In this document: in pieces, positions 1-64,000 of the stretch | Position numbering within the stretch: the first letter of the stretch is position 1 | Layout: every line of letters begins with the position of its first letter | Origin: a virus | Taxonomy: Duplodnaviria > Heunggongvirae > Uroviricota > Caudoviricetes | DNA length: 64,000 bases | Virus record (IMG/VR): IMGVR_UViG_2565956624_000008 | Direction: 5' to 3' (one strand) | Notes under the pieces: generated by a model | The model's database searches: none | What the model saw: the letters and a program-made list of their open reading frames with translations, nothing else | What the model was told of the DNA's origin: nothing | Translations under genes and position numbers: made by a program

Positions 1-730
1 CCTTGACAGCTTTCGGTGTGGCGGCCAGCACTTCGGACGTACTGTTAGTGGCACTACTGAGCTGAACTAATCCCTTTTGCGTTGTGCTTGCATCCTGCGC
101 CGTATACTTGCTTTTCGCCAGATCGTAGGCTTTTTTAACTGCCAGCGAACTCGCAGCAACATCACTTCTGGTACTGGTTACAGAGTCTGAAATATCAATG
201 CCGATCGTGCGGTTGATACGCTCGGATGTATCAATCATCTCTTGAGTAATGGTAGATACGCCAGCAGGGATATTCACCGTACAAACCAGCAGTTCCCCAT
301 CACCTAACTGATATGAATCGGTATAGGTTCTGGCAACAAATTCAGCTGCATGAATATGTGACGCGGTATTCACCTGATAGGTATCTTCTCCAAGAAGGTA
401 TCTTCCCTTCAGCACAATTGCATATTTCTTGCCTGCGTTAAGTGCAAGAGAGATATCCTTACGATGCTGAATAGTTACCTGGTAGAATTCACCAATATCC
501 ACTGACGCCGCGCCAGCGGTTTTATCTCCATCCACTGAGGTGATTAACAGGTTCATCCCACCGCCAGGCTTAGGCAAGAAACCAGCATAAAATCCCGGGT
601 CAACAATTCCCCTGAATTTTCGGTTTAGAGCGGCTGACAGATATGGTTCGTGGTATTGCACATCAGCCACCAGAGCCAACGACTCGGGTGATGGGTAAGT
701 AACCGATGTAACAACTGTAACGTCATTCAT
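1..730 (-). CDS. S: Tail fibre protein, N-terminal part (ORF runs off the window start)
   Basis: Hand-read minus-strand ORF not in the track; ATG ~730 with AGGA RBS; product contains a QKGLVQLSSATNSTSEVLAATPKAVK-type segment typical of myovirus tail-fibre N-termini; lies directly downstream of R as in P1. Confidence 0.55.
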   Translation of the reverse strand, partial: MNDVTVVTSVTYPSPESLALVADVQYHEPYLSAALNRKFRGIVDPGFYAGFLPKPGGGMNLLITSVDGDKTAGAASVDIGEFYQVTIQHRKDISLALNAGKKYAIVLKGRYLLGEDTYQVNTASHIHAAEFVARTYTDSYQLGDGELLVCTVNIPAGVSTITQEMIDTSERINRTIGIDISDSVTSTRSDVAASSLAVKKAYDLAKSKYTAQDASTTQKGLVQLSSATNSTSEVLAATPKAVK

Positions 731-741
731 CAAGCATATCC

Positions 742-1176
742 TTATGCTGTAGTCGAGTTTATGGCCATAACTGCGGTATATGTTTTGCCCACATACAGCG
801 AGTCTTCCTGGACACAAATAATGGCGATTGGCTTATTCTCGTTATCCAGAACAACCAGAGTGTTGAATGGGTAGTTTTTCCCTTCCTGCAACTGACTTTG
901 ATCAAGGTCCATTCGGACAGTAATTATCCCGCCTGAGTAGGTTGGGACGAGGTTGATGGTGCAAAATTGACTGGTCAGTTCTGCCAGATCGAAAGCCTTT
1001 GGCAGTTCTCCAATCTCATAAGTGCCATCTCCTTTCTTAGTAACCAGTGAACTGGTACCGAAAACGGCCTTGCTGATTAAAAATCGAGAGCCTTTGTTAA
1101 TGGACGATTCAGCGCGCCGCTGATAGTAATAGTCCAACAACTGACTCTTATAGAGGTTTGTTGAGACGTCAGACAT
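742..1176 (-). CDS. R: Tail-fibre-associated structural protein (P1 R position)
   Basis: 144-aa ORF immediately upstream of the tail-fibre gene in the same orientation; assignment by synteny. Confidence 0.4.
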   Translation of the reverse strand: MSDVSTNLYKSQLLDYYYQRRAESSINKGSRFLISKAVFGTSSLVTKKGDGTYEIGELPKAFDLAELTSQFCTINLVPTYSGGIITVRMDLDQSQLQEGKNYPFNTLVVLDNENKPIAIICVQEDSLYVGKTYTAVMAINSTTA

Positions 1177-1254
1177 GATTTTCCCTAATCAATGTTGTGA
1201 AGCCTCATTGTAAGATAAGTAACTTGTCACCCCGCCCTGCGGACGGGGTGATTG

Positions 1255-2094
1255 TCACGCATCGCTATCCAACAGCAAATCATCTGCGCGGGTGCGATCA
1301 AACGTAGGCGTTGCTTTCACAATAGTGCCGCCCGGCGTTGCAGTGATCGGGGCGTTAATCGACGTAACTTCAGTAAGCGAAGTTGTATCCGAAGTTTCAA
1401 ACCAGCAGAATGCTTTTTCGGTATCAGAAATCTCATTCAAAGTGATCATGTCGGCCTGTTCATTTACAACAACCGACAAATAGAGCGTAAGCCCATCAAA
1501 CACTATATGCAGTGGCAGTAGAGGCTTTACGAACTGATTAAACTTTCTGAGAATTTCTTCTGTAATTGCGGACTGATCTATCGTTCCAGTAATACCCATT
1601 GTCCGGGCCAGGTCGTTTATGGGAATACTGATCATTCCTCTGGAAGTCAGAAACATCTCGCCGAATGTGCCGCCGGTGGTTTCCAGTGTGCTTTCTGGAA
1701 TCAGGACCGTGCCATAGGGATGACGTTCAAAGTCCACCGGAGCATATATTGGATCCCATAAAACCGATATACCGTTAAATTCGCGATAAATTGTCTGGTT
1801 TATAGGGCGTTCAGTACCCTTAAAATGGATCTCATCAAACCGCTGTTGTAACAACATCGGAACGGAAGATGAATTCGACGTTCTGATAGTAAAAAACTGG
1901 CCAAGTTCATTTGTCCTAGTCTCCAGATCCTCCTTGCTCATGGAGAAAATAGACTTCCGGTTGGTAATTCGCTCCAACCATGGGTCAACAAAGGTGTCCA
2001 TCATTGACTGAACCAAATCAGCCAATGATTTATAAAGTAATGACTTTTGCTTAGCTGATGTAAGCCGGTTATTAAACCAGGAACGCTGCATCAC
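1255..2094 (-). CDS. Baseplate protein (P1 gene 16 position)
   Basis: 279-aa ORF overlapping the upstream ORF by 4 bp inside the tail-fibre/baseplate operon; synteny only. Confidence 0.35.
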   Translation of the reverse strand: MMQRSWFNNRLTSAKQKSLLYKSLADLVQSMMDTFVDPWLERITNRKSIFSMSKEDLETRTNELGQFFTIRTSNSSSVPMLLQQRFDEIHFKGTERPINQTIYREFNGISVLWDPIYAPVDFERHPYGTVLIPESTLETTGGTFGEMFLTSRGMISIPINDLARTMGITGTIDQSAITEEILRKFNQFVKPLLPLHIVFDGLTLYLSVVVNEQADMITLNEISDTEKAFCWFETSDTTSLTEVTSINAPITATPGGTIVKATPTFDRTRADDLLLDSDA

Positions 2095-3524
2095 TCCTCC
2101 TCATACGAAATATTAAAGGTGGAGTTTTCTGTATCCAGATAAACGAAATCGTAAAAGCCGTTGGACTCATTCCACTCGACAAATTCCAGATAAAAGTCGC
2201 GGAAATAACCCAGCGTTTCGATAAATGCCCAAACGTCTTTTTTCTTGATTAGGATGTACTTGCCGACACGGTTCGGATCAAAGAAAGTTGAGTCACGCCC
2301 AAATTTTGTTTCCAGTGCCGACTTCAGCTCATCAGTCACGTTCTCAATGGTCAGGCTTGCCGATATCCGCCCAGTGATAGTGATCTTAAAGGGGAGTTTT
2401 CTGACCTCTTTATACGAGAATTTCTTGTTCAACTCATTCGGCACCTTCTTAAAGGCAGCCAGGATCACTTCTTCAAGCTCTGACTGGCTTTTGTTTGGAT
2501 GCCATCCTGAAATAAATATCTTATTGATATTCCGAACATTATAAGCACCATCTAATTTCTCTTGCTGGCCTTCGCCCCATGCCTTTACCCAGGACAGTCC
2601 CGGGATGTTACGCACCAAAAAATACGTATAGTCCCCGCCCCATACGACCTGATCATCATAGGCAAGGTAATATTGTGCACGATTACGTGTGATCTCCGTT
2701 GTTTCGGCATCGGTACCTGCGGTTATGGGTGTCGTTGTCTTAACTGAAATCAAATTAGCTAAATTAGCCGCAGAATCGACAGGCGTCAGGTTTTGGCCAG
2801 CAACCAGGGTTATATCTCCGTTGGTGCACCATACCTTAAGTGTAATGGTCGAGCCTTCTGGCGGTATTTGCCCAATTAGCCCATCACCGAATCGAACCCC
2901 CAACTGCTCGGATGGCTTATAAAACTCAACGTAGACCTGGCTTTTACTACCGGCTAACCGGAACATAGTGCTGGAAGACCACTGCGTGGTCTTACCATCG
3001 GTCGTCACGAATACTTCCAGCTTATAGCAGACAGCAGTGAGAGCCTTTGATAACACGACTTCCAGAAATTCTTTGGCTGCCGTAACGGTATATGTCACCT
3101 CCTGGATTTCCAACTGTGCCACTTCTACCGTACCGGTGCCGTCAACCAACCTGCATACATCCATAGTCATGTAAGGGTACTGGTCGTCAGATATTAAAGG
3201 CATATTTTTGGGGATTACCGCTGGGGCATCTTCACTTGTGGCGGTGATCTCAATCATCCCCGATGACGGTGTTGGCTTGGTACCAACGTAACTATTCGTT
3301 TCTGCCGCTGCCAGGATAGAGGAACGCCGCGTCGCGGTCGATATAAAGCCTTCAGCCAGCGCCGCATCGGCATACTGAAAGCACCTGTAGACAATCTGGG
3401 TAATAAACAATGTCAGCATCGAGACAAATTGAGAGCCGACAAACTTCGACCAGAATGAATCTTTCTCGACAAGCTCTTCAAACTCTGCACGAATACTGTC
3501 TTTAGTCGGTGTTGTTTTACTCAT
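2091..3524 (-). CDS. Baseplate wedge protein (BplA-like)
   Basis: 477-aa ORF, translationally coupled to neighbours; position between the gpW-like gene and tail-fibre genes. Confidence 0.4.
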   Translation of the reverse strand: MSKTTPTKDSIRAEFEELVEKDSFWSKFVGSQFVSMLTLFITQIVYRCFQYADAALAEGFISTATRRSSILAAAETNSYVGTKPTPSSGMIEITATSEDAPAVIPKNMPLISDDQYPYMTMDVCRLVDGTGTVEVAQLEIQEVTYTVTAAKEFLEVVLSKALTAVCYKLEVFVTTDGKTTQWSSSTMFRLAGSKSQVYVEFYKPSEQLGVRFGDGLIGQIPPEGSTITLKVWCTNGDITLVAGQNLTPVDSAANLANLISVKTTTPITAGTDAETTEITRNRAQYYLAYDDQVVWGGDYTYFLVRNIPGLSWVKAWGEGQQEKLDGAYNVRNINKIFISGWHPNKSQSELEEVILAAFKKVPNELNKKFSYKEVRKLPFKITITGRISASLTIENVTDELKSALETKFGRDSTFFDPNRVGKYILIKKKDVWAFIETLGYFRDFYLEFVEWNESNGFYDFVYLDTENSTFNISYEEE

Positions 3525-3880
3525 AGCACCACGTCCTGTGTGATAGTTATATCCCTGATACGAATGGATATTTTCAACTTATCAAAAGCATCTCCCTCGG
3601 CTACTGACAAGCCAGAAATCGGTATGTCAGGTAAATCTACCGTCAGTTTTTGCAACAGCATTGCCTCAACCGCAATTTGAACATGCGACAAGTTGGTCGG
3701 TTCGTGTTTAAACAGCGGTAAAACATTGCCCCATGACGGATCTCCGTATACCTCACCCTGATAAGTGTTTAGCCACTCATATAAACGAGCGCCCCAGGCC
3801 TCCTCCTGGGACTCATACGTTTTTACGCCGGATAACTCCAGCGTCAGCAAAGGATCAATTTCGTTATTGTTGGCCATCAA
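3521..3880 (-). CDS. Small baseplate protein (PmgA / gpW-like position)
   Basis: 119-aa ORF whose start overlaps the sit stop (ATGA-type junction). Confidence 0.35.
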   Translation of the reverse strand: MMANNNEIDPLLTLELSGVKTYESQEEAWGARLYEWLNTYQGEVYGDPSWGNVLPLFKHEPTNLSHVQIAVEAMLLQKLTVDLPDIPISGLSVAEGDAFDKLKISIRIRDITITQDVVL

Positions 3881-6800
3881 TCAACTCTCGCGTAGTCATT
3901 CATCAACGGATCATCAATTGACAGTGGTACCGTGCGCATAACGCCCGGCTGAGGCGTGCTGACCTTTACGACAGTTCCCTGGCCTTTCGCCGAGTCTTTG
4001 GTGTGCTCTTCAATCCTGGCAAGCAATGAGGTCATCTGCGCAAACAGCCGCTTCGTTTCACCATCAAGTGAAACGGTATTATCAGCCAACTGCATTGTCG
4101 GCTTGGCACCGGAACCGCCAAGGTCACTAATAACCTGCCCGTCTATCTGCATACGACCGGTTGGTTGCTGCAAATCGTTGGCGGCAGTCGTCACCTGGGA
4201 CGTGGAGGCTGGTTCAGGCGCATTATTTTTCCGCATCCCCGGCGAGTTGCGGAGTTTATCGAATAGTCCATCAATCCCCATTTGTGCGCCGAGATGGTCA
4301 AAGTAACTTGAGTTGTTGGCCACCGGACGCGCCTCTTCAACTGGCATCGGAGTATCAACATACACATTGCCAGCTGCTGTTGCGGTCCCCTTCTCTCGTG
4401 CGCGTTCTTCTAGCGTTCCCTGAACGACTTCCCGACGCATCCCCCGGCCATTCATGAATTTGTTGACCAGATCGTTAACGCCAACAGCATTGCCGATTTT
4501 GTCGACCAGACCGCCTTTCTCAAACGGGCTATCACCAGGGGTAAACGCCAGGCCAGTATACTGATCGATAACAGCGTTATCAGGCAGTGGTCCCCTCACT
4601 CCATATTGCGCCCCACCCTGTGCTCCTGCTCCAGGTGTATAGATTTCACCACCTAAATAGCGAGCACGATGAGTATTGACCTTGATCGCGTACTCACGGT
4701 TTTCTTTCGATAAGTCACCGGTGCCTTTTTTCCACTTATTAATAGTGCCAAACCCAGCATTATATGCAGTGATGGCCTCGTTTAAGTCTCCATTGGCTTG
4801 CTTAAGATACTTGCTCATGAGAAGAGCCGCAGCTTCTGCCGATTTCACAGGATCAAACGATTCACCTTCAGCTAAGCCAGTCTCTTCACGAGCAATCCCC
4901 GTGAACTGAAACATCCCCAGAGCACCGGTTTGGGATTTTGCATACGGATTACCACCAGATTCAGTTGCAGCAATCGCGTAAAGAGTGCCTTCTGGAAGAC
5001 CGTATTTATTCTCTAGTTCGGCAAAATACGGAGCCAACTTATCGAGATTTGCCTTACCTTCAGCGCCAAGACTTCCGACTTTTACATCTAAGTTGCCATT
5101 GTTGTAAGTATCCGCAGCTTTCTGAATGTCATTCCTGGTGCCAGTGGTATTAAGCGACGATGATGACGAGCTATTTTGACCAATAGCTTTATCAATTTTC
5201 TGCAACGCGCTATTGCCCGTTTCTACGGCATTTGCATTGATAATCTGATTGGCAGTTTGTTTAACTGTTTTATTGCTATCTTTCGCTGTGTCCAGTGCCG
5301 CATTTATCACGCGGGTAGCAATATTACTCTGTTTGGCATCGGATTCAGTTTTAGAATCAGACGTCTCCTGGTGGCTATTAACCGGAGCTTTTAACTCCGG
5401 AGTGATTTCTTTCGCATTAGCCTCGCCGATCGGATTGGGTATTTTTGATACAATCATTGCCGCAGGGGTATTTTTAACGGCATCAACCGCTGCATCTAAT
5501 GCTTTACCAGGTAAATTTTTAACCCCATCCCAAATATTACCAGCCGCCTCTTTAATGTGTTTCCCTGGGTTCTTAATGAAATCAATTGCACTATCAATTG
5601 CATCACTGAAAACCTGTTTCAGGTTATCAACAGTAAAGAAGTCTTTGATGGCATCCAGCTTTTCAAGCAGCTTATTAGATGTATCGCTAAACCATGCTGA
5701 AACAGCATCACCAATCTTTGCTGTGTAATCTTCGAACTTGGTAGAAATGGTGTCGCCAAGGTTAGAAATATATGTTTCTAAGTTGGTAATCCCACTATCA
5801 ATGGCCTGGGCAATACTTTCCGTCGAAAATGATTGCAACATATTGCCGATATCCTCAAATCCAAGTGATTTGAGAACCTCACCAATGGCGCTGCTAATAC
5901 CAGATACCAGTCCCCCCATATCAAGAACATTGGCTAACGTATAAGCGGCTTTTTGCTGGAATGATGGCTCTTGTCCTGATTTAAGCCCAAACGCTCGACG
6001 TTGCGCTTCTGTATCATTCCAACCGGTTACCGCATCATAAATACCTCCAGCCACTGTGCCGACTAAGGGAATTGCGCGTAACGCCCCTTTACCAACTGCC
6101 TTTAATCCAAATTTACCTGCTGCCCGGGCAGCCAAATCTCCACCTTCATGGGCGATAGTCTTCTTGCCACCACCGCGTAGCATTCCTACAAGTTTCTTTG
6201 CCCCCAGAGCGCCAAAAGCGAGTGCTCCAGCTTTTTTCAGCATGCCACGCCCCATTAACAACGACGCGACGCCACCGGCCCCCTTCCCTAACAGGCTAAA
6301 TAGTTTGGACAGCAAGCCGCCCTTCTTTTTCCCGGTGTTTTTGGCTATCTGATCAAGGGCGCTGAGAATCTTGTCATTGCCCTCTTTAATTTCGCTGGTC
6401 TGCTCCTGAAGTTCCTGAACCGTCCGTTTTTGGGTGTTAACCTGAACGACATCGGCACTATTTTGCGATTTACGCCTAAAAAAACCTTTTCTACGGCTGT
6501 TATCGTCATTGCCACGAATCACATCGGCAATAGACTTTCTGGCGCCATTAAGCGATCCACCAACTTCTTTTGATATCCCGCCAAGCTCCTTCCCTGCTGC
6601 CCACAATGGACCAGCAACGGCATAACCTAACGCATCGACGGCACGAGTCTCTGAAGGGTTACCTATGCCTTCAGCTACTTTTGACAGTTTTTTTAATAAA
6701 CCTGATTCAGCATTTAGACGCTCATCATCCTCTTTGCGCCTGGCCTTTTCAGCACGTTCAGCACGGGCATCTTCCGCTGCGGCCTTACTCCCTGACTTTC

Positions 6801-7566
6801 CAATAAAACGACCACGCGCATCGCGTTGGTTTTGGCTTTTTTGCGCACCGCCTTTTTGATCGAACATTTCGCGAGCGTGTTCGGCTGCTTCGGTCCGTTG
6901 TGCCTTTATATCCTCTGATATAGCCTTCCTGCGTCTTTTTTTACCCTTTGGTGTAGTTGATTTGGCCTGCTGTTCCTGTTGAGCAATGCCCTCCTGAACT
7001 ACACGAGAAACGTCCCCTAAATTAAGCCGTTTCATTGCGTCAACAATAGGGTCTACTGATGGCGCATTGGCCACAAAGTCTGGCCGGGAATTTTCGATTG
7101 TTCGATTTAATGCCGACACACTGCGAGATACTGGGTCAACCGTTGCAACGCGTTCCCCTTTCAAATCACGAGCGAGTTTGACCGTTTCTAACCGCTGTGC
7201 TTTAACATCCTCTGTTATTGCCTCTCTTCGTCTATTTGGGGGATTGTGCGCTGTTGGTGCAGCCTGCTGTTCACGGTTAGTGACTTTGTCCTCCCGTATA
7301 CGAGAAACGTCCCCTAAATTAAGCCGTTTCATTGCGTCAACAATAGAGTCCACTGATGGCACATTGGTCACAAAGTCAGGACGTGAATTTTCGATTGTGC
7401 GATTTAATGCCGACACACTGCGAGAGACAGGATCAACAGTTGCAACTCGTTCCCCTTTCAAATCTTCAACAGCTTCCCGAATACCTGCAAGCTCTTCCAG
7501 CTCTTTCGCGCTGGCGGTTTCAACTGTCCTTATAACATCGTCAATATTGGCGTTTTTTCTTTCCAT
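3877..7566 (-). CDS. sit: Sit-like tape-measure / injection protein with lytic transglycosylase (SLT) domain
   Basis: 1229-aa ORF; SLT-type motif GNPYAKSQTGALGMFQF; long Ala/Gly/Lys-rich low-complexity stretches; internal 99-aa tandem repeat; position upstream of baseplate genes as in P1. Confidence 0.75.
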   Translation of the reverse strand: MERKNANIDDVIRTVETASAKELEELAGIREAVEDLKGERVATVDPVSRSVSALNRTIENSRPDFVTNVPSVDSIVDAMKRLNLGDVSRIREDKVTNREQQAAPTAHNPPNRRREAITEDVKAQRLETVKLARDLKGERVATVDPVSRSVSALNRTIENSRPDFVANAPSVDPIVDAMKRLNLGDVSRVVQEGIAQQEQQAKSTTPKGKKRRRKAISEDIKAQRTEAAEHAREMFDQKGGAQKSQNQRDARGRFIGKSGSKAAAEDARAERAEKARRKEDDERLNAESGLLKKLSKVAEGIGNPSETRAVDALGYAVAGPLWAAGKELGGISKEVGGSLNGARKSIADVIRGNDDNSRRKGFFRRKSQNSADVVQVNTQKRTVQELQEQTSEIKEGNDKILSALDQIAKNTGKKKGGLLSKLFSLLGKGAGGVASLLMGRGMLKKAGALAFGALGAKKLVGMLRGGGKKTIAHEGGDLAARAAGKFGLKAVGKGALRAIPLVGTVAGGIYDAVTGWNDTEAQRRAFGLKSGQEPSFQQKAAYTLANVLDMGGLVSGISSAIGEVLKSLGFEDIGNMLQSFSTESIAQAIDSGITNLETYISNLGDTISTKFEDYTAKIGDAVSAWFSDTSNKLLEKLDAIKDFFTVDNLKQVFSDAIDSAIDFIKNPGKHIKEAAGNIWDGVKNLPGKALDAAVDAVKNTPAAMIVSKIPNPIGEANAKEITPELKAPVNSHQETSDSKTESDAKQSNIATRVINAALDTAKDSNKTVKQTANQIINANAVETGNSALQKIDKAIGQNSSSSSSLNTTGTRNDIQKAADTYNNGNLDVKVGSLGAEGKANLDKLAPYFAELENKYGLPEGTLYAIAATESGGNPYAKSQTGALGMFQFTGIAREETGLAEGESFDPVKSAEAAALLMSKYLKQANGDLNEAITAYNAGFGTINKWKKGTGDLSKENREYAIKVNTHRARYLGGEIYTPGAGAQGGAQYGVRGPLPDNAVIDQYTGLAFTPGDSPFEKGGLVDKIGNAVGVNDLVNKFMNGRGMRREVVQGTLEERAREKGTATAAGNVYVDTPMPVEEARPVANNSSYFDHLGAQMGIDGLFDKLRNSPGMRKNNAPEPASTSQVTTAANDLQQPTGRMQIDGQVISDLGGSGAKPTMQLADNTVSLDGETKRLFAQMTSLLARIEEHTKDSAKGQGTVVKVSTPQPGVMRTVPLSIDDPLMNDYARVD

Positions 7567-7647
7567 GATCTTATCGCCTACCGTTTCGGTTTAAGTTTTT
7601 CTTCCAGTTTCTCCAACAGGAAAAACGCATAGGATTCAGTAAGCCTT

Positions 7648-8529
7648 TCAGCGTCCTGAATCGGTATACCCCCATACAAAACCAGGTTGGACACTAAGGT
7701 CTGATAGCTTTTCAATCCCCACCTGTGGAATGAAGTCGGTAGCCCGAAAGGGCACCCACAGACGGGTATACGCACCCTCTGTGGACTCCTTTGTATCCTG
7801 GTTTGGGCATTTGTGCGGCGGGAGACGAAGACGCATTTCGCCTTTATCGATGTAGCACGGTAAACCATGTTCGAGCTTTTCATGAGCCAGCCGGATGTGT
7901 GCCGCCAGCTTCATAAATTCAGTATCAATGGCCATCCGTTTGATCGTTTCATAACGACGCTCAGCCTGCTCTTCACGAGTACCGCTAACATCGTTATAAA
8001 GTTCACACTGATAAGCGAATTCCCAAAAACGCAAATCAACGATCGCTTCTTTGAATTCCGCGTCGTCTTCAGGTGGCAATGCTGCTCGGCGCATCTCCAG
8101 CATTTCCATTGCCCAACCATCAAGCGGCACGATACGCCATTGATAAGGCACGCCCTCTACAGACACCTCAATATCGTCAATGAACGGTTCCACTTCCAGG
8201 ACCTGGATATCTTCAGCCAGAGCATTCATATCGCAATCGTAATAATGCTCTTTACCGCAATGTTTACAGGTGTAGGTAAATGTCTCGATCGGTGTTTCGC
8301 GGGAGCCAGTAAATATCCACCATAACGCGGTAATCCGGTCCTGTGCCGTCCATTTCAGTGGATCATGTTTCGCAGCTTCAGCCAGCAAGGCTTTTAAATA
8401 CGCTGTTGTCTGCTGTTCTTGTTCCTCCGGTGTTATCGAGTTGAAACGCATCGCATCAGCAATATTTGGCTGACGGAACTGGATTAATTCAGTTGGCCGC
8501 GATGGTAGCGGGAAAAGGGGTAAAAGCAT
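7648..8529 (-). CDS. Hypothetical late protein with CxxC pair
   Basis: 293-aa ORF upstream of sit; contains YTCKHCGKEHYYDCD. Confidence 0.3.
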   Translation of the reverse strand: MLLPLFPLPSRPTELIQFRQPNIADAMRFNSITPEEQEQQTTAYLKALLAEAAKHDPLKWTAQDRITALWWIFTGSRETPIETFTYTCKHCGKEHYYDCDMNALAEDIQVLEVEPFIDDIEVSVEGVPYQWRIVPLDGWAMEMLEMRRAALPPEDDAEFKEAIVDLRFWEFAYQCELYNDVSGTREEQAERRYETIKRMAIDTEFMKLAAHIRLAHEKLEHGLPCYIDKGEMRLRLPPHKCPNQDTKESTEGAYTRLWVPFRATDFIPQVGIEKLSDLSVQPGFVWGYTDSGR

Positions 8530-8543
8530 CCTTGCTCCTTAAT

Positions 8544-9155
8544 TTAAAGAGAAAAACTAAAGCCCAGAAGGGAAGCCAAAGAACTTGAGGATTGGTTAAA
8601 CGTGCTGTGCAATGCGAAGGTCATTGGGAATGACTTAAATTCCGTGACCTGATCCCGCGCATAGGTGACATCGCCGGTAGTAACCGGGAATACCGTCATC
8701 TCATTTTCCAGTTTGGTTAAACCGGAAGACAGCAACCGATAAATACGCACATTGAGCAAATATTTAGACGGTATATTCCCAGTACCGTCCGGATTGATCA
8801 CCCGACTTTTTGCCGTCTTAAACCAGTCCAAAACGAGGCCATCAACGGTATCCCTGACCATCATTGTTATCTGCCCAGGCGAACGCTCCGTTGGTTGAAG
8901 GATATTCCCTCCGCCGATTTTAATCGTTTCATATTCGATGCTGTAATCGTGGTAGGTAATATCTTTGGCAAAGAAGTCTGCCCCCTCCAGTCCATCAACT
9001 TCGACAGAGAACTGCCATCCTTGCGCGAACAACATTTTGTTCATGATGATTGACGTCAGCTTACCAACTTCCCGCTCACCAACGCCGGAGCCAAATAATG
9101 TCGTCGTTAATGCCGAAGATACATAAGACTTTACTGAAGCAACATTAAGCCCCAT
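8544..9155 (-). CDS. Putative tail structural protein
   Basis: 203-aa ORF in the late operon; beta-rich composition; no motif recognised. Confidence 0.3.
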   Translation of the reverse strand: MGLNVASVKSYVSSALTTTLFGSGVGEREVGKLTSIIMNKMLFAQGWQFSVEVDGLEGADFFAKDITYHDYSIEYETIKIGGGNILQPTERSPGQITMMVRDTVDGLVLDWFKTAKSRVINPDGTGNIPSKYLLNVRIYRLLSSGLTKLENEMTVFPVTTGDVTYARDQVTEFKSFPMTFALHSTFNQSSSSLASLLGFSFSL

Positions 9156-9165
9156 ATCAGCTCCC

Positions 9166-9756
<591 letters not shown>

Positions 9757-9790
9757 TTAACCGATTCTACGAGTAGTCATTTGTGACAGG

Positions 9791-10267
9791 TTATTTTGCG
9801 CGCTTCAGGCAGCCATCTTCAGGTGCCGCGTTGAAAAGCTCTGCGGCCTTACGTAGCGTAAATGTTGCGATTTTTTTTCCGTCTACGTATGCATCGAATG
9901 TTTTAACTTCCATATCAGGGGTATCTGACCAAAAACCATACCAGTAACTATCACCCACAGAGGAACCGATAGAACTGATAGGATATTCATCATCACCAAC
10001 TTTCAGCGTTATTTGTTCTTTTTTAGCATCAAATGACTCACCGCCAGGTTCTGTTTTCATGAGAGTGAGTAGTCGTGTTCCTACTTGATTGGGATCCGTA
10101 TTATTAAATCCAACATCGCACTCAAATGTAAGCGTATAATTATCTTTGCTGGAAACAGCATAAGAGCGAACGCCATGAGTCTCGCTGGTGGACCATTTGC
10201 TTACATTTGCCATTGATGAAAACGGAGTAAGCAAAGCAAGAATTAGAAAATATCGTTTGATGCGCAT
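9791..10267 (-). CDS. Secreted protein (signal peptide)
   Basis: N-terminus MRIKRYFLILALLTPFSSMA is a typical Sec signal; 158 aa. Confidence 0.4.
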   Translation of the reverse strand: MRIKRYFLILALLTPFSSMANVSKWSTSETHGVRSYAVSSKDNYTLTFECDVGFNNTDPNQVGTRLLTLMKTEPGGESFDAKKEQITLKVGDDEYPISSIGSSVGDSYWYGFWSDTPDMEVKTFDAYVDGKKIATFTLRKAAELFNAAPEDGCLKRAK

Positions 10268-10318
10268 TAATTTATCTCCTTTGGATATTAATATTTTAAT
10301 TAGTTAACCACCATATAT

Positions 10319-10993
10319 TCACCATTCATAGGGTAAATTAAGCGCTTTTAAACCTTGCTGGAAAGTATTAAGAGAGCCGTTTTTTTGTTGTTCCATTTTT
10401 TCGCGTGCAGCTTTCTCATACTGCTCCATCCGTTGGTTATACTCTTGCAATTCCTCCGGGGAGAGGTTTCCCATTGGGGAGTTTGTACCCGGCCCCCTGG
10501 CCCGTTCTTCAAGCGTACCCTGAACGTTTTGATGGCGCATTCCCGGGGCGTTTCTGATTGAATCAATGCCATTTCTTCCAACGTCTTCTTTATTAACGGC
10601 ATTGCTCGCCACCAGTACGCCCCAGCTAGGGATAGCAAAATCAGGAGCGGTTTCGCATGCCTTTACCATATAATCGAAAGAGCTTCGATTGATCTCGTTT
10701 GCGTCGGGATTTAATAGGCGAGAATATTGATATTTAGCATTTTCGTTGGTTGCGACTTTATACAGTTCTTGCTGCACCATCGCTTCAGAAAGTTTAAGGC
10801 GTTTCATATCTGATAGTAACTTCTTGCGCATGGATTCGTCTTGACTGACAGCAAAACCGTAAACGTGCCCAAGGTATTTCGTATAATCGGTACAAATCTC
10901 CTTTACGCTTGATGCTGCATTAACAGTCCCAGCCATAAATAATAACGGTAGTAATAGTTTTCTCATTATAACCTCACCTGCCTTATAACTCAT
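10319..10993 (-). CDS. Periplasmic protein, candidate superinfection-exclusion (Sim-like); likely true start ~10966 (MRKLLL)
   Basis: Signal peptide MRKLLLPLLFMAGTVNA; size about 25 kDa; sits beside immI where P1 carries sim; C-terminal motif GMRHQNVQGTLEERARGPGT resembles a Sit segment. Confidence 0.45.
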   Translation of the reverse strand: MSYKAGEVIMRKLLLPLLFMAGTVNAASSVKEICTDYTKYLGHVYGFAVSQDESMRKKLLSDMKRLKLSEAMVQQELYKVATNENAKYQYSRLLNPDANEINRSSFDYMVKACETAPDFAIPSWGVLVASNAVNKEDVGRNGIDSIRNAPGMRHQNVQGTLEERARGPGTNSPMGNLSPEELQEYNQRMEQYEKAAREKMEQQKNGSLNTFQQGLKALNLPYEW

Positions 10994-11062
10994 TTAGGGT
11001 ACATATTTTCGCCTTTAAAAAAAAGAGGTTATTAGATCCAATTGTGTATTTATTAAGCATAT

Positions 11063-11079
11063 AATGCTCTAATAAATTT
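11063..11079 (+). promoter_or_regulatory. C1 operator-like site upstream of immI (Op51 position)
   Basis: AATGCTCTAATAAATTT, one mismatch to the P1 C1 operator consensus ATTGCTCTAATAAATTT. Confidence 0.6.
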
Positions 11080-11289
11080 GTATTTTTAAGTCGCGAATGC
11101 TATCTTTTCGCATCATGTTGACCTTTTAATCGTTCAGGCTTATAGTTCCGCCGTCGTAGCAAATTCTGCGACCGGGTTTAGCAGCCTGAATGATTGTGCG
11201 GACAGCCGCAGATATCCGATATTGCGGTATTTTTGTGTCCGTAAAACCGCGTTACGCCCAAATTATGGTGGGGCGTGATGGGGAGGCTT

Positions 11290-11393
11290 CGGCCTGCTGG
11301 TTTCACAATCGCCAGTCTGCTAACCCCGTCACGTCCTGCCACCTGTTTAGCAGCGGGTAGCAGGTTGTTAAACCTGATTGTGAGGCCGTAACT
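11290..11393 (+). ncRNA. c4: Expected location of the c4 antisense repressor RNA
   Basis: Placed only by synteny (directly upstream of icd-ant, downstream of Op51); no structure verified. Confidence 0.25.
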
Positions 11394-11615
11394 ATGGTTA
11401 ATGCCAATCCTTGCGCACGCCAAGAATTCATCTGGCGTTTCTATTCCTGTAAAAAACACCACTATCACTTCGTTATCGCAGCAACTGAAGACGAAGCACG
11501 CTCTCAATTGCCTGATGGCCCCTGCATTTTTACTGCCCGTTTTTCAACTAACTCGCGCAATTCACTTAGTTACTGGAACCTCCCCTTCTCTGCCGACGTT
11601 CAGGGGGTTTTATGA
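11394..11615 (+). CDS. icd: Icd-like small protein overlapping the ant start
   Basis: 73-aa ORF whose stop overlaps the ant start codon, matching the P1 icd-ant arrangement. Confidence 0.55.
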   Translation: MVNANPCARQEFIWRFYSCKKHHYHFVIAATEDEARSQLPDGPCIFTARFSTNSRNSLSYWNLPFSADVQGVL

Positions 11616-12649
11616 AAAAACCTCTCGTCACCCGTAATGACATAGCCGAAGCGATCGCCCTGCATACTGCCTGTATGCCGACACGGGAGATCCCCGGCGC
11701 AATTGCCAACTATTTCATGATAACCAGACGTTTTTATACCCGAACAGATAAGGCTGTGATCAACAGGCTACTGATAGCCGAGATCAGGGATTATTTGATT
11801 GAACAAGGACGTCTACGTTACGCAACAGTGGCAGCAGAAATGAGAAAGGAGGCACATATAATGACCGGTAATAATTTGAATGTTGAAAAACCAGCACCTG
11901 TTACGTCAGCTACGCCAGCACCAGCCGTGAATATTATCCCCAACACCGGAGACACAATCGACAGCCTGACACTGTTAAAGATGGTCAATGAAGCGCGTAA
12001 GTTATGTGGGGAACCAGAGGTTCGGAACAACAAATTCATCGAAAAAATACTCGATGAGCTTGATGGTGAGCACTACACAAAAAGTGTAGTGGAAAAAATG
12101 AACAAAACATCAATGCTTGTCATAACCATGACTTTCAAACAAGCCCTGCGAGTCGCCGCGCGCGAGTCAAAAGCGGTCCGCCGTTCGCTGATCGACAAAC
12201 TGGAAGAATTACAGCAGGCAAACTCCCCTACCCCATCGATCCCCCAGACATTACCAGAAGCCCTACGCCTGGCTGCCGAGTTAGCAGAACAGAAAATGCA
12301 GTTGGAACAACAGCTGGTGGCCGCAGCCCCTAAAGTCGATTTTGCCGACCGGGTATCAGTGGCCAATGGAATCCTGATCGGGAACTTTGCAAAGGTCGTT
12401 GGACTTAAGCAAAACGCTCTTTTCTCATGGTTGCGCCAGAATGGCATTCTCATGGCTTTTGGAGCGCGCAAAAACGTACCGCGCCAACAGTACATCAACG
12501 CCGGGTATTTCACTGTGAAAGAAGTGGTGCTGGATGATGAAAATGGCTACCAGATACGGCTGACGCCCCAATTAACGGGTAAAGGCCAGCAGTGGTTAAC
12601 TCGCAAGCTACTTGATGCTGGTTTGTTAAAACCAGTAGCAATAGGTTAA
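11612..12649 (+). CDS. ant1: Antirepressor Ant (KilA-C / AntA-type C-terminal domain)
   Basis: 345 aa; C-terminal half is paralogous to the C-terminal half of the downstream KilA ORF (LPEALRLAA.LAEQK...GKGQQWL). Confidence 0.65.
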   Translation: MKKPLVTRNDIAEAIALHTACMPTREIPGAIANYFMITRRFYTRTDKAVINRLLIAEIRDYLIEQGRLRYATVAAEMRKEAHIMTGNNLNVEKPAPVTSATPAPAVNIIPNTGDTIDSLTLLKMVNEARKLCGEPEVRNNKFIEKILDELDGEHYTKSVVEKMNKTSMLVITMTFKQALRVAARESKAVRRSLIDKLEELQQANSPTPSIPQTLPEALRLAAELAEQKMQLEQQLVAAAPKVDFADRVSVANGILIGNFAKVVGLKQNALFSWLRQNGILMAFGARKNVPRQQYINAGYFTVKEVVLDDENGYQIRLTPQLTGKGQQWLTRKLLDAGLLKPVAIG

Positions 12650-12727
12650 CAAAAGAAAAAAACCTGCCAGCAAACTGGCAGGTTTCTGAGCAGATCGACC
12701 AACCCGATCTGGATCGAGTTAGAAAAA

Positions 12728-12744
12728 TTTGCTCTAATAAATTT
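12728..12744 (+). promoter_or_regulatory. C1 operator-like site upstream of kilA-repL (Op53 position)
   Basis: TTTGCTCTAATAAATTT, one mismatch to the operator consensus. Confidence 0.6.
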
Positions 12745-12813
12745 CGTTTTCTAAGTGCAAAGAATCACCATTTCGAGCTGGTGATTGAAGGTTGATGCAA
12801 ATTTGGAGAAAAA

Positions 12814-13614
12814 ATGCAACAAACATTCAATGCGGATATGAATATATCAAACCTTCATCAAAATGTCGATCCTTCAACCACTCTGCCTGTTATTTGTGGT
12901 GTTGAAATTACGACCGACCGAGCTGGCCGTTACAACCTTAATGCTCTACACAGAGCGAGCGGACTCGGTGCCCATAAAGCGCCAGCTCAATGGCTAAGAA
13001 CGCTGTCAGCTAAACAGCTCATCGAAGAGCTTGAAAAAGAAACTATGCAGAATTGCATAGTTTCGTTCGAAGGCCGTGGCGGCGGCACTTTTGCCCATGA
13101 ATTGCTCGCAGTGGAGTACGCAGGCTGGATTTCTCCCGCGTTTCGGCTGAAGGTAAACCAGACATTTATCGACTATCGAGCCGGAAGATTACAACCTGCT
13201 ATTCCGAAGAGCCTCCCAGAAGCTCTCCGTTTGGCTGCTGACCTGGCAGAGCAAAAGCAACGGCTGGAGCAAAAAATGCTGATGGATGCACCTAAAGTCG
13301 AATTCGCCGAACGCGTTGCTACCGCCAGCGGGGTTCTAATCGGCAACTATGCCAAAGTGCTCGGCCTGGGCCAAAACTATCTCTTCACCTGGTTGCGTGA
13401 TAACGGAATTCTGATCGCAACCGGTGAACGCAGGAACGTCCCCAAACAAGAATACATATCCCGTGGGTATTTCACCCTTAAAGAAACCGTGATCGATACA
13501 AGCAATGGAAGCAGGATTTCTTTCACGACTCGTATAACCGGCAAAGGTCAGCAGTGGCTGATGAAGCGATTGCTTGATGCTGGTGTGCTGGTACCTGTCG
13601 CGGCAACGCGCTAA
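12814..13614 (+). CDS. kilA: KilA (KilA-N plus antirepressor-type C-terminal domain)
   Basis: 266 aa; shares the C-terminal domain with Ant; precedes repL as in P1. Confidence 0.65.
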   Translation: MQQTFNADMNISNLHQNVDPSTTLPVICGVEITTDRAGRYNLNALHRASGLGAHKAPAQWLRTLSAKQLIEELEKETMQNCIVSFEGRGGGTFAHELLAVEYAGWISPAFRLKVNQTFIDYRAGRLQPAIPKSLPEALRLAADLAEQKQRLEQKMLMDAPKVEFAERVATASGVLIGNYAKVLGLGQNYLFTWLRDNGILIATGERRNVPKQEYISRGYFTLKETVIDTSNGSRISFTTRITGKGQQWLMKRLLDAGVLVPVAATR

Positions 13615-13643
13615 CAGACGTAGTAAGAACCACCAGCATTGTA

Positions 13644-14489
13644 ATGCTGGCTAAAGTCACTTTCCTGAGCTGTATAACGATGAGCGATTTTACTTTTTCT
13701 GGCTATGAATTGGCCTGCTTTGTAACACACTCCGGTCTATCCCGTAGCGCCGGGCATATCCTGTCGCAATGTGCAAATCTCGCGGCAACAACCAGTGAAT
13801 ACTTCATTCACAAGCCTCACCGCCTGATCGCGGCAGAAACTGGTTATAGCCAATCAACCGTCGTTCGTGCATTCCGTGAAGCTGTAAACAAAGGAATTCT
13901 GTCTGTAGAGATTGTTATCGGCGATCACCGTGAACGTCGCGCTAACCTGTACCGGTTTACACCATCCTTTTTGGCCTTCGCACAACAAGCCAAAAATGCG
14001 CTGATTGAAAGCAAATTAAAGATCTCTTCAGCGGCAACCAAGGTTAAAGCTGTTCTCGCTAAGACATTGGCTTTATTTAATTTTTTATCCACACCCCCAT
14101 GTCAAAATGATACCCCCTCCCCCTGTCAGGATGACGTGGCAATAAAGAATAAGAAGTCACAAGTTAAAAAAACAAAAAGATCAGTTTCCGGCGGTGCCGG
14201 AACGACCAGACTCAAAAAATTGACTTCATGGATCGCTGAGGCAAAAGCAAAGGCTGACAATCTGCGGTTATCCAAAAAACGCGCTCAAAAACATGAGTTC
14301 AAGCAGAAAGTAGAGGCGGCAGCGCGGAAATATGCTTACCTGAAGAACAAGCGTTCTCCTGATATTGGCGGGGTATCAAACTTCGATAATCTGCCGCATT
14401 GCATGACGGTAAACGAAGCTCTTAATGCGGTTTTAGCCAAAAATAAAGATAACGAACAATGGGGTATACCGGCAGGATTCAGAGGGTGA
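13644..14489 (+). CDS. repL: RepL lytic replication initiator
   Basis: 281-aa ORF directly after kilA under the same operator; basic C-terminal region; synteny with the P1 lytic replicon. Confidence 0.6.
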   Translation: MLAKVTFLSCITMSDFTFSGYELACFVTHSGLSRSAGHILSQCANLAATTSEYFIHKPHRLIAAETGYSQSTVVRAFREAVNKGILSVEIVIGDHRERRANLYRFTPSFLAFAQQAKNALIESKLKISSAATKVKAVLAKTLALFNFLSTPPCQNDTPSPCQDDVAIKNKKSQVKKTKRSVSGGAGTTRLKKLTSWIAEAKAKADNLRLSKKRAQKHEFKQKVEAAARKYAYLKNKRSPDIGGVSNFDNLPHCMTVNEALNAVLAKNKDNEQWGIPAGFRG

Positions 14490-14785
14490 TAGATTGCTCT
14501 AATCTGGAGTCACCTGGCGTTTTCAGTTTGAGGTCGGAGATGCAATCTGATTTTTTACAGTTAGCAATCGCTTTTGCAGGATATGTTTGTATTGGCTTCT
14601 GTGTATACATGATCAGCCGAAAAATGCTTGTCGATATCGACCGCAAAGAACAAGCAGAGAAGATCTTAGTATGGATTTTCTTTGGCGCGGTCTGGCCATT
14701 AGGGATCATGTTTGCTGCAACATTTCTTCTGATGTGGATATTCACCCTTCCAGGTGATTTCTATAGAAAAAAAGCCAGACATTGA
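14459..14785 (+). CDS. Small membrane protein (probable true start ~14540)
   Basis: Two hydrophobic segments (LAIAFAGYVCIGFCVYMI; ILVWIFFGAVWPLGIMFAATFLLMWIF). Confidence 0.3.
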   Translation: MGYTGRIQRVIDCSNLESPGVFSLRSEMQSDFLQLAIAFAGYVCIGFCVYMISRKMLVDIDRKEQAEKILVWIFFGAVWPLGIMFAATFLLMWIFTLPGDFYRKKARH

Positions 14786-14908
14786 TACAATCGTTGCGGG
14801 TGCTTGAGGCTATCTGCTTCAGGCATTACCCGAAAAGCAGATAGAAGAAAGCCCCAGATAACATTACGCGTCCTGCAAGACGCTTAACATTAATCTGAGG
14901 CCATATCT

Positions 14909-15115
14909 ATGCTTAGCATACGTAGATTAGCCTCTTACCGACCAAAAGGTCAAGGAGAAGCAGGCTATGAAGCAGCAAAAGGCGATGTTAATCGCCCTGA
15001 TCGTCATCTGTTTAACCGTCATAGTGACGGCACTGGTAACGAGGAAAGACCTCTGCGAGGTACGAATCCGAACCAGCCAGACGGAGGTCACTGTCTTCAC
15101 AGCCTACGAATCTGA
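14909..15115 (+). CDS. mok: Mok-like overlapping reading frame of the hok locus
   Basis: 68-aa ORF that overlaps hok in a different frame and ends inside it, the classic mok/hok arrangement. Confidence 0.45.
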   Translation: MLSIRRLASYRPKGQGEAGYEAAKGDVNRPDRHLFNRHSDGTGNEERPLRGTNPNQPDGGHCLHSLRI

Positions 15116-15122
15116 AAGGTAA
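14967..15122 (+). CDS. hok: Hok/Gef-family type I toxin
   Basis: 51-aa product MKQQKAMLIALIVICLTVIVTALVTRKDLCEVRIRTSQTEVTVFTAYESER: N-terminal TM helix plus the conserved Hok C-terminal pattern; below the ORF-track size cut-off. Confidence 0.8.
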   Translation: MKQQKAMLIALIVICLTVIVTALVTRKDLCEVRIRTSQTEVTVFTAYESER

Positions 15123-15195
15123 GAGACCTGGCGGGGAGAGATCTCCGCCACTCTTCGTGTGTCAGGTATCCTCAATGCACCCTTTCCTCTCCAAA

Positions 15196-15222
15196 TAAAA
15201 AAGCTCCCGAAGGAGCTTTAAA
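15196..15222. terminator. Intrinsic terminator between hok and the convergent late operon
   Basis: AGCTCC-CGAA-GGAGCT hairpin flanked by an A-run and a T-rich tract. Confidence 0.55.
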
Positions 15223-15238
15223 ATACAAGGGATTACTA

Positions 15239-15748
15239 TTAATCCCACTCAATCCAGTTGTAGACGATACGAAGTGACGGGCGCACAGCGGCAGTCACAT
15301 CTTCGGTACTAAAGTCGATTGCATCACTGTAGATTTTGCAGTCCAACATTTCAATTGTTGTAGCAGCTTTTGTCACAGCGTTAACCCCGGAAGATTTGGA
15401 TTCAGGGGTAGCAGCCATCGTGATATCAACATAGTCCTTCGCCGCAATGCGATCCTTGATGAACTGAAGAATATCGCCTTCGATAGTCTCCACGCACTGG
15501 ACCTGGATTTCCCCAGAGTTTCGAATTGGTCCGTGCTGGTTGAACTTCACACCATTCGGACCATAGTCCTCCACATCCTCGCGGGTCATTTCAGGAATTT
15601 GCGACGTGCGAACCAGTACGCTGATATCTTCATGGCCTGCAAAAGTGAGCTGGAATTCAGAAGATACCAGTCGTTCGCCTTTGGCCGCGTTGGCAGTATA
15701 GCGGCCCTTAATAAATTTACGGTTTCCCTTAGTGTTATTGTGCCCCAT
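15239..15748 (-). CDS. Putative tail tube-type structural protein
   Basis: 169-aa ORF at the distal end of the sheath-containing late operon; size and position only. Confidence 0.3.
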   Translation of the reverse strand: MGHNNTKGNRKFIKGRYTANAAKGERLVSSEFQLTFAGHEDISVLVRTSQIPEMTREDVEDYGPNGVKFNQHGPIRNSGEIQVQCVETIEGDILQFIKDRIAAKDYVDITMAATPESKSSGVNAVTKAATTIEMLDCKIYSDAIDFSTEDVTAAVRPSLRIVYNWIEWD

Positions 15749-15759
15749 ATAAAATCCTT

Positions 15760-16341
15760 TTACTGGAACGCCCGAACAATATCGGAGCTGTTATATATCG
15801 AAGAACCGGTCAACTGGAGGTTGACGGTGTTTTTCAGGAAATGCCCATTGCTGTCCCTGGGCGCATCGAGATCGAAACTTATGTCCTGGATAGCGACATC
15901 AATGATGTTGATCCGGCGACCAATGTTTAGCGTCACACGCTCCGGGATTCGACCACCAATACTGGCATCTTTAAGTTCCGGGCTAATCATCGCTGACAAT
16001 GCGGCGATAGCGCCTGAAACCTCCATGAATGGGTCAAACAAAGCGATGAAAGTTACTGGCAGCGTGAAAGTCGGCGGTGTTCCCCCCTCCCAAACCATTA
16101 AGCTGTTCCAACGGGCCACCGACGTTGTTTCAGTACCAACCTGCGCAAAACCACTGAAAGCACCAGCAACAGACCCCATGGACATACCGGTAAACGGCGC
16201 TTCCCAATTCTGGGCCATGTTCATTGCCGCCCCCTGGCTGATATATCCGGTAACCTGGTACTGAGAGTTCGTTAAAGTAACTTTCAGAAATGGTGATACA
16301 CCGTCAGCCTGGCTGTAAACCCCATAAGGTATAGGTGCCAT
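15760..16341 (-). CDS. Hypothetical late structural protein
   Basis: 193-aa ORF in the late operon. Confidence 0.3.
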   Translation of the reverse strand: MAPIPYGVYSQADGVSPFLKVTLTNSQYQVTGYISQGAAMNMAQNWEAPFTGMSMGSVAGAFSGFAQVGTETTSVARWNSLMVWEGGTPPTFTLPVTFIALFDPFMEVSGAIAALSAMISPELKDASIGGRIPERVTLNIGRRINIIDVAIQDISFDLDAPRDSNGHFLKNTVNLQLTGSSIYNSSDIVRAFQ

Positions 16342-16376
16342 TCAAGTTAAAGGCCGGAGTTCTCCGGCCTCCTCCT

Positions 16377-17189
16377 TTAGCCAAGGCGCTTACGGCGCAG
16401 TTTCATTGACTTTTTGCGGGCCAGTTTTGCCGCGCCGGTCTGGGCTTTACGACGTGCTTTTTTCAGCGCCGATTTTTGAGCCGCAGTCAGACGTTTTTTA
16501 CGCAGGCGTTTACGGATGAGTTTGATCTCACCGTTACGAACAACCTTCTTAAATGCTTCAGTCAGCATTTCATCAGAAGTGCCAGCAACAACAAACGCCG
16601 CTTCCAGTTCGTCACGGTCGTCGCTATCTAAACCAGCGATAGAGGCACCAACATCAGCAGCTGCGTCGTCGTCTTCATCGTCAGCCAGTGCTTCGATCAG
16701 GTCATCATCTACACCGCATGCTGCGAGGAAGTCAGCAACATTTGCCCATGCTTCGTTATAGGCATCGTCCTGTTCTTCTGTAACTTCGGAGTCGTCGTCG
16801 TCAGAGATACCAGCGATAGCCTGAACGAAACCATCAAGGGAGTCGAAAGTCAGATCACCGCTATCGGCCCAGGCGAAAACGGCATCGGCCGCATTACTCA
16901 ACGCATTCTGCATAGCACTTCGATTTGCAGCTTCCAGAATCATCTGGTGCGCCTGTTCGACGGTCCATTCTTTACCGTCTTTCCCTTCCAGGATTTGCTC
17001 AGGAGCCGGGTCAGATGGAACGTTATCGTTAGTCTGTGCCGCCGGTTCCGGATTATTAATAACCGGATCTGTTGGCGGTTCGGCGCTTGCTCGGGCAGAC
17101 TCCATCAGCTGCACAGGATCAGAGTTCAAAGCGAAACGAGACAGTCCATTCCCCAAAAATGCCCCGGATTGAAAAAAGTTTTTGCTCAT
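16377..17189 (-). CDS. Acidic protein with highly basic C-terminal tail
   Basis: Asp/Glu-rich centre; C-terminus KRLRKKRLTAAQKSALKKARRK...RRKRLG suggests nucleic-acid or scaffold interaction. Confidence 0.3.
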   Translation of the reverse strand: MSKNFFQSGAFLGNGLSRFALNSDPVQLMESARASAEPPTDPVINNPEPAAQTNDNVPSDPAPEQILEGKDGKEWTVEQAHQMILEAANRSAMQNALSNAADAVFAWADSGDLTFDSLDGFVQAIAGISDDDDSEVTEEQDDAYNEAWANVADFLAACGVDDDLIEALADDEDDDAAADVGASIAGLDSDDRDELEAAFVVAGTSDEMLTEAFKKVVRNGEIKLIRKRLRKKRLTAAQKSALKKARRKAQTGAAKLARKKSMKLRRKRLG

Positions 17190-17198
17190 TGTATTCCC

Positions 17199-18788
17199 TT
17201 ACTTAATAAGCAGTGGTACGCCCTGGATACGACGGGCTACGCCAGTCGGGCAGCAGGCCCAGACTACTTCCCATTTATCGAATTCCGCCTGCGTAACTTT
17301 CAGCACATACGGTTCTGTACCGTCAGCATCGGGATCACGAGGAGCCACCAGAGCGCCGGAGGCGACAAAGCGATCTAAAAGTTTGGTCATCCCTTTAGTC
17401 AGGCCAGCCGCAGTAATACCGTCCGGGCTATGCTTCATCTGTCGGGCTAACTGGACAAAGAAACGACTGATTGCATTCATCAGGGATGGGACGTGCTGGA
17501 AGTGCAGATAGTTATCCTGCGTGCAGCAAGTTAAAGCATCGTCGATGATCATCTGGCCAGAGGTGCCAACAGATACTTTATTGAGACGGCCCTTGACCAT
17601 TGCTTCTTCGTCCGGGGTATCTTCCGGATACAGCGGTTGAATTGACGCACGAGCAATGACGGCACGTTCTTCACCAGCCGGTGAGTAATGCCAACCGCCG
17701 ACATCAGAGTTTTTCTTGACGCCACGAGCTTTCGCCGCATACGCCGCGCCAGACAGACCGAAGACCACACGGGATTGGGTCCATTTGTCTTTGCAGGAGA
17801 ACGGGTAGTGATAGACAGAACAGCTTACATAATCGGTACCAAGTAAACCGGTACCCTCAACAGCTGTTAGTGCTTCTGCGTACCTTAATGTCGGTTTGAC
17901 ATCAAAGAAGCCATCAATCAGGCGATCTGCACAGATTTTACCTAATGCGGTGATAGCCGCATTGTCATAGCAGCCCAGGCCAAGAACAGCGGTGTACATG
18001 TACGGCGCATTATTCAGCACTTTAACCGCACGCAGGTAAGCAGCGGTTGAGATTTTCGACTGATCGCCATTGGTACCGCCAGTGAATGCCACCGATTTTT
18101 TATTTGTTACTTTCGCTGTAGAAATCAGCTCTTCATTAACAACCGCACGCAGATATTTAGAACGGGCTTCCAGAGCCGTAGGCAGATAACACAAGCGGCC
18201 CATGTCATCTTTCGCTTCTTCCGCCAAAGACACAGTGTGTGTCTCCAGGGTCGTTACCACACCGAGCGAAGTCGTCTGGGTCAGTTTTAAGAGGAAGCGT
18301 TCATTACCCGCGCTGTCCGCTGTTGCCGTTTCGATGGTTAACTCACGGGTAGGTGAAATACACGGATCACCATCATCAACGTAGATAGCAAAGGCTTCGC
18401 CGCTATCAAGTTCAATTTCAGAACCGTATGGCAACGCACTGTTAGCCGGTTCGCCTGATTCATCGAACATAATAATCGGGAACTTCGCATCATCCGGAAC
18501 AGCACGGACAACATAACCAGACGTTTGCTGAATAGCTTCGTACACATGGCGAATTGGTTCAAACTGTGAGCCGGAAGACGGCTTCAGCGGTTCGCCAAGA
18601 ACATCTTCGTAATTGGACTCAGTAACCGCAAGAACAGTAAACGGCTTGCCACGCGCAAATACGCCAATACCAGCCCACAAGCTGCTATTTAATGCAACAC
18701 CGGTAGATAACGTCGCATCGGCATTGATCGGGCTAACCGCGACGCCGGATGCATTACCTAATGACTGTTGAATTGAATATTGAGACAT
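17199..18788 (-). CDS. Putative tail sheath protein (P1 gene 22 position)
   Basis: 529-aa ORF, second gene of the operon that starts next to parS; assignment by size and synteny. Confidence 0.4.
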   Translation of the reverse strand: MSQYSIQQSLGNASGVAVSPINADATLSTGVALNSSLWAGIGVFARGKPFTVLAVTESNYEDVLGEPLKPSSGSQFEPIRHVYEAIQQTSGYVVRAVPDDAKFPIIMFDESGEPANSALPYGSEIELDSGEAFAIYVDDGDPCISPTRELTIETATADSAGNERFLLKLTQTTSLGVVTTLETHTVSLAEEAKDDMGRLCYLPTALEARSKYLRAVVNEELISTAKVTNKKSVAFTGGTNGDQSKISTAAYLRAVKVLNNAPYMYTAVLGLGCYDNAAITALGKICADRLIDGFFDVKPTLRYAEALTAVEGTGLLGTDYVSCSVYHYPFSCKDKWTQSRVVFGLSGAAYAAKARGVKKNSDVGGWHYSPAGEERAVIARASIQPLYPEDTPDEEAMVKGRLNKVSVGTSGQMIIDDALTCCTQDNYLHFQHVPSLMNAISRFFVQLARQMKHSPDGITAAGLTKGMTKLLDRFVASGALVAPRDPDADGTEPYVLKVTQAEFDKWEVVWACCPTGVARRIQGVPLLIK

Positions 18789-18848
18789 AACTTTCCCTGT
18801 TATGCGCCCCGCGCGGGGGCGCTATGTTAAACGGAGAGCTTCCCCTGA

Positions 18849-41406: not shown

Positions 41407-41985
41407 ATGTTGCGCTTTACTGAGGAAGAGTTTCAGGCTTTTAGTGAGCGTAGAAATAAGGGGCGGTCCAGGCCAAAAACCAAAAAGGATCCATTCTTAT
41501 CGCTTGCGCCGGTAAAAGAAGTTTCTCCACATGCGAAGGCACTTGCAGCACTGGCAAAGAACCCAGACCTGCGCGACGGAAATTGCGAGCACTTCGAGCA
41601 GGTTTTCATTTTTGATTACTTCGAACGCAAGCACCCTGACATCTATGAGCTGTTGCATGCAACGCCTAACGGAGGGAAACGTTCAAAAGCAACCGCCGGG
41701 AAAATGAAAGCTGAAGGGCAGAAAAAAGGTTATCCGGACATGAGTCTCGATAAAGCATGCGGTATTTATCACGGCATGCGAATTGAGCTTAAAGAACCAA
41801 ATGGTAAAGCCCCGACGAAAGAGCAGATCGCCTGGATGCGCAGGCTTAGAGAGGAAGGTTACTACGTCGTTCTTGCGTATGGTGCAGAACAAGCGATAAC
41901 CGCCATCTTGGAATACATAAGCCTTAAAAAGGGTGAGGCTATTGAGCATGTATTGAACGGCGACAAGTGGTTGTATGCTGCTTAA
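41407..41985 (+). CDS. VRR-NUC-type nuclease
   Basis: PD-(D/E)xK-like core GYPDMSL ... GMRIELKEP ... Q..W. Confidence 0.5.
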   Translation: MLRFTEEEFQAFSERRNKGRSRPKTKKDPFLSLAPVKEVSPHAKALAALAKNPDLRDGNCEHFEQVFIFDYFERKHPDIYELLHATPNGGKRSKATAGKMKAEGQKKGYPDMSLDKACGIYHGMRIELKEPNGKAPTKEQIAWMRRLREEGYYVVLAYGAEQAITAILEYISLKKGEAIEHVLNGDKWLYAA

Positions 41986-42181
41986 AATAATAAATTAATT
42001 AGTACATATGCGCCATTTGATATAGCGCACATTAACATCGGGAGAATAGTCGTGTCATCCAAGGTTAATTATGAATCGCTGGCATCGATCATGCCGCGTA
42101 ATGAACAGGAAACAGATGCTGTAGTGGACCCTGTAATCGCTGAAATGAATGCTCGCCTGGAGGCTGAATTTGCAGCTGAGA

Positions 42182-42811
42182 ATGAACATACCACCCAGGG
42201 CGACTAGGACTGTTTTTTGTGTCGGTAGCGGTCCGTCACTCACTCGTGAGGACTGTGCTGCTATAGAAAAAACTGGCTGTTCAATCATCGCGGTTAACAA
42301 TTCCTGGCAGATGTTCGATGACATTTATGCCTTATACGCCGGTGATTTGTCATGGTGGAAGCAATACGGATCCACCATACCGGGAGGGAGATTCCGCAAA
42401 GTGACAGCCAACCTGGCGGCGGCGAAATCATTTTCGTTGGAGTACAGGCGATATTGTGGACCGGCGGAAGGGGTAAATAGCGGCGCGCAGGCTATCAGTC
42501 TGGCTGCTGAATCAGGGGCTGAAGTAGTGGTATTAGTCGGCTATGACTGTTCTCTGCAAAACGGCCTTCATTGGCATGGCGCGCACCCTCAAGCACTACG
42601 GAATCCAACGCAGGTGTCTATTTCAAAATGGCAACAGCAGTTCCTGGATACCCGCAAAAAACACGCAGATTTACATATTTTGAATGCAAGTAGGAGCAGT
42701 GCAATTCAATGTTTCCCAAGAATAAATTTAGAGGCAGTGATCGCGTTATTATCGTCGGCAGTGGCCCAAGCGCCGCAAACTTTGTTGCGCCGCGCGGAGT
42801 GCCGATTATAG
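42182..42811 (+). CDS. Rossmann-like protein, paralogue 1 (GSGPS motif)
   Basis: VFCVGSGPSLT N-terminus and VVLVGYDCS; paralogous to the next ORF. Confidence 0.35.
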   Translation: MNIPPRATRTVFCVGSGPSLTREDCAAIEKTGCSIIAVNNSWQMFDDIYALYAGDLSWWKQYGSTIPGGRFRKVTANLAAAKSFSLEYRRYCGPAEGVNSGAQAISLAAESGAEVVVLVGYDCSLQNGLHWHGAHPQALRNPTQVSISKWQQQFLDTRKKHADLHILNASRSSAIQCFPRINLEAVIALLSSAVAQAPQTLLRRAECRL

Positions 42812-43335
42812 CGGTCAATGGGGCCATCGACTGGCTTAACCGCGCTTCTTATTTTTTCACCCTTGATCCATCCCCAGACAATATGCGGCGCGTTGGTCGT
42901 GGCCGCCGTCGCCGTGGTGTTTGTTATTGCATGGCACTACCCGATGTTAAAGAACGTGAAGTCAGAGATGGCGTTCTGTGCTTCCGTCGTGTGGCTGAAC
43001 GCGGCATGGAGCCAAAAAATACGAATTCTCCCGAGTGGTGGGCGTGGCGCTGGTCCGCACATTTCGGCCTTTGCGAAGATGAGAATGAAATTGCCAGCGG
43101 CAATAGTGCATATGGTGCTCTGAACCTGGCTTTCCATATCGGATTCAAACATGTAGCTCTGGTGGGCGTTGACGCTACGCAAGAACTACGCGTTCACTCC
43201 GGCGGCACGCCAAAAAATCTAAGTCACCTGCCTTTGTTATTCCAGTCTGCGCGTGAACAGATTGACGTTGTTTCATGCGGGAAAATGGGAGGTATTCCGC
43301 AGATGACTCTTAAAGAATGGCTGAAGAATACATGA
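42709..43335 (+). CDS. Rossmann-like protein, paralogue 2 (GSGPS motif)
   Basis: [13 protein letters not shown] ... IIAVNGA; overlaps paralogue 1 by about 100 bp in another frame. Confidence 0.35.
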
Positions 43336-44009
43336 TGGCACCCACAATTTATCACCGTATCGACGGTACCAAATACAGGAATGTCTGGGTTGTTGGTGAT
43401 CTGCATGGTTGCTACACCAGACTGATGTCCGAACTCCATCGTGTGGATTTTGACCCGGCGCAGGATTTACTGATATCGGTCGGCGACCTTATCGATCGCG
43501 GTACTGAAAATGTCGAATGTCTGGAACTATTGCAGATGCCCTGGTTCAGGGCAGTGATGGGGAACCATGAGCGGCTGATGATTGATGCGTTAAGTCCAGA
43601 TGGCAACGTGAATAACTGGCTAATGAATGGCGGACAATGGTTCTTCATGCTGGACACTGATCAGGAAATATTAGCCTGGGCGCTGGTGGAGCTGGTAAAG
43701 CGTCTGCCCTATATCATTGAGTTGAACACGGGGCAAGAAACTATCGTTATAGCCCATGCCGACTATCCGGATAATGAATACCAATTCGGTAAGGAGGTGC
43801 CGCTTTTCAACGTTGTCTGGGCGCGCGAGCGTATCAGTGATTCGATGGATGATATTGGTGGCGAAATTTCGGGCGCAGATCGTTTTATCTTTGGTCACAC
43901 TCCGGTGAAAAGCCCGAAGACATTCTGGAATCAGCAGTATATCGACACTGGTGCCGTATTTTGCGGAAACCTGACATTGATGAAAGTGAAAGGTGATGGT
44001 GCAGCATGA
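43317..44009 (+). CDS. ppp: Ser/Thr protein phosphatase (calcineurin-like metallophosphoesterase)
   Basis: Motifs [20 protein letters not shown]. Confidence 0.7.
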
Positions 44010-44707
44010 AGATTGCTTTAGTTTTTCGCTCTGGTGGTGACTATAACGCTTCCGATGTGCAGTGGCTGGTTAATCAACTGCCAAAAGGCTATGAAATTAT
44101 TTGCCTGACAGACCTGAAGCGTTTACATGTACCTGGCGTCAAAGTTGTCCCATTGATCAACCAGTGGCAAAAGTGCCGTGGCTGGTGGGCGAAAATCGAG
44201 TTGTTCCGACCGGATATAACCGATGATCTGTTCTATCTGGATTTGGACACGGTTATTGCCGGTGATATACGCCCAATCCTAGAGCATCCACCAACCAGCT
44301 TCACCATGCTTAGGGATTTTTACCATCCACAATATCGTGGCAGCGGTGCCCTGTGGATACCAAATAGTGTTAAAGCGCATATCTGGAGTTCATTCTGGCA
44401 AGATCCGGAAGGTTGGATTTCTCGTTGTGTCACTACTGAGTGCTGGGGGGACCAGGGGTTCTTACGAAAGGTTATGGGCGATGATACACCAGCATTTCAG
44501 GATCTGTATCCAGGATGGTTTGTAAGTTACAAGGCCGATGTTGTGGAACCTGGTTCAAAATATGCGAGCGCGCGTTACTCCAGGGGGAATGGGGCATTAC
44601 CAAAAGACTGCCGAATAATCTTTTTCCACGGCAAACCGCGACCTCGCGAAGTGTCAGAGGATTGGCTTCCCCTTATCAGCTCATTTTTTGATCGAGAATC
44701 AGAATAA
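44006..44707 (+). CDS. Putative GT-A-like glycosyltransferase (tentative)
   Basis: YLDLDTVI (DxD-type) motif; 233 aa; weak assignment. Confidence 0.3.
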
Positions 44708-44776
44708 TATTGCTCTAATAATTCCATATTTTTAAAACGTGATGTACACTCATCACGTTTTTTATTAGAGCAATCT
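44707..44776. promoter_or_regulatory. Inverted pair of C1 operator-like sites flanking a hairpin
   Basis: ATTGCTCTAATAATTCC on plus, ATTGCTCTAATAAAAAA on minus, around hairpin AAACGTGATG...CATCACGTTT. Confidence 0.55.
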
Positions 44777-44788
44777 ACAAGGTGTACT

Positions 44789-45007
44789 ATGTGGCCATTC
44801 CGACGGAAATATCACTACTGGCTGATCGCCTTTGTTACGCCGACCGGCGGTATCAGGCATGTCATCACCAGGTATCGCAACAAGAGACTCACCTTAGCCA
44901 GAATTTTACAGGCTGCCATAGGTGAGGGACTGGATACAAATTGCGTAGTCCTTCCTCCTTCATACTTAGGAAAAATGACCGAAGCACAAGCTAATACGGA
45001 ACTTTGA
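44789..45007 (+). CDS. Small hypothetical protein
   Basis: 72-aa ORF directly after the operator pair. Confidence 0.25.
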   Translation: MWPFRRKYHYWLIAFVTPTGGIRHVITRYRNKRLTLARILQAAIGEGLDTNCVVLPPSYLGKMTEAQANTEL

Positions 45008-45008
45008 A

Positions 45009-46271
45009 ATGAGCACTTCAGCACAAAACCAATCAATCGAAAATGTATGTATCCCTGATGTCCTGAATGCCGGTATCCCGGCCATTATCCAGAACATCCG
45101 GGCCGCGCAACGCCGCGTTAGTTGTGATGACCTCACAGCACGTTTTTTTGATAATGCGGTTCAGTCAGCGGAGATGCTTCACGCACAGCTTATTGATGTT
45201 TATAACGCAGAAGCTGATAGCCATAACTCCCTGGTAGATGCAGCTGAAAATATGCAGTTGGATCTCGGTCTGAAGGGTAAAGAAATTGAAGAGCTTCAGC
45301 TGGAAATTGAACATTTGAAACGCCAGCAACAGGACGCGATCGACGATGCGACGCATGACGCCAACCAGCGTGCTGATAATGCCGAACGTATAAGCATTGA
45401 GCTGGAAACAAAACTCAATGAAATGACTGCGATGGTTGAACTGCGGAACTCACAGATTTCAACGCTAAAATCTCAATATAAAGAGATCATGAAACTTGAT
45501 CCTTTTAACCTTGAGAAACGCTATAACAAAGCTAAAAGCGAGCGACAGGAACTGCGTAAGCAGGTCGCCGACCTTAACCAACAGCTCAAAAAAACTATTA
45601 AAGATGCAAGCGAGGCGCGCGTGGCATTTGCTAATAAAAAAGCAGAGGTTACCGCGCTGGTTAATGAGAATGCCAAATTTGCGACGCTCAAGAAGGAAAT
45701 GTATGGCATTACTGAGCGCCGTTTCCCTGCAAGCAAACTTCATCCGACGTTAGGGCAAATCTCCTTCTTCCCGCGCCTCCTGGCTTATGGGATCTCATCG
45801 CCTAAAGAGTTCAATAACGAGCGTCCTTATATCGTTTCTAAGCTGGACTTTGCTTATCAGTTCTGCTGCGACATGGGCTATGCCATTGATATCCGAATCA
45901 ACGAATGGTTGATGCCAAACTTCCAGCCGTTGGCAATTTTCCGCGAGTTCCAGCCGGAAGGTTGGGTAGAGTTCTTCCATGAATTGATCTGTAAAGAGAT
46001 GGAAAGCCGTCGCCCGGAATTGGTCCGTCGAGTTGAGTGGGCGCAAGAGGTTATGTTGGCAGATGCAGAGCTGCCGTTCGAACCGGAATTCATTGATGAT
46101 CTGGCAACTAAAGGGCTGCATACCCTGTTTGATGTGGTTACCCGCCGTCATGAGCAGTTGGTTGTCGAATTGGGTTTAGAGGAAACTGCGGCAAGAAGAC
46201 TTCTCGATGTTTGCTATGCACGTAGCGATGCATGGGAAAAAGAGAACGGCGGCACTATTTACGTTCGCTGA
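45009..46271 (+). CDS. Coiled-coil protein of unknown function
   Basis: 420 aa; central heptad-rich region. Confidence 0.35.
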   Translation: MSTSAQNQSIENVCIPDVLNAGIPAIIQNIRAAQRRVSCDDLTARFFDNAVQSAEMLHAQLIDVYNAEADSHNSLVDAAENMQLDLGLKGKEIEELQLEIEHLKRQQQDAIDDATHDANQRADNAERISIELETKLNEMTAMVELRNSQISTLKSQYKEIMKLDPFNLEKRYNKAKSERQELRKQVADLNQQLKKTIKDASEARVAFANKKAEVTALVNENAKFATLKKEMYGITERRFPASKLHPTLGQISFFPRLLAYGISSPKEFNNERPYIVSKLDFAYQFCCDMGYAIDIRINEWLMPNFQPLAIFREFQPEGWVEFFHELICKEMESRRPELVRRVEWAQEVMLADAELPFEPEFIDDLATKGLHTLFDVVTRRHEQLVVELGLEETAARRLLDVCYARSDAWEKENGGTIYVR

Positions 46272-46343
46272 TAGTTACAGTGTCACTTTTAATGCTGGTG
46301 GAGTGCTCCCACCAGCATTTTTTTCGTCCAATGAGGAGGGCAT

Positions 46344-46850
46344 TTGAGTATTTTCAATAAACACGCACACCAGGAACGTCCGTACATCGTCATAGTAGAT
46401 ATTGATGGGACGATATCAGAGGCAACGGAAGACAGGCTGCATTTACTTCCACCACCTGGCAAAGGTGCATTAACAGAGCACTGGAACGAGTTTAACCTTG
46501 CCTGTGACACTGATGCTCCCATCACTCCAGTTATTGATATGGTGCGCCAGTTGTCCGGCATTTACACCCTCTGGTTTGTAACCGGGCGCTGTGAGATAGC
46601 CAGGGATAAAACACGAGCCTGGTTGCGTAAGCACGTAACAAATGGGGCGGAGCCTTTGCTATCTATGCGTCCTGCCACCGATGACAGAAATGACGGTCCA
46701 GCAAAGATTGATCTCCTGAAGAAAATTGGTCTAAGTAAAATTGCGTTCGCGCTGGAAGATAAGATTGAAGTGGCGCGTGTTTTCAGGAGTCACGGCGTAC
46801 TTACGTTAATGGTCAGGGAGTATGAAAACGCGCTTCTCCATCAACAATAA
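46344..46850 (+). CDS. HAD-superfamily phosphatase (P1 pap position)
   Basis: N-terminal VIVDIDGTI (DxDGT) motif. Confidence 0.5.
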   Translation: MSIFNKHAHQERPYIVIVDIDGTISEATEDRLHLLPPPGKGALTEHWNEFNLACDTDAPITPVIDMVRQLSGIYTLWFVTGRCEIARDKTRAWLRKHVTNGAEPLLSMRPATDDRNDGPAKIDLLKKIGLSKIAFALEDKIEVARVFRSHGVLTLMVREYENALLHQQ

Positions 46851-46866
46851 TTGCTCTAATAAATCT
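46850..46866 (+). promoter_or_regulatory. C1 operator-like site overlapping the preceding stop codon
   Basis: ATTGCTCTAATAAATCT. Confidence 0.6.
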
Positions 46867-47044
46867 TGATTTTTAAAACAGAGAAAGTGAAAATAAAAAC
46901 ATGCCGTAAGGCGCGGCATGTATCCAATCAATCACAGGAGCTGAAAATATGAACACGGCATTCAAAATCATTATGGCCGCGATCTATTTCTGGCTGTTCT
47001 CTATCACTTTTGGCGGCATCGTCGCGCATGGGTAAGGGGGATGC

Positions 47045-47773
47045 ATGAAAGGCGAAGTGAAAGAGCGCGGCATGATTTTCAACGATGAGATGGTCCGAGC
47101 CATCCTCGAAGGAAGGAAAACGCAGACGCGGCGGATAATGAAAAATCAGCCTGCGGAAGTTGGTCCAGAAGCACCAGTGATGGTTAGGGAAATTGGTGCA
47201 GGTTTTCAGTGGTACGGGGCTGATGGTGTAAGCAGTGTTTTCAATTGCCCCTTTGGTATCGTCGGCGATCGAATTTGGGTTCGTGAAACATGGGCGATAT
47301 TAGGCAATGAGGATGGTTGCAGTGTGGACTGGAACGACAACCTTTGTCGTGGCGATGAGAAGAACGCAGCAAGGATTTATCGGGCCAGTTGCGAGCAAAA
47401 ACCTGGTGATTACGGCTTATGGTCGATACCCGATGATGCCGACTGGAAACCTCACACTGTGAATGAAAAGTTTGATGGTGGGTGGCGTCCATCAATTCAC
47501 ATGCCGCGATGGGCATCACGCATTCTGTTGGAAATTACCAACGTGCGCGTTGAACGGTTGAACGATATCAGCGAATGCGATGCAAGGGCTGAGGGCGTTC
47601 CGCCTGCTGGAAGTTTGCTTCCTGATCACCCGGGAACATTCCTTACTCCCAAGGGGGATTTCGCAATGGCCAAGGTTGCGTTCCAGCGCCTGTGGGAATC
47701 CATCTATGGTGAAGAAAGCTGGAACGCTAATCCCTGGGTGTGGGTAATCGAGTTTAAGCGCATTCAGGAATAA
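47045..47773 (+). CDS. ASCH-like domain protein (tentative)
   Basis: N-terminal FNDEMVRAILEGRKTQTRR resembles the ASCH GxKxxExR-type motif. Confidence 0.3.
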   Translation: MKGEVKERGMIFNDEMVRAILEGRKTQTRRIMKNQPAEVGPEAPVMVREIGAGFQWYGADGVSSVFNCPFGIVGDRIWVRETWAILGNEDGCSVDWNDNLCRGDEKNAARIYRASCEQKPGDYGLWSIPDDADWKPHTVNEKFDGGWRPSIHMPRWASRILLEITNVRVERLNDISECDARAEGVPPAGSLLPDHPGTFLTPKGDFAMAKVAFQRLWESIYGEESWNANPWVWVIEFKRIQE

Positions 47774-47856
47774 ACCGTGAGTATGCATCAAATCGTCAGT
47801 TTTTCAGGTGGACGAGCATCAGCCTGTCTCGTTCATCTGTTCGAATAGGTAGTGGC

Positions 47857-48060
47857 ATGACAATCGTAAAAACCCATACCGGCACCGTGATCACCAAAGA
47901 CGGTCCGCAGGTAAAAAAACTGCACCAAACAGAGCGGATGTGGGTCGTCGGCAAAAATGAGTTTTACCACAAAGATACCGGACGCCGCCACTTTGCAGAA
48001 AATACGCGCCGTCGACTGCTGTTAGACACCATCAAGCCTATCGAGGTGAAGCATGTTTAA
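47857..48060 (+). CDS. Small hypothetical protein
   Basis: 67-aa ORF. Confidence 0.25.
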   Translation: MTIVKTHTGTVITKDGPQVKKLHQTERMWVVGKNEFYHKDTGRRHFAENTRRRLLLDTIKPIEVKHV

Positions 48061-48292
48061 ACAGAACGAAAAAGCTATCGCTCAAATTGCTGATTATATC
48101 CCGCGTGCGTGCCGGGGTATGCAGTTGCAGGAAGCCAAAGCGCGCCTGGAGAAAAAAATTGCGCTCTATATTGATGACGGCTGTGATGCTGCCGTTCTTA
48201 ACGCGGCGTTCGCACCAGCTCTTAACAGTCATACTCGGGAGTCTTTTTTTTCGTGCATCGAAGCGCAACTCCGCAAAGGAGGCAGCCAGTGA
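48053..48292 (+). CDS. Small protein ending in the Ea22-like C-terminal motif QLRKGGSQ
   Basis: Shares the C-terminal motif with downstream paralogues; stop overlaps the next start (GTGA). Confidence 0.35.
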   Translation: MFKQNEKAIAQIADYIPRACRGMQLQEAKARLEKKIALYIDDGCDAAVLNAAFAPALNSHTRESFFSCIEAQLRKGGSQ

Positions 48293-48990
48293 GCAAAATT
48301 AATTACCGGGCACTGCGTGAGATAGCAAAACAGGCAACACAGGGCGAATGGGTCGCATTTATTTCGCCGGGTACTGGTACGTATGCGGTGCATACGCCCG
48401 GTGATAAACGATGTGAAGATGTTATCAAATGGACCGGCTTTGATGGGCTGAAAAACGCAGAGAACAACGCTCGTTATGTTGCCGCATTCAACCCAAAGGT
48501 TGCACTGGCGCTACTTGGTGAAATTAAGCGCCTGGAGGACACAAATATTGATGCTATGTGCCGAATAGCACCGCTTGAGACTAAGCTCGCGGCGCTGGTG
48601 GCAGAGAACGCCGGGCTGAAACACGCAATGGCCGTAACTCTTGAGCATGTGTCGGTCACGGATGCAGGGCAGGCTGGTGTTGCTGCAATGATTATCAACG
48701 ATGCCCTACACCACAGCGAAACTCCAGCTACCGATGCTTTTCTGGCTGAAATTCGTGCGGAAGCACGCAACGAGGGGATTAACTATACCGCCAGCCGTCT
48801 TGCTGCTGCGTTCAATCACGGATTTATCAATAAGTCTTTGCGTGAAGTTTTCGACGTTACACGCATGATTTTGTCAGCGAAAGAAGAGTTGGCTAATGAA
48901 GCGCATCCGATTGATGGCCTGTCTGGTGAATATGCGGAGAAATCCCTTGAAGAATGGGCGGAACAGATTCGCAAAGGAAGCAGCCAGTGA
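48289..48990 (+). CDS. Ea22-like family protein, paralogue 1
   Basis: GTG start after AAAGGAGG; N-terminus SKINYRALREIAKQATQGEWVA; C-terminus QIRKGSSQ. Confidence 0.45.
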   Translation: MSKINYRALREIAKQATQGEWVAFISPGTGTYAVHTPGDKRCEDVIKWTGFDGLKNAENNARYVAAFNPKVALALLGEIKRLEDTNIDAMCRIAPLETKLAALVAENAGLKHAMAVTLEHVSVTDAGQAGVAAMIINDALHHSETPATDAFLAEIRAEARNEGINYTASRLAAAFNHGFINKSLREVFDVTRMILSAKEELANEAHPIDGLSGEYAEKSLEEWAEQIRKGSSQ

Positions 48991-49277
48991 ATATCGACAC
49001 GACAATAACGATCGATACGCTCCTAAATACCGGTCTGGCACTTCTCGGTTGGCTTTACATCATGTCCCGCACATGGCGATGGCTGGGTTCCATTTTCCTA
49101 AAACAGTGGAAAAAACGGCGCAAACAGGAACTACGCCAGAAGGCATTAGAAGCGTTCTATGACGCATTTGAGCTTAGCCGCATTGAACCAGGTACAACAG
49201 CCAGGATAGCGACAAAAGGCGACCTGATGATAGTGATGTTCCGACAGGAGAGAGCAGAGAAAGGGGAATCAGCATGA
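48987..49277 (+). CDS. Small membrane protein
   Basis: GTG start overlapping the upstream stop; TM helix LLNTGLALLGWLYIM followed by a basic stretch. Confidence 0.35.
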   Translation: MNIDTTITIDTLLNTGLALLGWLYIMSRTWRWLGSIFLKQWKKRRKQELRQKALEAFYDAFELSRIEPGTTARIATKGDLMIVMFRQERAEKGESA

Positions 49278-49921
49278 AATTTTCCAAATTTTCTGAGTTG
49301 GTGAATCGTATTTTGTCCAACAACCACAGCCATCGTCGCGATATGGATGTAACAATCGTTGTTCATTCGCCTGGCAGCATTGGTTCAACACCTTCAGTTG
49401 AGGTTCAGTCAATTCACGCTGGTTTTGATTGGGATTCCGGGAAAGTGCTTATTTTCCCATCACAGCCACTGACCACGCTAACACCAGAACAGATTACTGA
49501 TATCACTGATAGTGTGCGCAAAGGTCAGTCTTGGCACGCATATCAGGAATACAAGAAGCATCAAGAGCAGTTGGAAAAATTGTCGATTGAACTGGATGCC
49601 GCAAAACAGCGCATTGCAGAGCTGGAGGGTAATCGCACGGCGCTGGCAGTGGAGAATGAGCTGGCTCGTAAGGCAGTTCAGGCATTCTGCGATGTTGTTG
49701 GCGACAACACCGAGGTTATCGCTGAGGTGGTTGGGCGAGATGGCGTTCTGGTTATTTTGGAGGCCATGAAGGCAACAGGAAATATGCCAGCCACCGATGC
49801 TTTCCTGGCTGAAGTACGGGCGCAGGGCGTGGAGATGTTTGCGGAGTGTGCATACACGCTTGAACATCATGATCACGCAGTAGCCTTCGCCGCTGAGCTT
49901 CGCAAAGGAGGCAACCAGTGA
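49274..49921 (+). CDS. Ea22-like family protein, paralogue 2 (different N-terminus)
   Basis: C-terminal third shared with paralogues (ALAVENELARKAV ... PATDAFLAEVRAQGVEM ... ELRKGGNQ). Confidence 0.4.
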   Translation: MKFSKFSELVNRILSNNHSHRRDMDVTIVVHSPGSIGSTPSVEVQSIHAGFDWDSGKVLIFPSQPLTTLTPEQITDITDSVRKGQSWHAYQEYKKHQEQLEKLSIELDAAKQRIAELEGNRTALAVENELARKAVQAFCDVVGDNTEVIAEVVGRDGVLVILEAMKATGNMPATDAFLAEVRAQGVEMFAECAYTLEHHDHAVAFAAELRKGGNQ

Positions 49922-50505
49922 GCAAGATTGACTATCAAGAACTGCGCGAGGCGGCGGAACAGGCAACGCAAGATGAATGGGTAGCATATATTTTGCCGGG
50001 TCATAACGGCATTTATCCTGCGCGCACGTCTGAGGGTAGGCATTGCGGATACTTTATTGACTGGCCTGGCGTCTGTCAGGGGCGGGAGAGCATCAGCATC
50101 AGAACCTACGCAGTGAATTGCAATGACGCATGGCTAAACACCGAAGGTGATGACATCTCCGGCTCATACGTTAAGTACAAAGACCATCAGGAAGTGGTTG
50201 CCGCTCTTGAGGCCAAGTGCGCGGCGCTGGCAGTGGAGAATGCGGCGCTTAAACAGTCGGAGAAGGAATTTAATAACTTCTGTCGTCAGGAGTACTACGG
50301 TTGGGAGGACAACTTCACGGAAACCCCAGCTACCGACGCTCTCCTGGCTGAAGTACGTGCGCAGGGGGTGGATATGGCTCGTAACGCGATGATTGATTTT
50401 GTTGATGGTGAAGTTGGGCCAAACAAGAACGTTCCGGGGCTGATTAGAGGCGCAGAGATATGCGTAAGTATTGCTGAACAGCTTCGCAAAGGAGGCAACC
50501 AGTGA
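49918..50505 (+). CDS. Ea22-like family protein, paralogue 3
   Basis: N-terminus SKIDYQELREAAEQATQDEWVA; C-terminus QLRKGGNQ; GTGA overlap with neighbours. Confidence 0.45.
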   Translation: MSKIDYQELREAAEQATQDEWVAYILPGHNGIYPARTSEGRHCGYFIDWPGVCQGRESISIRTYAVNCNDAWLNTEGDDISGSYVKYKDHQEVVAALEAKCAALAVENAALKQSEKEFNNFCRQEYYGWEDNFTETPATDALLAEVRAQGVDMARNAMIDFVDGEVGPNKNVPGLIRGAEICVSIAEQLRKGGNQ

Positions 50506-50948
50506 GCAAGATTGATTATCAAAAGCTTCGTGAAATCGCTGAAAAAACAAAAATTGCTGGTGAAGCACCTGTAATGCCCTTCGATCAGCGAATTAATGCG
50601 CTTAACGATTTTATGAAGCACTTTTCGCCAGATATCGCGCTGGCACTGCTGGATGAACGGGAAAGAAACCAGCAATACATCAAATCCCGCGACCAGGAGA
50701 ACGAGGATATTGCGCTAACGGTAGGGAAGTTGCGCGTTGAGCTTGAGGCAGAAAAACAGCGGGCAAAGGATCTGTTTATGGAAAATGCTCGGCTTAAGTC
50801 AGGTATAGCCGGTCTGATACACCTCGGTATTCGATATGCAGATGTTGATGTCATGAAAATTGCTGGAGATGCCCAGCTTTCTACCCCATGCACTGACAGC
50901 ATCATAAACAGCATTGCAACAGGCATTCGCATCAACGGAGGTGAGTAG
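50502..50948 (+). CDS. Ea22-like N-terminal domain protein, paralogue 4
   Basis: N-terminus SKIDYQKLREIAEKTK; divergent coiled-coil C-terminus. Confidence 0.4.
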   Translation: MSKIDYQKLREIAEKTKIAGEAPVMPFDQRINALNDFMKHFSPDIALALLDERERNQQYIKSRDQENEDIALTVGKLRVELEAEKQRAKDLFMENARLKSGIAGLIHLGIRYADVDVMKIAGDAQLSTPCTDSIINSIATGIRINGGE

Positions 50949-51120
50949 TGCGTGTGGCATGTATTGGCTTGTTACCGTACCCGACTCGTTTTTGGGCTTC
51001 TGCGCTAATTGCAAAGCCACATGTCCTGATGGCTGACAACATCATCCCGGCACCAAAGCGCCGCCATACCGGTATTGCAGCGGCACGACGAGCAGCAAAG
51101 AGACGCAGGAGAGCAAAGCG

Positions 51121-51300
51121 ATGAAAAACCGTAAGGCAAAACGACTTTTTTTACAGCGACCTGTGCGTGTGGTGGAGCTGGTTATTAGCAACCATAAGAT
51201 AGCGGTAATCCATCCATTATTTGGTCAGGTGGCTTTTGCCGCAAAGCGTAAGCCTACTGCGTCACAGAACAGGCGGAAGAAAGGGTACGCAGTAAGATGA
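51121..51300 (+). CDS. Small basic protein (MKNRKAK family, copy 1)
   Basis: 59-aa ORF below the track cut-off; first 20 nt nearly identical to the next gene start; stop overlaps the next ATG. Confidence 0.25.
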   Translation: MKNRKAKRLFLQRPVRVVELVISNHKIAVIHPLFGQVAFAAKRKPTASQNRRKKGYAVR

Positions 51301-51485
51301 AAAACCGTAAAGCAAAGATTCTGTTAGTTCGTAGAAACGCTCCTGGCGTCTGGCAGTGGGTGAGACTCAGCAACCGACGGATGGGGTTGATGAAATATTA
51401 CGGGATGATGGATTGTGGTTTTTGCAAAAAGCCCAGCGCGGCGCAAAACCGCTGGAAAAACCACTTGCGTACTAAAGGAGAGTGA
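51297..51485 (+). CDS. Small basic protein (MKNRKAK family, copy 2)
   Basis: 62 aa, pI clearly basic, contains CGFC. Confidence 0.3.
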   Translation: MKNRKAKILLVRRNAPGVWQWVRLSNRRMGLMKYYGMMDCGFCKKPSAAQNRWKNHLRTKGE

Positions 51486-51486
51486 T

Positions 51487-51696
51487 ATGGCTATCGCTGC
51501 AAGTTACACCATGCATCTCTATTGTGACTGCCGTCAGTGCACGGAAGGTGTATATCCAGTGCCAGACTTCGGTGAGTATATAGGTACGTCATGGGCTGGC
51601 TGTGCAAAAGAGGCGCGCAAGGATGGCTGGCGAATAAGCAAAGACAAAACACGTACTTTTGCGCCCGGGCATAAAGTTTTGAGGATTAACACATGA
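51487..51696 (+). CDS. Small Cys-rich protein
   Basis: MAIAASYTMHLYCDCRQCTEG...; internal start of the track ORF 51415..51696. Confidence 0.3.
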   Translation: MAIAASYTMHLYCDCRQCTEGVYPVPDFGEYIGTSWAGCAKEARKDGWRISKDKTRTFAPGHKVLRINT

Positions 51697-52061
51697 CCAC
51701 TATTACCAAAGAACGTGCGGAGATTAAATCATTCATCACAGGCTTCCTGAGCGACCCGGCGCACGATAACCAATCTTCAGACAGCCTGCTTGCCAATGTG
51801 TTTCGTATCGCGCTGGCATCGCTGGAAGCAGAACCGGTGGCGTGGATGCGTGATGACGCAGATGGTCGTGAGTATAACGCTCGCAATGAATTTTCTGGTG
51901 GAGGGGGAGGAATTCCACTCTACGCCACCCCTCAGGTGCAGGTAGTGCCGGAAGAAATGTATTGGCAGGATGCGCCAGTTGAAGGCAGCAGCAAAGCGGC
52001 TGCATACGCTACAGGCTGGAATGCCTGCCGCGCCGCTATGCTTCATGGGAAAGGAGAGTGA
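51693..52061 (+). CDS. MTTITKER-family protein, short paralogue
   Basis: Shares MTTITKER, RIALASLEA and PxVxVVPEE segments with the 52337 ORF. Confidence 0.35.
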   Translation: MTTITKERAEIKSFITGFLSDPAHDNQSSDSLLANVFRIALASLEAEPVAWMRDDADGREYNARNEFSGGGGGIPLYATPQVQVVPEEMYWQDAPVEGSSKAAAYATGWNACRAAMLHGKGE

Positions 52062-52062
52062 T

Positions 52063-52326
52063 ATGGCAACTTTAACAAAAAAAGAACGGGCATGGTTGAA
52101 CGAATTACAGGACGTTCTTGATCGCTGCCCATCACCGAAAAAAATTGGTTTTTACACCATTGGCGATAAAAGCATTTACCTGTATGACCTGCGCCGCATG
52201 GATGAAATCATGGAGGCTCTTGATAATCGTTCGTCGATGGATTGGTGTGTTGCTGTTCATGATATGAATGCAGGGTTTGATGAAAAGATTTTGTTCCCCT
52301 CATCAGTTGAAAGCACAGCGGGTTAA
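52063..52326 (+). CDS. Small hypothetical protein
   Basis: MATLTKKERAWLNELQ...; internal start of the track ORF 51970..52326. Confidence 0.3.
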   Translation: MATLTKKERAWLNELQDVLDRCPSPKKIGFYTIGDKSIYLYDLRRMDEIMEALDNRSSMDWCVAVHDMNAGFDEKILFPSSVESTAG

Positions 52327-52336
52327 GGAGTAACAC

Positions 52337-53224
52337 ATGACCACTATTACCAAAGAGCGACTGCTGACAATCAAGCAGTGGCGCGAAACATACGGACCTG
52401 GTAGCAACGTTGTACTGCCAGCAGAAGAAGCGGAAGAACTGGCACGGATTGCACTGGCATCGTTGGAAGCAAAACCAATAGGTGCATTCCACATTGCAGA
52501 ACAGCAAGTTGACGGCACAAGTGACTACCTCAAGGATGGAGAATGGCCTATTGATAATGGAATTATTGAGGTCTACGCCGCTCCCCCCGTTCCAGTAGTA
52601 CCGGAAGAAAAACCAATGCCTAACGCTCTAAGCATGCTTGAAAGAGAGATCACACAACTGATTGGTGATGCGCAGGAAGCCACTGTTACTGGCTATGAGT
52701 TAATCGCTGAAGCTTGGCGTTTGATGGATGGACAAGACCCTAAAACCAGCGATTGGCATAGCAAGGCTTCGAAGTATTTAAATTCCAATATTGTAGAAAA
52801 AGTTGATGATGACCGTATTGAGGCTGTTAAGGCTGTTTTGCGTAGACTGGCTGGCAACTATCCGGATATTCCGGATAGTTCGGTGCCAGCGCCAGGAAAG
52901 GGCGTCACCGGTGAACGTATCCGCATTAAGCCGCATGTTTATCGCGAACTGGTTAACCGTCTCCACGATACAGCGATCAAGTGTGCTGGCACCCAGCAAT
53001 TACGAGAAAGAATTAGCCGTGTTTTGGGCGACGTTATTACACCAGATCATCATAAACAAGCCGAGAAAAGTGACCTGGAAAGGTGTCACCTTGAGGCGGC
53101 ATTAAACATTAAGCCGGGGCATACGCTTGGCATTATTGATGCACTATTGGTTCATAAGATGGCCAGGGCTTTATTGCCGCTGGTGGCTGAAAAGCATGAG
53201 GTGGACCATGCCAACGAAAGCTGA
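52337..53224 (+). CDS. MTTITKER-family protein, long paralogue
   Basis: 295 aa; N-terminal 90 aa paralogous to the 51693 ORF. Confidence 0.35.
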   Translation: MTTITKERLLTIKQWRETYGPGSNVVLPAEEAEELARIALASLEAKPIGAFHIAEQQVDGTSDYLKDGEWPIDNGIIEVYAAPPVPVVPEEKPMPNALSMLEREITQLIGDAQEATVTGYELIAEAWRLMDGQDPKTSDWHSKASKYLNSNIVEKVDDDRIEAVKAVLRRLAGNYPDIPDSSVPAPGKGVTGERIRIKPHVYRELVNRLHDTAIKCAGTQQLRERISRVLGDVITPDHHKQAEKSDLERCHLEAALNIKPGHTLGIIDALLVHKMARALLPLVAEKHEVDHANES

Positions 53225-53492
53225 ATTACAGGTGCGCGTAGATGAGCTTGAAAAAGAGAACGCGAGCCTCAAAAAAATGCTGTCGCGGGCGGAAAGGGAA
53301 TTATCAGGCAAATTATTGCCAGAAGAACTGCCACCAGCAGATATACCTGATCGAGTGTCCTGGTGGATGAAGTATTTCCGTGCACCGTGGGAGGCGTTTT
53401 GGTGCTACGACCATCGCAGATGGTGTGATGAACTTGATAGCAATTTTCCCTACTTTGCGGAAGGGAACACCTGCCCTCAATGCAGGGGATAG
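53208..53492 (+). CDS. Small protein with C-terminal Cys/His cluster
   Basis: Coiled-coil N-terminus; C-terminal CYDHRRWC...CPQC. Confidence 0.3.
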   Translation: MPTKAELQVRVDELEKENASLKKMLSRAERELSGKLLPEELPPADIPDRVSWWMKYFRAPWEAFWCYDHRRWCDELDSNFPYFAEGNTCPQCRG

Positions 53493-53859
53493 CATTTGAC
53501 GAAATCGATCACCCTATCCTGAACTTCAGAAAGAAGGTCTTTTTCACGCGCCAGGACGTCAGGATATTGACGTTCTGGCCTTACCAGATGCCGGAGCTTC
53601 CCATTAAGCAGAATGGCCTCAGAAAACACTTTTACGCTGTGCTTTATCCCCTCTGTTTCACTTTTCAGCGTCAAAATAAAGCGCAATTGCTTATTAGCCT
53701 GATTCGGATTCAATACACGAATTTGCAGTTCGTCTATGCTGTTCCGCAATGGGATTGATGCCACCACACTGGTGCAGTCTCTGATTGTCTGAATTGAACG
53801 GCTAACATTGAGAACGTTATTGTGCATGTGCCTGATCCACTAACTCCTGGAGGTTTCTT

Positions 53860-54111
53860 GTGTCAGATCGAAATATAGCAGCTAAAAGCCAGGAAGAGCG
53901 AGACAAGGTGAACGTAGACCTTGCCGCCAGCGGCGTTGCTTACAAAGAACGGCTGAATATACCTGTGATTGCAGAGCAGGTGGCCCGTGAGCAACCGGAA
54001 AACCTGCGCGCCTATTTCATGGAACGGCTACGGCACTACCGGCAGTTAAGCCTCCAGTTGCCAAAAGGGAGCGATCCGGTGTATCAGAACGAGGATGCAC
54101 CAAAAAAATAA
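53860..54111 (+). CDS. hot: Hot, homologue of the DNA polymerase III theta subunit
   Basis: 83-aa ORF with GGAGG RBS; HolE-like composition; upstream of humD as in P1. Confidence 0.55.
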
Positions 54112-54196
54112 CGGCAAGATGGGGGAGAAATGTGATTAGCCCCCAGCGTGGCGCGCCTACAAACCCCGCTTTCACAAACTATGCCTTTTCAATGTA

Positions 54197-54216
54197 TACT
54201 GTATGAATAAACAGTA
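54197..54216 (+). promoter_or_regulatory. LexA (SOS) box upstream of humD
   Basis: TACTGTATGAATAAACAGTA fits the CTGT-N8-ACAG consensus. Confidence 0.8.
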
Positions 54217-54234
54217 TCATTGAGGTAAAACGCT

Positions 54235-54624
54235 ATGGGCTTCCCTTCTCCTGCGGCGGATTATGTTGAAAGCCGAATTTCTCTTGATCAGCAGATAATT
54301 AGACATCCTTCAGCGACCTACTTCATGCGGGCAGCTGATAGCCATCACCGTGAGGGAATATTGCAGGGTGCTTTGCTGGTGGTTGATTCCTCGCTTACTC
54401 CGGTTGATGGTTCTCTGCTTGTGTGCGCTATGGAGGGTGAATATCGCATAAAGAGATACAGGAAGTATCCGCGCCAGCACCTGGAGGACTTAAGCACCGG
54501 GAAGAAAGAGGCGTTACCAGTAGATGACGATGGATACACGGGCAGTAATGCTGTTTTTGGTGTGATCACTCATGTCATCAATGATGCCCGAAGTGGGGAA
54601 TTTGATGATTGTCCGGTTATTTAA
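54235..54624 (+). CDS. humD: HumD, UmuD-like S24 peptidase-fold protein
   Basis: 129 aa; UmuD-like FPSPAADYVE N-terminus and C-terminal beta-domain. Confidence 0.75.
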   Translation: MGFPSPAADYVESRISLDQQIIRHPSATYFMRAADSHHREGILQGALLVVDSSLTPVDGSLLVCAMEGEYRIKRYRKYPRQHLEDLSTGKKEALPVDDDGYTGSNAVFGVITHVINDARSGEFDDCPVI

Positions 54625-54666
54625 GCTGCAAAGTGCTGGTGCTTTATGCCTGTGAAGTTTATAATT

Positions 54667-54690
54667 GTGTACACATAACGAGTACACGAG
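54667..54690 (+). promoter_or_regulatory. phd-doc promoter/operator with palindromic Phd sites
   Basis: TGTGTACACA palindrome plus a GAGTACAC half-site repeat just upstream of the phd start. Confidence 0.6.
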
Positions 54691-54696
54691 GTGTTT

Positions 54697-54918
54697 ATGC
54701 AATCCATTAACTTCCGTACCGCGCGTGGCAACCTTTCTGAAGTGCTCAACAATGTTGAAGCCGGGGAAGAGGTTGAAATCACCCGCAGAGGCCGTGAGCC
54801 AGCAGTAATTGTCAGCAAGGCTACTTTCGAAGCCTACAAAAAAGCGGCGCTGGATGCTGAATTTGCATCCCTGTTTGACACCCTGGACTCCACCAACAAG
54901 GAACTGGTTAACCGATAA
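54697..54918 (+). CDS. phd: Phd antitoxin
   Basis: 73-aa product [49 protein letters not shown]... matches P1 Phd as recalled. Confidence 0.9.
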
Positions 54919-55298
54919 TGAGGCATATATCACCGGAAGAACTTATTGCGCTTCATGATGCGAATATAAACCGCTACGGCGGCCTGCCGGGAATGTCTGA
55001 TCCGGGTAGGGCAGAGGCCATTATCGGGAGAGTTCAGGCCAGAGTTGCCTACGAAGAGATCACCGACCTTTTCGAAGTCTCCGCCACCTACCTGGTGGCT
55101 ACGGCGAGAGGGCATATATTCAATGATGCCAATAAGCGTACCGCGCTAAACAGTGCGCTGTTATTTCTACGCCGTAACGGGGTGCAGGTATTTGATTCAC
55201 CTGAACTGGCAGACCTTACCGTAGGGGCTGCGACTGGCGAGATATCTGTATCTTCTGTCGCCGCCACGTTACGTAGATTGTATGGTTCTGCGGAGTAG
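54918..55298 (+). CDS. doc: Doc toxin (Fic-fold kinase)
   Basis: 126 aa, start overlapping the phd stop (TAATG); Fic-like [11 protein letters not shown] motif. Confidence 0.9.
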
Positions 55299-55302
55299 AT
55301 TA

Positions 55303-55482
55303 ATGGCACGCAAATACAACAAATTGTCCCGTGAAGCGTTAAAGATGCTTCTTGATGGCGTGAGTCGCCGCAAGGTAAAGCAATACCTGGTTGGTAAGCA
55401 AATTGGTGCCAGGACCGCTATTGCTGTGTTATGCCGTCAGGAAATGGTTGTGCTTAAACAGAGAATGCCGGGCAGCAGATAA
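55303..55482 (+). CDS. Small basic protein downstream of doc (P1 pdcA position)
   Basis: Start MARKYNKL after a GGAG RBS. Confidence 0.35.
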   Translation: MARKYNKLSREALKMLLDGVSRRKVKQYLVGKQIGARTAIAVLCRQEMVVLKQRMPGSR

Positions 55483-55509
55483 AGCCCAATCAGTGATGAA
55501 AGGTGTGAT

Positions 55510-56553
55510 GTGAAAGCCGTAATTACTCCCTTTGTACAGAAAGAGCTTGGCGTCGCCACATTCAAAGTGGATCAGGAAGTCAGAAAGCTGGTGGAGGCTG
55601 GCCGTAAATTTATTATGGAGCCGGTGCCGCGTGAGTTAATCGAGCACATGGACGACGGCCTCGTTGTTTCCGAGCAGACTATGGCAACAAATGAGGCGTT
55701 GCAGCCGTTTTTTAACAGCGATGAACTGTTTCGCCGTATTGGTGGAATTGACGCGCTGGTGGCGTGGTTGCGTAGGAAAGAGGGTCAATGCCAGGCCGCA
55801 GATCGTAGTTGGTGTGACAACCATATTGTCCACGCTGAACGAGACAATAGCGCGGTGTTGTTGTGCTGGCATCACGATAACCATTACCGGATGCGTGGTT
55901 TTAATGAGCTGAAAGAAACGCTGCATAATAATCGCGTTAACTGGATACTGGATGTCGCCCGTCAGGAAATGGGGCTTTCAGATGGTCATGATTTAAGTAT
56001 TCAGGAACTGTGCTGGTGGGCTTTCATGCGCAACATGATGCACCTGATGCCGGAAGAAGTTTGCCGTATATCAATAAATAAGATGAAAGCCGCAACGCAG
56101 GATAGCGGACCTCTGAAAGAGGCGGATATTCGCCCGTATGACGATCGCGCTACAGCATATGTTCAGATGATGGAAGAACGCGCCGCGCCGATGCGTGCAA
56201 AAGTATGCCCTGTGGATGTTGACTCCGACCCTGGCATGGCGCATTTCAAAATACCAAAACTGCAATCGCTAAAATTACCTGAGTACATGGACTTTGTTGC
56301 TTCCCGTCCATGCTGTGGGTGTGGAGCGGCGGGAGCTGGCGCTCACATTACGCCTTATATCGTTCGTCATAGTCGATTATGCGCGCATGACATTTACGCA
56401 ATTCCTTTGTGCCAGTCATGCCAGCGTGATATTGAGCGTGACCGCGATAATTGGGAGAAGACGCACGGTAGGCTGGCGATGCATCAACGATTGTTCTTTG
56501 ATTACGCGCTTGGAGTCGGCGCTATCACAAGTCACTCGTCGAGCGTTAGATAA
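55510..56553 (+). CDS. Cys-rich protein (P1 pdcB position)
   Basis: 347 aa; C-terminal CCGCG...C...CQSC cluster. Confidence 0.4.
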
Positions 56554-56554
56554 A

Positions 56555-56571
56555 ATTGCTCTAATGTATTG
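56555..56571 (+). promoter_or_regulatory. C1 operator-like site upstream of lpa
   Basis: ATTGCTCTAATGTATTG, left arm conserved. Confidence 0.5.
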
Positions 56572-56641
56572 CTATTTCTTTAATCGAGGGTATTATATTC
56601 CACGTTGATTAGTTGACATGGGCTAATCAGTAGGTGACAGG

Positions 56642-57094
56642 ATGTTACTTAACTGGCAGGGACGCCACTTCATGGAAATAAATCACTCACGAATAACATC
56701 GTACGAGATTGCGGATTACATGATCCGCACTAAATCTCTTCTATCAGCGAAAGAACTCGCAGCAATTCTTGAAAAGGAATACCCGCATCTGGATGTCGAT
56801 AAGCGCGATGTTTATCTGCGCTTAAAGGCTATCGCTGTGTCTAAGTATTCGTCTGTTTTGATTGATGACAGTACACGCCCACGTAGATTTCAGATCCACT
56901 CTCTGAATCCTGAATTCTTTCGCCGTAGCCGCGCTCCGCGCCGGTTTGATGAAAAACTCCAGAACGAACTCTATATGACGCAGGACGAAAAGGAACGCCG
57001 GGAGCACCAGCCTTGGGTAATGGCGCGTCAACTTTTCAATAAGGTGGCCCGTCAGCACCGTCATTACGGTAATGCCACATCCGCACGTATCTGA
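56642..57094 (+). CDS. lpa: Lpa, late promoter activator
   Basis: About 150-aa ORF between pdcB and pacA under a C1 operator, as in P1. Confidence 0.5.
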   Translation: MLLNWQGRHFMEINHSRITSYEIADYMIRTKSLLSAKELAAILEKEYPHLDVDKRDVYLRLKAIAVSKYSSVLIDDSTRPRRFQIHSLNPEFFRRSRAPRRFDEKLQNELYMTQDEKERREHQPWVMARQLFNKVARQHRHYGNATSARI

Positions 57095-57179
57095 TTGATT
57101 GCTTGCCCGTTCCGGGCCTTTTGACATGTGACTTTCGTTACCCTCGCGTCAAAAAGAGTTTTTACGAAAGGAAGCATAA

Positions 57180-58373
57180 GTGACCTGGGACGATCACAAA
57201 AAGAATTTTGCTCGCCTGGCGCGAGATGGTGGTTACACCATCGCACAGTATGCCGCCGAGTTTAATCTTAACCCTAATACCGCACGTCGTTATCTCCGTG
57301 CCTTCAAAGAAGACACCAGGACTGCGGACAGCCGCAAGCCAAATAAGCCAGTCAGGAAGCCACTAAAAAGCATGATCATTGATCACTCTAATGATCAACA
57401 TGCAGGTGATCATATTGCGGCTGAAATAGCGGAAAAACAGAGAGTTAATGCCGTTGTCAGTGCCGCAGTCGAGAATGCGAAGCGCCAAAATAAGCGCATA
57501 AATGATCGTTCAGATGATCATGACGTGATCACCCGCGCCCACCGGACTTTACGTGATCGCCTGGAACGCGACACCCTGGATGATGATGGTGAACGCTTTG
57601 AATTCGAAGCGGGCGATTACCTGATAGATAACGTTGAAGCGCGGAAGGCCGCGCGCGCTATGTTGCGTCGTTCCGGAGCTGATGTTCTGGAAACCACTCT
57701 TCTGGAAAAGTCTCTTTCTCATCTCCTTATGCTGGAGAACGCCAGGGATACGTGTATTCGCCTGGTGCAGGAAATGCGCGATCAGCAAAAAGACGATGAT
57801 GAAGGTACTCCGCCTGAATACCGTATCGCGAGCATGCTAAACAGCTGTTCCGCGCAGATAAGCAGCCTGATCAACACCATTTACAGCATCCGGAATAACT
57901 ATCGAAAAGAAAGCCGGGAGGCGGAAAAGCACGCTTTATCTATGGGGCAAGCTGGCATTGTTAAGCTGGCATACGAACGAAAGCGTGAAAATAACTGGTC
58001 AGTGCTGGAAGCGGCTGAATTCATCGAGGCGCATGGAGGAAAAGTGCCGCCCCTGATGCTGGAGCAAATCAAAGCCGATCTGCGTGCTCCTAAGACCAAT
58101 ACCGATGATGAGGAAAGGCAAACAGCCGTCGGTGGCCCTTCTCTTGAAGATCTGGACAAAGTTGCGCGAGAACGGGCCGCCAACCGCCGCGCCGATGCCG
58201 CATTGTGGATTGAGCAGCGTAGGGAAGAAATCGCCGATATTGTTGATACAGGCGGTTATGGAGATGTTGATACTGAAGGTGTATCAAACGACCCATGGCT
58301 GGAACAAGACCTGGACGAAGACGAGGAGGAAGACGAAGAAGTTACCCGCAAGCTATACGGGGATGATGATTAA
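57180..58373 (+). CDS. pacA: PacA terminase subunit (pac recognition)
   Basis: 397 aa; N-terminal HTH-like region; contains the pac hexamer clusters; very acidic C-terminus. Confidence 0.75.
57373..57531 (+). other. pac packaging site (two TGATCA hexamer clusters)
   Basis: Four TGATCA hexamers at ~57373-57412 and three TGATC(A/G) at ~57503-57531. Confidence 0.7.
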
Positions 58374-59857
58374 TGGCCAGAAGTTGCGTAACGGATCCAC
58401 GTTGGCGCGAGCTGGTGGCGCTATATCGTTATGACTGGATTGCGGCCGCTGATGTTTTGTTCGGCAAAACACCTACCTGGCAGCAGGATCTGATTATTGA
58501 GTCTGTGCAGGAACAGGGTAGCAAGACATCTGTTTCGTCTGGTCACGGTACCGGGAAATCAGACATGACTTCTATCATGATCATGTTGTTCATAATCATG
58601 TATCCCGGTGCCCGCGCCATTATCGTTGCGAACAAAATTCAGCAGGTAATGACCGGTATATTCAAGTACATCAAGATAAACTGGGCTACTGCCACCAGCC
58701 GTTTTCCATGGCTTGCTGATTATTTTGTTCTGACAGAAACCGCTTTCTATGAGGTTACTGGTAAAGGTGTATGGACTGTAGTACCGAAGGGCTTTCGTCT
58801 GGGAAGTGAAGAAGCTCTCGCCGGTGAACACGCAGATCATCTTCTGTATATTATCGATGAAGCCTCCGGTGTCAGTGATAGAGCTTTCGGTATCATCACT
58901 GGTGCTCTTACCGGACAGGATAACCGCATCTTATTACTGTCACAGCCTACACGCCCAAGCGGCTATTTCTACGATACTCACCATAAACTGGCCAAGCGTC
59001 CTGGTAACCCTGATGGCGTTTATACGGCGATCACGCTTAACAGTGAGGAATCACCGCTGGTAACGCCAGCATTTATCAAAATGAAGCTGGCGGAGTACGG
59101 CGGGCGTGATAACCCTATGTACATGATTAAGGTACGCGGACTATTCCCTAAATCACAGGATGGCTTCCTTCTTGGACGTGATGAGGTTGAACGTGCGACG
59201 CGGCGGAAAGTCAAGATTGCCAAAGGATGGGGCTGGCTTGCATGTGTGGACGTTGCTGGTGGTACGGGACGGGATAAGTCCGTTATCAATATCATGATGG
59301 TGTCCGGCCAGAGAAATAAACGCCGTGTAATCAACTATCGAATGCTGGAATACACAGACGTTACAGAAACGCAGCTTGCCGCCAAAATTTTCGCAGAATG
59401 TAATCCTGAGCGATTCCCAAATATCACCATAGCGATAGACGGCGATGGCCTGGGTAAAGCAACGGCGGATCTGATGTACGAGTATTATGGTATTACCGTA
59501 CAGCGTATACGCTGGGGTAAAAAGATGCATAGCCGTGAAGATAAGAGCCTGTACTTTGATAAGCGTGCTTATGCCAACGTTCAAGCCGCAGAGGCCGTAA
59601 AATCAGGTCGTATGAGACTGGATAAGGGTAATGAAACTATTGAGGAAGCGTCGAAAATCCCTGTAGGGATTAACTCCGCAGGTCAATGGAAGGTGATGAG
59701 TAAGGAGGATATGAAGAAAAAACTCAACCTGCACTCACCAGACCATTGGGATACATATTGTTTCGCTATGCTGGCGGATTATGTTCCCCAGGATGAAGTG
59801 CTTAGCGTCGAAGACGAAGCGCAGGTTGATGAAGCTCTGGCATGGCTTAATGAATAA
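58373..59857 (+). CDS. pacB: PacB terminase large subunit
   Basis: 494 aa; ATPase-type [10 protein letters not shown] Walker B-like motif; start overlaps the pacA stop. Confidence 0.8.
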
Positions 59858-59881
59858 CTCATTGACCATGCCGGATAGAAA

Positions 59882-60733
59882 CTATTGCGCGCTTTCGGGG
59901 TTGTCGTTTACTGGCTGCCCCTTCTTAGTTTTACGGCTGCGCGTAACTGATGCGGCTGATTTGACCTTTTTCTCTTCGCGAGTGATGGCAATTTGTTTTT
60001 TTACATTTTCAATATCTGCCAGGCGATATATTTTTGCCTGCGGCCAGCGGTCGCAGATGATCGGTTCTATAGAGTCATAAAGGCTAAATTTTGCTTTCTC
60101 GAATTCACCGTTGATGATGATTCCATCACGGAGAGTTTCATCGCAGATAAACACACCACACAGCGGCACATGGTAACTAACTGATTTACCATCATTGTAG
60201 TTAGGGCTACTGGAAATGTAATGGACGCGCAGCATTGTTTCGCTAAAGCCGTGTACACGCATACGGAATTTTTCATCCTCCGGGTACTGCTTCATTAGCT
60301 CTTTTGTTGCTTCCAGGTTCTCTATGTATTTCGCACTGTGCTCATTGATCCCCGCGCTTTTCTGGATGCGAATGTCCTTATCAATCAGATGAATAATGCG
60401 GCCAGCGGTCATGTTGACGCTGTTCACAGCTTCTGTCTGATAAGTTGTAACCTTACGCACACCGCGAAGGATGTTAGGCACTGGATATAAAATAGTCTTT
60501 GGGATATTGAGGTCTGGGTACTGTTCCAGTTCCCGCGCCATTAAAGTCCATTTATCAATTTCAGCCTGAATGCTGTCCGTTTCTTTGAACGGCAGAACGA
60601 CAACCGGGCGAACAGGACGACCGTCGCTGGCGGCATCAACGTGTTGGGCGCGTGCAACAGCTTTTTTTAGAAAGAGATCCCTGAAGCTGACGAACTCCTG
60701 GTACAGTTGTTCGCCGTAGACATAATTTATCAT
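59882..60733 (-). CDS. c1: C1 repressor of lysogeny
   Basis: 283-aa product beginning MINYVYGEQLYQEFVSFRDLF; convergent with pacB; preceded by coi. Confidence 0.85.
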   Translation of the reverse strand: MINYVYGEQLYQEFVSFRDLFLKKAVARAQHVDAASDGRPVRPVVVLPFKETDSIQAEIDKWTLMARELEQYPDLNIPKTILYPVPNILRGVRKVTTYQTEAVNSVNMTAGRIIHLIDKDIRIQKSAGINEHSAKYIENLEATKELMKQYPEDEKFRMRVHGFSETMLRVHYISSSPNYNDGKSVSYHVPLCGVFICDETLRDGIIINGEFEKAKFSLYDSIEPIICDRWPQAKIYRLADIENVKKQIAITREEKKVKSAASVTRSRKTKKGQPVNDNPESAQ

Positions 60734-60843
60734 TGATCCTCCTCCAGAATTGACATGGCCAACAACTCACAGCGGATTACACTGGGAGTTGTTGGCCACC
60801 ATTATAGAAGGATCCAACGAAAATAATAGATTTATTAGTGCAT

Positions 60844-61053
60844 TTATTGTGAGTCTGGCTGGTTAGTGGCCATGAGATATTCGATTGTGTCAGTGAGATC
60901 ATCCAGGTCGTCTTGGGTGATGCGGTACTCCTGATTGGATATCTTTGAGTAGTGTTCAGCAATGGCGCGGGCAGCGTCGGTTTCGGCGGGGTCTACAGAT
61001 AAAGCGTTAGAGCAATGTCTAACGTCGTCGATGGTTGGTGGAATGAAAGCCAT
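60844..61053 (-). CDS. coi: Coi, C1 inactivator
   Basis: 69-aa ORF directly upstream of c1 in the same orientation, downstream of operator sites. Confidence 0.55.
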   Translation of the reverse strand: MAFIPPTIDDVRHCSNALSVDPAETDAARAIAEHYSKISNQEYRITQDDLDDLTDTIEYLMATNQPDSQ

Positions 61054-61291
61054 AATTATGCCTCACTGTATTGACAACACAGAGCCTGAAGCTCTGACCT
61101 ACTGTTTCACCCATGATCCATGCTGGGGTAATCTAACAACATTGCGCTGTGTGTAAGATGAGCAATGCATAGCTGTAATGCCGTTGTATAAGGTTTCCCT
61201 GTTTGCTCATTTCCTTCTGAGCCGCTCTACAACGCTGAAGACACATTAAATAGTGAATCCAAAGTCGTATTACGAAACGGCGGCAAAACTA

Positions 61292-61390
61292 TAATTTATT
61301 AGAGCAATTGTCAAACAACTATGAAAAACAATCCAGTTTTTGGCTGGTGGAGTGGGATTTTTCTCTCAAAATTTATTGCTCTAATAATTC
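61292..61390. promoter_or_regulatory. Op99-like operator region (two C1 operator-like sites in opposite orientation)
   Basis: Reverse-strand ATTGCTCTAATAAATTA (~61292-61308) and plus-strand ATTGCTCTAATAATTCT (~61374-61390). Confidence 0.6.
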
Positions 61391-61620
61391 TTGATTTTTA
61401 TGCGCAGCTGGACGTAAACTCCTCTTCAGACCCTTAAGGGTTATTGAACATGATCAATTTACCTGTAAATCCATACAGTTCAATACCTTACAGGTCAAAT
61501 AGTGATCACTTGATCATTTGATCAAGGTTGCGCTACGTAAAATCTGCGAAATGTTGGCAGTGTTAGTGCTCCAGATTTCGCGTAGCGCACTTAGCACCAC
61601 CAATCAATCAGAGGTGAAAA

Positions 61621-61842
61621 ATGGGATATTCAGCTGCTAAAGTGTCCACTCATCTTGAGCTTGAGAAAAACCGTGGTTACTGGCGGGCAAAAGGGTTTGA
61701 TCGTGATAGTTGTCAACTGTCATTATCGCGCGGTGAAGAGAAAATAGAACGCACGCGCGGTCGCTGGCGTTTCTATGACGAGAACCATAAACAGGTAAAG
61801 GCAGAGCCGATCCTGTACACTTTACTTAAAACCATTATCTGA
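61621..61842 (+). CDS. Small ORF immediately upstream of cre
   Basis: 73-aa ORF with GAGGTG RBS; lies in the GATC-rich region expected to carry cre promoters, so coding status is uncertain. Confidence 0.3.
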   Translation: MGYSAAKVSTHLELEKNRGYWRAKGFDRDSCQLSLSRGEEKIERTRGRWRFYDENHKQVKAEPILYTLLKTII

Positions 61843-61849
61843 GTGTTAA

Positions 61850-62881
61850 ATGTCCAATTTACTGACCGTACACCAAAATTTGCCTGCATTACCGGTCGAT
61901 GCAACGAGTGATGAGGTTCGCAAGAACCTGATGGACATGTTCAGGGATCGCCAGGCGTTTTCTGAGCATACCTGGAAAATGCTTCTGTCCGTTTGCCGGT
62001 CGTGGGCGGCATGGTGCAAGTTAAATAACCGGAAATGGTTTCCCGCAGAACCTGAAGATGTTCGCGATTATCTTCTATATCTTCAGGCGCGCGGTCTGGC
62101 AGTGAAAACTATCCAGCAACATTTGGGCCAGCTAAATATGCTTCATCGTCGGTCCGGGCTGCCACGACCAAGTGACAGCAATGCTGTTTCACTGGTCATG
62201 CGACGGATCCGAAAAGAAAACGTTGATGCCGGTGAGCGTGCAAAACAGGCGCTGGCGTTCGAACGCACTGATTTCGACCAGGTTCGTTCACTCATGGAAA
62301 ATAGCGATCGCTGCCAGGATATACGTAATCTGGCATTTCTGGGGATTGCTTATAACACCCTGTTGCGTATAGCCGAAATTTCTAGGATCAGAGTTAAAGA
62401 TATCTCGCGTACTGACGGTGGGAGAATGTTAATCCATATTGGCAGAACGAAAACGCTGGTTAGCACCGCTGGTGTAGAGAAGGCACTTAGTCTGGGGGTA
62501 ACTAAACTGGTTGAGCGATGGATTTCTGTCTCTGGTGTGGCTGATGATCCGAATAACTACTTGTTTTGCCGTGTCAGAAAAAATGGTGTTGCCGCGCCAT
62601 CTGCCACCAGCCAGCTATCAACTCGCGCCCTGGAAGGGATTTTTGAAGCAACTCACCGATTGATTTACGGGGCTAAGGATGACTCTGGCCAGAGATACCT
62701 GGCCTGGTCTGGACACAGTGCCCGTGTCGGAGCCGCGCGAGATATGGCCCGCGCCGGAGTTTCAATACCGGAGATCATGCAAGCTGGTGGCTGGACCAAC
62801 GTAAATATTGTCATGAACTACATTCGTAACCTGGATAGTGAAACGGGGGCAATGGTGCGCCTGCTGGAAGATGGCGATTAG
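61850..62881 (+). CDS. cre: Cre tyrosine site-specific recombinase
   Basis: 343-aa product beginning MSNLLTVHQNLPALPVDATSDEVRKNLMDMFRDRQAFSEHTWKMLLSVCRSW and ending MVRLLEDGD, matching Cre as recalled. Confidence 0.95.
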   Translation: MSNLLTVHQNLPALPVDATSDEVRKNLMDMFRDRQAFSEHTWKMLLSVCRSWAAWCKLNNRKWFPAEPEDVRDYLLYLQARGLAVKTIQQHLGQLNMLHRRSGLPRPSDSNAVSLVMRRIRKENVDAGERAKQALAFERTDFDQVRSLMENSDRCQDIRNLAFLGIAYNTLLRIAEISRIRVKDISRTDGGRMLIHIGRTKTLVSTAGVEKALSLGVTKLVERWISVSGVADDPNNYLFCRVRKNGVAAPSATSQLSTRALEGIFEATHRLIYGAKDDSGQRYLAWSGHSARVGAARDMARAGVSIPEIMQAGGWTNVNIVMNYIRNLDSETGAMVRLLEDGD

Positions 62882-62897
62882 CCGTTCATTTGCGCCA

Positions 62898-62914
62898 GAT
62901 TGCTCTAATTATTT
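62898..62914 (+). promoter_or_regulatory. C1 operator-like site between cre and cra
   Basis: ATTGCTCTAATTATTTG. Confidence 0.5.
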
Positions 62915-62931
62915 GATATTTATGGTGACAC

Positions 62932-63243
62932 ATGCGGAAGGATTTCAAAATAGACGGAAAATATGTGGTGCTGTCTGTAAGCTCTCAAATTCAGTCACCA
63001 TCTGTCATTGTCACCGTAAAGTTGAGCGATAGGATGCCTGATATCGACTCGATATCTGTTGCGTTCCCCGTTAAAAGCATGCGGAGTGCTGAACATTTTG
63101 TGCTGAATGCAACGGAGGAGGAAGCGCGGCGCGGGCTTACTAGAGTGATGGCGGAATTTGGCGAACTCCTGGGTAAGGTAAACAATTCCCTTTCAATCAG
63201 TTCAGCAAGATCCAAAGCGTTAACAGCTTCCATGATGAAATAA
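62932..63243 (+). CDS. Small protein downstream of cre (P1 cra position)
   Basis: 103-aa ORF. Confidence 0.4.
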   Translation: MRKDFKIDGKYVVLSVSSQIQSPSVIVTVKLSDRMPDIDSISVAFPVKSMRSAEHFVLNATEEEARRGLTRVMAEFGELLGKVNNSLSISSARSKALTASMMK

Positions 63244-63373
63244 AAAAGCCTGGCAAGGAGCCAGGCTACACAAAAGAGCGGGTTTGTATTCCGCATCCAA
63301 TCAATCAAGAAGGAGTATAGCACACAGGTACTGAAGTGAAAAAATGTGATTCGCGATAAACAAAATATCGACA

Positions 63374-63390
63374 ATTGCTCTAATTGATCG
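63374..63390 (+). promoter_or_regulatory. C1 operator-like site upstream of ref (Op2 position)
   Basis: ATTGCTCTAATTGATCG followed immediately by TATAAT. Confidence 0.55.
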
Positions 63391-63488
63391 CTATAATTTA
63401 GCCGCAGTTTTTGTCAACTACGAAGACGTTGCCATTACTTAACTCCTTGACATCATTGGCGGCCATCAGGCCGCCTTTTTTTTGCCAT

Positions 63489-64000
63489 ATGAAAACAATC
63501 GAACAAAAAATTGAACAGCACCGTAAGTGGCAGAAGGCAGCCAGAGAACGAGCGATCGCTCGGCAACGGGAGAAGTTGGCTGATCCGGCCTGGCGAGAAT
63601 CTCAATATCAGAAAATGCGGAATACTATCGACCGCCGTATCGCTAAACAGAAAGAGCGCCCACCAGCCAGCAAAACGCGGAAAAGCGCGGTAAAGATAAA
63701 ATCTCGTGGCTTGAAGGGGCGAACACCGACAGCGGAGGAACGGAGCATCGCCAATGCTCTTGGCGCTCTCCCCTGCATTGCCTGCTACATGCATGGAGTA
63801 ATATCTGAAGAGGTGTCTCTGCACCATATTTCCGGTCGTACCGCGCCTGGTTGTCACAAAAAGCAATTGCCACTTTGTAGATGGCACCACCAGCATGCAG
63901 CACCGGCTGAAGTAAGAGCAAAATACCCCTGGCTGGTCCCTGTTCATGCCGATGGTGTGGTTGGAGGCAAGAAAGAATTCACCCTGCTGAACAAGTCAGA
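63489..64000 (+). CDS. ref: Ref, recombination enhancement function (HNH endonuclease); 3' end beyond the window
   Basis: Hand-read ORF MKTIEQKIEQHRKWQKAARE... with HNH-type ...CIACYMHG...HH...CRWHHQH; no stop before the window end. Confidence 0.7.
   Translation, partial: MKTIEQKIEQHRKWQKAARERAIARQREKLADPAWRESQYQKMRNTIDRRIAKQKERPPASKTRKSAVKIKSRGLKGRTPTAEERSIANALGALPCIACYMHGVISEEVSLHHISGRTAPGCHKKQLPLCRWHHQHAAPAEVRAKYPWLVPVHADGVVGGKKEFTLLNKS

Follow-up and report, generated by a model that had tools for sequence, protein, structure and literature searches.

The window, that is, the whole 64,000-nt stretch of viral DNA that was analysed, is 98–99% identical over its wider extent to P1-like plasmids, and the element is, to judge from its sequence, a P1-like (IncY-type) phage-plasmid. 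The gene under study, sit (3877..7566, minus strand), encodes a 1229-aa tape-measure protein/structural injection transglycosylase. It shares 96–97% nucleotide identity with the sit genes of P1, P7, JL22 and RCS47 over 96–97% of the query. The P1 gene order tub-pmgB-sit-pmgA-bplA is kept in the window (ORFs 8544..9155, 7648..8529, 3877..7566, 3521..3880 and 2091..3524). An SLT lytic transglycosylase domain (PF01464; E = 3.3e-27) was identified at residues 847–956 (4699..5028, minus strand), within the C-terminal third of the protein. Identity, synteny and domain content all agree with the sequence-only reading, in which the gene had been named as sit. The putative tape-measure chaperone gene pmgB (7648..8529, minus strand; PHROG 1854) lies immediately upstream and the baseplate wedge gene pmgA (3521..3880, minus strand) immediately downstream, so that sit is located just downstream of a tail chaperone gene and upstream of the baseplate/hub genes, as is the case for tape measures. 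PHROG 2533, a 1130-position profile, matches Sit in two stretches.

Whether gp6 or Sit is the tape measure of P1 has long been debated (PMC9024508). Sit has been detected in P1 virions by LC-MS/MS and was annotated as the tape measure from its size and its helicity, the latter reported from Quick2D, and a chaperone role was proposed for PmgB in the same study (PMC9024508). In a P1 cryo-EM study, in which 52 tube rings and 53 sheath rings were counted, Sit is called the TMP; its maps did not resolve Sit and gave only density of low resolution at the centre of the baseplate (PMC12810830). The earlier description of the product as a tape-measure-type protein is in line with its treatment in both of these studies. 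CRISPRi has shown that sit is essential in P1 (PMC10695390).

Close to its N-terminus, Sit contains two consecutive in-frame units of 297 nt, located at 7168–7464 (unit 1) and 6871–7167 (unit 2) on the minus strand and corresponding to residues 35–133 and 134–232. When the 1229-aa protein was compared with itself, 71 of 99 residues were identical at an offset of 99 aa starting from residue 35, and at the other offsets between 90 and 109 aa no more than 13 of 99 were. At the nucleotide level, the two units are identical at 234 of 297 bases (79%) and differ at 63, and at other offsets within sit an in-frame stretch of 297 nt reaches at most 111 identical bases. A repeat search paired 6956–7167 with 7253–7464 at 84%; Tandem Repeats Finder did not report the unit pair. 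The in-frame 297-bp tandem duplication proposed in the sequence-only reading is confirmed by this one outstanding offset of exactly 99 aa, and the extent (6871–7464) and residue ranges given there coincide with the units found here.

The units follow a single-copy N-terminal leader (residues 1–34; 7465..7566, minus strand) that is identical at 97–102 of 102 nt across the alleles examined. Each unit is composed of a core, its first 165 nt, and a tail, its last 132 nt. The core of unit 1 (C1; residues 35–89; 7300..7464, minus strand) and the core of unit 2 (C2; residues 134–188; 7003..7167, minus strand) encode the sequence DLKGERV...RLNLGDVSR and are identical at 152 of 165 positions (92%), close to the approximately 90% over some 165 bp noted earlier. 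The 46-mer said to occur twice at a distance of 297 bp was found exactly twice, at 7003 and 7300. The longest exact homology between the cores is a 47-nt run at their 3′ end (7300..7346, minus strand), which is identical to 7003–7049. The tail of unit 1 (T1; residues 90–133, IREDKVTNREQQAAPTAHNPPNRRREAITEDVKAQRLETVKLAR; 7168..7299, minus strand) and that of unit 2 (T2; residues 189–232; 6871..7002, minus strand) share approximately 62% nucleotide identity without indels. T2 is orthologous to the sole tail of P1 and P7 (92–93% nucleotide identity), and 43–49 of its 50 diagnostic sites are common to single-unit alleles.

Each unit contains 5–6 prolines. Analysis of hydrophobicity found no heptad, hendecad or period-11 periodicity above shuffle controls; a period-3.0 peak across both units did exceed the shuffles and was attributed to the repeat itself. 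An AlphaFold2 single-sequence model of Sit residues 1–330 is almost all helix, at low confidence (pLDDT 58.6, pTM 0.20). Among the supplementary data of the P1 proteome study, no tryptic peptide from the P1 unit was found.

The number of units varies among the relatives of the window. A single unit with a T2-type tail is present in P1 (Sit of 1140 aa), P7 (1130 aa), SJ46, one E. coli strain and Escherichia sp. MOD1-EC7003, and the sit genes of JL22 and RCS47 also have one unit. Two units, arranged as in the window, are present in phage phi456 and 673R5. The 297-nt unit is the only large difference between the window sit and that of P1 and P7. A comparison of sit length in related genomes, which had been suggested as a check on the repeat, gave the same picture: sit of P7 and JL22 is 297 nt shorter than the window sit, that of P1 is 267 nt shorter, and the phi456 protein has 1231 aa. 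That P7 sit is shorter by exactly 297 nt indicates that the length is not compensated elsewhere in the gene. Phage phi456 forms plaques and myovirus particles (PMC10967188), indicating that the two-unit allele works.

T1 is a diagnostic segment for multi-unit alleles; it was found in none of 56 parsed single-unit alleles from IMG/VR and in none of the one-unit records fetched individually. A T1 probe (window 7167–7302) matched 137 of the 479 PLSDB P1-like plasmids bearing that part of sit, and in 131 of these 137 plasmids, from Escherichia, Salmonella, Klebsiella and Shigella hosts, the T1 junction is at least 99% identical. The tblastn count (139 of 484 PLSDB records at 90% identity or more) is consistent with the probe count. 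T1 is also present in 198 of the 470 sit-bearing complete RefSeq E. coli genomes, and the sample of parsed IMG/VR loci contained 56 one-unit and 19 two-unit alleles. A total of 100 PLSDB records match an 800-nt region at an identity of at least 99%, with rows at 99–100% over the full length. A scan with one genome per species retrieved only four loci. The window therefore carries the common two-unit allele. Since approximately 60–70% of the relatives, two outgroups included, have one unit, the possibility raised earlier that all relatives share the same two units does not hold.

Small length variants of the module also occur, as indicated by a single-unit allele on IMG/VR contig 2579778745_000003, in which an in-frame 12-nt deletion leaves a unit region of 285 nt. 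The annotation of multi-unit alleles varies as well. RefSeq (PGAP) starts sit at Met234 in an identical two-unit allele (NZ_CP027199.1, 17555–20596). Met234 (window 6865–6867) directly follows unit 2, and with this start the leader is lost together with the two units. Among the two-unit rows listed for RefSeq E. coli genomes, about half have no annotated feature over T1.

Alleles with three units were also retrieved. T1 occurs twice in eight PLSDB records and nine E. coli genomes, and three-unit alleles make up approximately 2% of alleles. In all five that were checked (pXH987-OQX, pEC15-3, p211899A_LBHALD, pEC2_5 and 813R1), the three units lie at an exact 297-nt spacing, and the CDS of 1340 aa is intact in pEC2_5 and p211899A. 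Cores were scored at the 13 positions that distinguish C1 from C2 of the window. The middle unit of the three-unit alleles always consists of a unit-2-type core joined to a T1 tail, as would be expected if core 2 of one copy had crossed over unequally with core 1 of another. The pattern of the middle core is 2222222222222 in pXH987 and pEC15-3 and 2222222222211 in p211899A and pEC2_5. These different switch points suggest that at least two events took place. The pure C2 middle core of the pXH987-type alleles places the crossover at or after the 47-nt run, which is likely a preferred crossover site.

Two-unit alleles display nine mosaic patterns in the unit-1 core, and their unit-2 core is almost always pure; the mosaics point to repeated exchange between the copies. 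Most single-unit cores carry unit-1 variants up to nt 66 of the unit and mostly unit-2 variants from nt 81 onward, and a few single-unit alleles have neighbouring switch points. Based on this pattern, the extra sequence relative to P1 is a contiguous 297 nt comprising the 3′ part of C1, T1 and the 5′ part of C2, that is, a circularly permuted, diverged unit (approximately 7102..7398, minus strand, with the boundary ambiguous by about 14 nt). The three-unit alleles and the mosaic cores bear out the earlier suggestion that the repeat is a recombination substrate. The accompanying warning of an assembly-collapse hazard stands for the three-unit alleles, within which exact repeats extend over 132–165 nt, but not for the two-unit allele, where the risk is low (79% identity, longest exact run of 47 nt).

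Divergence between the units was compared with that between sit genes. The cores differ with a dS of 0.28 and a dN of 0.025 (dN/dS approximately 0.09), 10 of their 13 differences being synonymous in the sit frame, and the tails with a dS of 0.87 and a dN of 0.45. In the 600 nt downstream of the repeat, the dS between the window sit and P1 sit is 0.045. The inter-unit values far exceed the latter, indicating that the extra segment is much older than the radiation of the sampled P1-like sit alleles. Two distant relatives were used as outgroups. Sit of Cronobacter phage JK004 (1068 aa) is approximately 45% identical over most of its length, and the N-terminal region encoded by Salmonella plasmid pCVMN1543 is approximately 39% identical; each has one homologous unit, and the outgroup tails are rich in Pro, Ala and Ser. 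The single unit in both distant relatives indicates that one unit is ancestral. Collectively, the feature is interpreted as an old, derived and recombinationally active copy-number polymorphism.

Two histories fit these data. The segment could derive from an old duplication whose outer parts have been held similar to single-unit alleles by ordinary recombination, or it could have been introgressed from an unsampled lineage. When 1.84 billion representative proteins were searched with a unit profile, four matched, and those examined were P1-type Sit or fragments of it; a donor for the diverged T1 tail or a distant family was not found in this protein set. Sensitive blastn with the T1 probe gave no match below 95% identity in PLSDB, and the matches of a word-indexed protein search were for the most part truncated fragments, without any distant relative among them. 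A 1009-aa database protein (P0022) begins with approximately 220 residues of Sit, covering the end of T1, unit 2 and downstream sequence, and passes after ...GKELGGI into a long protein of unrelated sequence. Either a chimeric assembly or a genuine recombinant would explain it.

We consider the following account, taken as a whole, to be reasonably probable. A copy-number-variable module of 99 residues lies near the Sit N-terminus in P1-type contractile-tailed phage-plasmids. The two-unit allele arose long ago from a one-unit ancestor and is common today. In its extra 297 nt the linker-like tail has diverged strongly, and the 165-nt core has been kept similar by exchange between the two copies in addition to purifying selection on the protein. 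The cores still undergo gene conversion and unequal homologous recombination, which generate the three-unit alleles and the mosaic cores, and contractions back to one unit probably also result from core recombination. Finally, added units would be expected to give a longer ruler.

The last step concerns tail length. Sit length increases with unit number in uncompensated steps, from 1130 to 1229 to approximately 1340 aa. One PmgB protein accession is found next to sit in elements with one unit and in elements with three, so that a matching change in the neighbouring gene is not required. The C-terminus of tape measures is, as far as is known, located at the baseplate or tip end. Together with the position of the SLT domain in the C-terminal third, this suggests that the Sit N-terminus should mark the head-proximal end, where tube growth is expected to stop. 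Each added unit would be expected to lengthen the ruler by approximately 15 nm (99 × 1.5 Å) to 19 nm (from the P1 ratio of 52 rings per 1140 aa); with 5–6 prolines in every unit, the value of 1.5 Å per residue is only a guess. By the P1 ratio, approximately 4.5 (4–5) more tube and sheath rings would be predicted per unit. The repeat, its polymorphism and polarity, the recombination signatures and the protein-level constraint are observed; an effect of unit number on tail length, which we infer, has roughly even to slightly better prospects.

With a typical ring rise of approximately 4 nm, the 52–53 rings of P1 imply a tail of approximately 200 nm. If so, almost all of Sit would be needed to span the tube, favouring a module that counts towards length. 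A P1 tail of 120 nm was assumed in the published argument for Sit (PMC9024508); set against the value near 200 nm implied by the 52/53 rings (PMC12810830), the argument from Sit residues per unit of length needs redoing. The papers on phi456 (PMC10967188) and on P1-like plasmid diversity make no mention of tail length or of the sit repeat, and tail-length figures for two- or three-unit phages were not found in the literature searched. 673R5 and 813R1 appear to be genome-derived; in that literature they came up only in a genome-mining preprint and a strain survey, and particle data for them were not found.

A further extension of the ruler reading, which we regard as rather doubtful, is that the 99-aa module acts as a discrete length quantum, with one, two and three units giving approximately 52, 56–57 and 61 rings, and that the frequency of the two-unit allele (29–42%) is held by selection, for example through the depth of the host envelope, O-antigen or capsule. 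If true, this would be the first natural tape-measure copy-number polymorphism segregating within one contractile-tailed phage-plasmid group.

Among the alternatives, one accepts the polymorphism as real and leaves tail length unaffected: the N-terminal module would lie outside the measuring part of Sit, and extra copies would be tolerated and nearly neutral. We regard this as a credible possibility, though not the probable one. A non-measuring module of this sort could serve for docking of the chaperone or terminator, form a flexible stretch on the head-proximal side, or leave the particle together with the DNA. A study of phage TP901-1 describes the N-terminal 154 aa of its tape measure as an essential assembly region required for infectivity (PMC5099701). 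An N-terminus that is essential for assembly and is not a simple ruler indicates that an N-terminal module need not measure length. The same possibility is favoured by the absence of Sit from the resolved parts of the P1 maps (PMC12810830), by the proline-rich, fast-evolving tails (dN 0.45), whose outgroup counterparts are Pro/Ala/Ser-rich, and by the intermediate frequency at which the allele segregates, without any co-variation being apparent. However, both cores are under strong purifying selection (dN/dS approximately 0.09), indicating that both copies matter at the protein level. In addition, the 1140 aa of P1 Sit must already span 52 rings, which, on partly inferred grounds, would leave little to spare. 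Engineered duplications in other tape measures also argue against a neutral module. In-frame duplications and deletions have reportedly been engineered in lambda gpH (Katsura, 1987) and T4 gp29 (Abuladze et al., 1994), and in both proteins the duplications are reported to lengthen the tail; by the T4 case, the ruler would hold for contractile tails.

A recent de novo tandem duplication in this genome or clone, as implied by the sequence-only reading, is highly improbable. The exact in-frame period of 297 nt and the 92% identity of the cores would be expected of such an event. However, the units differ at 63 of 297 positions, their dS (0.28–0.87) is 6–19 times the sit-wide divergence from P1 (0.045), and the junction is at least 99% identical in 131 of the 137 T1-bearing plasmids, spread over E. 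coli, Salmonella, Klebsiella and Shigella. Together with T1 in 198 E. coli genomes, these values refute a recent origin.

A role of the repeat as DNA or RNA rather than through the protein, such as a doubled set of binding sites or a promoter inside the gene, is likewise very unlikely. Nothing specific points to such a role, apart from an antisense ORF (7067..7594, plus strand) that spans the repeat and is itself without support. Against it, most differences between the cores (10 of 13) leave the encoded Sit residue unchanged, and the sit frame is preserved in one-, two- and three-unit alleles; a function at the DNA level was rejected on these grounds.

An assembly artefact, either a false duplication or a mis-join of two alleles, is practically negligible as an explanation: repeats can be mis-assembled, and an unrelated short-read assembly contains an orphan contig of 236 bp from this region, but the 79% identity of the units allows reads to be placed unambiguously, and the repeat recurs in hundreds of independent complete assemblies, including 100 PLSDB records at 99% identity or more over the 800-nt region, 198 complete E. 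coli genomes and an isolated phage, which also sets aside the earlier concern that only one copy might be real. The orphan contig (JQCU01000535.1, 236 bp in its entirety) belongs to an Acinetobacter idrijaensis short-read assembly. At 99% identity it matches a sit unit (core plus T2), and it is probably a repeat-bounded assembly fragment of E. coli/P1-like contamination.

The preferred reading, a tape-measure module that varies in copy number, can be set beside known systems. The sit gene of the window is orthologous to that of P1 and P7, with the same neighbours, SLT domain, leader and unit sequence; unlike the window protein, P1 and P7 Sit have one 99-aa unit and lack T1, and the window gene exceeds that of P7 by 297 nt. 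Tape measures with copy-number-variable units of 11 aa have been described (Belcaid et al., 2011; PMC3271669). The TP901-1 study covers repeats in the tape measure and deletions (PMC5099701), and a general statement on tape-measure variation by tandem units is made in PMC13585406. The sit repeat resembles the Belcaid units and the TP901-1 repeats in consisting of in-frame tape-measure units that have been duplicated and lost, so that close relatives differ in copy number. It differs from both in its unit of 99 aa, its extreme N-terminal position, its range of 1–3 copies and the strong divergence of half of the unit. A unit of the 11-aa type was not found in Sit, whose hydrophobicity spectrum has no period-11 peak. 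The Sit repeat is the same kind of feature as the Belcaid type and not a member of that family.

In its predicted mechanism, in which tail length follows ruler length, the repeat would resemble the lambda gpH, T4 gp29 and TP901-1 constructs. Those laboratory constructs mostly concern the central part of the protein; unlike them, sit offers a natural allelic series at the N-terminus, known here from sequence. The repeat was not mentioned in the P1-focused papers searched and is apparently undescribed for P1. It is an ordinary kind of feature, already established for tape measures, and not a new principle.

The natural, near-identical alleles with one, two and three units provide a ready series for testing the ruler model by counting tube rings. 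Such counts would show whether Sit is the ruler, whether its N-terminus measures, and the number of residues per ring in a contractile tail. The repeat is also a hotspot for recombination, both in a transducing-phage backbone that is in wide use and in phage-plasmids with resistance genes. In addition, RefSeq annotation omits the repeat region in at least one record, and the exact repeats of 132–165 nt in three-unit alleles could collapse in short-read assemblies.

Several other features of the window were observed. The 81-nt stretch that separates the pmgB stop (7648) from the sit ATG (7566), seemingly intergenic, looks coding in the +1 frame of pmgB (window 7578–7683, minus strand). This frame stays open over 110 codons and closes 11 nt short of the sit ATG; the corresponding stretches lie at 2941–3030 of L019 and at approximately 800–897 of L101. 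Downstream of the pmgB stop, all four variable sites among 9 distinct sequences are synonymous third positions of the +1 frame. Conservation of the peptide ...IQDAERLTESYAFFLLEKLEEKLKPKR extends to the distant JK004, whose annotation lists it as gene_9 (29 aa), and to pCVMN1543; at the site of the JK004 ATG, P1-type sequences read ATA. These observations suggest a +1/−2 frameshift extension of PmgB, like that of G/GT-type tape-measure chaperones, which is not described in the P1 papers searched.

At the position of P1 simC/simB/simA, the window carries two other ORFs with apparent signal peptides (10319–10993 and 9791–10267, minus strand), and P1 SimC resembles neither of them. A 47-aa segment of the 224-aa ORF matches Sit residues 1026–1068 (22 of 47 identical, including GMRxxxVQGTLEERAR; pairwise E = 1e-7). 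The product of this ORF may be an alternative protein for superinfection exclusion, mimicking a portion of Sit. Three tRNA genes, Asn-GTT, Thr-TGT and Met-CAT, are located at 31336–31489 and 33490–33565 on the plus strand.

Follow-up and report, generated by a model that had tools for sequence, protein, structure and literature searches.

A predicted secreted SimA-type protein at the sim locus of a P1-like phage-plasmid shares a short conserved motif with the tape-measure protein Sit

Why would a phage-plasmid encode, at its superimmunity locus, a small protein that is apparently secreted and that carries a piece of the phage's own injection protein? The question arises from a 64-kb stretch of viral DNA (hereafter the window), which by its ORF content and nucleotide matches is a P1-like phage-plasmid (Punavirus). 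Its minus strand carries, in order, sit, pmgB, tub, pmgC, and then two small ORFs (9791-10267 and 10319-10993), past which lie the plus-strand immI region (c4, icd, ant), kilA, and repL. The genes of the interval are as follows.

9166-9732, minus strand: pmgC
9791-10267, minus strand: second secreted protein, 158 aa (phrog_3429), with the signal peptide MRIKRYFLILALLTPFSSMA followed by NV
10319-10993, minus strand: full-length simA-type gene, 224 aa from the first ATG (phrog_3933, 'SimA domain protein')

The full-length simA site is the sim (superimmunity) locus, which adjoins immI and lies between immI and the late tail operon, and the GC content of the sim region is below that of its surroundings. 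The gene layout agrees with the original prediction, which had placed the secreted ORF, with its motif at nt 10484-10552, next to immI and a second secreted ORF at 9791-10267 beside it; the signal peptide of the latter is recognized by inspection. In nucleotide searches, the whole 9700-11100 segment is present in only one deposited phage, vB_EcoM-Ro157c2YLVW (98.3% identity), and P1 matches its flanks and nothing else. The sim region counts among the variable regions known in P1-like plasmids and is a recombination hotspot (PMC9603915); P1 can do without the sim genes in lytic growth, whereas sit is essential (PMC10695390).

The 10319-10993 ORF probably starts at M10 (nt 10966), just before which there is a GGTGAGG Shine-Dalgarno sequence; this gives a protein of 215 aa, the form in which RefSeq annotates a homologue. 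We distinguish four parts.

10916-10966, minus strand: Sec-type signal peptide MRKLLLPLLFMAGTVNA followed by ASS (sequence inspection)
10607-10915, minus strand: conserved all-helical N-terminal domain, aa 27-129 (alignments A1, A2, and A5)
10484-10552, minus strand: Sit-like linear motif NAPGMRHQNVQGTLEERARGPGT, aa 148-170 (BLASTP, profiles, and alignment)
10343-10459, minus strand: variable C-terminal tail, aa 179-217 (one long helix in AF2)

The putative signal peptide has, by inspection only, a canonical n-h-c organization with VNA/A, and neither a lipobox cysteine nor a hydrophobic segment past it was found by inspection or in the alignments, which predicts a soluble mature protein located in the periplasm. 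The N-terminal domain contains two invariant cysteines, C34 and C113, and is probably disulfide-bonded; its mean pairwise identity in the family alignments is 0.57. An AF2 model of the 224-aa protein, made with 13 homologues in the input, has low-confidence helices at residues 31-129 and a coil at the motif, and its mean pLDDT of only 40 leaves it unusable, too poor for fold comparison. The C-terminal tail is missing from a natural 172-aa variant that ends directly after the motif, and in other SimA lineages a Cys...Cys module takes its place.

Pfam, NCBIfam, PADLOC, and PDB sequence searches with the SimA-type protein gave nothing above threshold. We considered a PTP-like phytase domain (PF14566), which matches partially over residues 34-118 (window 10640-10894) and also appears among the precomputed domains of close SimA homologues, and rejected it: the score of 26.4 bits is below the gathering threshold (cutoff 27), and the match is probably not meaningful because the catalytic C-x5-R loop is absent, with ETAPDF following the invariant C113 and no arginine.

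The 'Sim-like' label of the original prediction is misleading: the ORF has no similarity to SimC (BLASTP best E=29), and the gene is instead the full-length version of P1 simA. The ORF matches phrog_3933 with E=4.8e-137, residues 10-224 aligning to profile positions 1-213 of 213, and NCBI names its homologues 'simA domain protein'. P1 simA occupies the same position and is near-identical to the window gene through the upstream region, the signal peptide, and the first ~45 codons (about 97% at the DNA level), and the two diverge beyond codon ~45-46 (window 10800-11000 compared with P1, L001:2974-3284). The P1 gene reaches a TAA after 52 codons and is followed by simB and simC; the recombination junction is marked by the ATG with which P1 simB starts, as it coincides with M55 of the long SimA. 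From the shared 5′ part followed by divergence and the early TAA, P1 SimA (P1_gp043, 52 aa) reads as the stump of a full-length gene. On this comparison, the 52-aa simA of P1 is a truncated remnant of a widespread 215/224-aa gene, and the window holds the intact form, which adds the N-terminal domain, the motif, and the tail to what the P1 stub retains. The P1 record gives SimA a "putative accessory function" and assigns superimmunity to simC.

Members of the SimA family (phrog_3933) are found in P1-like elements of Escherichia, Salmonella, Klebsiella, Cronobacter, and Pantoea. The genome search matched 251 genomes overall, nearly all on plasmids; of 5,426 complete E. coli genomes, 81 carry full-length simA, and among the matches listed, all records annotate it as "hypothetical protein." Our literature search returned no mention of either the motif or full-length SimA. 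We also observed E. coli-type simA genes of 99-100% identity on short GTDB contigs (L161 and L163) that bear the labels Candidatus Paenibacillus intestinavium and Bacillota MAG, and a Sit C-terminal fragment (P0032) labeled Bacillus altitudinis, all of which are probably binning or contamination artefacts.

The region upstream of the gene resembles that of P1 closely enough for features of the P1 record to be moved over by alignment.

10994-11110, minus strand: upstream control region, about 97% identical to that of P1, ungapped
about 11031-11057: predicted sigma-70 promoter PsimA (P1-record annotation)
about 11063-11079: C1 operator Oc4 (P1-record annotation)

In a consensus promoter scan of the minus strand upstream of the simA-type gene, no candidate reached threshold, and it is solely from the conserved predicted PsimA region of P1 that we infer expression of SimA in the prophage.

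The partner in the motif match is Sit, the tape-measure protein of P1 (PMC9024508), which is not resolved in P1 cryo-EM structures (PMC12810830). Four of its features are relevant here.

3877-7566, minus strand: sit, tape-measure protein with a lytic transglycosylase domain, 1229 aa (phrog_2533, E=0; Pfam SLT)
4699-5028, minus strand: SLT lytic transglycosylase domain, aa 847-956 (PF01464, E=3.3e-27; AF2 pLDDT 80-93)
4384-4452, minus strand: motif copy 1, NGRGMRREVVQGTLEERAREKGT, aa 1039-1061 (BLASTP and alignment)
4225-4248, minus strand: partial motif copy 2, NSPGMRKN, aa 1107-1114 (BLASTP and sequence)

The SimA-type ORF reads ...IRNAPGMRHQNVQGTLEERARGPGTNSPMGN... and Sit copy 1 reads ...FMNGRGMRREVVQGTLEERAREKGTATAAGN..., so that the two have in common N-x-x-G-M-R-x-x-x-V-x-G-T-L-E-E-R-A-R-x-x-G-T; a broader form of the motif, ~23-30 residues long, is N-x-x-G-M-R-x-Q-x-V-x-G-[TS]-[LM]-x-x-R-A-x-G-x-G-[TV]. 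BLASTP aligns SimA with copy 1 at E=1e-7 (identities 22/47) and with partial copy 2 at E=0.019, and a weaker similarity to Sit continues past the motif as far as N176 (nt 10466). The Smith-Waterman score of SimA against Sit is 93, compared with a mean of 40.8 (sd 5.8) for shuffled sequences (z about 9; Gumbel P about 5e-6), and none of 1000 shuffles attained it. Six controls put through the same shuffle test, the 158-aa neighbour, P1 SimB, P1 SimC, PmgC, Tub, and PmgB, gave z<=1.5, with P1 SimC at z=0.8. Among the ORFs of the window, the motif matches Sit only. The profile matches are reciprocal, with the ORF hitting the Sit family (phrog_2533) at 9e-8 and Sit hitting phrog_3933 at 1e-3; residues 138-180 of the ORF correspond to positions 929-972 of the phrog_2533 profile, the rest of which is without a match, and a Pfam search found no SLT domain in the ORF. 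The similarity between SimA and Sit is thus confirmed as real and well above chance, and on this point the original prediction, which had proposed the shared motif and a pairwise alignment with a significance estimate, is borne out.

The partial second copy in Sit, NSPGMRKN, had been predicted near nt 4380-4450; it exists, but at nt 4225-4248, the other interval being copy 1. It lies in the context ...LRNSPGMRKNN..., and the segment GIDGLFDKLR ahead of it resembles that ahead of copy 1. Relatives have two alleles at this place, RNSPGMRKNN and INARGMRSNN.

How far does the motif extend beyond these two proteins? A motif HMM run against 1.84e9 representative proteins gave 12 matches at E<=1e-3: tape-measure proteins of the Sit type, secreted proteins of the SimA type, pieces of one or the other, and two weak matches to repeat proteins that we regard as spurious. 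At the scale of this search, the motif is exclusive to the Sit-type and SimA-type families, which have ~25-30 residues in common and nothing else; unlike Sit-type proteins, SimA has no SLT domain, and at the nucleotide level the gene is not a piece of sit.

Conservation across relatives, which the original prediction had proposed as a check, is seen in both families. All aligned Sit-type proteins have, without variation, G-M-R, a glycine at the sixth residue past its arginine, and an arginine just ahead of the alanine, and this GMR...G....R core also spans two SLT subtypes and a 1367-aa relative with two full copies of the motif. Within the SimA family, pairwise identity is 0.60 in the motif, 0.36 in the linker, and 0.12 in the tail, and the Pantoea homologue retains 17 of 23 motif residues although it is 42% identical overall; from Escherichia to Pantoea, the motif is a conserved island within flexible regions of both SimA and Sit. 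A large SimA subgroup (Klebsiella, Cronobacter, and some Salmonella), however, keeps only N-A-P-G-M-R-Q-Q, the remainder being the Cys...Cys module, which indicates that the full motif is dispensable for some members of the family.

The similarity is also visible in the DNA, which the original prediction had offered as additional evidence, but this argument does not hold up. The window's SimA and Sit motif regions are 56% identical over 120 nt, with the same codon used at 6 of 18 identical residues, which is no more than amino-acid identity forces and so is not independent evidence. The picture is the same in four genome pairs (two E. coli types, Salmonella arizonae, and Pantoea), each with the same codon at 4-6 of 16-18 identical residues, so that synonymous sites are near saturation while the motif residues are kept in four lineages. 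Identical residues in mostly different codons point to protein-level selection maintaining the motif, and on this codon evidence it is kept by selection on the protein in both families. Recent DNA transfer or gene conversion, considered as a source of the similarity, is excluded by the codon comparison in the four genome pairs.

The same data bear on the suggestion that the motif in SimA is a functionless relic, a fragment of sit once captured by the nearby sim locus whose similarity is now decaying. Sit and simA are only about 3-6 kb apart, and the hotspot character of the sim locus (PMC9603915) would favor such a capture. Decay, however, is not what the sequences look like, with motif residues kept in four lineages despite near-saturated synonymous sites, with the motif better conserved than its flanks, and with its persistence in a homologue only 42% identical overall. 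This reading is strongly disfavoured, and we give it very little probability.

In Sit, motif copy 1 is positioned in a flexible stretch between the SLT domain and a C-terminal block. In an AF2 model of Sit residues 830-1229, only the SLT domain folds confidently, and everything downstream, including the motif, has a pLDDT below 50. pLDDT is likewise below 50 around the SimA copy; with both copies in an AF2-unfolded setting, which short linear binding motifs typically occupy, they look like short linear motifs in flexible segments. About the motif itself, neither AF2 model is informative. Relatives of Sit have two distinct SLT subtypes, reading ...ATESGGNPYAKSQTGALGMFQFTG... and ...SAESSAGQRTGNPVDKNGNKLSSALGAFQITKGT... 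(P0034 compared with window 3877-5079), and since the motif region downstream is the same behind either subtype, sit itself is mosaic. We also note a direct repeat in sit, of 212 nt and 84% identity (6956-7167 and 7253-7464; spacing 297 nt, or 99 codons), which was detected by a repeat search and missed by Tandem Repeats Finder. It accounts for the window Sit being 1229 aa long compared with 1140 aa in P1, and because Sit is the tape-measure protein, a longer Sit might mean a longer tail.

T4 Sp inhibits the gp5 lysozyme, and by analogy SimA could act as an inhibitor of the Sit transglycosylase: the Sit motif would be an intramolecular regulator docking on the SLT domain, and the SimA copy would bind the incoming SLT and block its cleavage of peptidoglycan. 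The spacing in Sit, with the motif about 80 residues downstream of the SLT domain, would suit such docking. AF2, however, folds the SLT domain confidently and leaves the motif undocked (pLDDT 27-45), and the occurrence of the same motif after two SLT subtypes argues against a tight fit between motif and SLT. We therefore consider SLT inhibition very unlikely.

What the locus itself says about function can be read from its variation. Sequences with a SimA N-terminus number 76 (72 loci from IMG/VR, three from phages or plasmids, and the window), and they include 61 cassettes that are complete between icd and pmgC. Full-length simA together with a member of the 158-aa secreted family occupies 43 of these 61, a simA stub with simB-simC occupies 17, and in the single remaining cassette a long simA is accompanied by a gene distantly similar to simC. 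The full-length simA cassette is a near-exclusive alternative to simB-simC at one locus. P1 SimC, a protein with a Sec signal peptide, and the window SimA, for which one is predicted, are both encoded between immI and pmgC, and both cassettes are non-core cargo; SimC differs in sequence, in having no Sit-like motif, and in belonging to the alternative cassette.

The 158-aa family, whose conserved motifs are ...F.CD... and ...DGC[LI]K, is represented beside full-length simA in 43 of 44 complete cassettes, usually downstream. In the context of Pantoea-type SimA, taken from IMG/VR and GTDB contigs, no homologue of the 158-aa protein was found beside simA. The window's 158-aa protein is unrelated to SimC, and we rejected it as a second mimic at z=1.5 against Sit. 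In one IMG/VR locus (L045:10771-11412), a long SimA with the motif and the Cys...Cys module lies beside a SimC-like gene 34% identical to P1 SimC, so both cassette types can combine. Two further loci (L004:9731-11689 and L006:10116-11174) have two extra genes on the pmgC side of those for the secreted proteins, one for a 116-aa multi-transmembrane protein and one for a ~350-aa protein that ends in an SH3 domain. Cargo directed at the envelope thus makes up the sim locus in mosaic fashion.

Another reading is that the motif is a shared envelope-targeting module with no role in exclusion, through which SimA and Sit both attach to one component of the periplasm (peptidoglycan, a chaperone, or a protease, for example). 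SimA would then be a lysogenic-conversion or envelope-modifying factor, and any effect on superinfection would be nil or incidental. Conservation of the motif in both families and its absence elsewhere fit such a module, as does a low-GC locus with secreted, membrane, and SH3-domain proteins typical of moron cargo. A host-binding module would, however, be expected in other phage or host proteins, and none was found among the 1.84e9 searched; moreover, known exclusion genes lie at this very site, and simA alternates with them. We regard this explanation as distinctly unlikely.

Because the motif is real, exclusive, and conserved at the protein level, and sits in a predicted Sec-secreted protein of the sim locus, it is a reasonable hypothesis that SimA mimics the injection protein or that both bind a common partner. 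The reading we put first, with a probability of roughly 45%, is that the SimA-type protein is a periplasmic superinfection-exclusion factor that interferes, via the motif, with Sit-dependent DNA entry; it is suggested by the predicted export, the alternation of the gene with others at an exclusion-gene locus, and the copy of an invariant motif from Sit, presumably the first protein to be expelled into the periplasm during infection. The more specific proposal that secreted SimA is a true mimic, a periplasmic decoy that displays the Sit docking motif and blocks genome entry by related phages, is possible but doubtful. Both an exclusion activity of SimA and competition as its mode of action are what we infer from sequence.

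Under the exclusion reading, the prophage would make the SimA-type protein, and its Sec signal peptide would direct it out of the cytoplasm, as a helical N-terminal domain followed by a flexible linker with the motif and a variable tail. SimA would in this way show a copy of the Sit motif in the periplasm, into which Sit itself is presumably expelled when a P1-type tail contracts, by analogy with tape-measure proteins of other phages. The SimA copy could then disturb the step at which the motif of an incoming Sit must engage its partner, which could be a host factor in the envelope, a second Sit chain, or part of the tail tip. Whichever of these it is, DNA entry of superinfecting P1-like phages would be blocked.

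Does the SimA motif track the Sit of its own genome? Motif states agree within genomes, reading GTL...GT in E. coli, GTL...GV in Salmonella, and GSM...GT in Pantoea for SimA and Sit alike, and in the identity matrix the cognate SimA-Sit pair is the best or joint best in every row, with the window SimA motif fitting the Pantoea Sit equally well as its own. Co-variation of the core motif across these three independent lineages is suggestive, at about p=0.1. Strict co-variation was rejected, as in 69 IMG/VR loci the type of SimA motif does not follow which copy-2 allele Sit has.

Lineage-concordant changes in both motifs are what would arise if a single pocket read both ligands, and this brings in direct binding: the SimA N-terminal domain would be a receptor for the motif, with its own copy as a pseudo-ligand that an incoming Sit displaces, only to be clamped in the manner of Ltp, Imm, or gp15; in a variant, the motif would mediate Sit-Sit association, and SimA would co-assemble as a poison subunit. 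The flexible linker does tether the motif to a conserved folded domain, and exclusion proteins that bind tape measures are documented (bioRxiv 10.64898/2026.03.06.709160). AF2, however, gives no confident intramolecular docking, no relation of the N-terminal domain to Ltp or Imm could be detected, nor any PDB sequence match, and nothing sets direct binding apart from competition for a third partner. We consider direct binding unlikely. Competition for the motif's partner is the simplest version of the exclusion reading and the one we think most likely, and clamping by the N-terminal domain is a serious rival to it.

Known systems offer some guidance. The Sim protein of P1, in the work of Kliem and Dreiseikelmann in 1989 and of Maillou and Dreiseikelmann in 1990, is reported to be secreted and processed and to stop infection at a stage after adsorption. 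T4 Imm binds the T4 tape-measure protein, and HK97 gp15 is proposed to do likewise (bioRxiv 10.64898/2026.03.06.709160); Ltp of S. thermophilus phage TP-J34 also targets the tape-measure protein, according to Bebeacua 2013 as cited in PMC3952083. The proposed point of action common to these three and SimA is tape-measure-dependent DNA entry after adsorption. Imm, gp15, and Ltp are membrane proteins or a lipoprotein, whereas SimA is predicted to be soluble in the periplasm with no membrane anchor, and none of the three is reported, in the sources we cite, to share sequence with the tape measure, whereas SimA carries a copy of a tape-measure motif. PADLOC, NCBIfam, and PDB sequence searches found no homology of SimA to Imm, gp15, or Ltp.

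The motif bears on how P1 DNA passes through the periplasm and across the inner membrane, a step for which we know of no host entry factor. A motif that is short, invariant, flexible, and exclusive, and that a secreted protein has copied or retained, gives an experimental handle on P1 entry, and the annotation of P1 simA is corrected to that of a remnant of a widespread gene. If mimicry is true, the ~25-residue Sit motif would be an element that engages an envelope partner needed for P1 DNA injection, and SimA would represent a new mode of superinfection exclusion, in which a prophage displays a piece of the invader's own injection protein.

Follow-up and report, generated by a model that had tools for sequence, protein, structure and literature searches.

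Why would a P1-like phage-plasmid that already encodes Phd-Doc carry a second toxin between its lytic replicon and its late genes? The question arises from a window of 64,000 nucleotides, by which we mean the whole stretch of viral DNA analysed here. An earlier note on that window described a 51-aa Hok toxin with an overlapping mok frame at 14880-15230, and proposed that it might be an acquired insertion foreign to canonical P1. Judged by its sequence, the region within 14764-15182 is confirmed as a complete hok/mok/sok type I toxin-antitoxin locus, and the copy is apparently a working one. It lies where the note had placed it, with repL (13644..14489) of the lytic replicon on the left and the late genes bplB (15239..15748, minus strand) and pmgG on the right. 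Both frames are open, uninterrupted and significantly matched to known families, and since hok and mok are each full length, a pseudogenised or frameshifted toxin is ruled out. The extent given earlier captures the locus but not its beginning: position 14880 is too far right, as the promoter lies at 14764-14791 and the transcription start at 14798, and that boundary excludes the promoter, tac, ucb and half of sok.

The toxin gene hok (14967..15122, plus strand), with a Shine-Dalgarno sequence AAGGAG at 14952-14957, encodes the 51-aa peptide MKQQKAMLIALIVICLTVIVTALVTRKDLCEVRIRTSQTEVTVFTAYESER, which matches Pfam PF01848 (HOK_GEF) over positions 1-42 of the 42 in the profile (73.1 bits, cutoff 22, E=1.3e-20) and phrog_251, 'MokW-like host killing', at 4e-31. 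Rfam model RF01794 is covered in full by 14798..14972, at 114.9 bits against a gathering score of 59 (E=2e-25), and on this sequence evidence the Hok and hok-leader matches lie far beyond chance. The model is labelled 'sok' and matches the plus strand; a strand error is ruled out, as the model represents the hok leader. Rfam matches to CRISPR-DR46, ceN48, STnc130, sbrA and a minus-strand 'sok' (21 bits) were dismissed as far under their gathering scores.

The peptide shares 46/51 residues with HokW, 47/51 with HokD-type sequences and 27/51 with R1 Hok. It carries S37 and T42 in place of the usual G37 and A42, whose R1 equivalents (G38 and A43) go unmentioned in the main text of the R1 saturation-mutagenesis paper, and it ends in TVFTAYESER, a C-terminus found specifically in the P1-like variant. 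RefSeq and PLSDB name the sister proteins HokD. The NCBIfam Hok models score below their curated cutoffs (46.5 bits against 73 for subfamily NF007279, 36 against 89 for the HokA equivalog NF007290), so that some other rule probably lies behind the name. The 68-aa mok frame (14909..15115, plus strand), taken from the list of open reading frames, overlaps hok and stops 7 nt before the hok stop; it matches phrog_37205 at 7.9e-24, and mok is annotated at the equivalent relative position in the Rac and 933W loci. Its Shine-Dalgarno motif, GAGG (14897..14900, plus strand), sits 8 nt 5' of the mok ATG and is invariant in the 35 loci that we compared. In the equivalent motif of R1, G105T and A106G/T abolish toxicity (PMC9841398).

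A promoter scan places the hok promoter at 14764..14791 on the plus strand (TAGAAA, a 16-nt spacer and TACAAT, with a TG extension at 14783-14784); the position of its -10 is homologous to TAGAAT of the Rac and 933W loci, and the Rfam model begins 7 nt downstream. The full-length mRNA body, reckoned from a predicted +1 (G) to the end of fbi, would occupy 14798..15182 (plus strand, 385 nt), with Rfam position 1 at 14798, and transcription probably runs on to a hairpin at 15200-15219. Homology with lambdoid hok loci covers 14786/14795-15182. The full-length RNA has a minimum free energy of -156.6 kcal/mol (z = -8.76 against shuffles).

The earlier note had proposed looking for fbi, tac, ucb and a sok promoter; folding, covariation and alignment turned up every one. 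By folding and covariation across 35 loci, drawn from Escherichia, Photorhabdus, Pantoea, Citrobacter and Kluyvera plus an R1-like plasmid, all the regulatory RNA elements defined in R1 are present: tac/fbi, ucb with the mok Shine-Dalgarno, dcb and the protective 3' hairpin. The translational activator element tac (14798..14809, plus strand) can take alternative partners: nt 20-34 while the RNA is nascent, ucb when it is open and, at full length, the fold-back inhibition element fbi, CCTCAATGCACCC (15170..15182, plus strand). Nucleotides 1-12 pair with nt 373-385 in both the minimum-free-energy and centroid structures (P=1.00), the tac duplex recurs with its partner at an equivalent distance in 36 loci, and alignment columns 4/418 covary, with UA in 21 sequences and CG in 12. 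The anti-Shine-Dalgarno element ucb (GCCCCAG, 14851..14857, plus strand) masks the mok Shine-Dalgarno in the closed form, nt 54-60 pairing with nt 98-104 at a probability of 0.99; this helix is 90.5% paired across the 35 loci, with compensatory change in 3 pairs. In the open, translatable form, found in a fold of 140 nt, the same Shine-Dalgarno pairs instead with dcb (GCCTC, 14930..14934, plus strand) in a helix that is 100% paired in 35 loci, yet invariant. The protective 3' stem-loop of the processed, truncated mRNA (15129..15150, plus strand) has a GC-rich stem of 9 bp and is 86.9% paired across the 35 loci, with compensatory changes; the equivalent stem of R1 is required for toxicity (PMC9841398).

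In folding, 40-50 nt of nascent RNA adopt the metastable tac hairpin that is expected, and the first 140 nt, taken by themselves, take up the open form. Adopting that form costs 17.4 kcal/mol with fbi and 2.6 kcal/mol without it. Truncation in silico did not flip the minimum-free-energy structure to the open form; the energy gap merely collapsed, the nearest-neighbour model still slightly favouring the closed form, by 2.6 kcal/mol. Pairing across the 35 loci reaches 89.0% in the key helices of the closed form and 89.6% in the open 5' structure; when slid, the figures fall to 40-52% and 36-50%. Compensatory pairs number 9 in the closed helices and 13 in the open structure.

Position-for-position transfer from sokW predicts a Sok antisense RNA of 71 nt running 14917->14847 on the minus strand from G14917, with a single-stranded 5' leader of 15 nt, a long hairpin and a U-rich tail (-29.1 kcal/mol, z = -4.78). 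When aligned with the promoters of sokW, Rac and R1-type loci, its promoter falls at 14924..14953 on the minus strand, with a -35 of TTGACC (14953-14948), an 18-nt spacer and a -10 of TAATCT (14929-14924); it overlaps the hok Shine-Dalgarno and abuts dcb. A consensus promoter scan of the minus strand did not call it, because TAATCT fits the -10 consensus at just 3/6 positions. The equally weak -10 of sokW, TAACCT, belongs to a promoter shown to be functional, and the sokW promoter and antitoxin activity have both been demonstrated experimentally (PMC8621323). The predicted Sok agrees in strand with the earlier expectation that sok would lie opposite the mok/hok 5' region, whereas the range first suggested, 14880-14970, spans only the promoter and the 5' half of the RNA.

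Comparison with characterised systems sharpens the identification. The hokW-sokW locus of the Stx2 prophage Sp5/phage 933W (Takada et al. 2021, PMC8621323) belongs to the same clade, is 88% identical over the whole unit of ~390 nt, with 46/51 residues of Hok shared, and has the same order of promoter, tac, ucb, sokT, mok, dcb, hok, 3' hairpin and fbi, with a Sok of equal length and start position. Both are borne by temperate phages, the window's by a plasmid prophage and that of Sp5 by an integrated lambdoid prophage. The 5' leader of the window's Sok differs from that of sokW at 5/15 positions, and the leader duplex falls to -16.2 from -32.1 kcal/mol; given these differences, the two antitoxins are probably not cross-reactive. 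Among the hokD (relF)/HokD-type loci of E. coli (Rac, Qin), the HokD-type sequence found in Rac-type prophages shares 47/51 residues with the window's Hok; in nucleotides the identity to the Rac locus is 91%, with the sok -35 and spacer the same. A Rac-type Sok leader would pair with the window's hok mRNA at -27.5 kcal/mol, against -32.1 for the cognate leader; Sok RNAs from related, mostly chromosomal loci, those of Rac type above all, might neutralise this mRNA and blunt killing. Pedersen and Gerdes reportedly found in 1999 that K-12 hokD lacks sok and the regulatory elements upstream, and that insertion sequences have inactivated several hok loci of K-12; the window copy, unlike K-12 hokD, is complete. 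The experimental archetype, R1 hok/sok (parB; PMC9841398, PMC10899753), has elements that are all present in the window with the same folds (tac/fbi, ucb/SD, SD/dcb, the metastable hairpin, the 3' stem-loop and a Sok promoter overlapping the dcb region), and R1 and the window's host are both low-copy plasmids, for which addiction is useful. R1 is nevertheless the more distant relative: Hok identity is 27/51, blastn found no match to IncF R1-type loci (the plasmid matches being HokD-type), the sok spacer is 17 nt in R1 and 18 nt in the window, and the window's sokT hairpin has a GC-rich extension of 16 nt relative to the Rfam consensus.

Reference P1 (NC_005856, AF234172/3), laboratory P1 (OP279344) and P7 have no hok locus, so that comparison at the repL-bplB junction upholds the earlier note's view that hok is no part of canonical P1. 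The slot holds rlfA-rlfB-pmgF in P1 and rapA-rapB-upf52.1 in P7, bounded in each case by the Orlf operator core after repL on the left and the hairpin after bplB on the right; these contents differ wholly from the window's, with no residual similarity. By BLAST, 693 bp (14504-15196), comprising orf81 and hok/sok and showing no detectable similarity to P1 or P7, stand where P1 has 1826 bp and three genes. The idea of a simple insertion into P1 is ruled out by the 1826 bp that are missing; the arrangement is a replacement. The breakpoints are sharp, at 14503/14504 on the left and 15196/15197 on the right. The left one ends in ATTGCTCTAAT (14493..14503, plus strand), the first 11 bp of the P1 C1 operator Orlf/Op55, a remnant assigned by comparison with the annotated operator (L002, 1794-1810); P1/P7 homology stops at 14503. 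A search of 13000-16400 found no further C1 operator at up to 4 mismatches to a consensus, a limit that would miss even P1's own Orlf, which differs from that consensus by 5.

The first half of the replacement is occupied by orf81 (14540..14785, plus strand), which encodes an 81-aa hydrophobic protein matching phrog_3772 at 5.2e-54 over residues 1-81/81. It was found only in P1-like phages, is annotated as 'hypothetical protein' in sister plasmids and has no match in Pfam, NCBIfam or PADLOC; PADLOC likewise returned no match for Hok or for the 198-aa replacement gene, and Pfam and NCBIfam none for RepL or BplB. The cassette stands immediately 3' of the C1-repressed kilA-repL lytic operon, in the same orientation, and a weak terminator-like hairpin at 14742-14757 is all that separates the two.

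On the right, P1 homology resumes exactly at 15197, where the hairpin that had been described as a strong downstream terminator of hok begins. That hairpin, AAAGCTCC-CGAA-GGAGCTTT (15200..15219, assigned to neither strand), does exist, but it is common to P1, RCS47 and SJ46, lies in P1 between bplB and pmgF, and is scored as a minus-strand terminator, strong for the bplB strand and with a tail of only UUU on the hok strand. Because P1/RCS47/SJ46 homology restarts at 15197 and the scoring favours the minus strand, we place it outside the hok module, as a backbone feature that serves mainly the opposite strand. Most relatives have a Rho-independent terminator of their own, a GC hairpin and U-run 6-25 nt past fbi, as does hokW-sokW; it is missing from the window copy, which has instead the backbone hairpin, 15 nt past fbi and with a poor U-tail for hok.

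This arrangement is a common one. The intact junction of 1.1 kb is found at an identity of at least 99% in 216 PLSDB plasmids and 199/5426 complete E. coli genomes, and hence in hundreds of isolates obtained independently of one another from human, animal and food sources. The hok cassette is the commonest junction content in sequenced P1-like plasmids rather than a rare one; the locus already bears the database labels HokD or MokW, and, being common, is ordinary. The junction query matched 707 PLSDB records, and junction-related sequence at lower identity, mostly chromosomal, occurs in 4747/5426 E. coli genomes. The slot itself, 'variable region 5', is one of eight hypervariable regions published by Zhang et al. 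(2022, PMC9603915); in the genomes compared here, it is filled in at least four different ways. The literature that we searched names this slot without stating its contents, and the word hok has 0 occurrences in PMC9603915. Our search for hok in P1-like phage-plasmids found no description, the co-mentions concerning hok on other plasmids, and in the P1-like records examined sok, mok and the RNA elements are unannotated.

Many copies are damaged, which raises the possibility that the cassette is a selfish or neutral passenger in decay, hard to lose or hitch-hiking in a recombination hot spot and of no net benefit. Extrapolating from an evenly spaced sample of 40 of the 631 matching plasmids, ~35% are intact, 27% are interrupted by IS421, 20% retain only a 5' remnant and 5% only a 3' remnant; disrupted or truncated copies are thus roughly as frequent as intact ones in sister plasmids, and the cassette is dispensable. 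RCS47 and SJ46 hold decayed hok-leader remnants, with point mutations in the elements of RCS47, which indicates that hok has a long history among P1-like elements. Such decay, and the hypervariability and manifold contents of the junction, are what a passenger would leave behind, but in the window every element is intact, hundreds of isolates share the 1.1-kb junction at an identity of at least 99%, and the fact that non-coding pairings are conserved points to purifying selection on function. We therefore regard a mere passenger as improbable.

We think it likely that the cassette is of HokD/HokW type, is cargo in variable region 5 (14764-15219), and has as its likeliest role fast post-segregational killing beside the slower Phd-Doc. 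The partner module is at hand, as the earlier note had recognised: phd (54697..54918, plus strand; TIGR01552 at 48.1 bits, cutoff 20.8; phrog_375) and doc (54918..55298, plus strand, overlapping phd; TIGR01550 DOC_P1 at 129.8 bits, cutoff 38.65; phrog_577) both score above their NCBIfam cutoffs and, on sequence, form the canonical P1 type II addiction module in intact condition. At their native loci, both R1 hok-sok and P1 phd-doc eliminate cells that have lost the plasmid, Hok acting ~30 min after the loss and type II systems after hours (PMC10899753). From these precedents we infer that hok/sok and phd-doc would both operate here in post-segregational killing. By analogy with R1 hok/sok and with hokW-sokW of Sp5, the window copy would likewise be expressed, have its RNA processed, be toxic and stabilise the plasmid. 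A weak constitutive promoter would yield a stable hok mRNA of 385 nt or more, locked by pairing of tac at its 5' end with fbi at its 3' end while ucb masks the mok ribosome-binding site. Slow 3' trimming as far as the hairpin at 15129-15150 would remove fbi and make the open form, with tac/ucb and SD/dcb, accessible. As long as the plasmid remains in the cell, the short-lived Sok of 71 nt would pair with this open mRNA and bring about its destruction; once the sok template is lost or silenced, translation of Mok would drive that of Hok, and the 51-aa membrane peptide would kill the cell. For a one-copy plasmid prophage, rapid killing of segregants would add to the slower action of Phd-Doc. Several features weigh against this reading: the poor sok -10 with its 18-nt spacer, the lack of a native terminator, the slight preference for the closed form after truncation, S37 and T42 in Hok, the NCBIfam scores below cutoff, the many damaged copies in sister plasmids and the possible neutralisation by related Sok RNAs.

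A serious rival to post-segregational killing, and one compatible with addiction, is a lysis-assisting role of the kind shown for hokW-sokW of Sp5, in which Sok would be lost on induction and Hok, made before holin and endolysin, would serve as an accessory release factor, with faster lysis and a higher phage yield. Of the relatives studied by experiment, HokW is the closest (88% in nucleotides, 46/51 in residues); sokW RNA vanished upon induction of Sp5 in a RecA-dependent manner, and when Sp5 lacked the locus, growth arrest came ~40 min later and half as much phage was released (PMC8621323). HokD-type loci are also typically prophage-borne, and the cassette's position downstream of kilA-repL, co-oriented with it across the weak hairpin, would suit such a role. 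Yet the Sp5 effect is merely ~2-fold and extends to P1-like phages by analogy, canonical P1 and P7 lyse normally without the cassette, and many P1-like plasmids carry disrupted copies, and we hold this role to be possible but rather unlikely. A more specific proposal makes the placement itself functional: on induction, read-through from the kilA-repL(-orf81) operon would meet the sok promoter (14953->14924) head-on and silence it by transcriptional interference, Sok would decay, and Hok would become an induction-coupled lysis factor. We consider this version unlikely; if true, read-through interference would supply a mechanism for the unexplained loss of sokW RNA on Sp5 induction, and one cassette would have two roles, addiction as a plasmid and help with lysis as a phage.

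Hok might also protect lysogens against other phages, if an invader's shut-off of transcription led to Sok decay and Hok killed the cell before the invader matured. R1 hok-sok on a high-copy plasmid lowered the plating efficiency of T4 by 42% and its plaque size by ~85%, as cited in PMC8621323. An unstable antisense RNA with a stable toxin mRNA is well suited to sensing transcription shut-off. The R1 effect is weak, however, and needs high copy number, whereas P1-like plasmids are kept at ~1 copy per cell; neither Hok nor orf81 matches a PADLOC model, and the region is no recognisable defence island. Phage exclusion therefore seems to us very improbable as the cassette's role.

The finding is of modest importance: most sequenced P1-like phage-plasmids depart from textbook P1 by having a type I killer module next to phd-doc. 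Remnants without hok are widespread and still read TTGCTC-18-TAATCT followed by the sok body; these might conceivably be orphan antitoxins through which their plasmids could displace hok-positive competitors without killing the host. The frequent insertions of IS421 and the sok-retaining remnants suggest an ongoing conflict over the cassette. The matter bears on the stable inheritance of P1-like elements, which are increasingly seen with ESBL and other resistance genes. Curing such plasmids would also be affected, since experiments on the R1 and P1 modules imply that a cell losing one would face two toxins, Hok within ~30 min and Doc over hours.

The window is a P1-like phage-plasmid, carrying the C4 antisense RNA with its a1/b1 targets, three tRNAs, kilA-repL, late bplB-pmgG-21 and phd-doc; Rfam matches at 11140-11346 and 31336-33562 to the C4 and a1/b1 immunity elements of P1 and to the three tRNA genes confirm this assignment. 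Its hok locus is real and far beyond chance. An uninterrupted 51-aa plus-strand ORF (14967..15122) matches Pfam HOK_GEF (73.1 bits, cutoff 22; E=1.3e-20) and phrog_251 'MokW-like host killing' (4e-31), the uninterrupted 68-aa mok frame that overlaps it (14909..15115, +) matches phrog_37205 (7.9e-24), and Rfam RF01794 matches 14798..14972 (+) along the complete model (114.9 bits, gathering score 59). An earlier note's reading of a 51-aa Hok with an overlapping mok is thus borne out, and its interval of 14880-15230 captures the locus but starts too late, as the functional unit begins at 14764. The window Hok has S37 (codon AGC, 15075), a residue that none of the 44 other Hok sequences in the comparison has, those of the P1-like-type contigs L014 and L015 included; most have G here, and a few D or A. 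Its T42 (codon ACT, 15090) is common to those two contigs and is A in most relatives. The main text of the saturation mutagenesis study (PMC9841398) gives no data for the corresponding positions of R1.

We tested in turn each part that defines the family, following Le Rhun et al. (PMC9841398), who summarise the work on plasmid R1. A promoter scan places the hok promoter at 14764..14791 (+; TAGAAA-16-TACAAT with a TG extension), and from this placement transcription would start at G14798, position 1 of the Rfam model. The fbi, tac and ucb elements that the earlier note proposed to look for are all present on the plus strand: tac, nt 1-12 of the RNA, pairs with fbi at nt 373-385 (15170-15182), and ucb (14851-14857, nt 54-60) pairs in the closed form with the mok SD region (nt 98-104; GAGG at 14897-14900). 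Both MFE and centroid folds of 14798-15183 adopt this closed form, with probabilities of 1.00 for tac/fbi and 0.99 for ucb/mok-SD, and the fold is 8.8 SD more stable than dinucleotide shuffles. A 9-bp GC-rich hairpin at 15129-15150 (+) sits at the place of the R1 stem that protects the processed mRNA. A metastable tac hairpin is predicted in nascent transcripts of 40-50 nt, and the first 140 nt folded alone take the open form, in which tac pairs with ucb and the mok SD with dcb (14930-14934, +). Forcing the RNA into the open form carries a penalty of 17.4 kcal/mol with fbi and 2.6 kcal/mol after removal of the last 33 nt, so fbi is the predicted lock of the full-length mRNA, though truncation in silico does not flip the fold model to the open form, a limitation of the folding.

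The sok antisense RNA that had been expected opposite the mok/hok 5' region is predicted at 14917->14847 (-, 71 nt). A simple consensus scan called no minus-strand sok promoter, but one emerges from alignment with the Rac prophage and with sokW of phage 933W, whose annotation supplied the sok coordinates transferred to the window: a -35 TTGACC (14953-14948), an 18-nt spacer and a -10 TAATCT (14929-14924), all on the minus strand. The sok region aligns position for position with sokW, whose 5' end is a G six bases past its -10 TAACCT; G14917 is likewise six bases past TAATCT, and the Rac copy has an identical -35 and spacer. The 933W locus is that of prophage Sp5, whose HokW is toxic, is neutralised by sokW from its own promoter, and is no longer countered when that promoter is mutated (Takada et al., PMC8621323). 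In the window this promoter shares bases with the hok SD and adjoins dcb, an arrangement close to that of R1, whose Sok promoter overlaps dcb. In its predicted fold (-29.1 kcal/mol, z = -4.8), Sok has a free leader of 15 nt at the 5' end, then a long hairpin and a U-rich tail. RF01794, despite its name 'sok antitoxin', matches the sense strand of the hok mRNA, and the structure it models is that of the hok leader, with the tac/ucb stem, the sokT hairpin and the mok-SD/dcb stem; an annotation built on it would therefore misplace sok in both strand and span.

The hok set compared came from phages, plasmids and 47 genomic loci, and in each member a partner of the 5' end was sought ~340-400 nt downstream. 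In 36 loci there is one, and the pairings vary in compensatory fashion, for example GGGUGC...GCACCC in Escherichia versus GGGCGC...GCGCCC in Photorhabdus, or GAGG...CCUC versus GAGA...UCUC. In an alignment of 35 sequences, 89.0% of cells in the key helices of the closed form are paired (40-52% with partners slid as a control; nine compensatory pairs), as are 89.6% in the open 5' structure (36-50% slid; 13 compensatory pairs). Because the window sequence was the source of both structures, the slide control is biased in their favour; the compensatory pairs are free of that bias. At every element the window copy agrees with the consensus for the family. HokD-type loci share 87-92% identity in the hairpin body of Sok but only 9-13/15 positions in its 5' recognition leader (14903-14917), as would be expected if co-resident hok/sok copies diversify against cross-talk. 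Predicted leader duplexes reach -32 kcal/mol for the cognate pair and mostly -16 to -18 for other HokD-type loci, with the Rac type (-27.5) and L035 (-25.9) as exceptions. Near-identical E. coli-type hok sequences on tiny contigs of Acinetobacter idrijaensis (L023, 275 bp) and Xanthomonas pisi (L036, 431 bp), and in Actinobacillus phage vB_Apl-pPE4 (L008), likely represent assembly contamination or mis-assigned hosts, not real distribution.

Similarity to reference P1 and P7 extends 14 bp beyond the repL stop codon, to 14503, and starts again at 15197. Where P1 has 1826 bp with rlfA, rlfB and pmgF, and P7 the orthologous rapA, rapB and upf52.1, the window has 693 bp, orf81 followed by hok/sok. 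Comparison of the repL-to-late-operon junction therefore upholds the absence of hok from canonical P1, while the simple insertion that the earlier note suggested is ruled out, as the 1826 bp of P1 are missing here. The left breakpoint retains the first 11 bp of the P1 C1 operator Orlf (ATTGCTCTAAT), and the right one is the first base of a hairpin, AAAAAAGCTCCCGAAGGAGCTTT, common to the window, P1, RCS47 and SJ46. The supposed strong downstream terminator is this hairpin; since it begins where P1 homology resumes, it is borrowed backbone and not part of the hok module. The scan calls it a terminator on the strand of bplB; on the hok strand its tail is only UUU and its termination efficiency is uncertain. 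Most hok relatives have a Rho-independent terminator 6-25 nt past fbi, the place that this hairpin takes in the window. Similarity to lambdoid loci (Rac 91%, hokW 88%) spans exactly 14786/14795-15182, from the -10 box to fbi. Boundaries, terminator and the wording 'insertion' apart, the earlier interpretation was essentially right. The rlfA-rlfB-pmgF segment is among the eight regions that Zhang et al. (PMC9603915) list as hypervariable in P1-like phage-plasmids, and their paper makes no mention of hok.

The 81-aa orf81 (14540..14785, +) has two hydrophobic segments and matches phrog_3772, function not assigned (5e-54). Within the phage collection its carriers are all P1-like phages, and each has it immediately ahead of hok or a remnant of hok; the SJ46 homolog is 44% identical. 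Because the Orlf core is retained at 14493-14503, the C1-controlled lytic operon may drive orf81 expression. A weak terminator-like hairpin within its 3' end, just upstream of the hok promoter (14742-14757, +; TCACCCTTCCAGGTGA then TTTCTATAGA), is the only candidate insulator between that operon and hok/sok.

The junction (14300-15400, 1.1 kb) is found whole in 216 PLSDB plasmids, with at least a partial match in 707 records. Of 5426 complete E. coli genomes, 199 carry it and 4747 match part of it at lower identity, mostly on chromosomes; Sok RNAs from such resident loci might partly shield cured cells. At least 80% of the hok locus is found in 449 plasmids, under the label 'type I toxin-antitoxin system toxin HokD', and carriers in the phage collection are vB_EcoM-Ro157c2YLVW, phi456 and three infant-gut records named P1 or Punavirus P1. 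Among the P1-like records examined, the sole 'MokW' label (MH422554, infant-gut set) is on the 156-bp hok ORF, and none correctly annotates sok, mok or the RNA elements. Given these labels, the hok gene is already known at annotation level, as a well-understood system common in this context; we found no paper discussing the cassette in P1-like elements.

In an evenly spaced sample of 40 of 631 matching plasmids, which gives approximate percentages, ~35% have intact hok/sok. IS421 (IS4 family) lies at 15134-15143 in ~27% (as in CP099239.1, 6358/7698), inside the protective 3' hairpin, with 10-bp GGGAGAGATC on both flanks and hok separated from fbi; by analogy with R1 3'-stem mutants, these copies are probably inactive. 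Another ~20% keep only the 5' part (orf81, hok promoter and leader to ~14930), with an opposite-strand 198-aa gene, without Pfam or PADLOC match, in place of hok, and ~5% keep only 15134-15196. So many disrupted or partial copies indicate that the cassette is dispensable. Hok-less variants with this 5' part and the 198-aa gene in pF1140-3 (3501-3647), pM505-b, RCS47 (3158-3417) and SJ46 (2598-2850) retain TTGCTC-18-TAATCT and then the Sok body on the minus strand, and may express an orphan Sok with a possible anti-addiction function. Elements of the RCS47 copy are decayed, its mok SD changing from CTGAGGCC to CCGGGGCC.

What might the intact cassette do? The main rival to plasmid maintenance is a lysis-linked role, as for hokW-sokW, its closest studied relative: in Sp5, sokW RNA vanishes on induction, HokW is made ~1 h ahead of endolysin, and deletion of the locus halves phage release (PMC8621323). 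The window cassette lies just downstream of the C1-repressed kilA-repL operon, which faces the sok promoter; this position makes an induction-coupled version of that role conceivable, though we consider it improbable. Phage exclusion and a 'selfish passenger' are weaker rivals. The evidence best fits a canonical type I toxin-antitoxin, one that would kill once Sok supply stops; for a prophage kept as a one-copy plasmid, post-segregational killing would be the obvious gain. R1 hok-sok and P1 phd-doc each kill plasmid-free segregants from their native loci, with survival of 1.5e-2 and 6.4e-4, respectively, and Hok arrests growth ~30 min past plasmid loss versus hours for type II systems (Fraikin & Van Melderen, PMC10899753). 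Because Hok is fast and type II systems are slow, the two modules would, by homology, be complementary in kinetics in this element.

What the first reader, a model, noticed from the sequence alone, without database searches (positions are those of the whole stretch)
42052..44707. Cluster of two paralogous Rossmann-like proteins, a Ser/Thr phosphatase and a DxD-motif protein
Two overlapping paralogues with N-terminal V.VGSGPS (dinucleotide-binding-like) motifs are followed by a calcineurin-like phosphatase (GDLHG, GDLIDRG, GNHE) and a 233-aa protein with a YLDLDTVI DxD-type motif that could be a GT-A glycosyltransferase. The genes are translationally coupled and end at a C1 operator pair. Together with the GT-B-like ORF after ban (35240-36214), this could be a DNA or surface-glycan modification module. 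It could equally be backbone genes of unknown function (the phosphatase corresponds to P1 ppp by position).
Basis: inference. Interest (0 to 1): 0.45.

Follow-up and report, generated by a model that had tools for sequence, protein, structure and literature searches.

The report
Phage P1 three-enzyme glycosylation cassette
This stretch is the already-annotated pmgN-pmgO-pmgP-ppp-pmgQ operon of phage P1; its core is a trio of sugar-transferring enzymes that travels as a unit among phages of Gram-negative bacteria, usually inside their head or late genes, so it probably decorates a phage protein with sugars, though nobody has tested this.

Summary

- **Ppp** is a lambda-type phosphatase. It is an unrelated insertion, since phage D6 carries ppp alone and other phages carry O-P-Q without it.
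- **O-P-Q is a mobile cassette.** It occurs in unrelated phages and prophages of diderm bacteria, once as an O-P fusion. It usually sits directly after the major capsid gene or beside the lysis genes, often with methyltransferases, and in some chromosomes beside Ig-like adhesins.

The best reading (about 0.4) is a late-expressed protein glycosylation system, probably acting on the virion and possibly using host CMP-Kdo. LPS-core remodelling is the main rival. DNA glycosylation is unlikely. P1 knockouts show no plaque or antirestriction defect. The genes are known; the cassette concept and its role are untested.

The parts
41960..41988 (+). sigma-70 promoter-like site upstream of pmgN, close to the annotated P1 PpmgN
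   Evidence: The consensus scan finds GCGACA-17-TAAAAT. P1 annotates PpmgN at 79396-79422, which maps to window 41953-41979.
41992..42008 (-). C1 operator Oppp (Op83), as annotated in P1
   Evidence: Mapped from the P1 annotation 79435-79451. It is a poor consensus match and was not found at up to 3 mismatches.
42052..42207 (+). pmgN, a 51-aa acidic protein of unknown function
   Evidence: ORF; P1 pmgN; phrog_2350 at E 7e-38. No homologue was found next to the cassette outside P1-like phages.
42149..42811 (+). pmgO, an MptE-like (Maf / GT42 / WaaZ-fold) glycosyltransferase-type protein. The conserved domain starts near residue 19, and an alternative start exists at 42182.
42709..43335 (+). pmgP, a distant paralogue of pmgO from the same superfamily, overlapping pmgO by 103 nt in the -1 frame
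   Evidence: hhalign against the PmgO family gives 98.1% probability, E 8.4e-14. Pfam MptE-like at E 3.4e-4. phrog_2111 at E 3e-132. There are 328 homologue clusters. A natural PmgO-PmgP fusion, P0092, exists.
43317..44009 (+). ppp, a lambda-PP / NinI-type Ser/Thr metallophosphatase, inserted into the cassette in the P1 lineage
   Evidence: Pfam Metallophos at E 9e-16. phrog_246 NinI-like at E 5e-113. NCBIfam PphA model scores 272 bits, below the 326 cutoff. ppp is absent from O-P-Q cassettes elsewhere, and phage D6 has ppp without O/P/Q.
44006..44707 (+). pmgQ, a GT8-like retaining GT-A glycosyltransferase (DxD at D79/D81, invariant H208)
44709..44725 (+). C1 operator OpmgRa
   Evidence: ATTGCTCTAATAATTCC; P1 annotation.
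44734..44761 (+). hairpin followed by a U-run, terminator-like, closing the operon
   Evidence: 11-bp stem, dG -13.4 kcal/mol, z -5.65. Sequence. The simple terminator scan did not list it.
44758..44774 (-). C1 operator OpmgRb
   Evidence: ATTGCTCTAATAAAAAA on the - strand; P1 annotation.
35216..36214 (+). dbn, a possible GT-B glycosyltransferase that may work with the cassette
   Evidence: Sub-threshold Glycos_transf_1 match at E 1e-4. A homologue 39% identical over 319 aa lies 3 kb from PmgQ-PmgP in Buttiauxella prophage L103. This is a single instance only.

Best explanation
**What it is.** The region is the C1-repressed pmgN-pmgO-pmgP-ppp-pmgQ operon of a P1-type phage. Its functional core is a mobile three-enzyme glycosylation cassette.
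- PmgO and PmgP are two distantly paralogous small enzymes of the MptE-like superfamily. This is the fold of Maf flagellin glycosyltransferases, GT42 sialyltransferases and the Kdo-III transferase WaaZ, all of which use CMP-activated ulosonic or nonulosonic acids.
- PmgQ is a GT8-like retaining hexosyltransferase.
- Ppp is a lambda-type protein phosphatase that merely landed inside the cassette in the P1 lineage.

**Inferred mechanism.** During lytic development the three cytoplasmic enzymes build a short glycan on a protein acceptor, most plausibly a virion (head) protein. PmgO, the most constant member, would start it, PmgP would act as its partner, and PmgQ would add an alpha-linked hexose from a UDP-sugar. 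Because the cassette carries no sugar-biosynthesis genes and is found only in diderm hosts, the acidic sugar is most likely host CMP-Kdo.

**Shown:** gene identity, folds, paralogy, cassette conservation and late/structural genomic context.
**Inferred:** catalytic activity, donor sugars, the order of action and the acceptor.
For: - **Identity:**
- **Functional linkage:** a natural PmgO-PmgP fusion is followed by a PmgQ homologue. O-P-Q lie adjacent in a Citrobacter lambdoid prophage and a Pseudomonas HK97-like prophage. In a one-genome-per-species scan, PmgP and PmgQ co-occur in 15 of 16 loci with enough flank, and O+P+Q in 11. The hosts span Alpha-, Beta- and Gammaproteobacteria, Bacteroidota and Gemmatimonadota.
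- **Context, head genes:** the cassette lies directly after the major capsid or cement gene, and in several cases is packed against the head-completion genes, overlapping them in L007 and the ENA contig. This holds in L006, L099, L107, L108, L007, L101 and an ENA contig. SAM methyltransferases and a cupin often accompany it.
- **Context, lysis genes:** it lies next to the lysis cassette in L002, L004, L005, L103 and L109.
- **Context, chromosomes:** it lies beside Big_1 Ig-like inverse-autotransporter adhesins in five Enterobacteriaceae species, and Big_1 proteins follow PmgO in Serratia.
- **Nearest solved relatives** build glycans on proteins: Maf on flagellin, Gat1 on Skp1, GlyE on PsrP, and glycogenin on itself.
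- **Precedent:** Maf enzymes expressed in E. coli use CMP-Kdo to O-glycosylate Ser/Thr (bioRxiv 10.1101/2020.06.03.131540).
- **Phenotype:** P1 knockouts have no plaque defect (PMC9024508; PMC10695390), as expected for a decorative modification.
Against: - No glycan has ever been reported on P1 virions. The P1 virion proteomics paper does not mention glycosylation.
- PmgO, PmgP and PmgQ each have homologues among LPS-core enzymes (WaaZ; WaaJ/O-type GT8), so the LPS reading is not excluded.
- Five contexts sit beside lysis genes rather than head genes, and moron insertion sites could explain the positions.
- The window proteins fall below the Pfam thresholds for MptE-like and GT8.
- Capsid proteins encoded next to the cassette show no obvious Ser/Thr-rich tail.
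- The apparent restriction to diderm hosts may reflect search bias.
Confidence: 0.4

Rival explanations
1. LPS-core (receptor) remodelling. The cassette would act on nascent lipid A-core at the inner membrane late in infection. A WaaZ-like Kdo addition by PmgO/PmgP plus a WaaJ/WaaO-like hexose addition by PmgQ would alter or truncate the core that P1 uses as receptor. This would limit superinfection or the loss of progeny on cell debris.
For: - WaaZ belongs to the same MptE-like superfamily.
- 11 of 65 PmgO/P-family members give weak WaaZ_KDO_III matches, the best at E 2.9e-4, and a faint precomputed WaaZ_KDO_III Pfam hit is recorded on the fusion protein.
- All hosts found have LPS.
- Several cassettes sit next to lysis genes.
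- That P1 adsorbs to the LPS core is my own knowledge.
Against: - None of the 18 genomic loci examined lies in a waa cluster.
- Seven phage contexts place the cassette inside head-gene clusters, packed against head genes and in some cases overlapping them. An envelope function does not explain this.
- The chromosomal copies flank adhesin genes.
- NCBIfam WaaZ scores are far below cutoff (11.9 and 20.3 bits against 200).
- Late expression leaves little time to replace surface LPS.
Confidence: 0.25
2. Glycosylation of some other acceptor. This could be a non-virion phage or host protein, such as an adhesin, a defence protein or an assembly factor, or a small molecule or lipid carrier.
For: - PmgO is adjacent to Big_1 adhesin genes in Serratia and Pseudescherichia.
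- PmgO, PmgP and PmgQ are absent from the P1 virion proteome, as expected for enzymes acting in the cytoplasm.
- The fold data do not specify an acceptor.
Against: The dominant phage context is the head module. No conserved non-structural partner gene was seen across contexts.
Confidence: 0.2
3. PmgO and PmgP are not glycosyltransferases. They would be pyrophosphokinase-type enzymes, like archaeal MptE (HPPK) or thiamine pyrophosphokinase, acting on a small metabolite, perhaps together with the phosphatases Ppp and Pap.
Against: - The best fold match is a glycosyltransferase (Maf).
- The sequence-level matches are to Cst-II, WaaZ and PseD, not to kinases.
- PmgO/P near-obligately co-occur with a GT8-like enzyme and, in other phages, with further GT-like genes and sugar-tailoring-type methyltransferases.
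- Ppp and Pap are absent from the cassette elsewhere.
Confidence: 0.07
4. DNA glycosylation. The enzymes would attach sugars to bases of phage DNA to evade restriction.
For: Phages do use glycosyltransferases on DNA (for example bioRxiv 10.1101/2023.12.21.572611, listed). The cassette is expressed during lytic growth.
Against: - Single-gene P1 knockouts showed no change in antirestriction (PMC9024508).
- No hydroxymethyl-pyrimidine pathway accompanies the cassette in any context examined.
- Chromosomal copies sit beside adhesins, and phage copies sit inside head-gene clusters.
- The closest structures act on proteins or LOS.
- That P1 DNA is routinely cut and cloned is my own knowledge.
Confidence: 0.03

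Closest known systems
Maf (motility-associated factor) flagellin nonulosonic-acid glycosyltransferases (Pfam PF01973 MptE-like / DUF115; PDB 5mu5)
   Different: Maf proteins are about 600 aa with flanking substrate-binding domains, while PmgO and PmgP are bare 180-220-aa catalytic domains occurring as a paralogous pair. Identity is 16%. The acceptor is unknown, and the window proteins score below the Pfam threshold.
GT42 sialyltransferases Cst-I/Cst-II of Campylobacter jejuni
   Different: Profile E-values are only about 0.1. The hosts (E. coli K-12 and others) make no CMP-sialic acid, so the name is almost certainly wrong as to donor. Equivalence to the catalytic His could not be tested.
WaaZ, Kdo-III transferase of the E. 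coli K-12/R2 LPS core (NCBIfam TIGR04437)
   Same: WaaZ is also a sub-threshold MptE-like protein (E 6.9e-7). Weak N-terminal matches occur in 11 of 65 family members. It uses CMP-Kdo, the one CMP-sugar that all the hosts have.
   Different: Scores are far below the equivalog cutoff, and hhalign to WaaZ gives only 13-19% probability. The cassette is never found in waa clusters in the loci examined.
GT8 retaining glycosyltransferases (glycogenin, LgtC, GlyE, Gat1, WaaJ/WaaO)
   Different: Identity is 13-17%. There is no Pfam Glyco_transf_8 hit for the P1 protein. PmgQ is shorter (233 aa) and forms a distinct family with its own invariant W60-W61-x-K63, S174 and K176.
Mycobacteriophage virion glycosylation (Freeman et al. 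2023, cited in PMC12691614 and PMC12582341)
   Same: Phage-encoded glycosyltransferases acting on virion proteins and dispensable for plaque formation. In the cassette-bearing phages found here, GT and methyltransferase genes sit among the structural genes.
   Different: The enzyme families and hosts differ (Actinobacteria versus diderm bacteria). For P1, no glycan has been demonstrated.
Lambda protein phosphatase (lambda-PP / NinI) and E. coli PphA/PphB
   Same: Ppp has all the metallophosphatase motifs. The P1 annotation gives 64% identity to lambda-PP. phrog_246 matches at E 5e-113.
   Different: Ppp sits inside a glycosyltransferase cassette rather than in a nin region, and it shows no conserved linkage with the cassette.

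Membership tests
Pfam PF01973 MptE-like (DUF115) superfamily: PmgO, PmgP | Score at or above the Pfam gathering threshold (34.6 bits) | tested here: not met
   PmgO scores 23.4 bits and PmgP 20.9 bits. The homologous fusion P0092 passes at 44.6 bits, and 64 of 65 family members match at E <= 1.
Pfam PF01973 MptE-like (DUF115) superfamily: PmgO, PmgP | Modified GT-A / sialyltransferase-like fold of the Maf central domain | tested here: met
CAZy GT42 (Cst-I/Cst-II sialyltransferases) | Significant sequence similarity to GT42 members | tested here: not met
   The PmgO family profile against PDB Cst-II chains gives E 0.12-0.5, although both nucleotide-binding motifs align.
CAZy GT42 (Cst-I/Cst-II sialyltransferases) | Catalytic His general base and phosphate-binding Tyr residues in equivalent positions; CMP-Neu5Ac donor | not testable with these tools
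   No residue-level structural superposition was available. PmgO has invariant H141 and H143 after the G-Y-D motif, but their equivalence is unproven.
WaaZ Kdo-III transferase (NCBIfam TIGR04437 equivalog) | Score at or above the equivalog cutoff (200 bits) | tested here: not met
   PmgP scores 11.9 bits. The best family member scores 20.3 bits. hhalign to E. coli WaaZ gives 13-19% probability.
CAZy GT8 / Pfam PF01501 Glyco_transf_8: PmgQ | GT-A fold closest to GT8 structures | tested here: met
CAZy GT8 / Pfam PF01501 Glyco_transf_8: PmgQ | DxD metal/nucleotide motif and a C-terminal His motif | tested here: met
   D79, L80, D81 and T82 are invariant, as are H208, G209, P211 and P213, across 32 homologues. 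Both motif regions lie within the profile alignment to 6mw5, where the DxD region lines up.
CAZy GT8 / Pfam PF01501 Glyco_transf_8: PmgQ | Pfam gathering threshold (24.3 bits) | tested here: not met
   There is no Pfam hit for the window protein. The Citrobacter homologue scores 11 bits, E 0.31. The family profile does hit a solved GT8 at E 3.2e-6.
Calcineurin-like metallophosphatase, lambda-PP type: Ppp | Pfam Metallophos threshold and the GDxHG / GDxxDRG / GNHE motifs | tested here: met
   59.3 bits against a 21.5-bit cutoff. The motifs are read in the translation. phrog_246 NinI-like matches at E 5e-113.
Phage virion glycosylation system | Glycosyltransferase genes embedded in, and co-oriented with, structural (head/tail) genes | tested here: met
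   This holds for homologous cassettes in L006, L007, L099, L101, L107, L108 and an ENA contig. In P1 the operon lies between the tail/baseplate genes and pmgR/pmgS.
Phage virion glycosylation system | Glycan demonstrated on virion proteins and dependent on the phage glycosyltransferases | not testable with these tools
   This requires mass spectrometry or glycostaining of virions. The P1 virion proteome paper does not address it.
Phage DNA glycosylation system | Accompanying base-hypermodification pathway and a restriction-protection phenotype | tested here: not met
   No such genes lie next to the cassette in any context examined. The knockouts show no antirestriction change (PMC9024508).

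The most novel reading that the evidence does not exclude
P1 and many other phages of Gram-negative bacteria O-glycosylate their own virion proteins. They would use a PmgO/PmgP pair that hijacks host CMP-Kdo, followed by the PmgQ hexosyltransferase. This would be the first virion glycosylation system in phages of diderm bacteria and the first natural Ser/Thr-O-Kdo protein modification. In some lineages the O-P pair may be made as a fusion, either by gene fusion or by -1 frameshifting in the conserved overlap.
Probability: 0.2. Interest if true: 0.8.

Novelty: new member of a known kind. Interest (0 to 1): 0.45.

Why it matters
P1 is one of the most used phages in genetics, yet this operon still carries the placeholder label "putative morphogenetic function". 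If the cassette glycosylates virion proteins, four things would follow.
- Virion glycosylation, so far documented for mycobacteriophages and some giant viruses, would extend to phages of Gram-negative bacteria.
- A compact, donor-promiscuous protein-glycosylation toolkit that works in E. coli would become available.
- It would bear on phage immunogenicity and stability in therapy.
- It would explain a widespread set of small, uncharacterised MptE-like phage proteins.

If the cassette instead remodels LPS late in infection, it would be a new kind of receptor-masking function. Either outcome can be tested directly with the existing P1 knockout library.

Tried and rejected
- **Single-sequence PDB searches** of PmgO and PmgQ gave nothing significant. 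Family profiles were needed.
- **First hhalign of the PmgO and PmgP alignments** was contaminated by the fusion protein. It was repeated without the fusion.
- **Combined alignment to model the fusion protein** failed, because MAFFT stacked the PmgO homologues on the PmgP domain. The fusion and PmgP were therefore not modelled.
- **AFDB fold library** was unavailable, so WaaZ could not be ranked structurally.
- **hhalign to single WaaZ and WaaJ sequences** was weak.
- **Viral-contig scan with the PmgP profile** returned only P1-like contigs, giving no diversity. The genome scan and the encoding-contig look-ups gave the diversity instead.
- **Papers not held:** the P1 genome paper and Freeman et al. 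2023.
- **Literature searches** found no study of this cassette.
- **Ser/Thr-rich tails** on neighbouring capsid proteins as candidate acceptor sites: none were obvious.
- **GC composition** shows no foreign island.
- **Programmed -1 frameshift joining PmgO to PmgP:** considered, but the slippery heptamers are not conserved in all lineages. It is kept only as a side note.
Full report
**1. What is there**

The window is a P1-type phage. Region 42052-44707 is 99.3% identical over its full length to P1 NC_005856 79495-82150 and 98-99.8% identical to 18 other P1-like records. The P1 annotation places five genes here: pmgN, pmgO, pmgP, ppp and pmgQ.

Gene overlaps are 59 nt (pmgN/pmgO), 103 nt (pmgO/pmgP), 19 nt (pmgP/ppp) and 4 nt (ppp/pmgQ, ATGA). 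Downstream lie two C1 operators, at 44709-44725 (+) and 44758-44774 (-). The window holds 14 operator-like sites against 0.26 expected by chance. Between the two operators is an 11-bp hairpin with a U-run (dG -13.4 kcal/mol, z -5.65). Upstream, P1 annotates a weak C1 operator (Oppp) and a sigma-70 promoter, with a late promoter further up before pmgL. The operon is therefore repressed in the lysogen and expressed during lytic growth. Base composition is unremarkable.

**2. The proteins**

*Ppp.* This is a standard lambda-PP/NinI-type metallophosphatase: Pfam Metallophos E 9e-16, phrog_246 E 5e-113, and just below the NCBIfam PphA equivalog cutoff.

*PmgO and PmgP.*
- By BLASTP they share only the N-terminal G-S-G-P-S motif (E 0.003).
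- Alignments of their homologues match each other at hhalign probability 98.1%, E 8.4e-14, over 162 columns. They are real but old paralogues.
- They are not FAD/NAD-type Rossmann proteins. Both give sub-threshold Pfam MptE-like (DUF115) matches. Among family members, 64 of 65 match that family, and one passes threshold.
- The AlphaFold model of PmgO has pLDDT 86.4. The first 20 residues are low-confidence, which suggests the annotated start may be too far upstream.
- The PmgO profile aligns weakly with Cst-II at both nucleotide-binding motifs.
- E. coli WaaZ, the Kdo-III transferase, is itself a sub-threshold MptE-like protein (E 6.9e-7). In addition, 11 of 65 family members give weak WaaZ hits.

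*PmgQ.*
- It has no Pfam hit, but its family profile finds solved GT8 enzymes: 6mw5 at E 3.2e-6 and 5gvv at E 0.0024.
- D79-L-D81 and H208 are invariant in 32 homologues.
PmgQ is a divergent GT8-like retaining transferase.

**3. The unit is O-P-Q, not the five genes**

- *Fusion.* A 376-aa protein (P0092) is a natural PmgO-PmgP fusion. It lies in an unrelated phage with an SU10-type portal, directly after the lysis cassette. It is followed by a PmgQ homologue (hhalign E 1.6e-51) and a fourth GT-A-like gene.
- *Citrobacter rodentium lambdoid prophage.* O, P and Q are adjacent between the lysis genes and the terminase. The pmgO/pmgP overlap is again about 100 nt.
- *Pseudomonas HK97-like prophage.* The order is capsid, O, P, Q, then a fourth GT-A-like gene homologous to the one in the fusion phage (E 3e-27), then the head-closure genes.
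- *Species-level scan.* A scan of one genome per species found 18 loci in Enterobacterales, Zhongshania, Microbulbifer, Methylophilaceae, Brevundimonas, Sinomicrobium (Bacteroidota) and Longimicrobiales (Gemmatimonadota). PmgQ accompanies PmgP in 15 of 16 loci with enough flank, and all three genes are present in 11.
- *Ppp travels separately.* Ppp, PmgN, PmgR, PmgS and Pap appear only in the P1-like locus. Phage D6 has ppp in a nin-like region without O/P/Q. Ppp is therefore an insertion into the cassette.
- *Second cassette variant.* Another arrangement keeps PmgO and replaces P/Q with a GT9-like protein, another GxGPS protein and a methyltransferase (L007, L109 and a JGI contig). PmgO is thus the most constant member.

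**4. Where the cassette sits**

| Context | Loci |
|---|---|
| Inside the head module, directly after the major capsid or cement gene, packed against (in L007 and the ENA contig overlapping) the head-completion genes | L006, L099, L107, L108, L007, L101, an ENA contig |
| Beside the lysis genes | L002, L004, L005, L103, L109 |
| Chromosomal, interleaved with Big_1 Ig-like proteins | L093-L097; Serratia L005 |

- The gene order in L099 is TerL, portal, S78 protease, capsid, O, P, methyltransferase, Q.
- The gene order in L107 is capsid, cement protein, O, cupin, methyltransferase, P, Q.
- In P1 the operon lies between the tail/baseplate genes and pmgR/pmgS.
- In five Enterobacteriaceae species the genes are interleaved with a 1166-aa inverse autotransporter and other Big_1 Ig-like proteins. 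In Serratia, two Big_1 proteins follow PmgO.
- None of the loci examined is an LPS waa cluster.

**5. Published phenotypes**

Single-gene P1 knockouts of pmg and upf genes had no plaquing defect and no change in antirestriction. [quoted passage not shown] CRISPRi scored pmgO, pmgP, ppp and pmgQ as nonessential. It scored pmgN as essential, in conflict with the deletion survey (PMC10695390). No paper found discusses the function of these genes.

**6. Interpretation**

*Shown:* three glycosyltransferase-fold proteins form a conserved mobile cassette. It is expressed with late or structural genes in phages of diderm bacteria.

*Inferred:* the cassette builds a short glycan on a protein, most plausibly a virion (head) protein.

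*Arguments for this reading:*
- The position inside head-gene clusters, packed against or overlapping the head genes.
- The accompanying methyltransferase and cupin genes, which resemble sugar-tailoring enzymes.
- The adhesin-linked chromosomal copies.
- The nearest solved relatives all extend glycans on proteins: Maf on flagellin, Gat1 on Skp1, GlyE on PsrP, and glycogenin on itself.
- The lack of a plaque phenotype.

*Donor sugar.* The cassette carries no sugar-biosynthesis genes, and every host found has LPS. The acidic sugar is therefore most likely host CMP-Kdo. Maf enzymes expressed in E. coli do transfer Kdo to Ser/Thr (bioRxiv 10.1101/2020.06.03.131540).

*Precedent.* Natural capsid glycosylation by phage enzymes is established for mycobacteriophages (Freeman et al. 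2023, as cited in PMC12691614 and PMC12582341).

*Main rival.* The main rival is remodelling of the LPS core, which is P1's own receptor. PmgO/P resemble WaaZ, and PmgQ resembles the WaaJ/WaaO-type GT8 enzymes. This reading explains the restriction to diderm hosts equally well, but not the head-module context or the adhesin neighbours.

*Minor rivals.* A pyrophosphokinase role for PmgO/P is possible from fold alone. It fits poorly with the obligate GT8 partner. DNA glycosylation is unlikely (section 5; no base-modification genes accompany the cassette).

**7. Novelty and verdict**

The genes are long known, and RefSeq already labels pmgO "alpha-2,3-sialyltransferase" and pmgQ "glycosyltransferase". 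The sialyltransferase name is probably wrong as to donor.

What appears to be undescribed:
- the O-P-Q cassette as a unit, including its fusion form;
- its wide distribution;
- its head-module context.

The functional claim is a hypothesis that can be tested directly with the existing P1 knockouts.

- Interest: moderate (0.45).
- Novelty: new member of a known kind.
- Most novel reading not excluded: Kdo-based virion glycosylation in a classic coliphage, probability about 0.2.

Noticed in passing
window 42709-42811 (pmgO/pmgP overlap), heptamer A_AAT_TTA at 42724-42730: pmgP lies in the -1 frame relative to pmgO in 7 of 8 O-to-P junctions examined, and the overlap is about 100-200 nt in 6 of them. 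In-frame XXXYYYZ heptamers occur in 4 of those 6: A_AAT_TTA here and T_TTA_AAC in the Pantoea P1-like locus L091. A -1 frameshift here would produce a PmgO-PmgP fusion like the natural fusion P0092. The heptamers are not conserved in L004 or L092, so this may be chance.
   Followed up: partly
L002 9962-11131 (protein P0092): A natural PmgO-PmgP fusion protein of 376 aa lies in an unrelated phage, directly after the holin/endolysin/spanin genes. It is followed by a PmgQ homologue and a fourth GT-A-like gene with a weak Nucleotid_trans match.
   Followed up: yes
L093-L097 (Pseudescherichia / Enterobacteriaceae chromosomes) and L005 8001-10442 (Serratia): PmgO, PmgP and PmgQ homologues are interleaved with a 1166-aa inverse-autotransporter (intimin/invasin-like) gene and other Big_1 Ig-like proteins. 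This suggests that Ig-like surface proteins may be acceptors.
   Followed up: partly
window 42052-42207 (pmgN): CRISPRi knockdown of pmgN lowered plating to 1.4e-2, yet the pmgN deletion is viable (PMC10695390). All the downstream genes are nonessential, so polarity does not explain the discrepancy.
   Followed up: no
window 42149-42207: The first 20 residues of the annotated PmgO are low-confidence in the model and are not covered by the PHROG family or most homologues. An in-frame ATG at 42182 would give a 209-aa protein with a shorter overlap on pmgN.
   Followed up: partly
window 35216-36214 (dbn) and L103 10509-11498: P1 Dbn gives a weak GT-B match. It has a homologue 39% identical over 319 aa in a Buttiauxella prophage, 3 kb from PmgQ-PmgP-lysozyme-spanin. 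This is the only hint that Dbn belongs with the cassette.
   Followed up: partly
window 46344-46850 (pap), 41407-41985 (pmgM), 41159-41404 (pmgL): Pap matches the HAD phosphatase domain of polynucleotide kinase-phosphatase (E 3e-11). PmgM is a sub-threshold VRR-NUC nuclease. PmgL has a weak treble-clef zinc-finger match. None of these co-occurs with the cassette outside P1-like phages.
   Followed up: no
L007 3170-4132; L107 3068-3424 and 4037-5331; L099 7570-8139: Cassette-bearing phages carry a collagen-repeat protein, a head cement protein, a cupin and SAM methyltransferases right beside the glycosyltransferase genes. These are possible acceptors and sugar-tailoring enzymes.
   Followed up: no
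window, 14 sites (for example 30651-30667 and 46850-46866): Fourteen matches to the 17-bp C1 operator consensus at up to 3 mismatches occur in the window, against 0.26 expected by chance. This marks the dispersed C1 regulon of P1.
   Followed up: no

Follow-up and report, generated by a model that had tools for sequence, protein, structure and literature searches.

Introduction

P1-family phage-plasmids carry a variable region that has been described as RD-5, from pap to lxr (Venturini et al. 2019, PMC6906374), and as "highly variable region 8", from pmgT to humD (PMC9603915). As described in the RD-5 and region 8 passages of these papers, gene presence was scored against reference P1, and in one of the papers an Ea22-type gene cluster takes the place of pmgT in phage JL22. 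In the reference P1 annotation, the flanks of the same slot are identical to those of the EcoDXXI and R124 hsd loci.

Two protein systems are also relevant. Ea22 forms tetramers, has a variable C-terminal domain of mosaic structure and favours lysogeny (PMC7093339, PMC10834534). HK446 gp27 (Oad2) binds and directly inhibits the P2 OLD tRNase; a 54% identical homologue in HK75 showed no OLD inhibition, and the authors remark on fusions to EaD/Ea22 proteins (bioRxiv 10.64898/2026.07.10.737580). In this study, we analyzed the interval between pap and hot in a 64,000-nucleotide stretch of a Caudoviricetes virus (IMG/VR record IMGVR_UViG_2565956624_000008), hereafter the window.

Results

The pap-hot slot and its genes

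The pap-hot interval of the window is a tightly packed plus-strand array of small genes. It is the already published hypervariable accessory slot of P1-family phage-plasmids and not a new type of island. A comparison across the P1 family, as proposed in a first-pass annotation of this DNA, was run on 29 closed loci, and the interval proved variable, with lengths of 2.3-9.5 kb and patchy gene content. The interval of the window (7.0 kb) is typical, as all loci but reference P1 measure 5.3-9.5 kb. In 20 of 69 informative P1-like loci, a type IC hsdRSM system occupies the slot instead. The base composition of the array is not island-like: GC ranges from 0.42 to 0.57 in 300-nt windows (mostly 0.46-0.55), against 0.42-0.53 in the flanks. 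The genes are as follows.

47045-47773, plus strand: pmgT, full-length 242-aa form, first gene of the predicted operon (phrog_874, 7e-95)
47857-48060, plus strand: 67-aa gene (phrog_1226), 8-nt overlap with the next gene, outside the first-pass span
48053-48292, plus strand: 79-aa gene (phrog_1344), with the junction tail LRKGGSQ before the stop
48289-48990, plus strand: ea22A, 233 aa, Ead/Ea22 N-terminal domain and EaE/Oad2-family body (Pfam PF13935, 2.7e-26)
48987-49277, plus strand: DUF4752 small membrane protein, GTG start inside the junction repeat (Pfam PF15944, 2.4e-42)
49274-49921, plus strand: 215-aa mosaic gene, unrelated N-terminal domain (phrog_6026), EaE-type coiled coil, PATDAFLAEVRAQGV and LRKGGNQ tail
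49918-50505, plus strand: ea22B, 195 aa, Ead_Ea22 (Pfam PF13935, 1.2e-17)
50502-50948, plus strand: ea22C, 148 aa, Ead_Ea22, different C-terminus ending in GGE and stop (Pfam PF13935, 1.3e-22)
50948-51485, plus strand: three small basic peptides (58, 59 and 62 aa), the second and third being MKNRKAK paralogues (phrog_1380)
51487-51696, plus strand: 69-aa Cys-rich protein (phrog_926)
51693-52326, plus strand: 122-aa MTTITKER gene and 87-aa gene (phrog_1714), a 644-bp unit between 37-nt repeats
52337-53224, plus strand: 295-aa MTTITKER gene, N-terminal module as in DUF551 proteins, C-terminal part corresponding to P1 "PmgU"
53208-53492, plus strand: 94-aa protein, coiled coil and Cys/His cluster (phrog_3797)
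53477-53827, minus strand: 116-aa gene (phrog_2594), convergent with the array

Every gene described in the first-pass annotation was recovered where it had been placed, each with a strong match to a phage protein family (PHROG E-values 1e-24 to 1e-95). The small transmembrane protein is the DUF4752 protein, and the two peptide pairs match each other at 7e-7 (MKNRKAK) and 2e-8 (MTTITKER). The 295-aa gene also has mosaic relatives. The span 48053-53830 had been taken as plus-strand throughout; the tight packing holds, but the last 350 bp (53477-53827) belong to the minus-strand gene, which is found only in phage-plasmids. Nor does the array begin at 48053, as it extends upstream through the 67-aa gene to pmgT, which would head the operon. 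Profile searches and structure prediction had likewise been suggested: Pfam and PHROG families were matched, while both AlphaFold models were of low confidence (pLDDT 41 and 47). Searches of the array genes against PADLOC, NCBIfam and PDB sequences gave no match that provides a function.

At least four Ea22-like paralogues had been counted. Three of them carry Pfam Ead_Ea22, whereas the fourth, the 215-aa gene, had no match in the Pfam search and shares only their C-terminal half, with the coiled coil, PATDAFLAE and LRKGGNQ (blastp 1e-10 against ea22B and 5e-5 against ea22A). In the 79-aa protein, the LRKGGSQ tail is the sole part in common with the Ea22-like genes.

Reference P1 as the outlier

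The first-pass annotation regarded the region as an expanded, variable one. Variable it is, but not an expansion of the P1 backbone: the interval of reference P1, at 2.29 kb, is the shortest of the 29 measured. Its gene content is not identical to that of the window, the common part being limited to pmgT and a piece of the 295-aa gene. The PmgT of the window is 99% identical to residues 1-232 of P1 PmgT; alleles of this type occur at 97-100% identity in many P1-like loci, and a second allele (about 46-50%) occurs elsewhere. In the P1 arrangement, pmgT is joined to an internal part of the 295-aa gene, and P1 PmgU is 96% identical to residues 183-283 of the 295-aa protein. Among 403 matching plasmid records, only 5 have this fusion junction as a contiguous sequence. 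On this comparison, the tail of P1 pmgT and pmgU are remnants of a deletion of about 5.1 kb relative to the window. The outlier is reference P1, not the window.

Predicted regulation and operon structure

The array is preceded by one regulatory feature.

46850-46866, plus strand: C1 repressor operator OpmgT (former Op88), ATTGCTCTAATAAATCT, by identity to P1, with the P1 PpmgT promoter region directly downstream

The pap-pmgT intergenic region agrees with reference P1 at 209 of 211 positions, and this match covers both the annotated operator and the predicted promoters. Within the array (15 genes, 47857-53492), the stop-start overlaps noted earlier were confirmed as 4-nt ATGA or GTGA overlaps at 9 of 14 junctions, the other five ranging from -17 to +10 nt. 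At every array junction, a Shine-Dalgarno sequence (SD) lies within the last codons of the upstream gene. Promoter-like sites inside the array showed no excess (5 found, 8.2 expected). Terminator-like hairpins numbered 13 against 8.6±2.8 in shuffles, and those on the plus strand are short-stemmed with weak T tails.

Because the conserved operator OpmgT stands in front of it, the array is probably an early, C1-repressor-controlled operon headed by pmgT; identity to the P1 sequence and the lack of internal signals are the grounds for both C1 control and operon structure. About 16 small genes in the slot would form a single operon with translational coupling that begins at the C1-repressed pmgT promoter, and would thus probably stay off in the plasmid prophage and be turned on early upon infection or induction.

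The P1 names pmgT, pmgU and pmgV imply roles in virion morphogenesis, and the historical P1 annotation reads "putative morphogenetic function". We consider such roles very improbable, since P1 pmgT, pmgU, pmgV, upfN and upfO are non-essential in CRISPRi and deletion surveys, in 20 of 69 loci an R-M system replaces the whole slot, pmgU is left over from a deletion, and control appears to lie with a C1 operator and no late promoter.

The junction module and cassette exchange

A recurrent sequence module lies at the gene junctions of the array.

48267-48337, plus strand: junction module copy 1, RKGG tail, embedded SD, GTGA and SKI(D/N)Y start (repeat families D1 and D4)
48958-48990, plus strand: junction module copy 2, restricted to tail, SD and GTGA, with DUF4752 next (repeat family D4)
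49896-49966, plus strand: junction module copy 3
50480-50550, plus strand: junction module copy 4

The last codons of the upstream gene, A-x-Q-L-R-K-G-G-N-Q, hold the SD of the next gene; the TGA stop overlaps GTG, and SKIDYQALRE follows. At least 120 viral contigs contain the exact 25-nt junction; the 97 occurrences with full context link 45 upstream to 46 downstream sequence clusters, giving 81 combinations. Unrelated proteins have the LRKGGNQ tail as well, namely that of the 79-aa gene in the window and those of many different upstream genes in other elements, and the tail coincides with the downstream SD in all cases. Alternatively, translation and the N-terminal protein domain could be the main reasons why the module is conserved, recombination being a side effect.

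Side-by-side related genes with conserved ends might also suggest tandem duplication and divergence in place, the termini being kept by protein-level constraint only. We regard this as unlikely in the extreme, because the paralogues are mutually only 25-38% identical while each has 90-100% identical relatives in other phages or plasmids, and because the tail is not confined to them and always coincides with the downstream SD. The genes instead appear to be drawn from an accessory pool common to lambdoid, P22-like and epsilon15-like enterobacterial prophages ("ea"/exo-xis type). Of 5426 complete E. coli genomes, 3553 contain pieces of the interval, spread over 6142 chromosomal places, and none of the 5426 has at least 80% of the interval. 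Array genes recur in the early accessory regions of phiV10 and Lys8385Vzw; residues 88-233 of ea22A are 90% identical to the "Eae" protein of Lys8385Vzw, and ea22C is 62% identical to its Ead-like protein.

The mosaic of shuffled genes proposed at first pass is borne out by a one-gene indel, repeat-block breakpoints and the many gene pairings at the junction. The window differs from its closest relative, pEC00592_4, by exactly one 584-bp gene, the ea22B cassette (49918-50501), which is absent from pEC00592_4. The junction repeat flanks this indel, and the crossover falls within a 36-nt identical junction block. Two further cassette indels lie between gene-start repeats of 21 nt and 37 nt; the one with 21-nt repeats is a 176-bp unit (g59) that is missing in locus L004. 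Breakpoint clusters fall in intra-island repeat blocks (27 of 42; 10.3 expected; P about 6e-8) and within 60 nt of a gene start (26 of 55; 16.9 expected; P = 0.008), although these statistics overstate significance because HSP end-points are non-independent and sit at conserved-block edges by construction.

These observations suggest that the genes are assembled combinatorially through homologous recombination at short conserved blocks, the main one being the junction module; the coiled-coil LAALAVENAGLK block and the PATDAFLAEVRAQ block would be two more exchange sites inside genes. With the module and the intragenic blocks as exchange sites, the "paralogue" termini are largely signals of junctions and linkers at the DNA level, superimposed on a genuine Ead/Ea22-EaE protein family. 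Gene-sized cassettes gained or lost precisely at a repeated sequence could also be expected of a dedicated site-specific system, such as integron attC sites. This is hardly credible here: folding of the junction DNA is no better than that of shuffled sequences (z -0.19 to +0.94), no integrase or recombinase gene was found in or adjoining the array, and crossovers also fall at unrelated 21-nt and 37-nt gene-start repeats and intragenic blocks, as homology-driven exchange predicts. Collectively, a slot with a C1-controlled coupled operon, a lambdoid-type gene pool and reshuffling at conserved blocks is, with good confidence, the best explanation of the locus.

Relationship of the Ea22/EaE-type proteins to Oad2

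Both Oad2 and ea22A are full-length members of phrog_614 (8e-53 and 1e-56), the match in ea22A covering residues 54-233. The alignment of ea22A with Oad2 by hhalign has a probability of 98.1%, and the Ea22/EaE-type bodies match Oad2 by blastp at 4e-11, 5e-10 and 7e-7. The bodies are homologous to Oad2, which is only circumstantial support for the anti-defence idea; however, identity is only 30-36% and concentrated in shared linker blocks, so function is not transferable from Oad2. Nevertheless, one array gene family now has a relative with experimentally demonstrated anti-defence activity.

The products would be coiled-coil binding proteins of modular and oligomeric build whose variable segments can be swapped, and they would act early on host or resident-prophage proteins. 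Two activities have precedents, namely inhibition of a defence nuclease (Oad2) and a lysis-lysogeny bias (lambda Ea22).

On the first, the Ea22/EaE-type genes (48289-48990, 49274-49921, 49918-50505, perhaps 50502-50948) may form a panel of early proteins that bind and block OLD-family or other abortive-infection nucleases, with targets set by the variable segments and the panel renewed by shuffling. Besides the homology to a direct OLD inhibitor and the reported EaD/Ea22 fusions, the predicted early, repressor-controlled expression would suit anti-defence timing, the slot elsewhere holds a defence system (type IC R-M), and the window has the highest Ea22/EaE-type copy number among the 29 intervals. 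We hold this reading only tentatively, given the low identity, mostly in linker blocks, the inactivity of the HK75 homologue against OLD, the Ead N-terminus that stands in ea22A in place of the EaE N-terminal segment, and the rest of the array, which matches no known anti-defence or defence family.

On the second, the genes may act like the lambda/Stx exo-xis region, as early modulators of lysis-lysogeny and host physiology, with Ea22-like proteins favouring establishment of the plasmid prophage. The Ead_Ea22 signature and the N-terminal domain plus coiled coil resemble Stx-phage Ea22 variants, the same gene families lie in early-left accessory regions of lambdoid phages, and ea22 deletions in lambda and Phi24B lower host survival after infection. 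In contrast, the C-terminal domains differ from lambda Ea22, the PDB sequence search gave no match, the P1 immunity circuit is different (C1, Coi, C4 RNA), and reference P1, whose slot genes are non-essential, lysogenises normally without any Ea22-like gene. This reading is a possible one, yet in our view doubtful.

Comparison with known systems

As far as the RD-5 and region 8 passages describe it (PMC6906374, PMC9603915), the slot and its flanking genes are the same as in the window, and content varies among P1-like plasmids in both; the junction module, the cassette indels and P1 pmgT tail and pmgU as deletion remnants are not mentioned in these passages. P1-flanked type IC R-M loci (EcoR124 and EcoDXXI type) share the pap-hot slot, but they are minus-strand defence cargo, whereas the array consists of plus-strand genes that are probably early.

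The lambda/Stx exo-xis Ea22 proteins share with the window the Ead_Ea22 signature, the order of N-terminal domain, coiled coil and variable C-terminal domain, mosaic blocks, early transcription (predicted for the window) and a short, conserved basic-Gly C-terminal motif (PMC7093339, PMC10834534). The "+GE" end motif, unexplained in the Ea22 paper (PMC7093339, PMC10834534), corresponds in the window to the SD of the downstream overlapping gene. Unlike in lambda, the host element is a P1-like plasmid prophage, probably under C1, rather than a lambdoid pL operon, the C-terminal domains are unlike lambda Ea22, and three to four tandem copies stand instead of one. The P22 EaE family and Oad2 have phrog_614 and the LAAENAG(L/M)K, ETPATDAFLAE(V/I)RA and QLRKGGNQ-stop blocks in common with the window; ea22A differs by its Ead N-terminus and in its variable segments.

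Susskind and Botstein reportedly proposed a modular or "linker" model of lambdoid mosaicism with conserved gene-boundary sequences. In both that model and the array, gene-sized modules are exchanged by homologous recombination at short gene-boundary sequences. In the array, however, the linker can be given nucleotide by nucleotide, serves at the same time as a signal for translational coupling, and is seen in a one-gene indel that separates two nearly identical plasmids.

Gene content of the array and its limits

The window is a P1-like phage-plasmid. Its array of small genes is flanked by pap (46344-46850) and hot (53860-54111), with humD and phd/doc further downstream, and the closest record, E. 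coli plasmid pEC00592_4 (NZ_OP378608.1), shows 100% identity across 86% of 47000-54200. Every gene listed in the first-pass annotation was present with strong PHROG matches (E 1e-24 to 1e-95), and because each ORF strongly matches a phage protein family, we regard the array ORFs as real genes. The stop-start coupling described there was also recovered, as 4-nt ATGA/GTGA overlaps at nine of the 14 junctions among 15 array genes (47857-53492), and pairwise blastp bore out each proposed paralogy. The proposed limits, 48053-53830 on the plus strand, held only in part: the array starts further upstream, taking in pmgT at 47045 and a 67-aa gene at 47857, and the final 350 bp carry a gene on the other strand.

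53477-53827, minus strand: 116-aa gene of phrog_2594, convergent with the array and divergent from hot

In a tblastn search of a phage collection, this gene occurred in phage-plasmids only, namely the P1-like RCS47 and D6 and, at 33-50% identity, SSU5-like phages.

At least four Ea22-like paralogues had been claimed, and three were confirmed by the Pfam family Ead_Ea22 (PF13935), for which membership is a score over the curated gathering cut-off of 27 bits.

48289-48990, plus strand: ea22A, 93.3 bits
49918-50505, plus strand: ea22B, 65.2 bits
50502-50948, plus strand: ea22C, 81.3 bits

The fourth is only partial. The 215-aa gene (49274-49921) has no PF13935 match, is a non-member by this test, and has only its C-terminal half in common with the Ea22-like genes; the 79-aa gene (48053-48292) has only a seven-residue tail in common with them. 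The GC content of the array is the same as that of its flanks, and a compositional island was rejected.

Outside the array, a sok antitoxin RNA and the P1 immI C4 antisense RNA with its a1/b1 targets were located at 14798-14972 and 11140-11346, and both RNAs are consistent with a P1-like backbone. Three tRNAs are encoded in the window: tRNA-Thr(UGU) (31414-31489, plus strand), tRNA-Asn(GUU) and one with a CAU anticodon. Rfam at the gathering threshold gave no RNA family inside the array.

The pap-hot slot and the deletion in reference P1

The slot between pap and hot has been described in earlier papers as RD-5 (PMC6906374) and as variable region 8 (PMC9603915), and the window belongs to this region by both its flanks and its variable content. 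The P1 genes of the slot are non-essential. Among 80 P1-like loci retrieved via Pap, gene content between pap and hot/lxr/humD, which are conserved, was a patchwork that differed between loci, in agreement with the variable region proposed initially. In 20 of the 69 informative loci, the slot is filled by a minus-strand type IC hsdR-hsdS-hsdM restriction-modification system with variable HsdS (for example, locus L026, 10774-16806, plus 19 further loci). This system replaces the entire pmgT array in the three loci where hot was reached (L010, L026 and L028), and the remaining hsdRSM loci contained none of the window's genes within the available stretch (up to 10 kb).

Interval lengths were compared in the 29 loci with both pap and hot, including the window, P1 and pEC00592_4. 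Reference P1 has the shortest of the 29 intervals, at 2.29 kb; the others measure 5.3-9.5 kb, that of the window being 7.0 kb. P1 84294-85182 corresponds to window 46851-47739, and P1 85188-85528 corresponds to window 52849-53189. On this alignment, reference P1 has lost approximately 5.1 kb relative to the window, so that pmgT is joined to an internal part of the 295-aa gene (52337-53224); the deletion site lies at P1 85172-85202 (7173-7203 of L002, the reference P1 locus, NC_005856), opposite window 47739/52849. Residues 233-309 of P1 'PmgT' are therefore the 295-aa gene read out of frame. Similarly, P1 'PmgU' corresponds to residues 183-283 of the 295-aa protein at 96% identity. The 3' tail of P1 'pmgT' and the whole of 'pmgU' are thus remnants left by the deletion. 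The junction has no real homology, so the deletion was an illegitimate one, and it is contiguous in only five of 403 matching plasmid records, plus three P1 entries.

From the P1 deletion and the rarity of its junction, it follows that the 'expansion' relative to P1 seen in the first-pass annotation is the normal state, with P1 the shortest and deleted form. P1 is the yardstick for all P1-like plasmids, yet it is deleted here, and its pmgT/pmgU annotations are in part artefacts of the deletion; scoring 'missing P1 genes' therefore misreads the slot.

Origin of the genes

The megablast matches, at 90-98%, were patchy and spread over hundreds of phages of lambdoid, Stx, P22-like and epsilon15-like type, and no phage record covered 80%. 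Pieces of the interval occur, chiefly on chromosomes, in 3553 of 5426 complete E. coli genomes, and the whole arrangement in none of them. The same gene families are held by the early accessory regions of phiV10 and Lys8385Vzw. Paralogues within the window share only 25-38% mutual identity, whereas each has 90-100% identical relatives elsewhere, which counts against duplication in place.

Relatives of the 295-aa protein (P0033-P0120) share its N-terminal ~180 residues at 95-99% identity but have quite different C-termini, including DUF551 domains and those of proteins named sugar O-methyltransferases. The relatives show the same block-swapping beyond the Ea22 family.

The junction module and exchange at repeats

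The direct repeats in the array represent three kinds of conserved block. One is a junction module with the sequence CGCAAAGGAGGCArCCAGTGAGCAA, in which the RKGG codons hold the GGAGG Shine-Dalgarno of the next gene, TGA overlaps GTG, and the next gene opens with SKIDYQ. The others are a pair of blocks within genes, and the opening codons of the MKNRKAK genes and of the MTTITKER genes. The sole difference between the window and pEC00592_4 is one 584-bp gene, ea22B, with the crossover within a 36-nt perfectly identical block of the junction module. Moreover, P1-like locus L004 is without a 176-bp unit holding the 59-aa gene g59, between 21-nt repeats, and without a 644-bp unit of g122 and g87 (122 and 87 aa), between 37-nt repeats. 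Over all loci, 27 of 42 similarity breakpoints fell inside repeat blocks (10.3 expected) and 26 of 55 near gene starts (16.9 expected), both statistics being inflated by non-independence. In the alignment of ea22A relatives, the blocks that reassort comprise two alleles of the N-terminus, five or more middle segments and several different tails. The paralogue shuffling suggested initially is therefore borne out by one-gene and cassette indels at repeats together with these reassorted blocks.

At least 120 IMG/VR contigs, most of them of lambdoid size, contain the exact 25-nt junction. In 97 full contexts, 45 sequence clusters upstream of it are paired with 46 downstream clusters in 81 different combinations. 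Linkers at the gene boundaries of lambdoid phages form the background here; a literature search on this topic found nothing relevant. Secondary structure of the junction DNA was not beyond chance against shuffles, and no integrase or recombinase was found in or beside the array (Pfam on the array, pap, pmgT, hot and humD; RefSeq annotation of the near-identical plasmid). An integron-like cassette array was rejected, given the lack of an attC-type structured site and of an adjacent integrase. Because the junction has neither structure beyond chance nor a neighbouring recombinase gene, homology-driven exchange fits better than a site-specific system.

Dydecka et al. noted a basic-Gly-Glu ('+GE') end motif in all Ea22 proteins and left it unexplained. 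In the array, unrelated proteins end in KGE*, GGE* or RKGGNQ*, and each such end coincides with the Shine-Dalgarno of an overlapping downstream gene. The simplest reading of the motif is a dual-coding footprint. The conserved Ea22-type ends, including '+GE', have a simple explanation in the nucleotide sequence, as the ribosome-binding site of the overlapping downstream gene and as recombination linkers.

Regulation of the array

The 211-nt spacer between pap and pmgT agrees with reference P1 at 209 positions, and within it lie the annotated operator for C1, OpmgT (formerly Op88), and predicted pmgT promoters. Promoter-like and terminator-like matches inside the array showed no excess over shuffle expectation. 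From the shared operator/promoter stretch and the internal signals at shuffle level, we infer that the array would be a single C1-repressed, early, translationally coupled operon. Two further features lie ahead of pmgT.

46899-46921: hairpin with an 8-bp stem directly downstream of the C1 operator, a terminator (T-run) only when read on the minus strand
46949-47035, plus strand: hydrophobic ORF of 28 aa, MNTAFKIIMAAIYFWLFSITFGGIVAHG, located between the C1 operator and pmgT and having a good Shine-Dalgarno

The hairpin is conserved in P1 save one loop substitution, and the P1 copy of the ORF is identical, without an annotated CDS there. At the other end of the array, hot lacks a conserved counterpart of P1's late promoter LPhot; because window 53780-53860 is unrelated to the LPhot region, hot is probably regulated differently here than in P1, and the end of the array is not proposed to be under late-promoter control.

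Predicted functions and relation to Ea22 and Oad2

Searches by Pfam, NCBIfam, PADLOC and PDB sequence gave no family with known activity. NCBIfam matched none of 17 proteins, and PDB sequence searches with the ea22A, 295-aa and 215-aa proteins gave nothing meaningful. The lone PADLOC match, PglZ in the 295-aa protein (E = 0.001, 15.6 bits, 90 residues), is marginal and was taken as chance. AlphaFold2 models of the 295-aa protein (pLDDT 41, 28-sequence alignment) and ea22A (pLDDT 47, 24 sequences) were too poor to use. A literature search joining DUF4752, DUF551 and anti-defence found no paper.

One functional precedent is HK446 gp27 (Oad2), an EaE-family protein that binds and inhibits the P2 OLD tRNase according to a July 2026 preprint (bioRxiv 10.64898/2026.07.10.737580), which also notes fusions of the EaE family to EaD/Ea22 proteins. 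The gp27 sequence carries the motifs picked out in the first-pass annotation and matches ea22B (4e-11), ea22A (5e-10) and the 215-aa gene (7e-7) by blastp. Oad2 (8.3e-53) and ea22A (1.1e-56, residues 54-233) are full-length members of phrog_614, with partial matches for ea22B (1e-24) and the 215-aa gene (1.4e-16), and hhalign of Oad2 against the ea22A-family profile gave a probability of 98.1%. The EaE-type N-terminal segment (M..EM.GFL.GKC.PRDLKVNETNAEYL) is in no array protein; it is present in the Lys8385Vzw Eae protein, and ea22A has an Ead N-terminus instead. ea22A is an Ead N-terminus joined to an EaE body.

At least one array gene might be an anti-defence inhibitor, and the array genes might bias lysis versus lysogeny. 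Each reading is somewhat improbable, to the same degree, and neither excludes the other. It seems unlikely, though worth stating, that the tandem Ea22/EaE-type genes form a combinatorial library of Oad2-like inhibitors against the OLD family and further abortive-infection nucleases, both of E. coli itself and of its resident prophages. In this reading the junction module would act across phage families as a dual signal, coupling newly joined genes and serving as a recombination linker that moves inhibitor modules between lambdoid prophages and P1-like plasmids.

Comparison with known systems

Both the hot spot and the protein family were known before, and the array is a new combination within them rather than a new kind of system. 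The window is a well-populated example whose chief value is corrective, and the main yields are a comparison with reference P1 whose polarity is now corrected, an account of the protein ends at the nucleotide level and a testable anti-OLD lead.

The other functional precedent, lambda/Stx Ea22, is a tetrameric coiled-coil protein that favours lysogeny, and its C-terminal domain varies between Ea22 variants (PMC7093339, PMC10834534). The C-terminal domain of lambda Ea22 has been solved; phmmer of ea22A against all PDB chains returned no Ea22 chain at E <= 1. The lambda gene lies in the exo-xis interval of the pL operon, whereas the window genes lie between pap and hot behind a C1 operator. Compared with Oad2, the Ea22/EaE-type array proteins are only 30-36% identical; because of this, and because a 54%-identical Oad2 homologue is inactive (bioRxiv 10.64898/2026.07.10.737580), Oad2 activity is not transferable to the array genes. 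If the homology does reflect function, the slot would be a convenient spot in which to seek new abortive-infection nuclease inhibitors in resistance-spreading phage-plasmids. Phage-encoded Thr(UGU) tRNAs also counter OLD, and HK446 has such a tRNA together with Oad2 (same preprint). Like HK446, the window encodes tRNA-Thr(UGU) as well as Oad2-related genes, a circumstantial parallel only.
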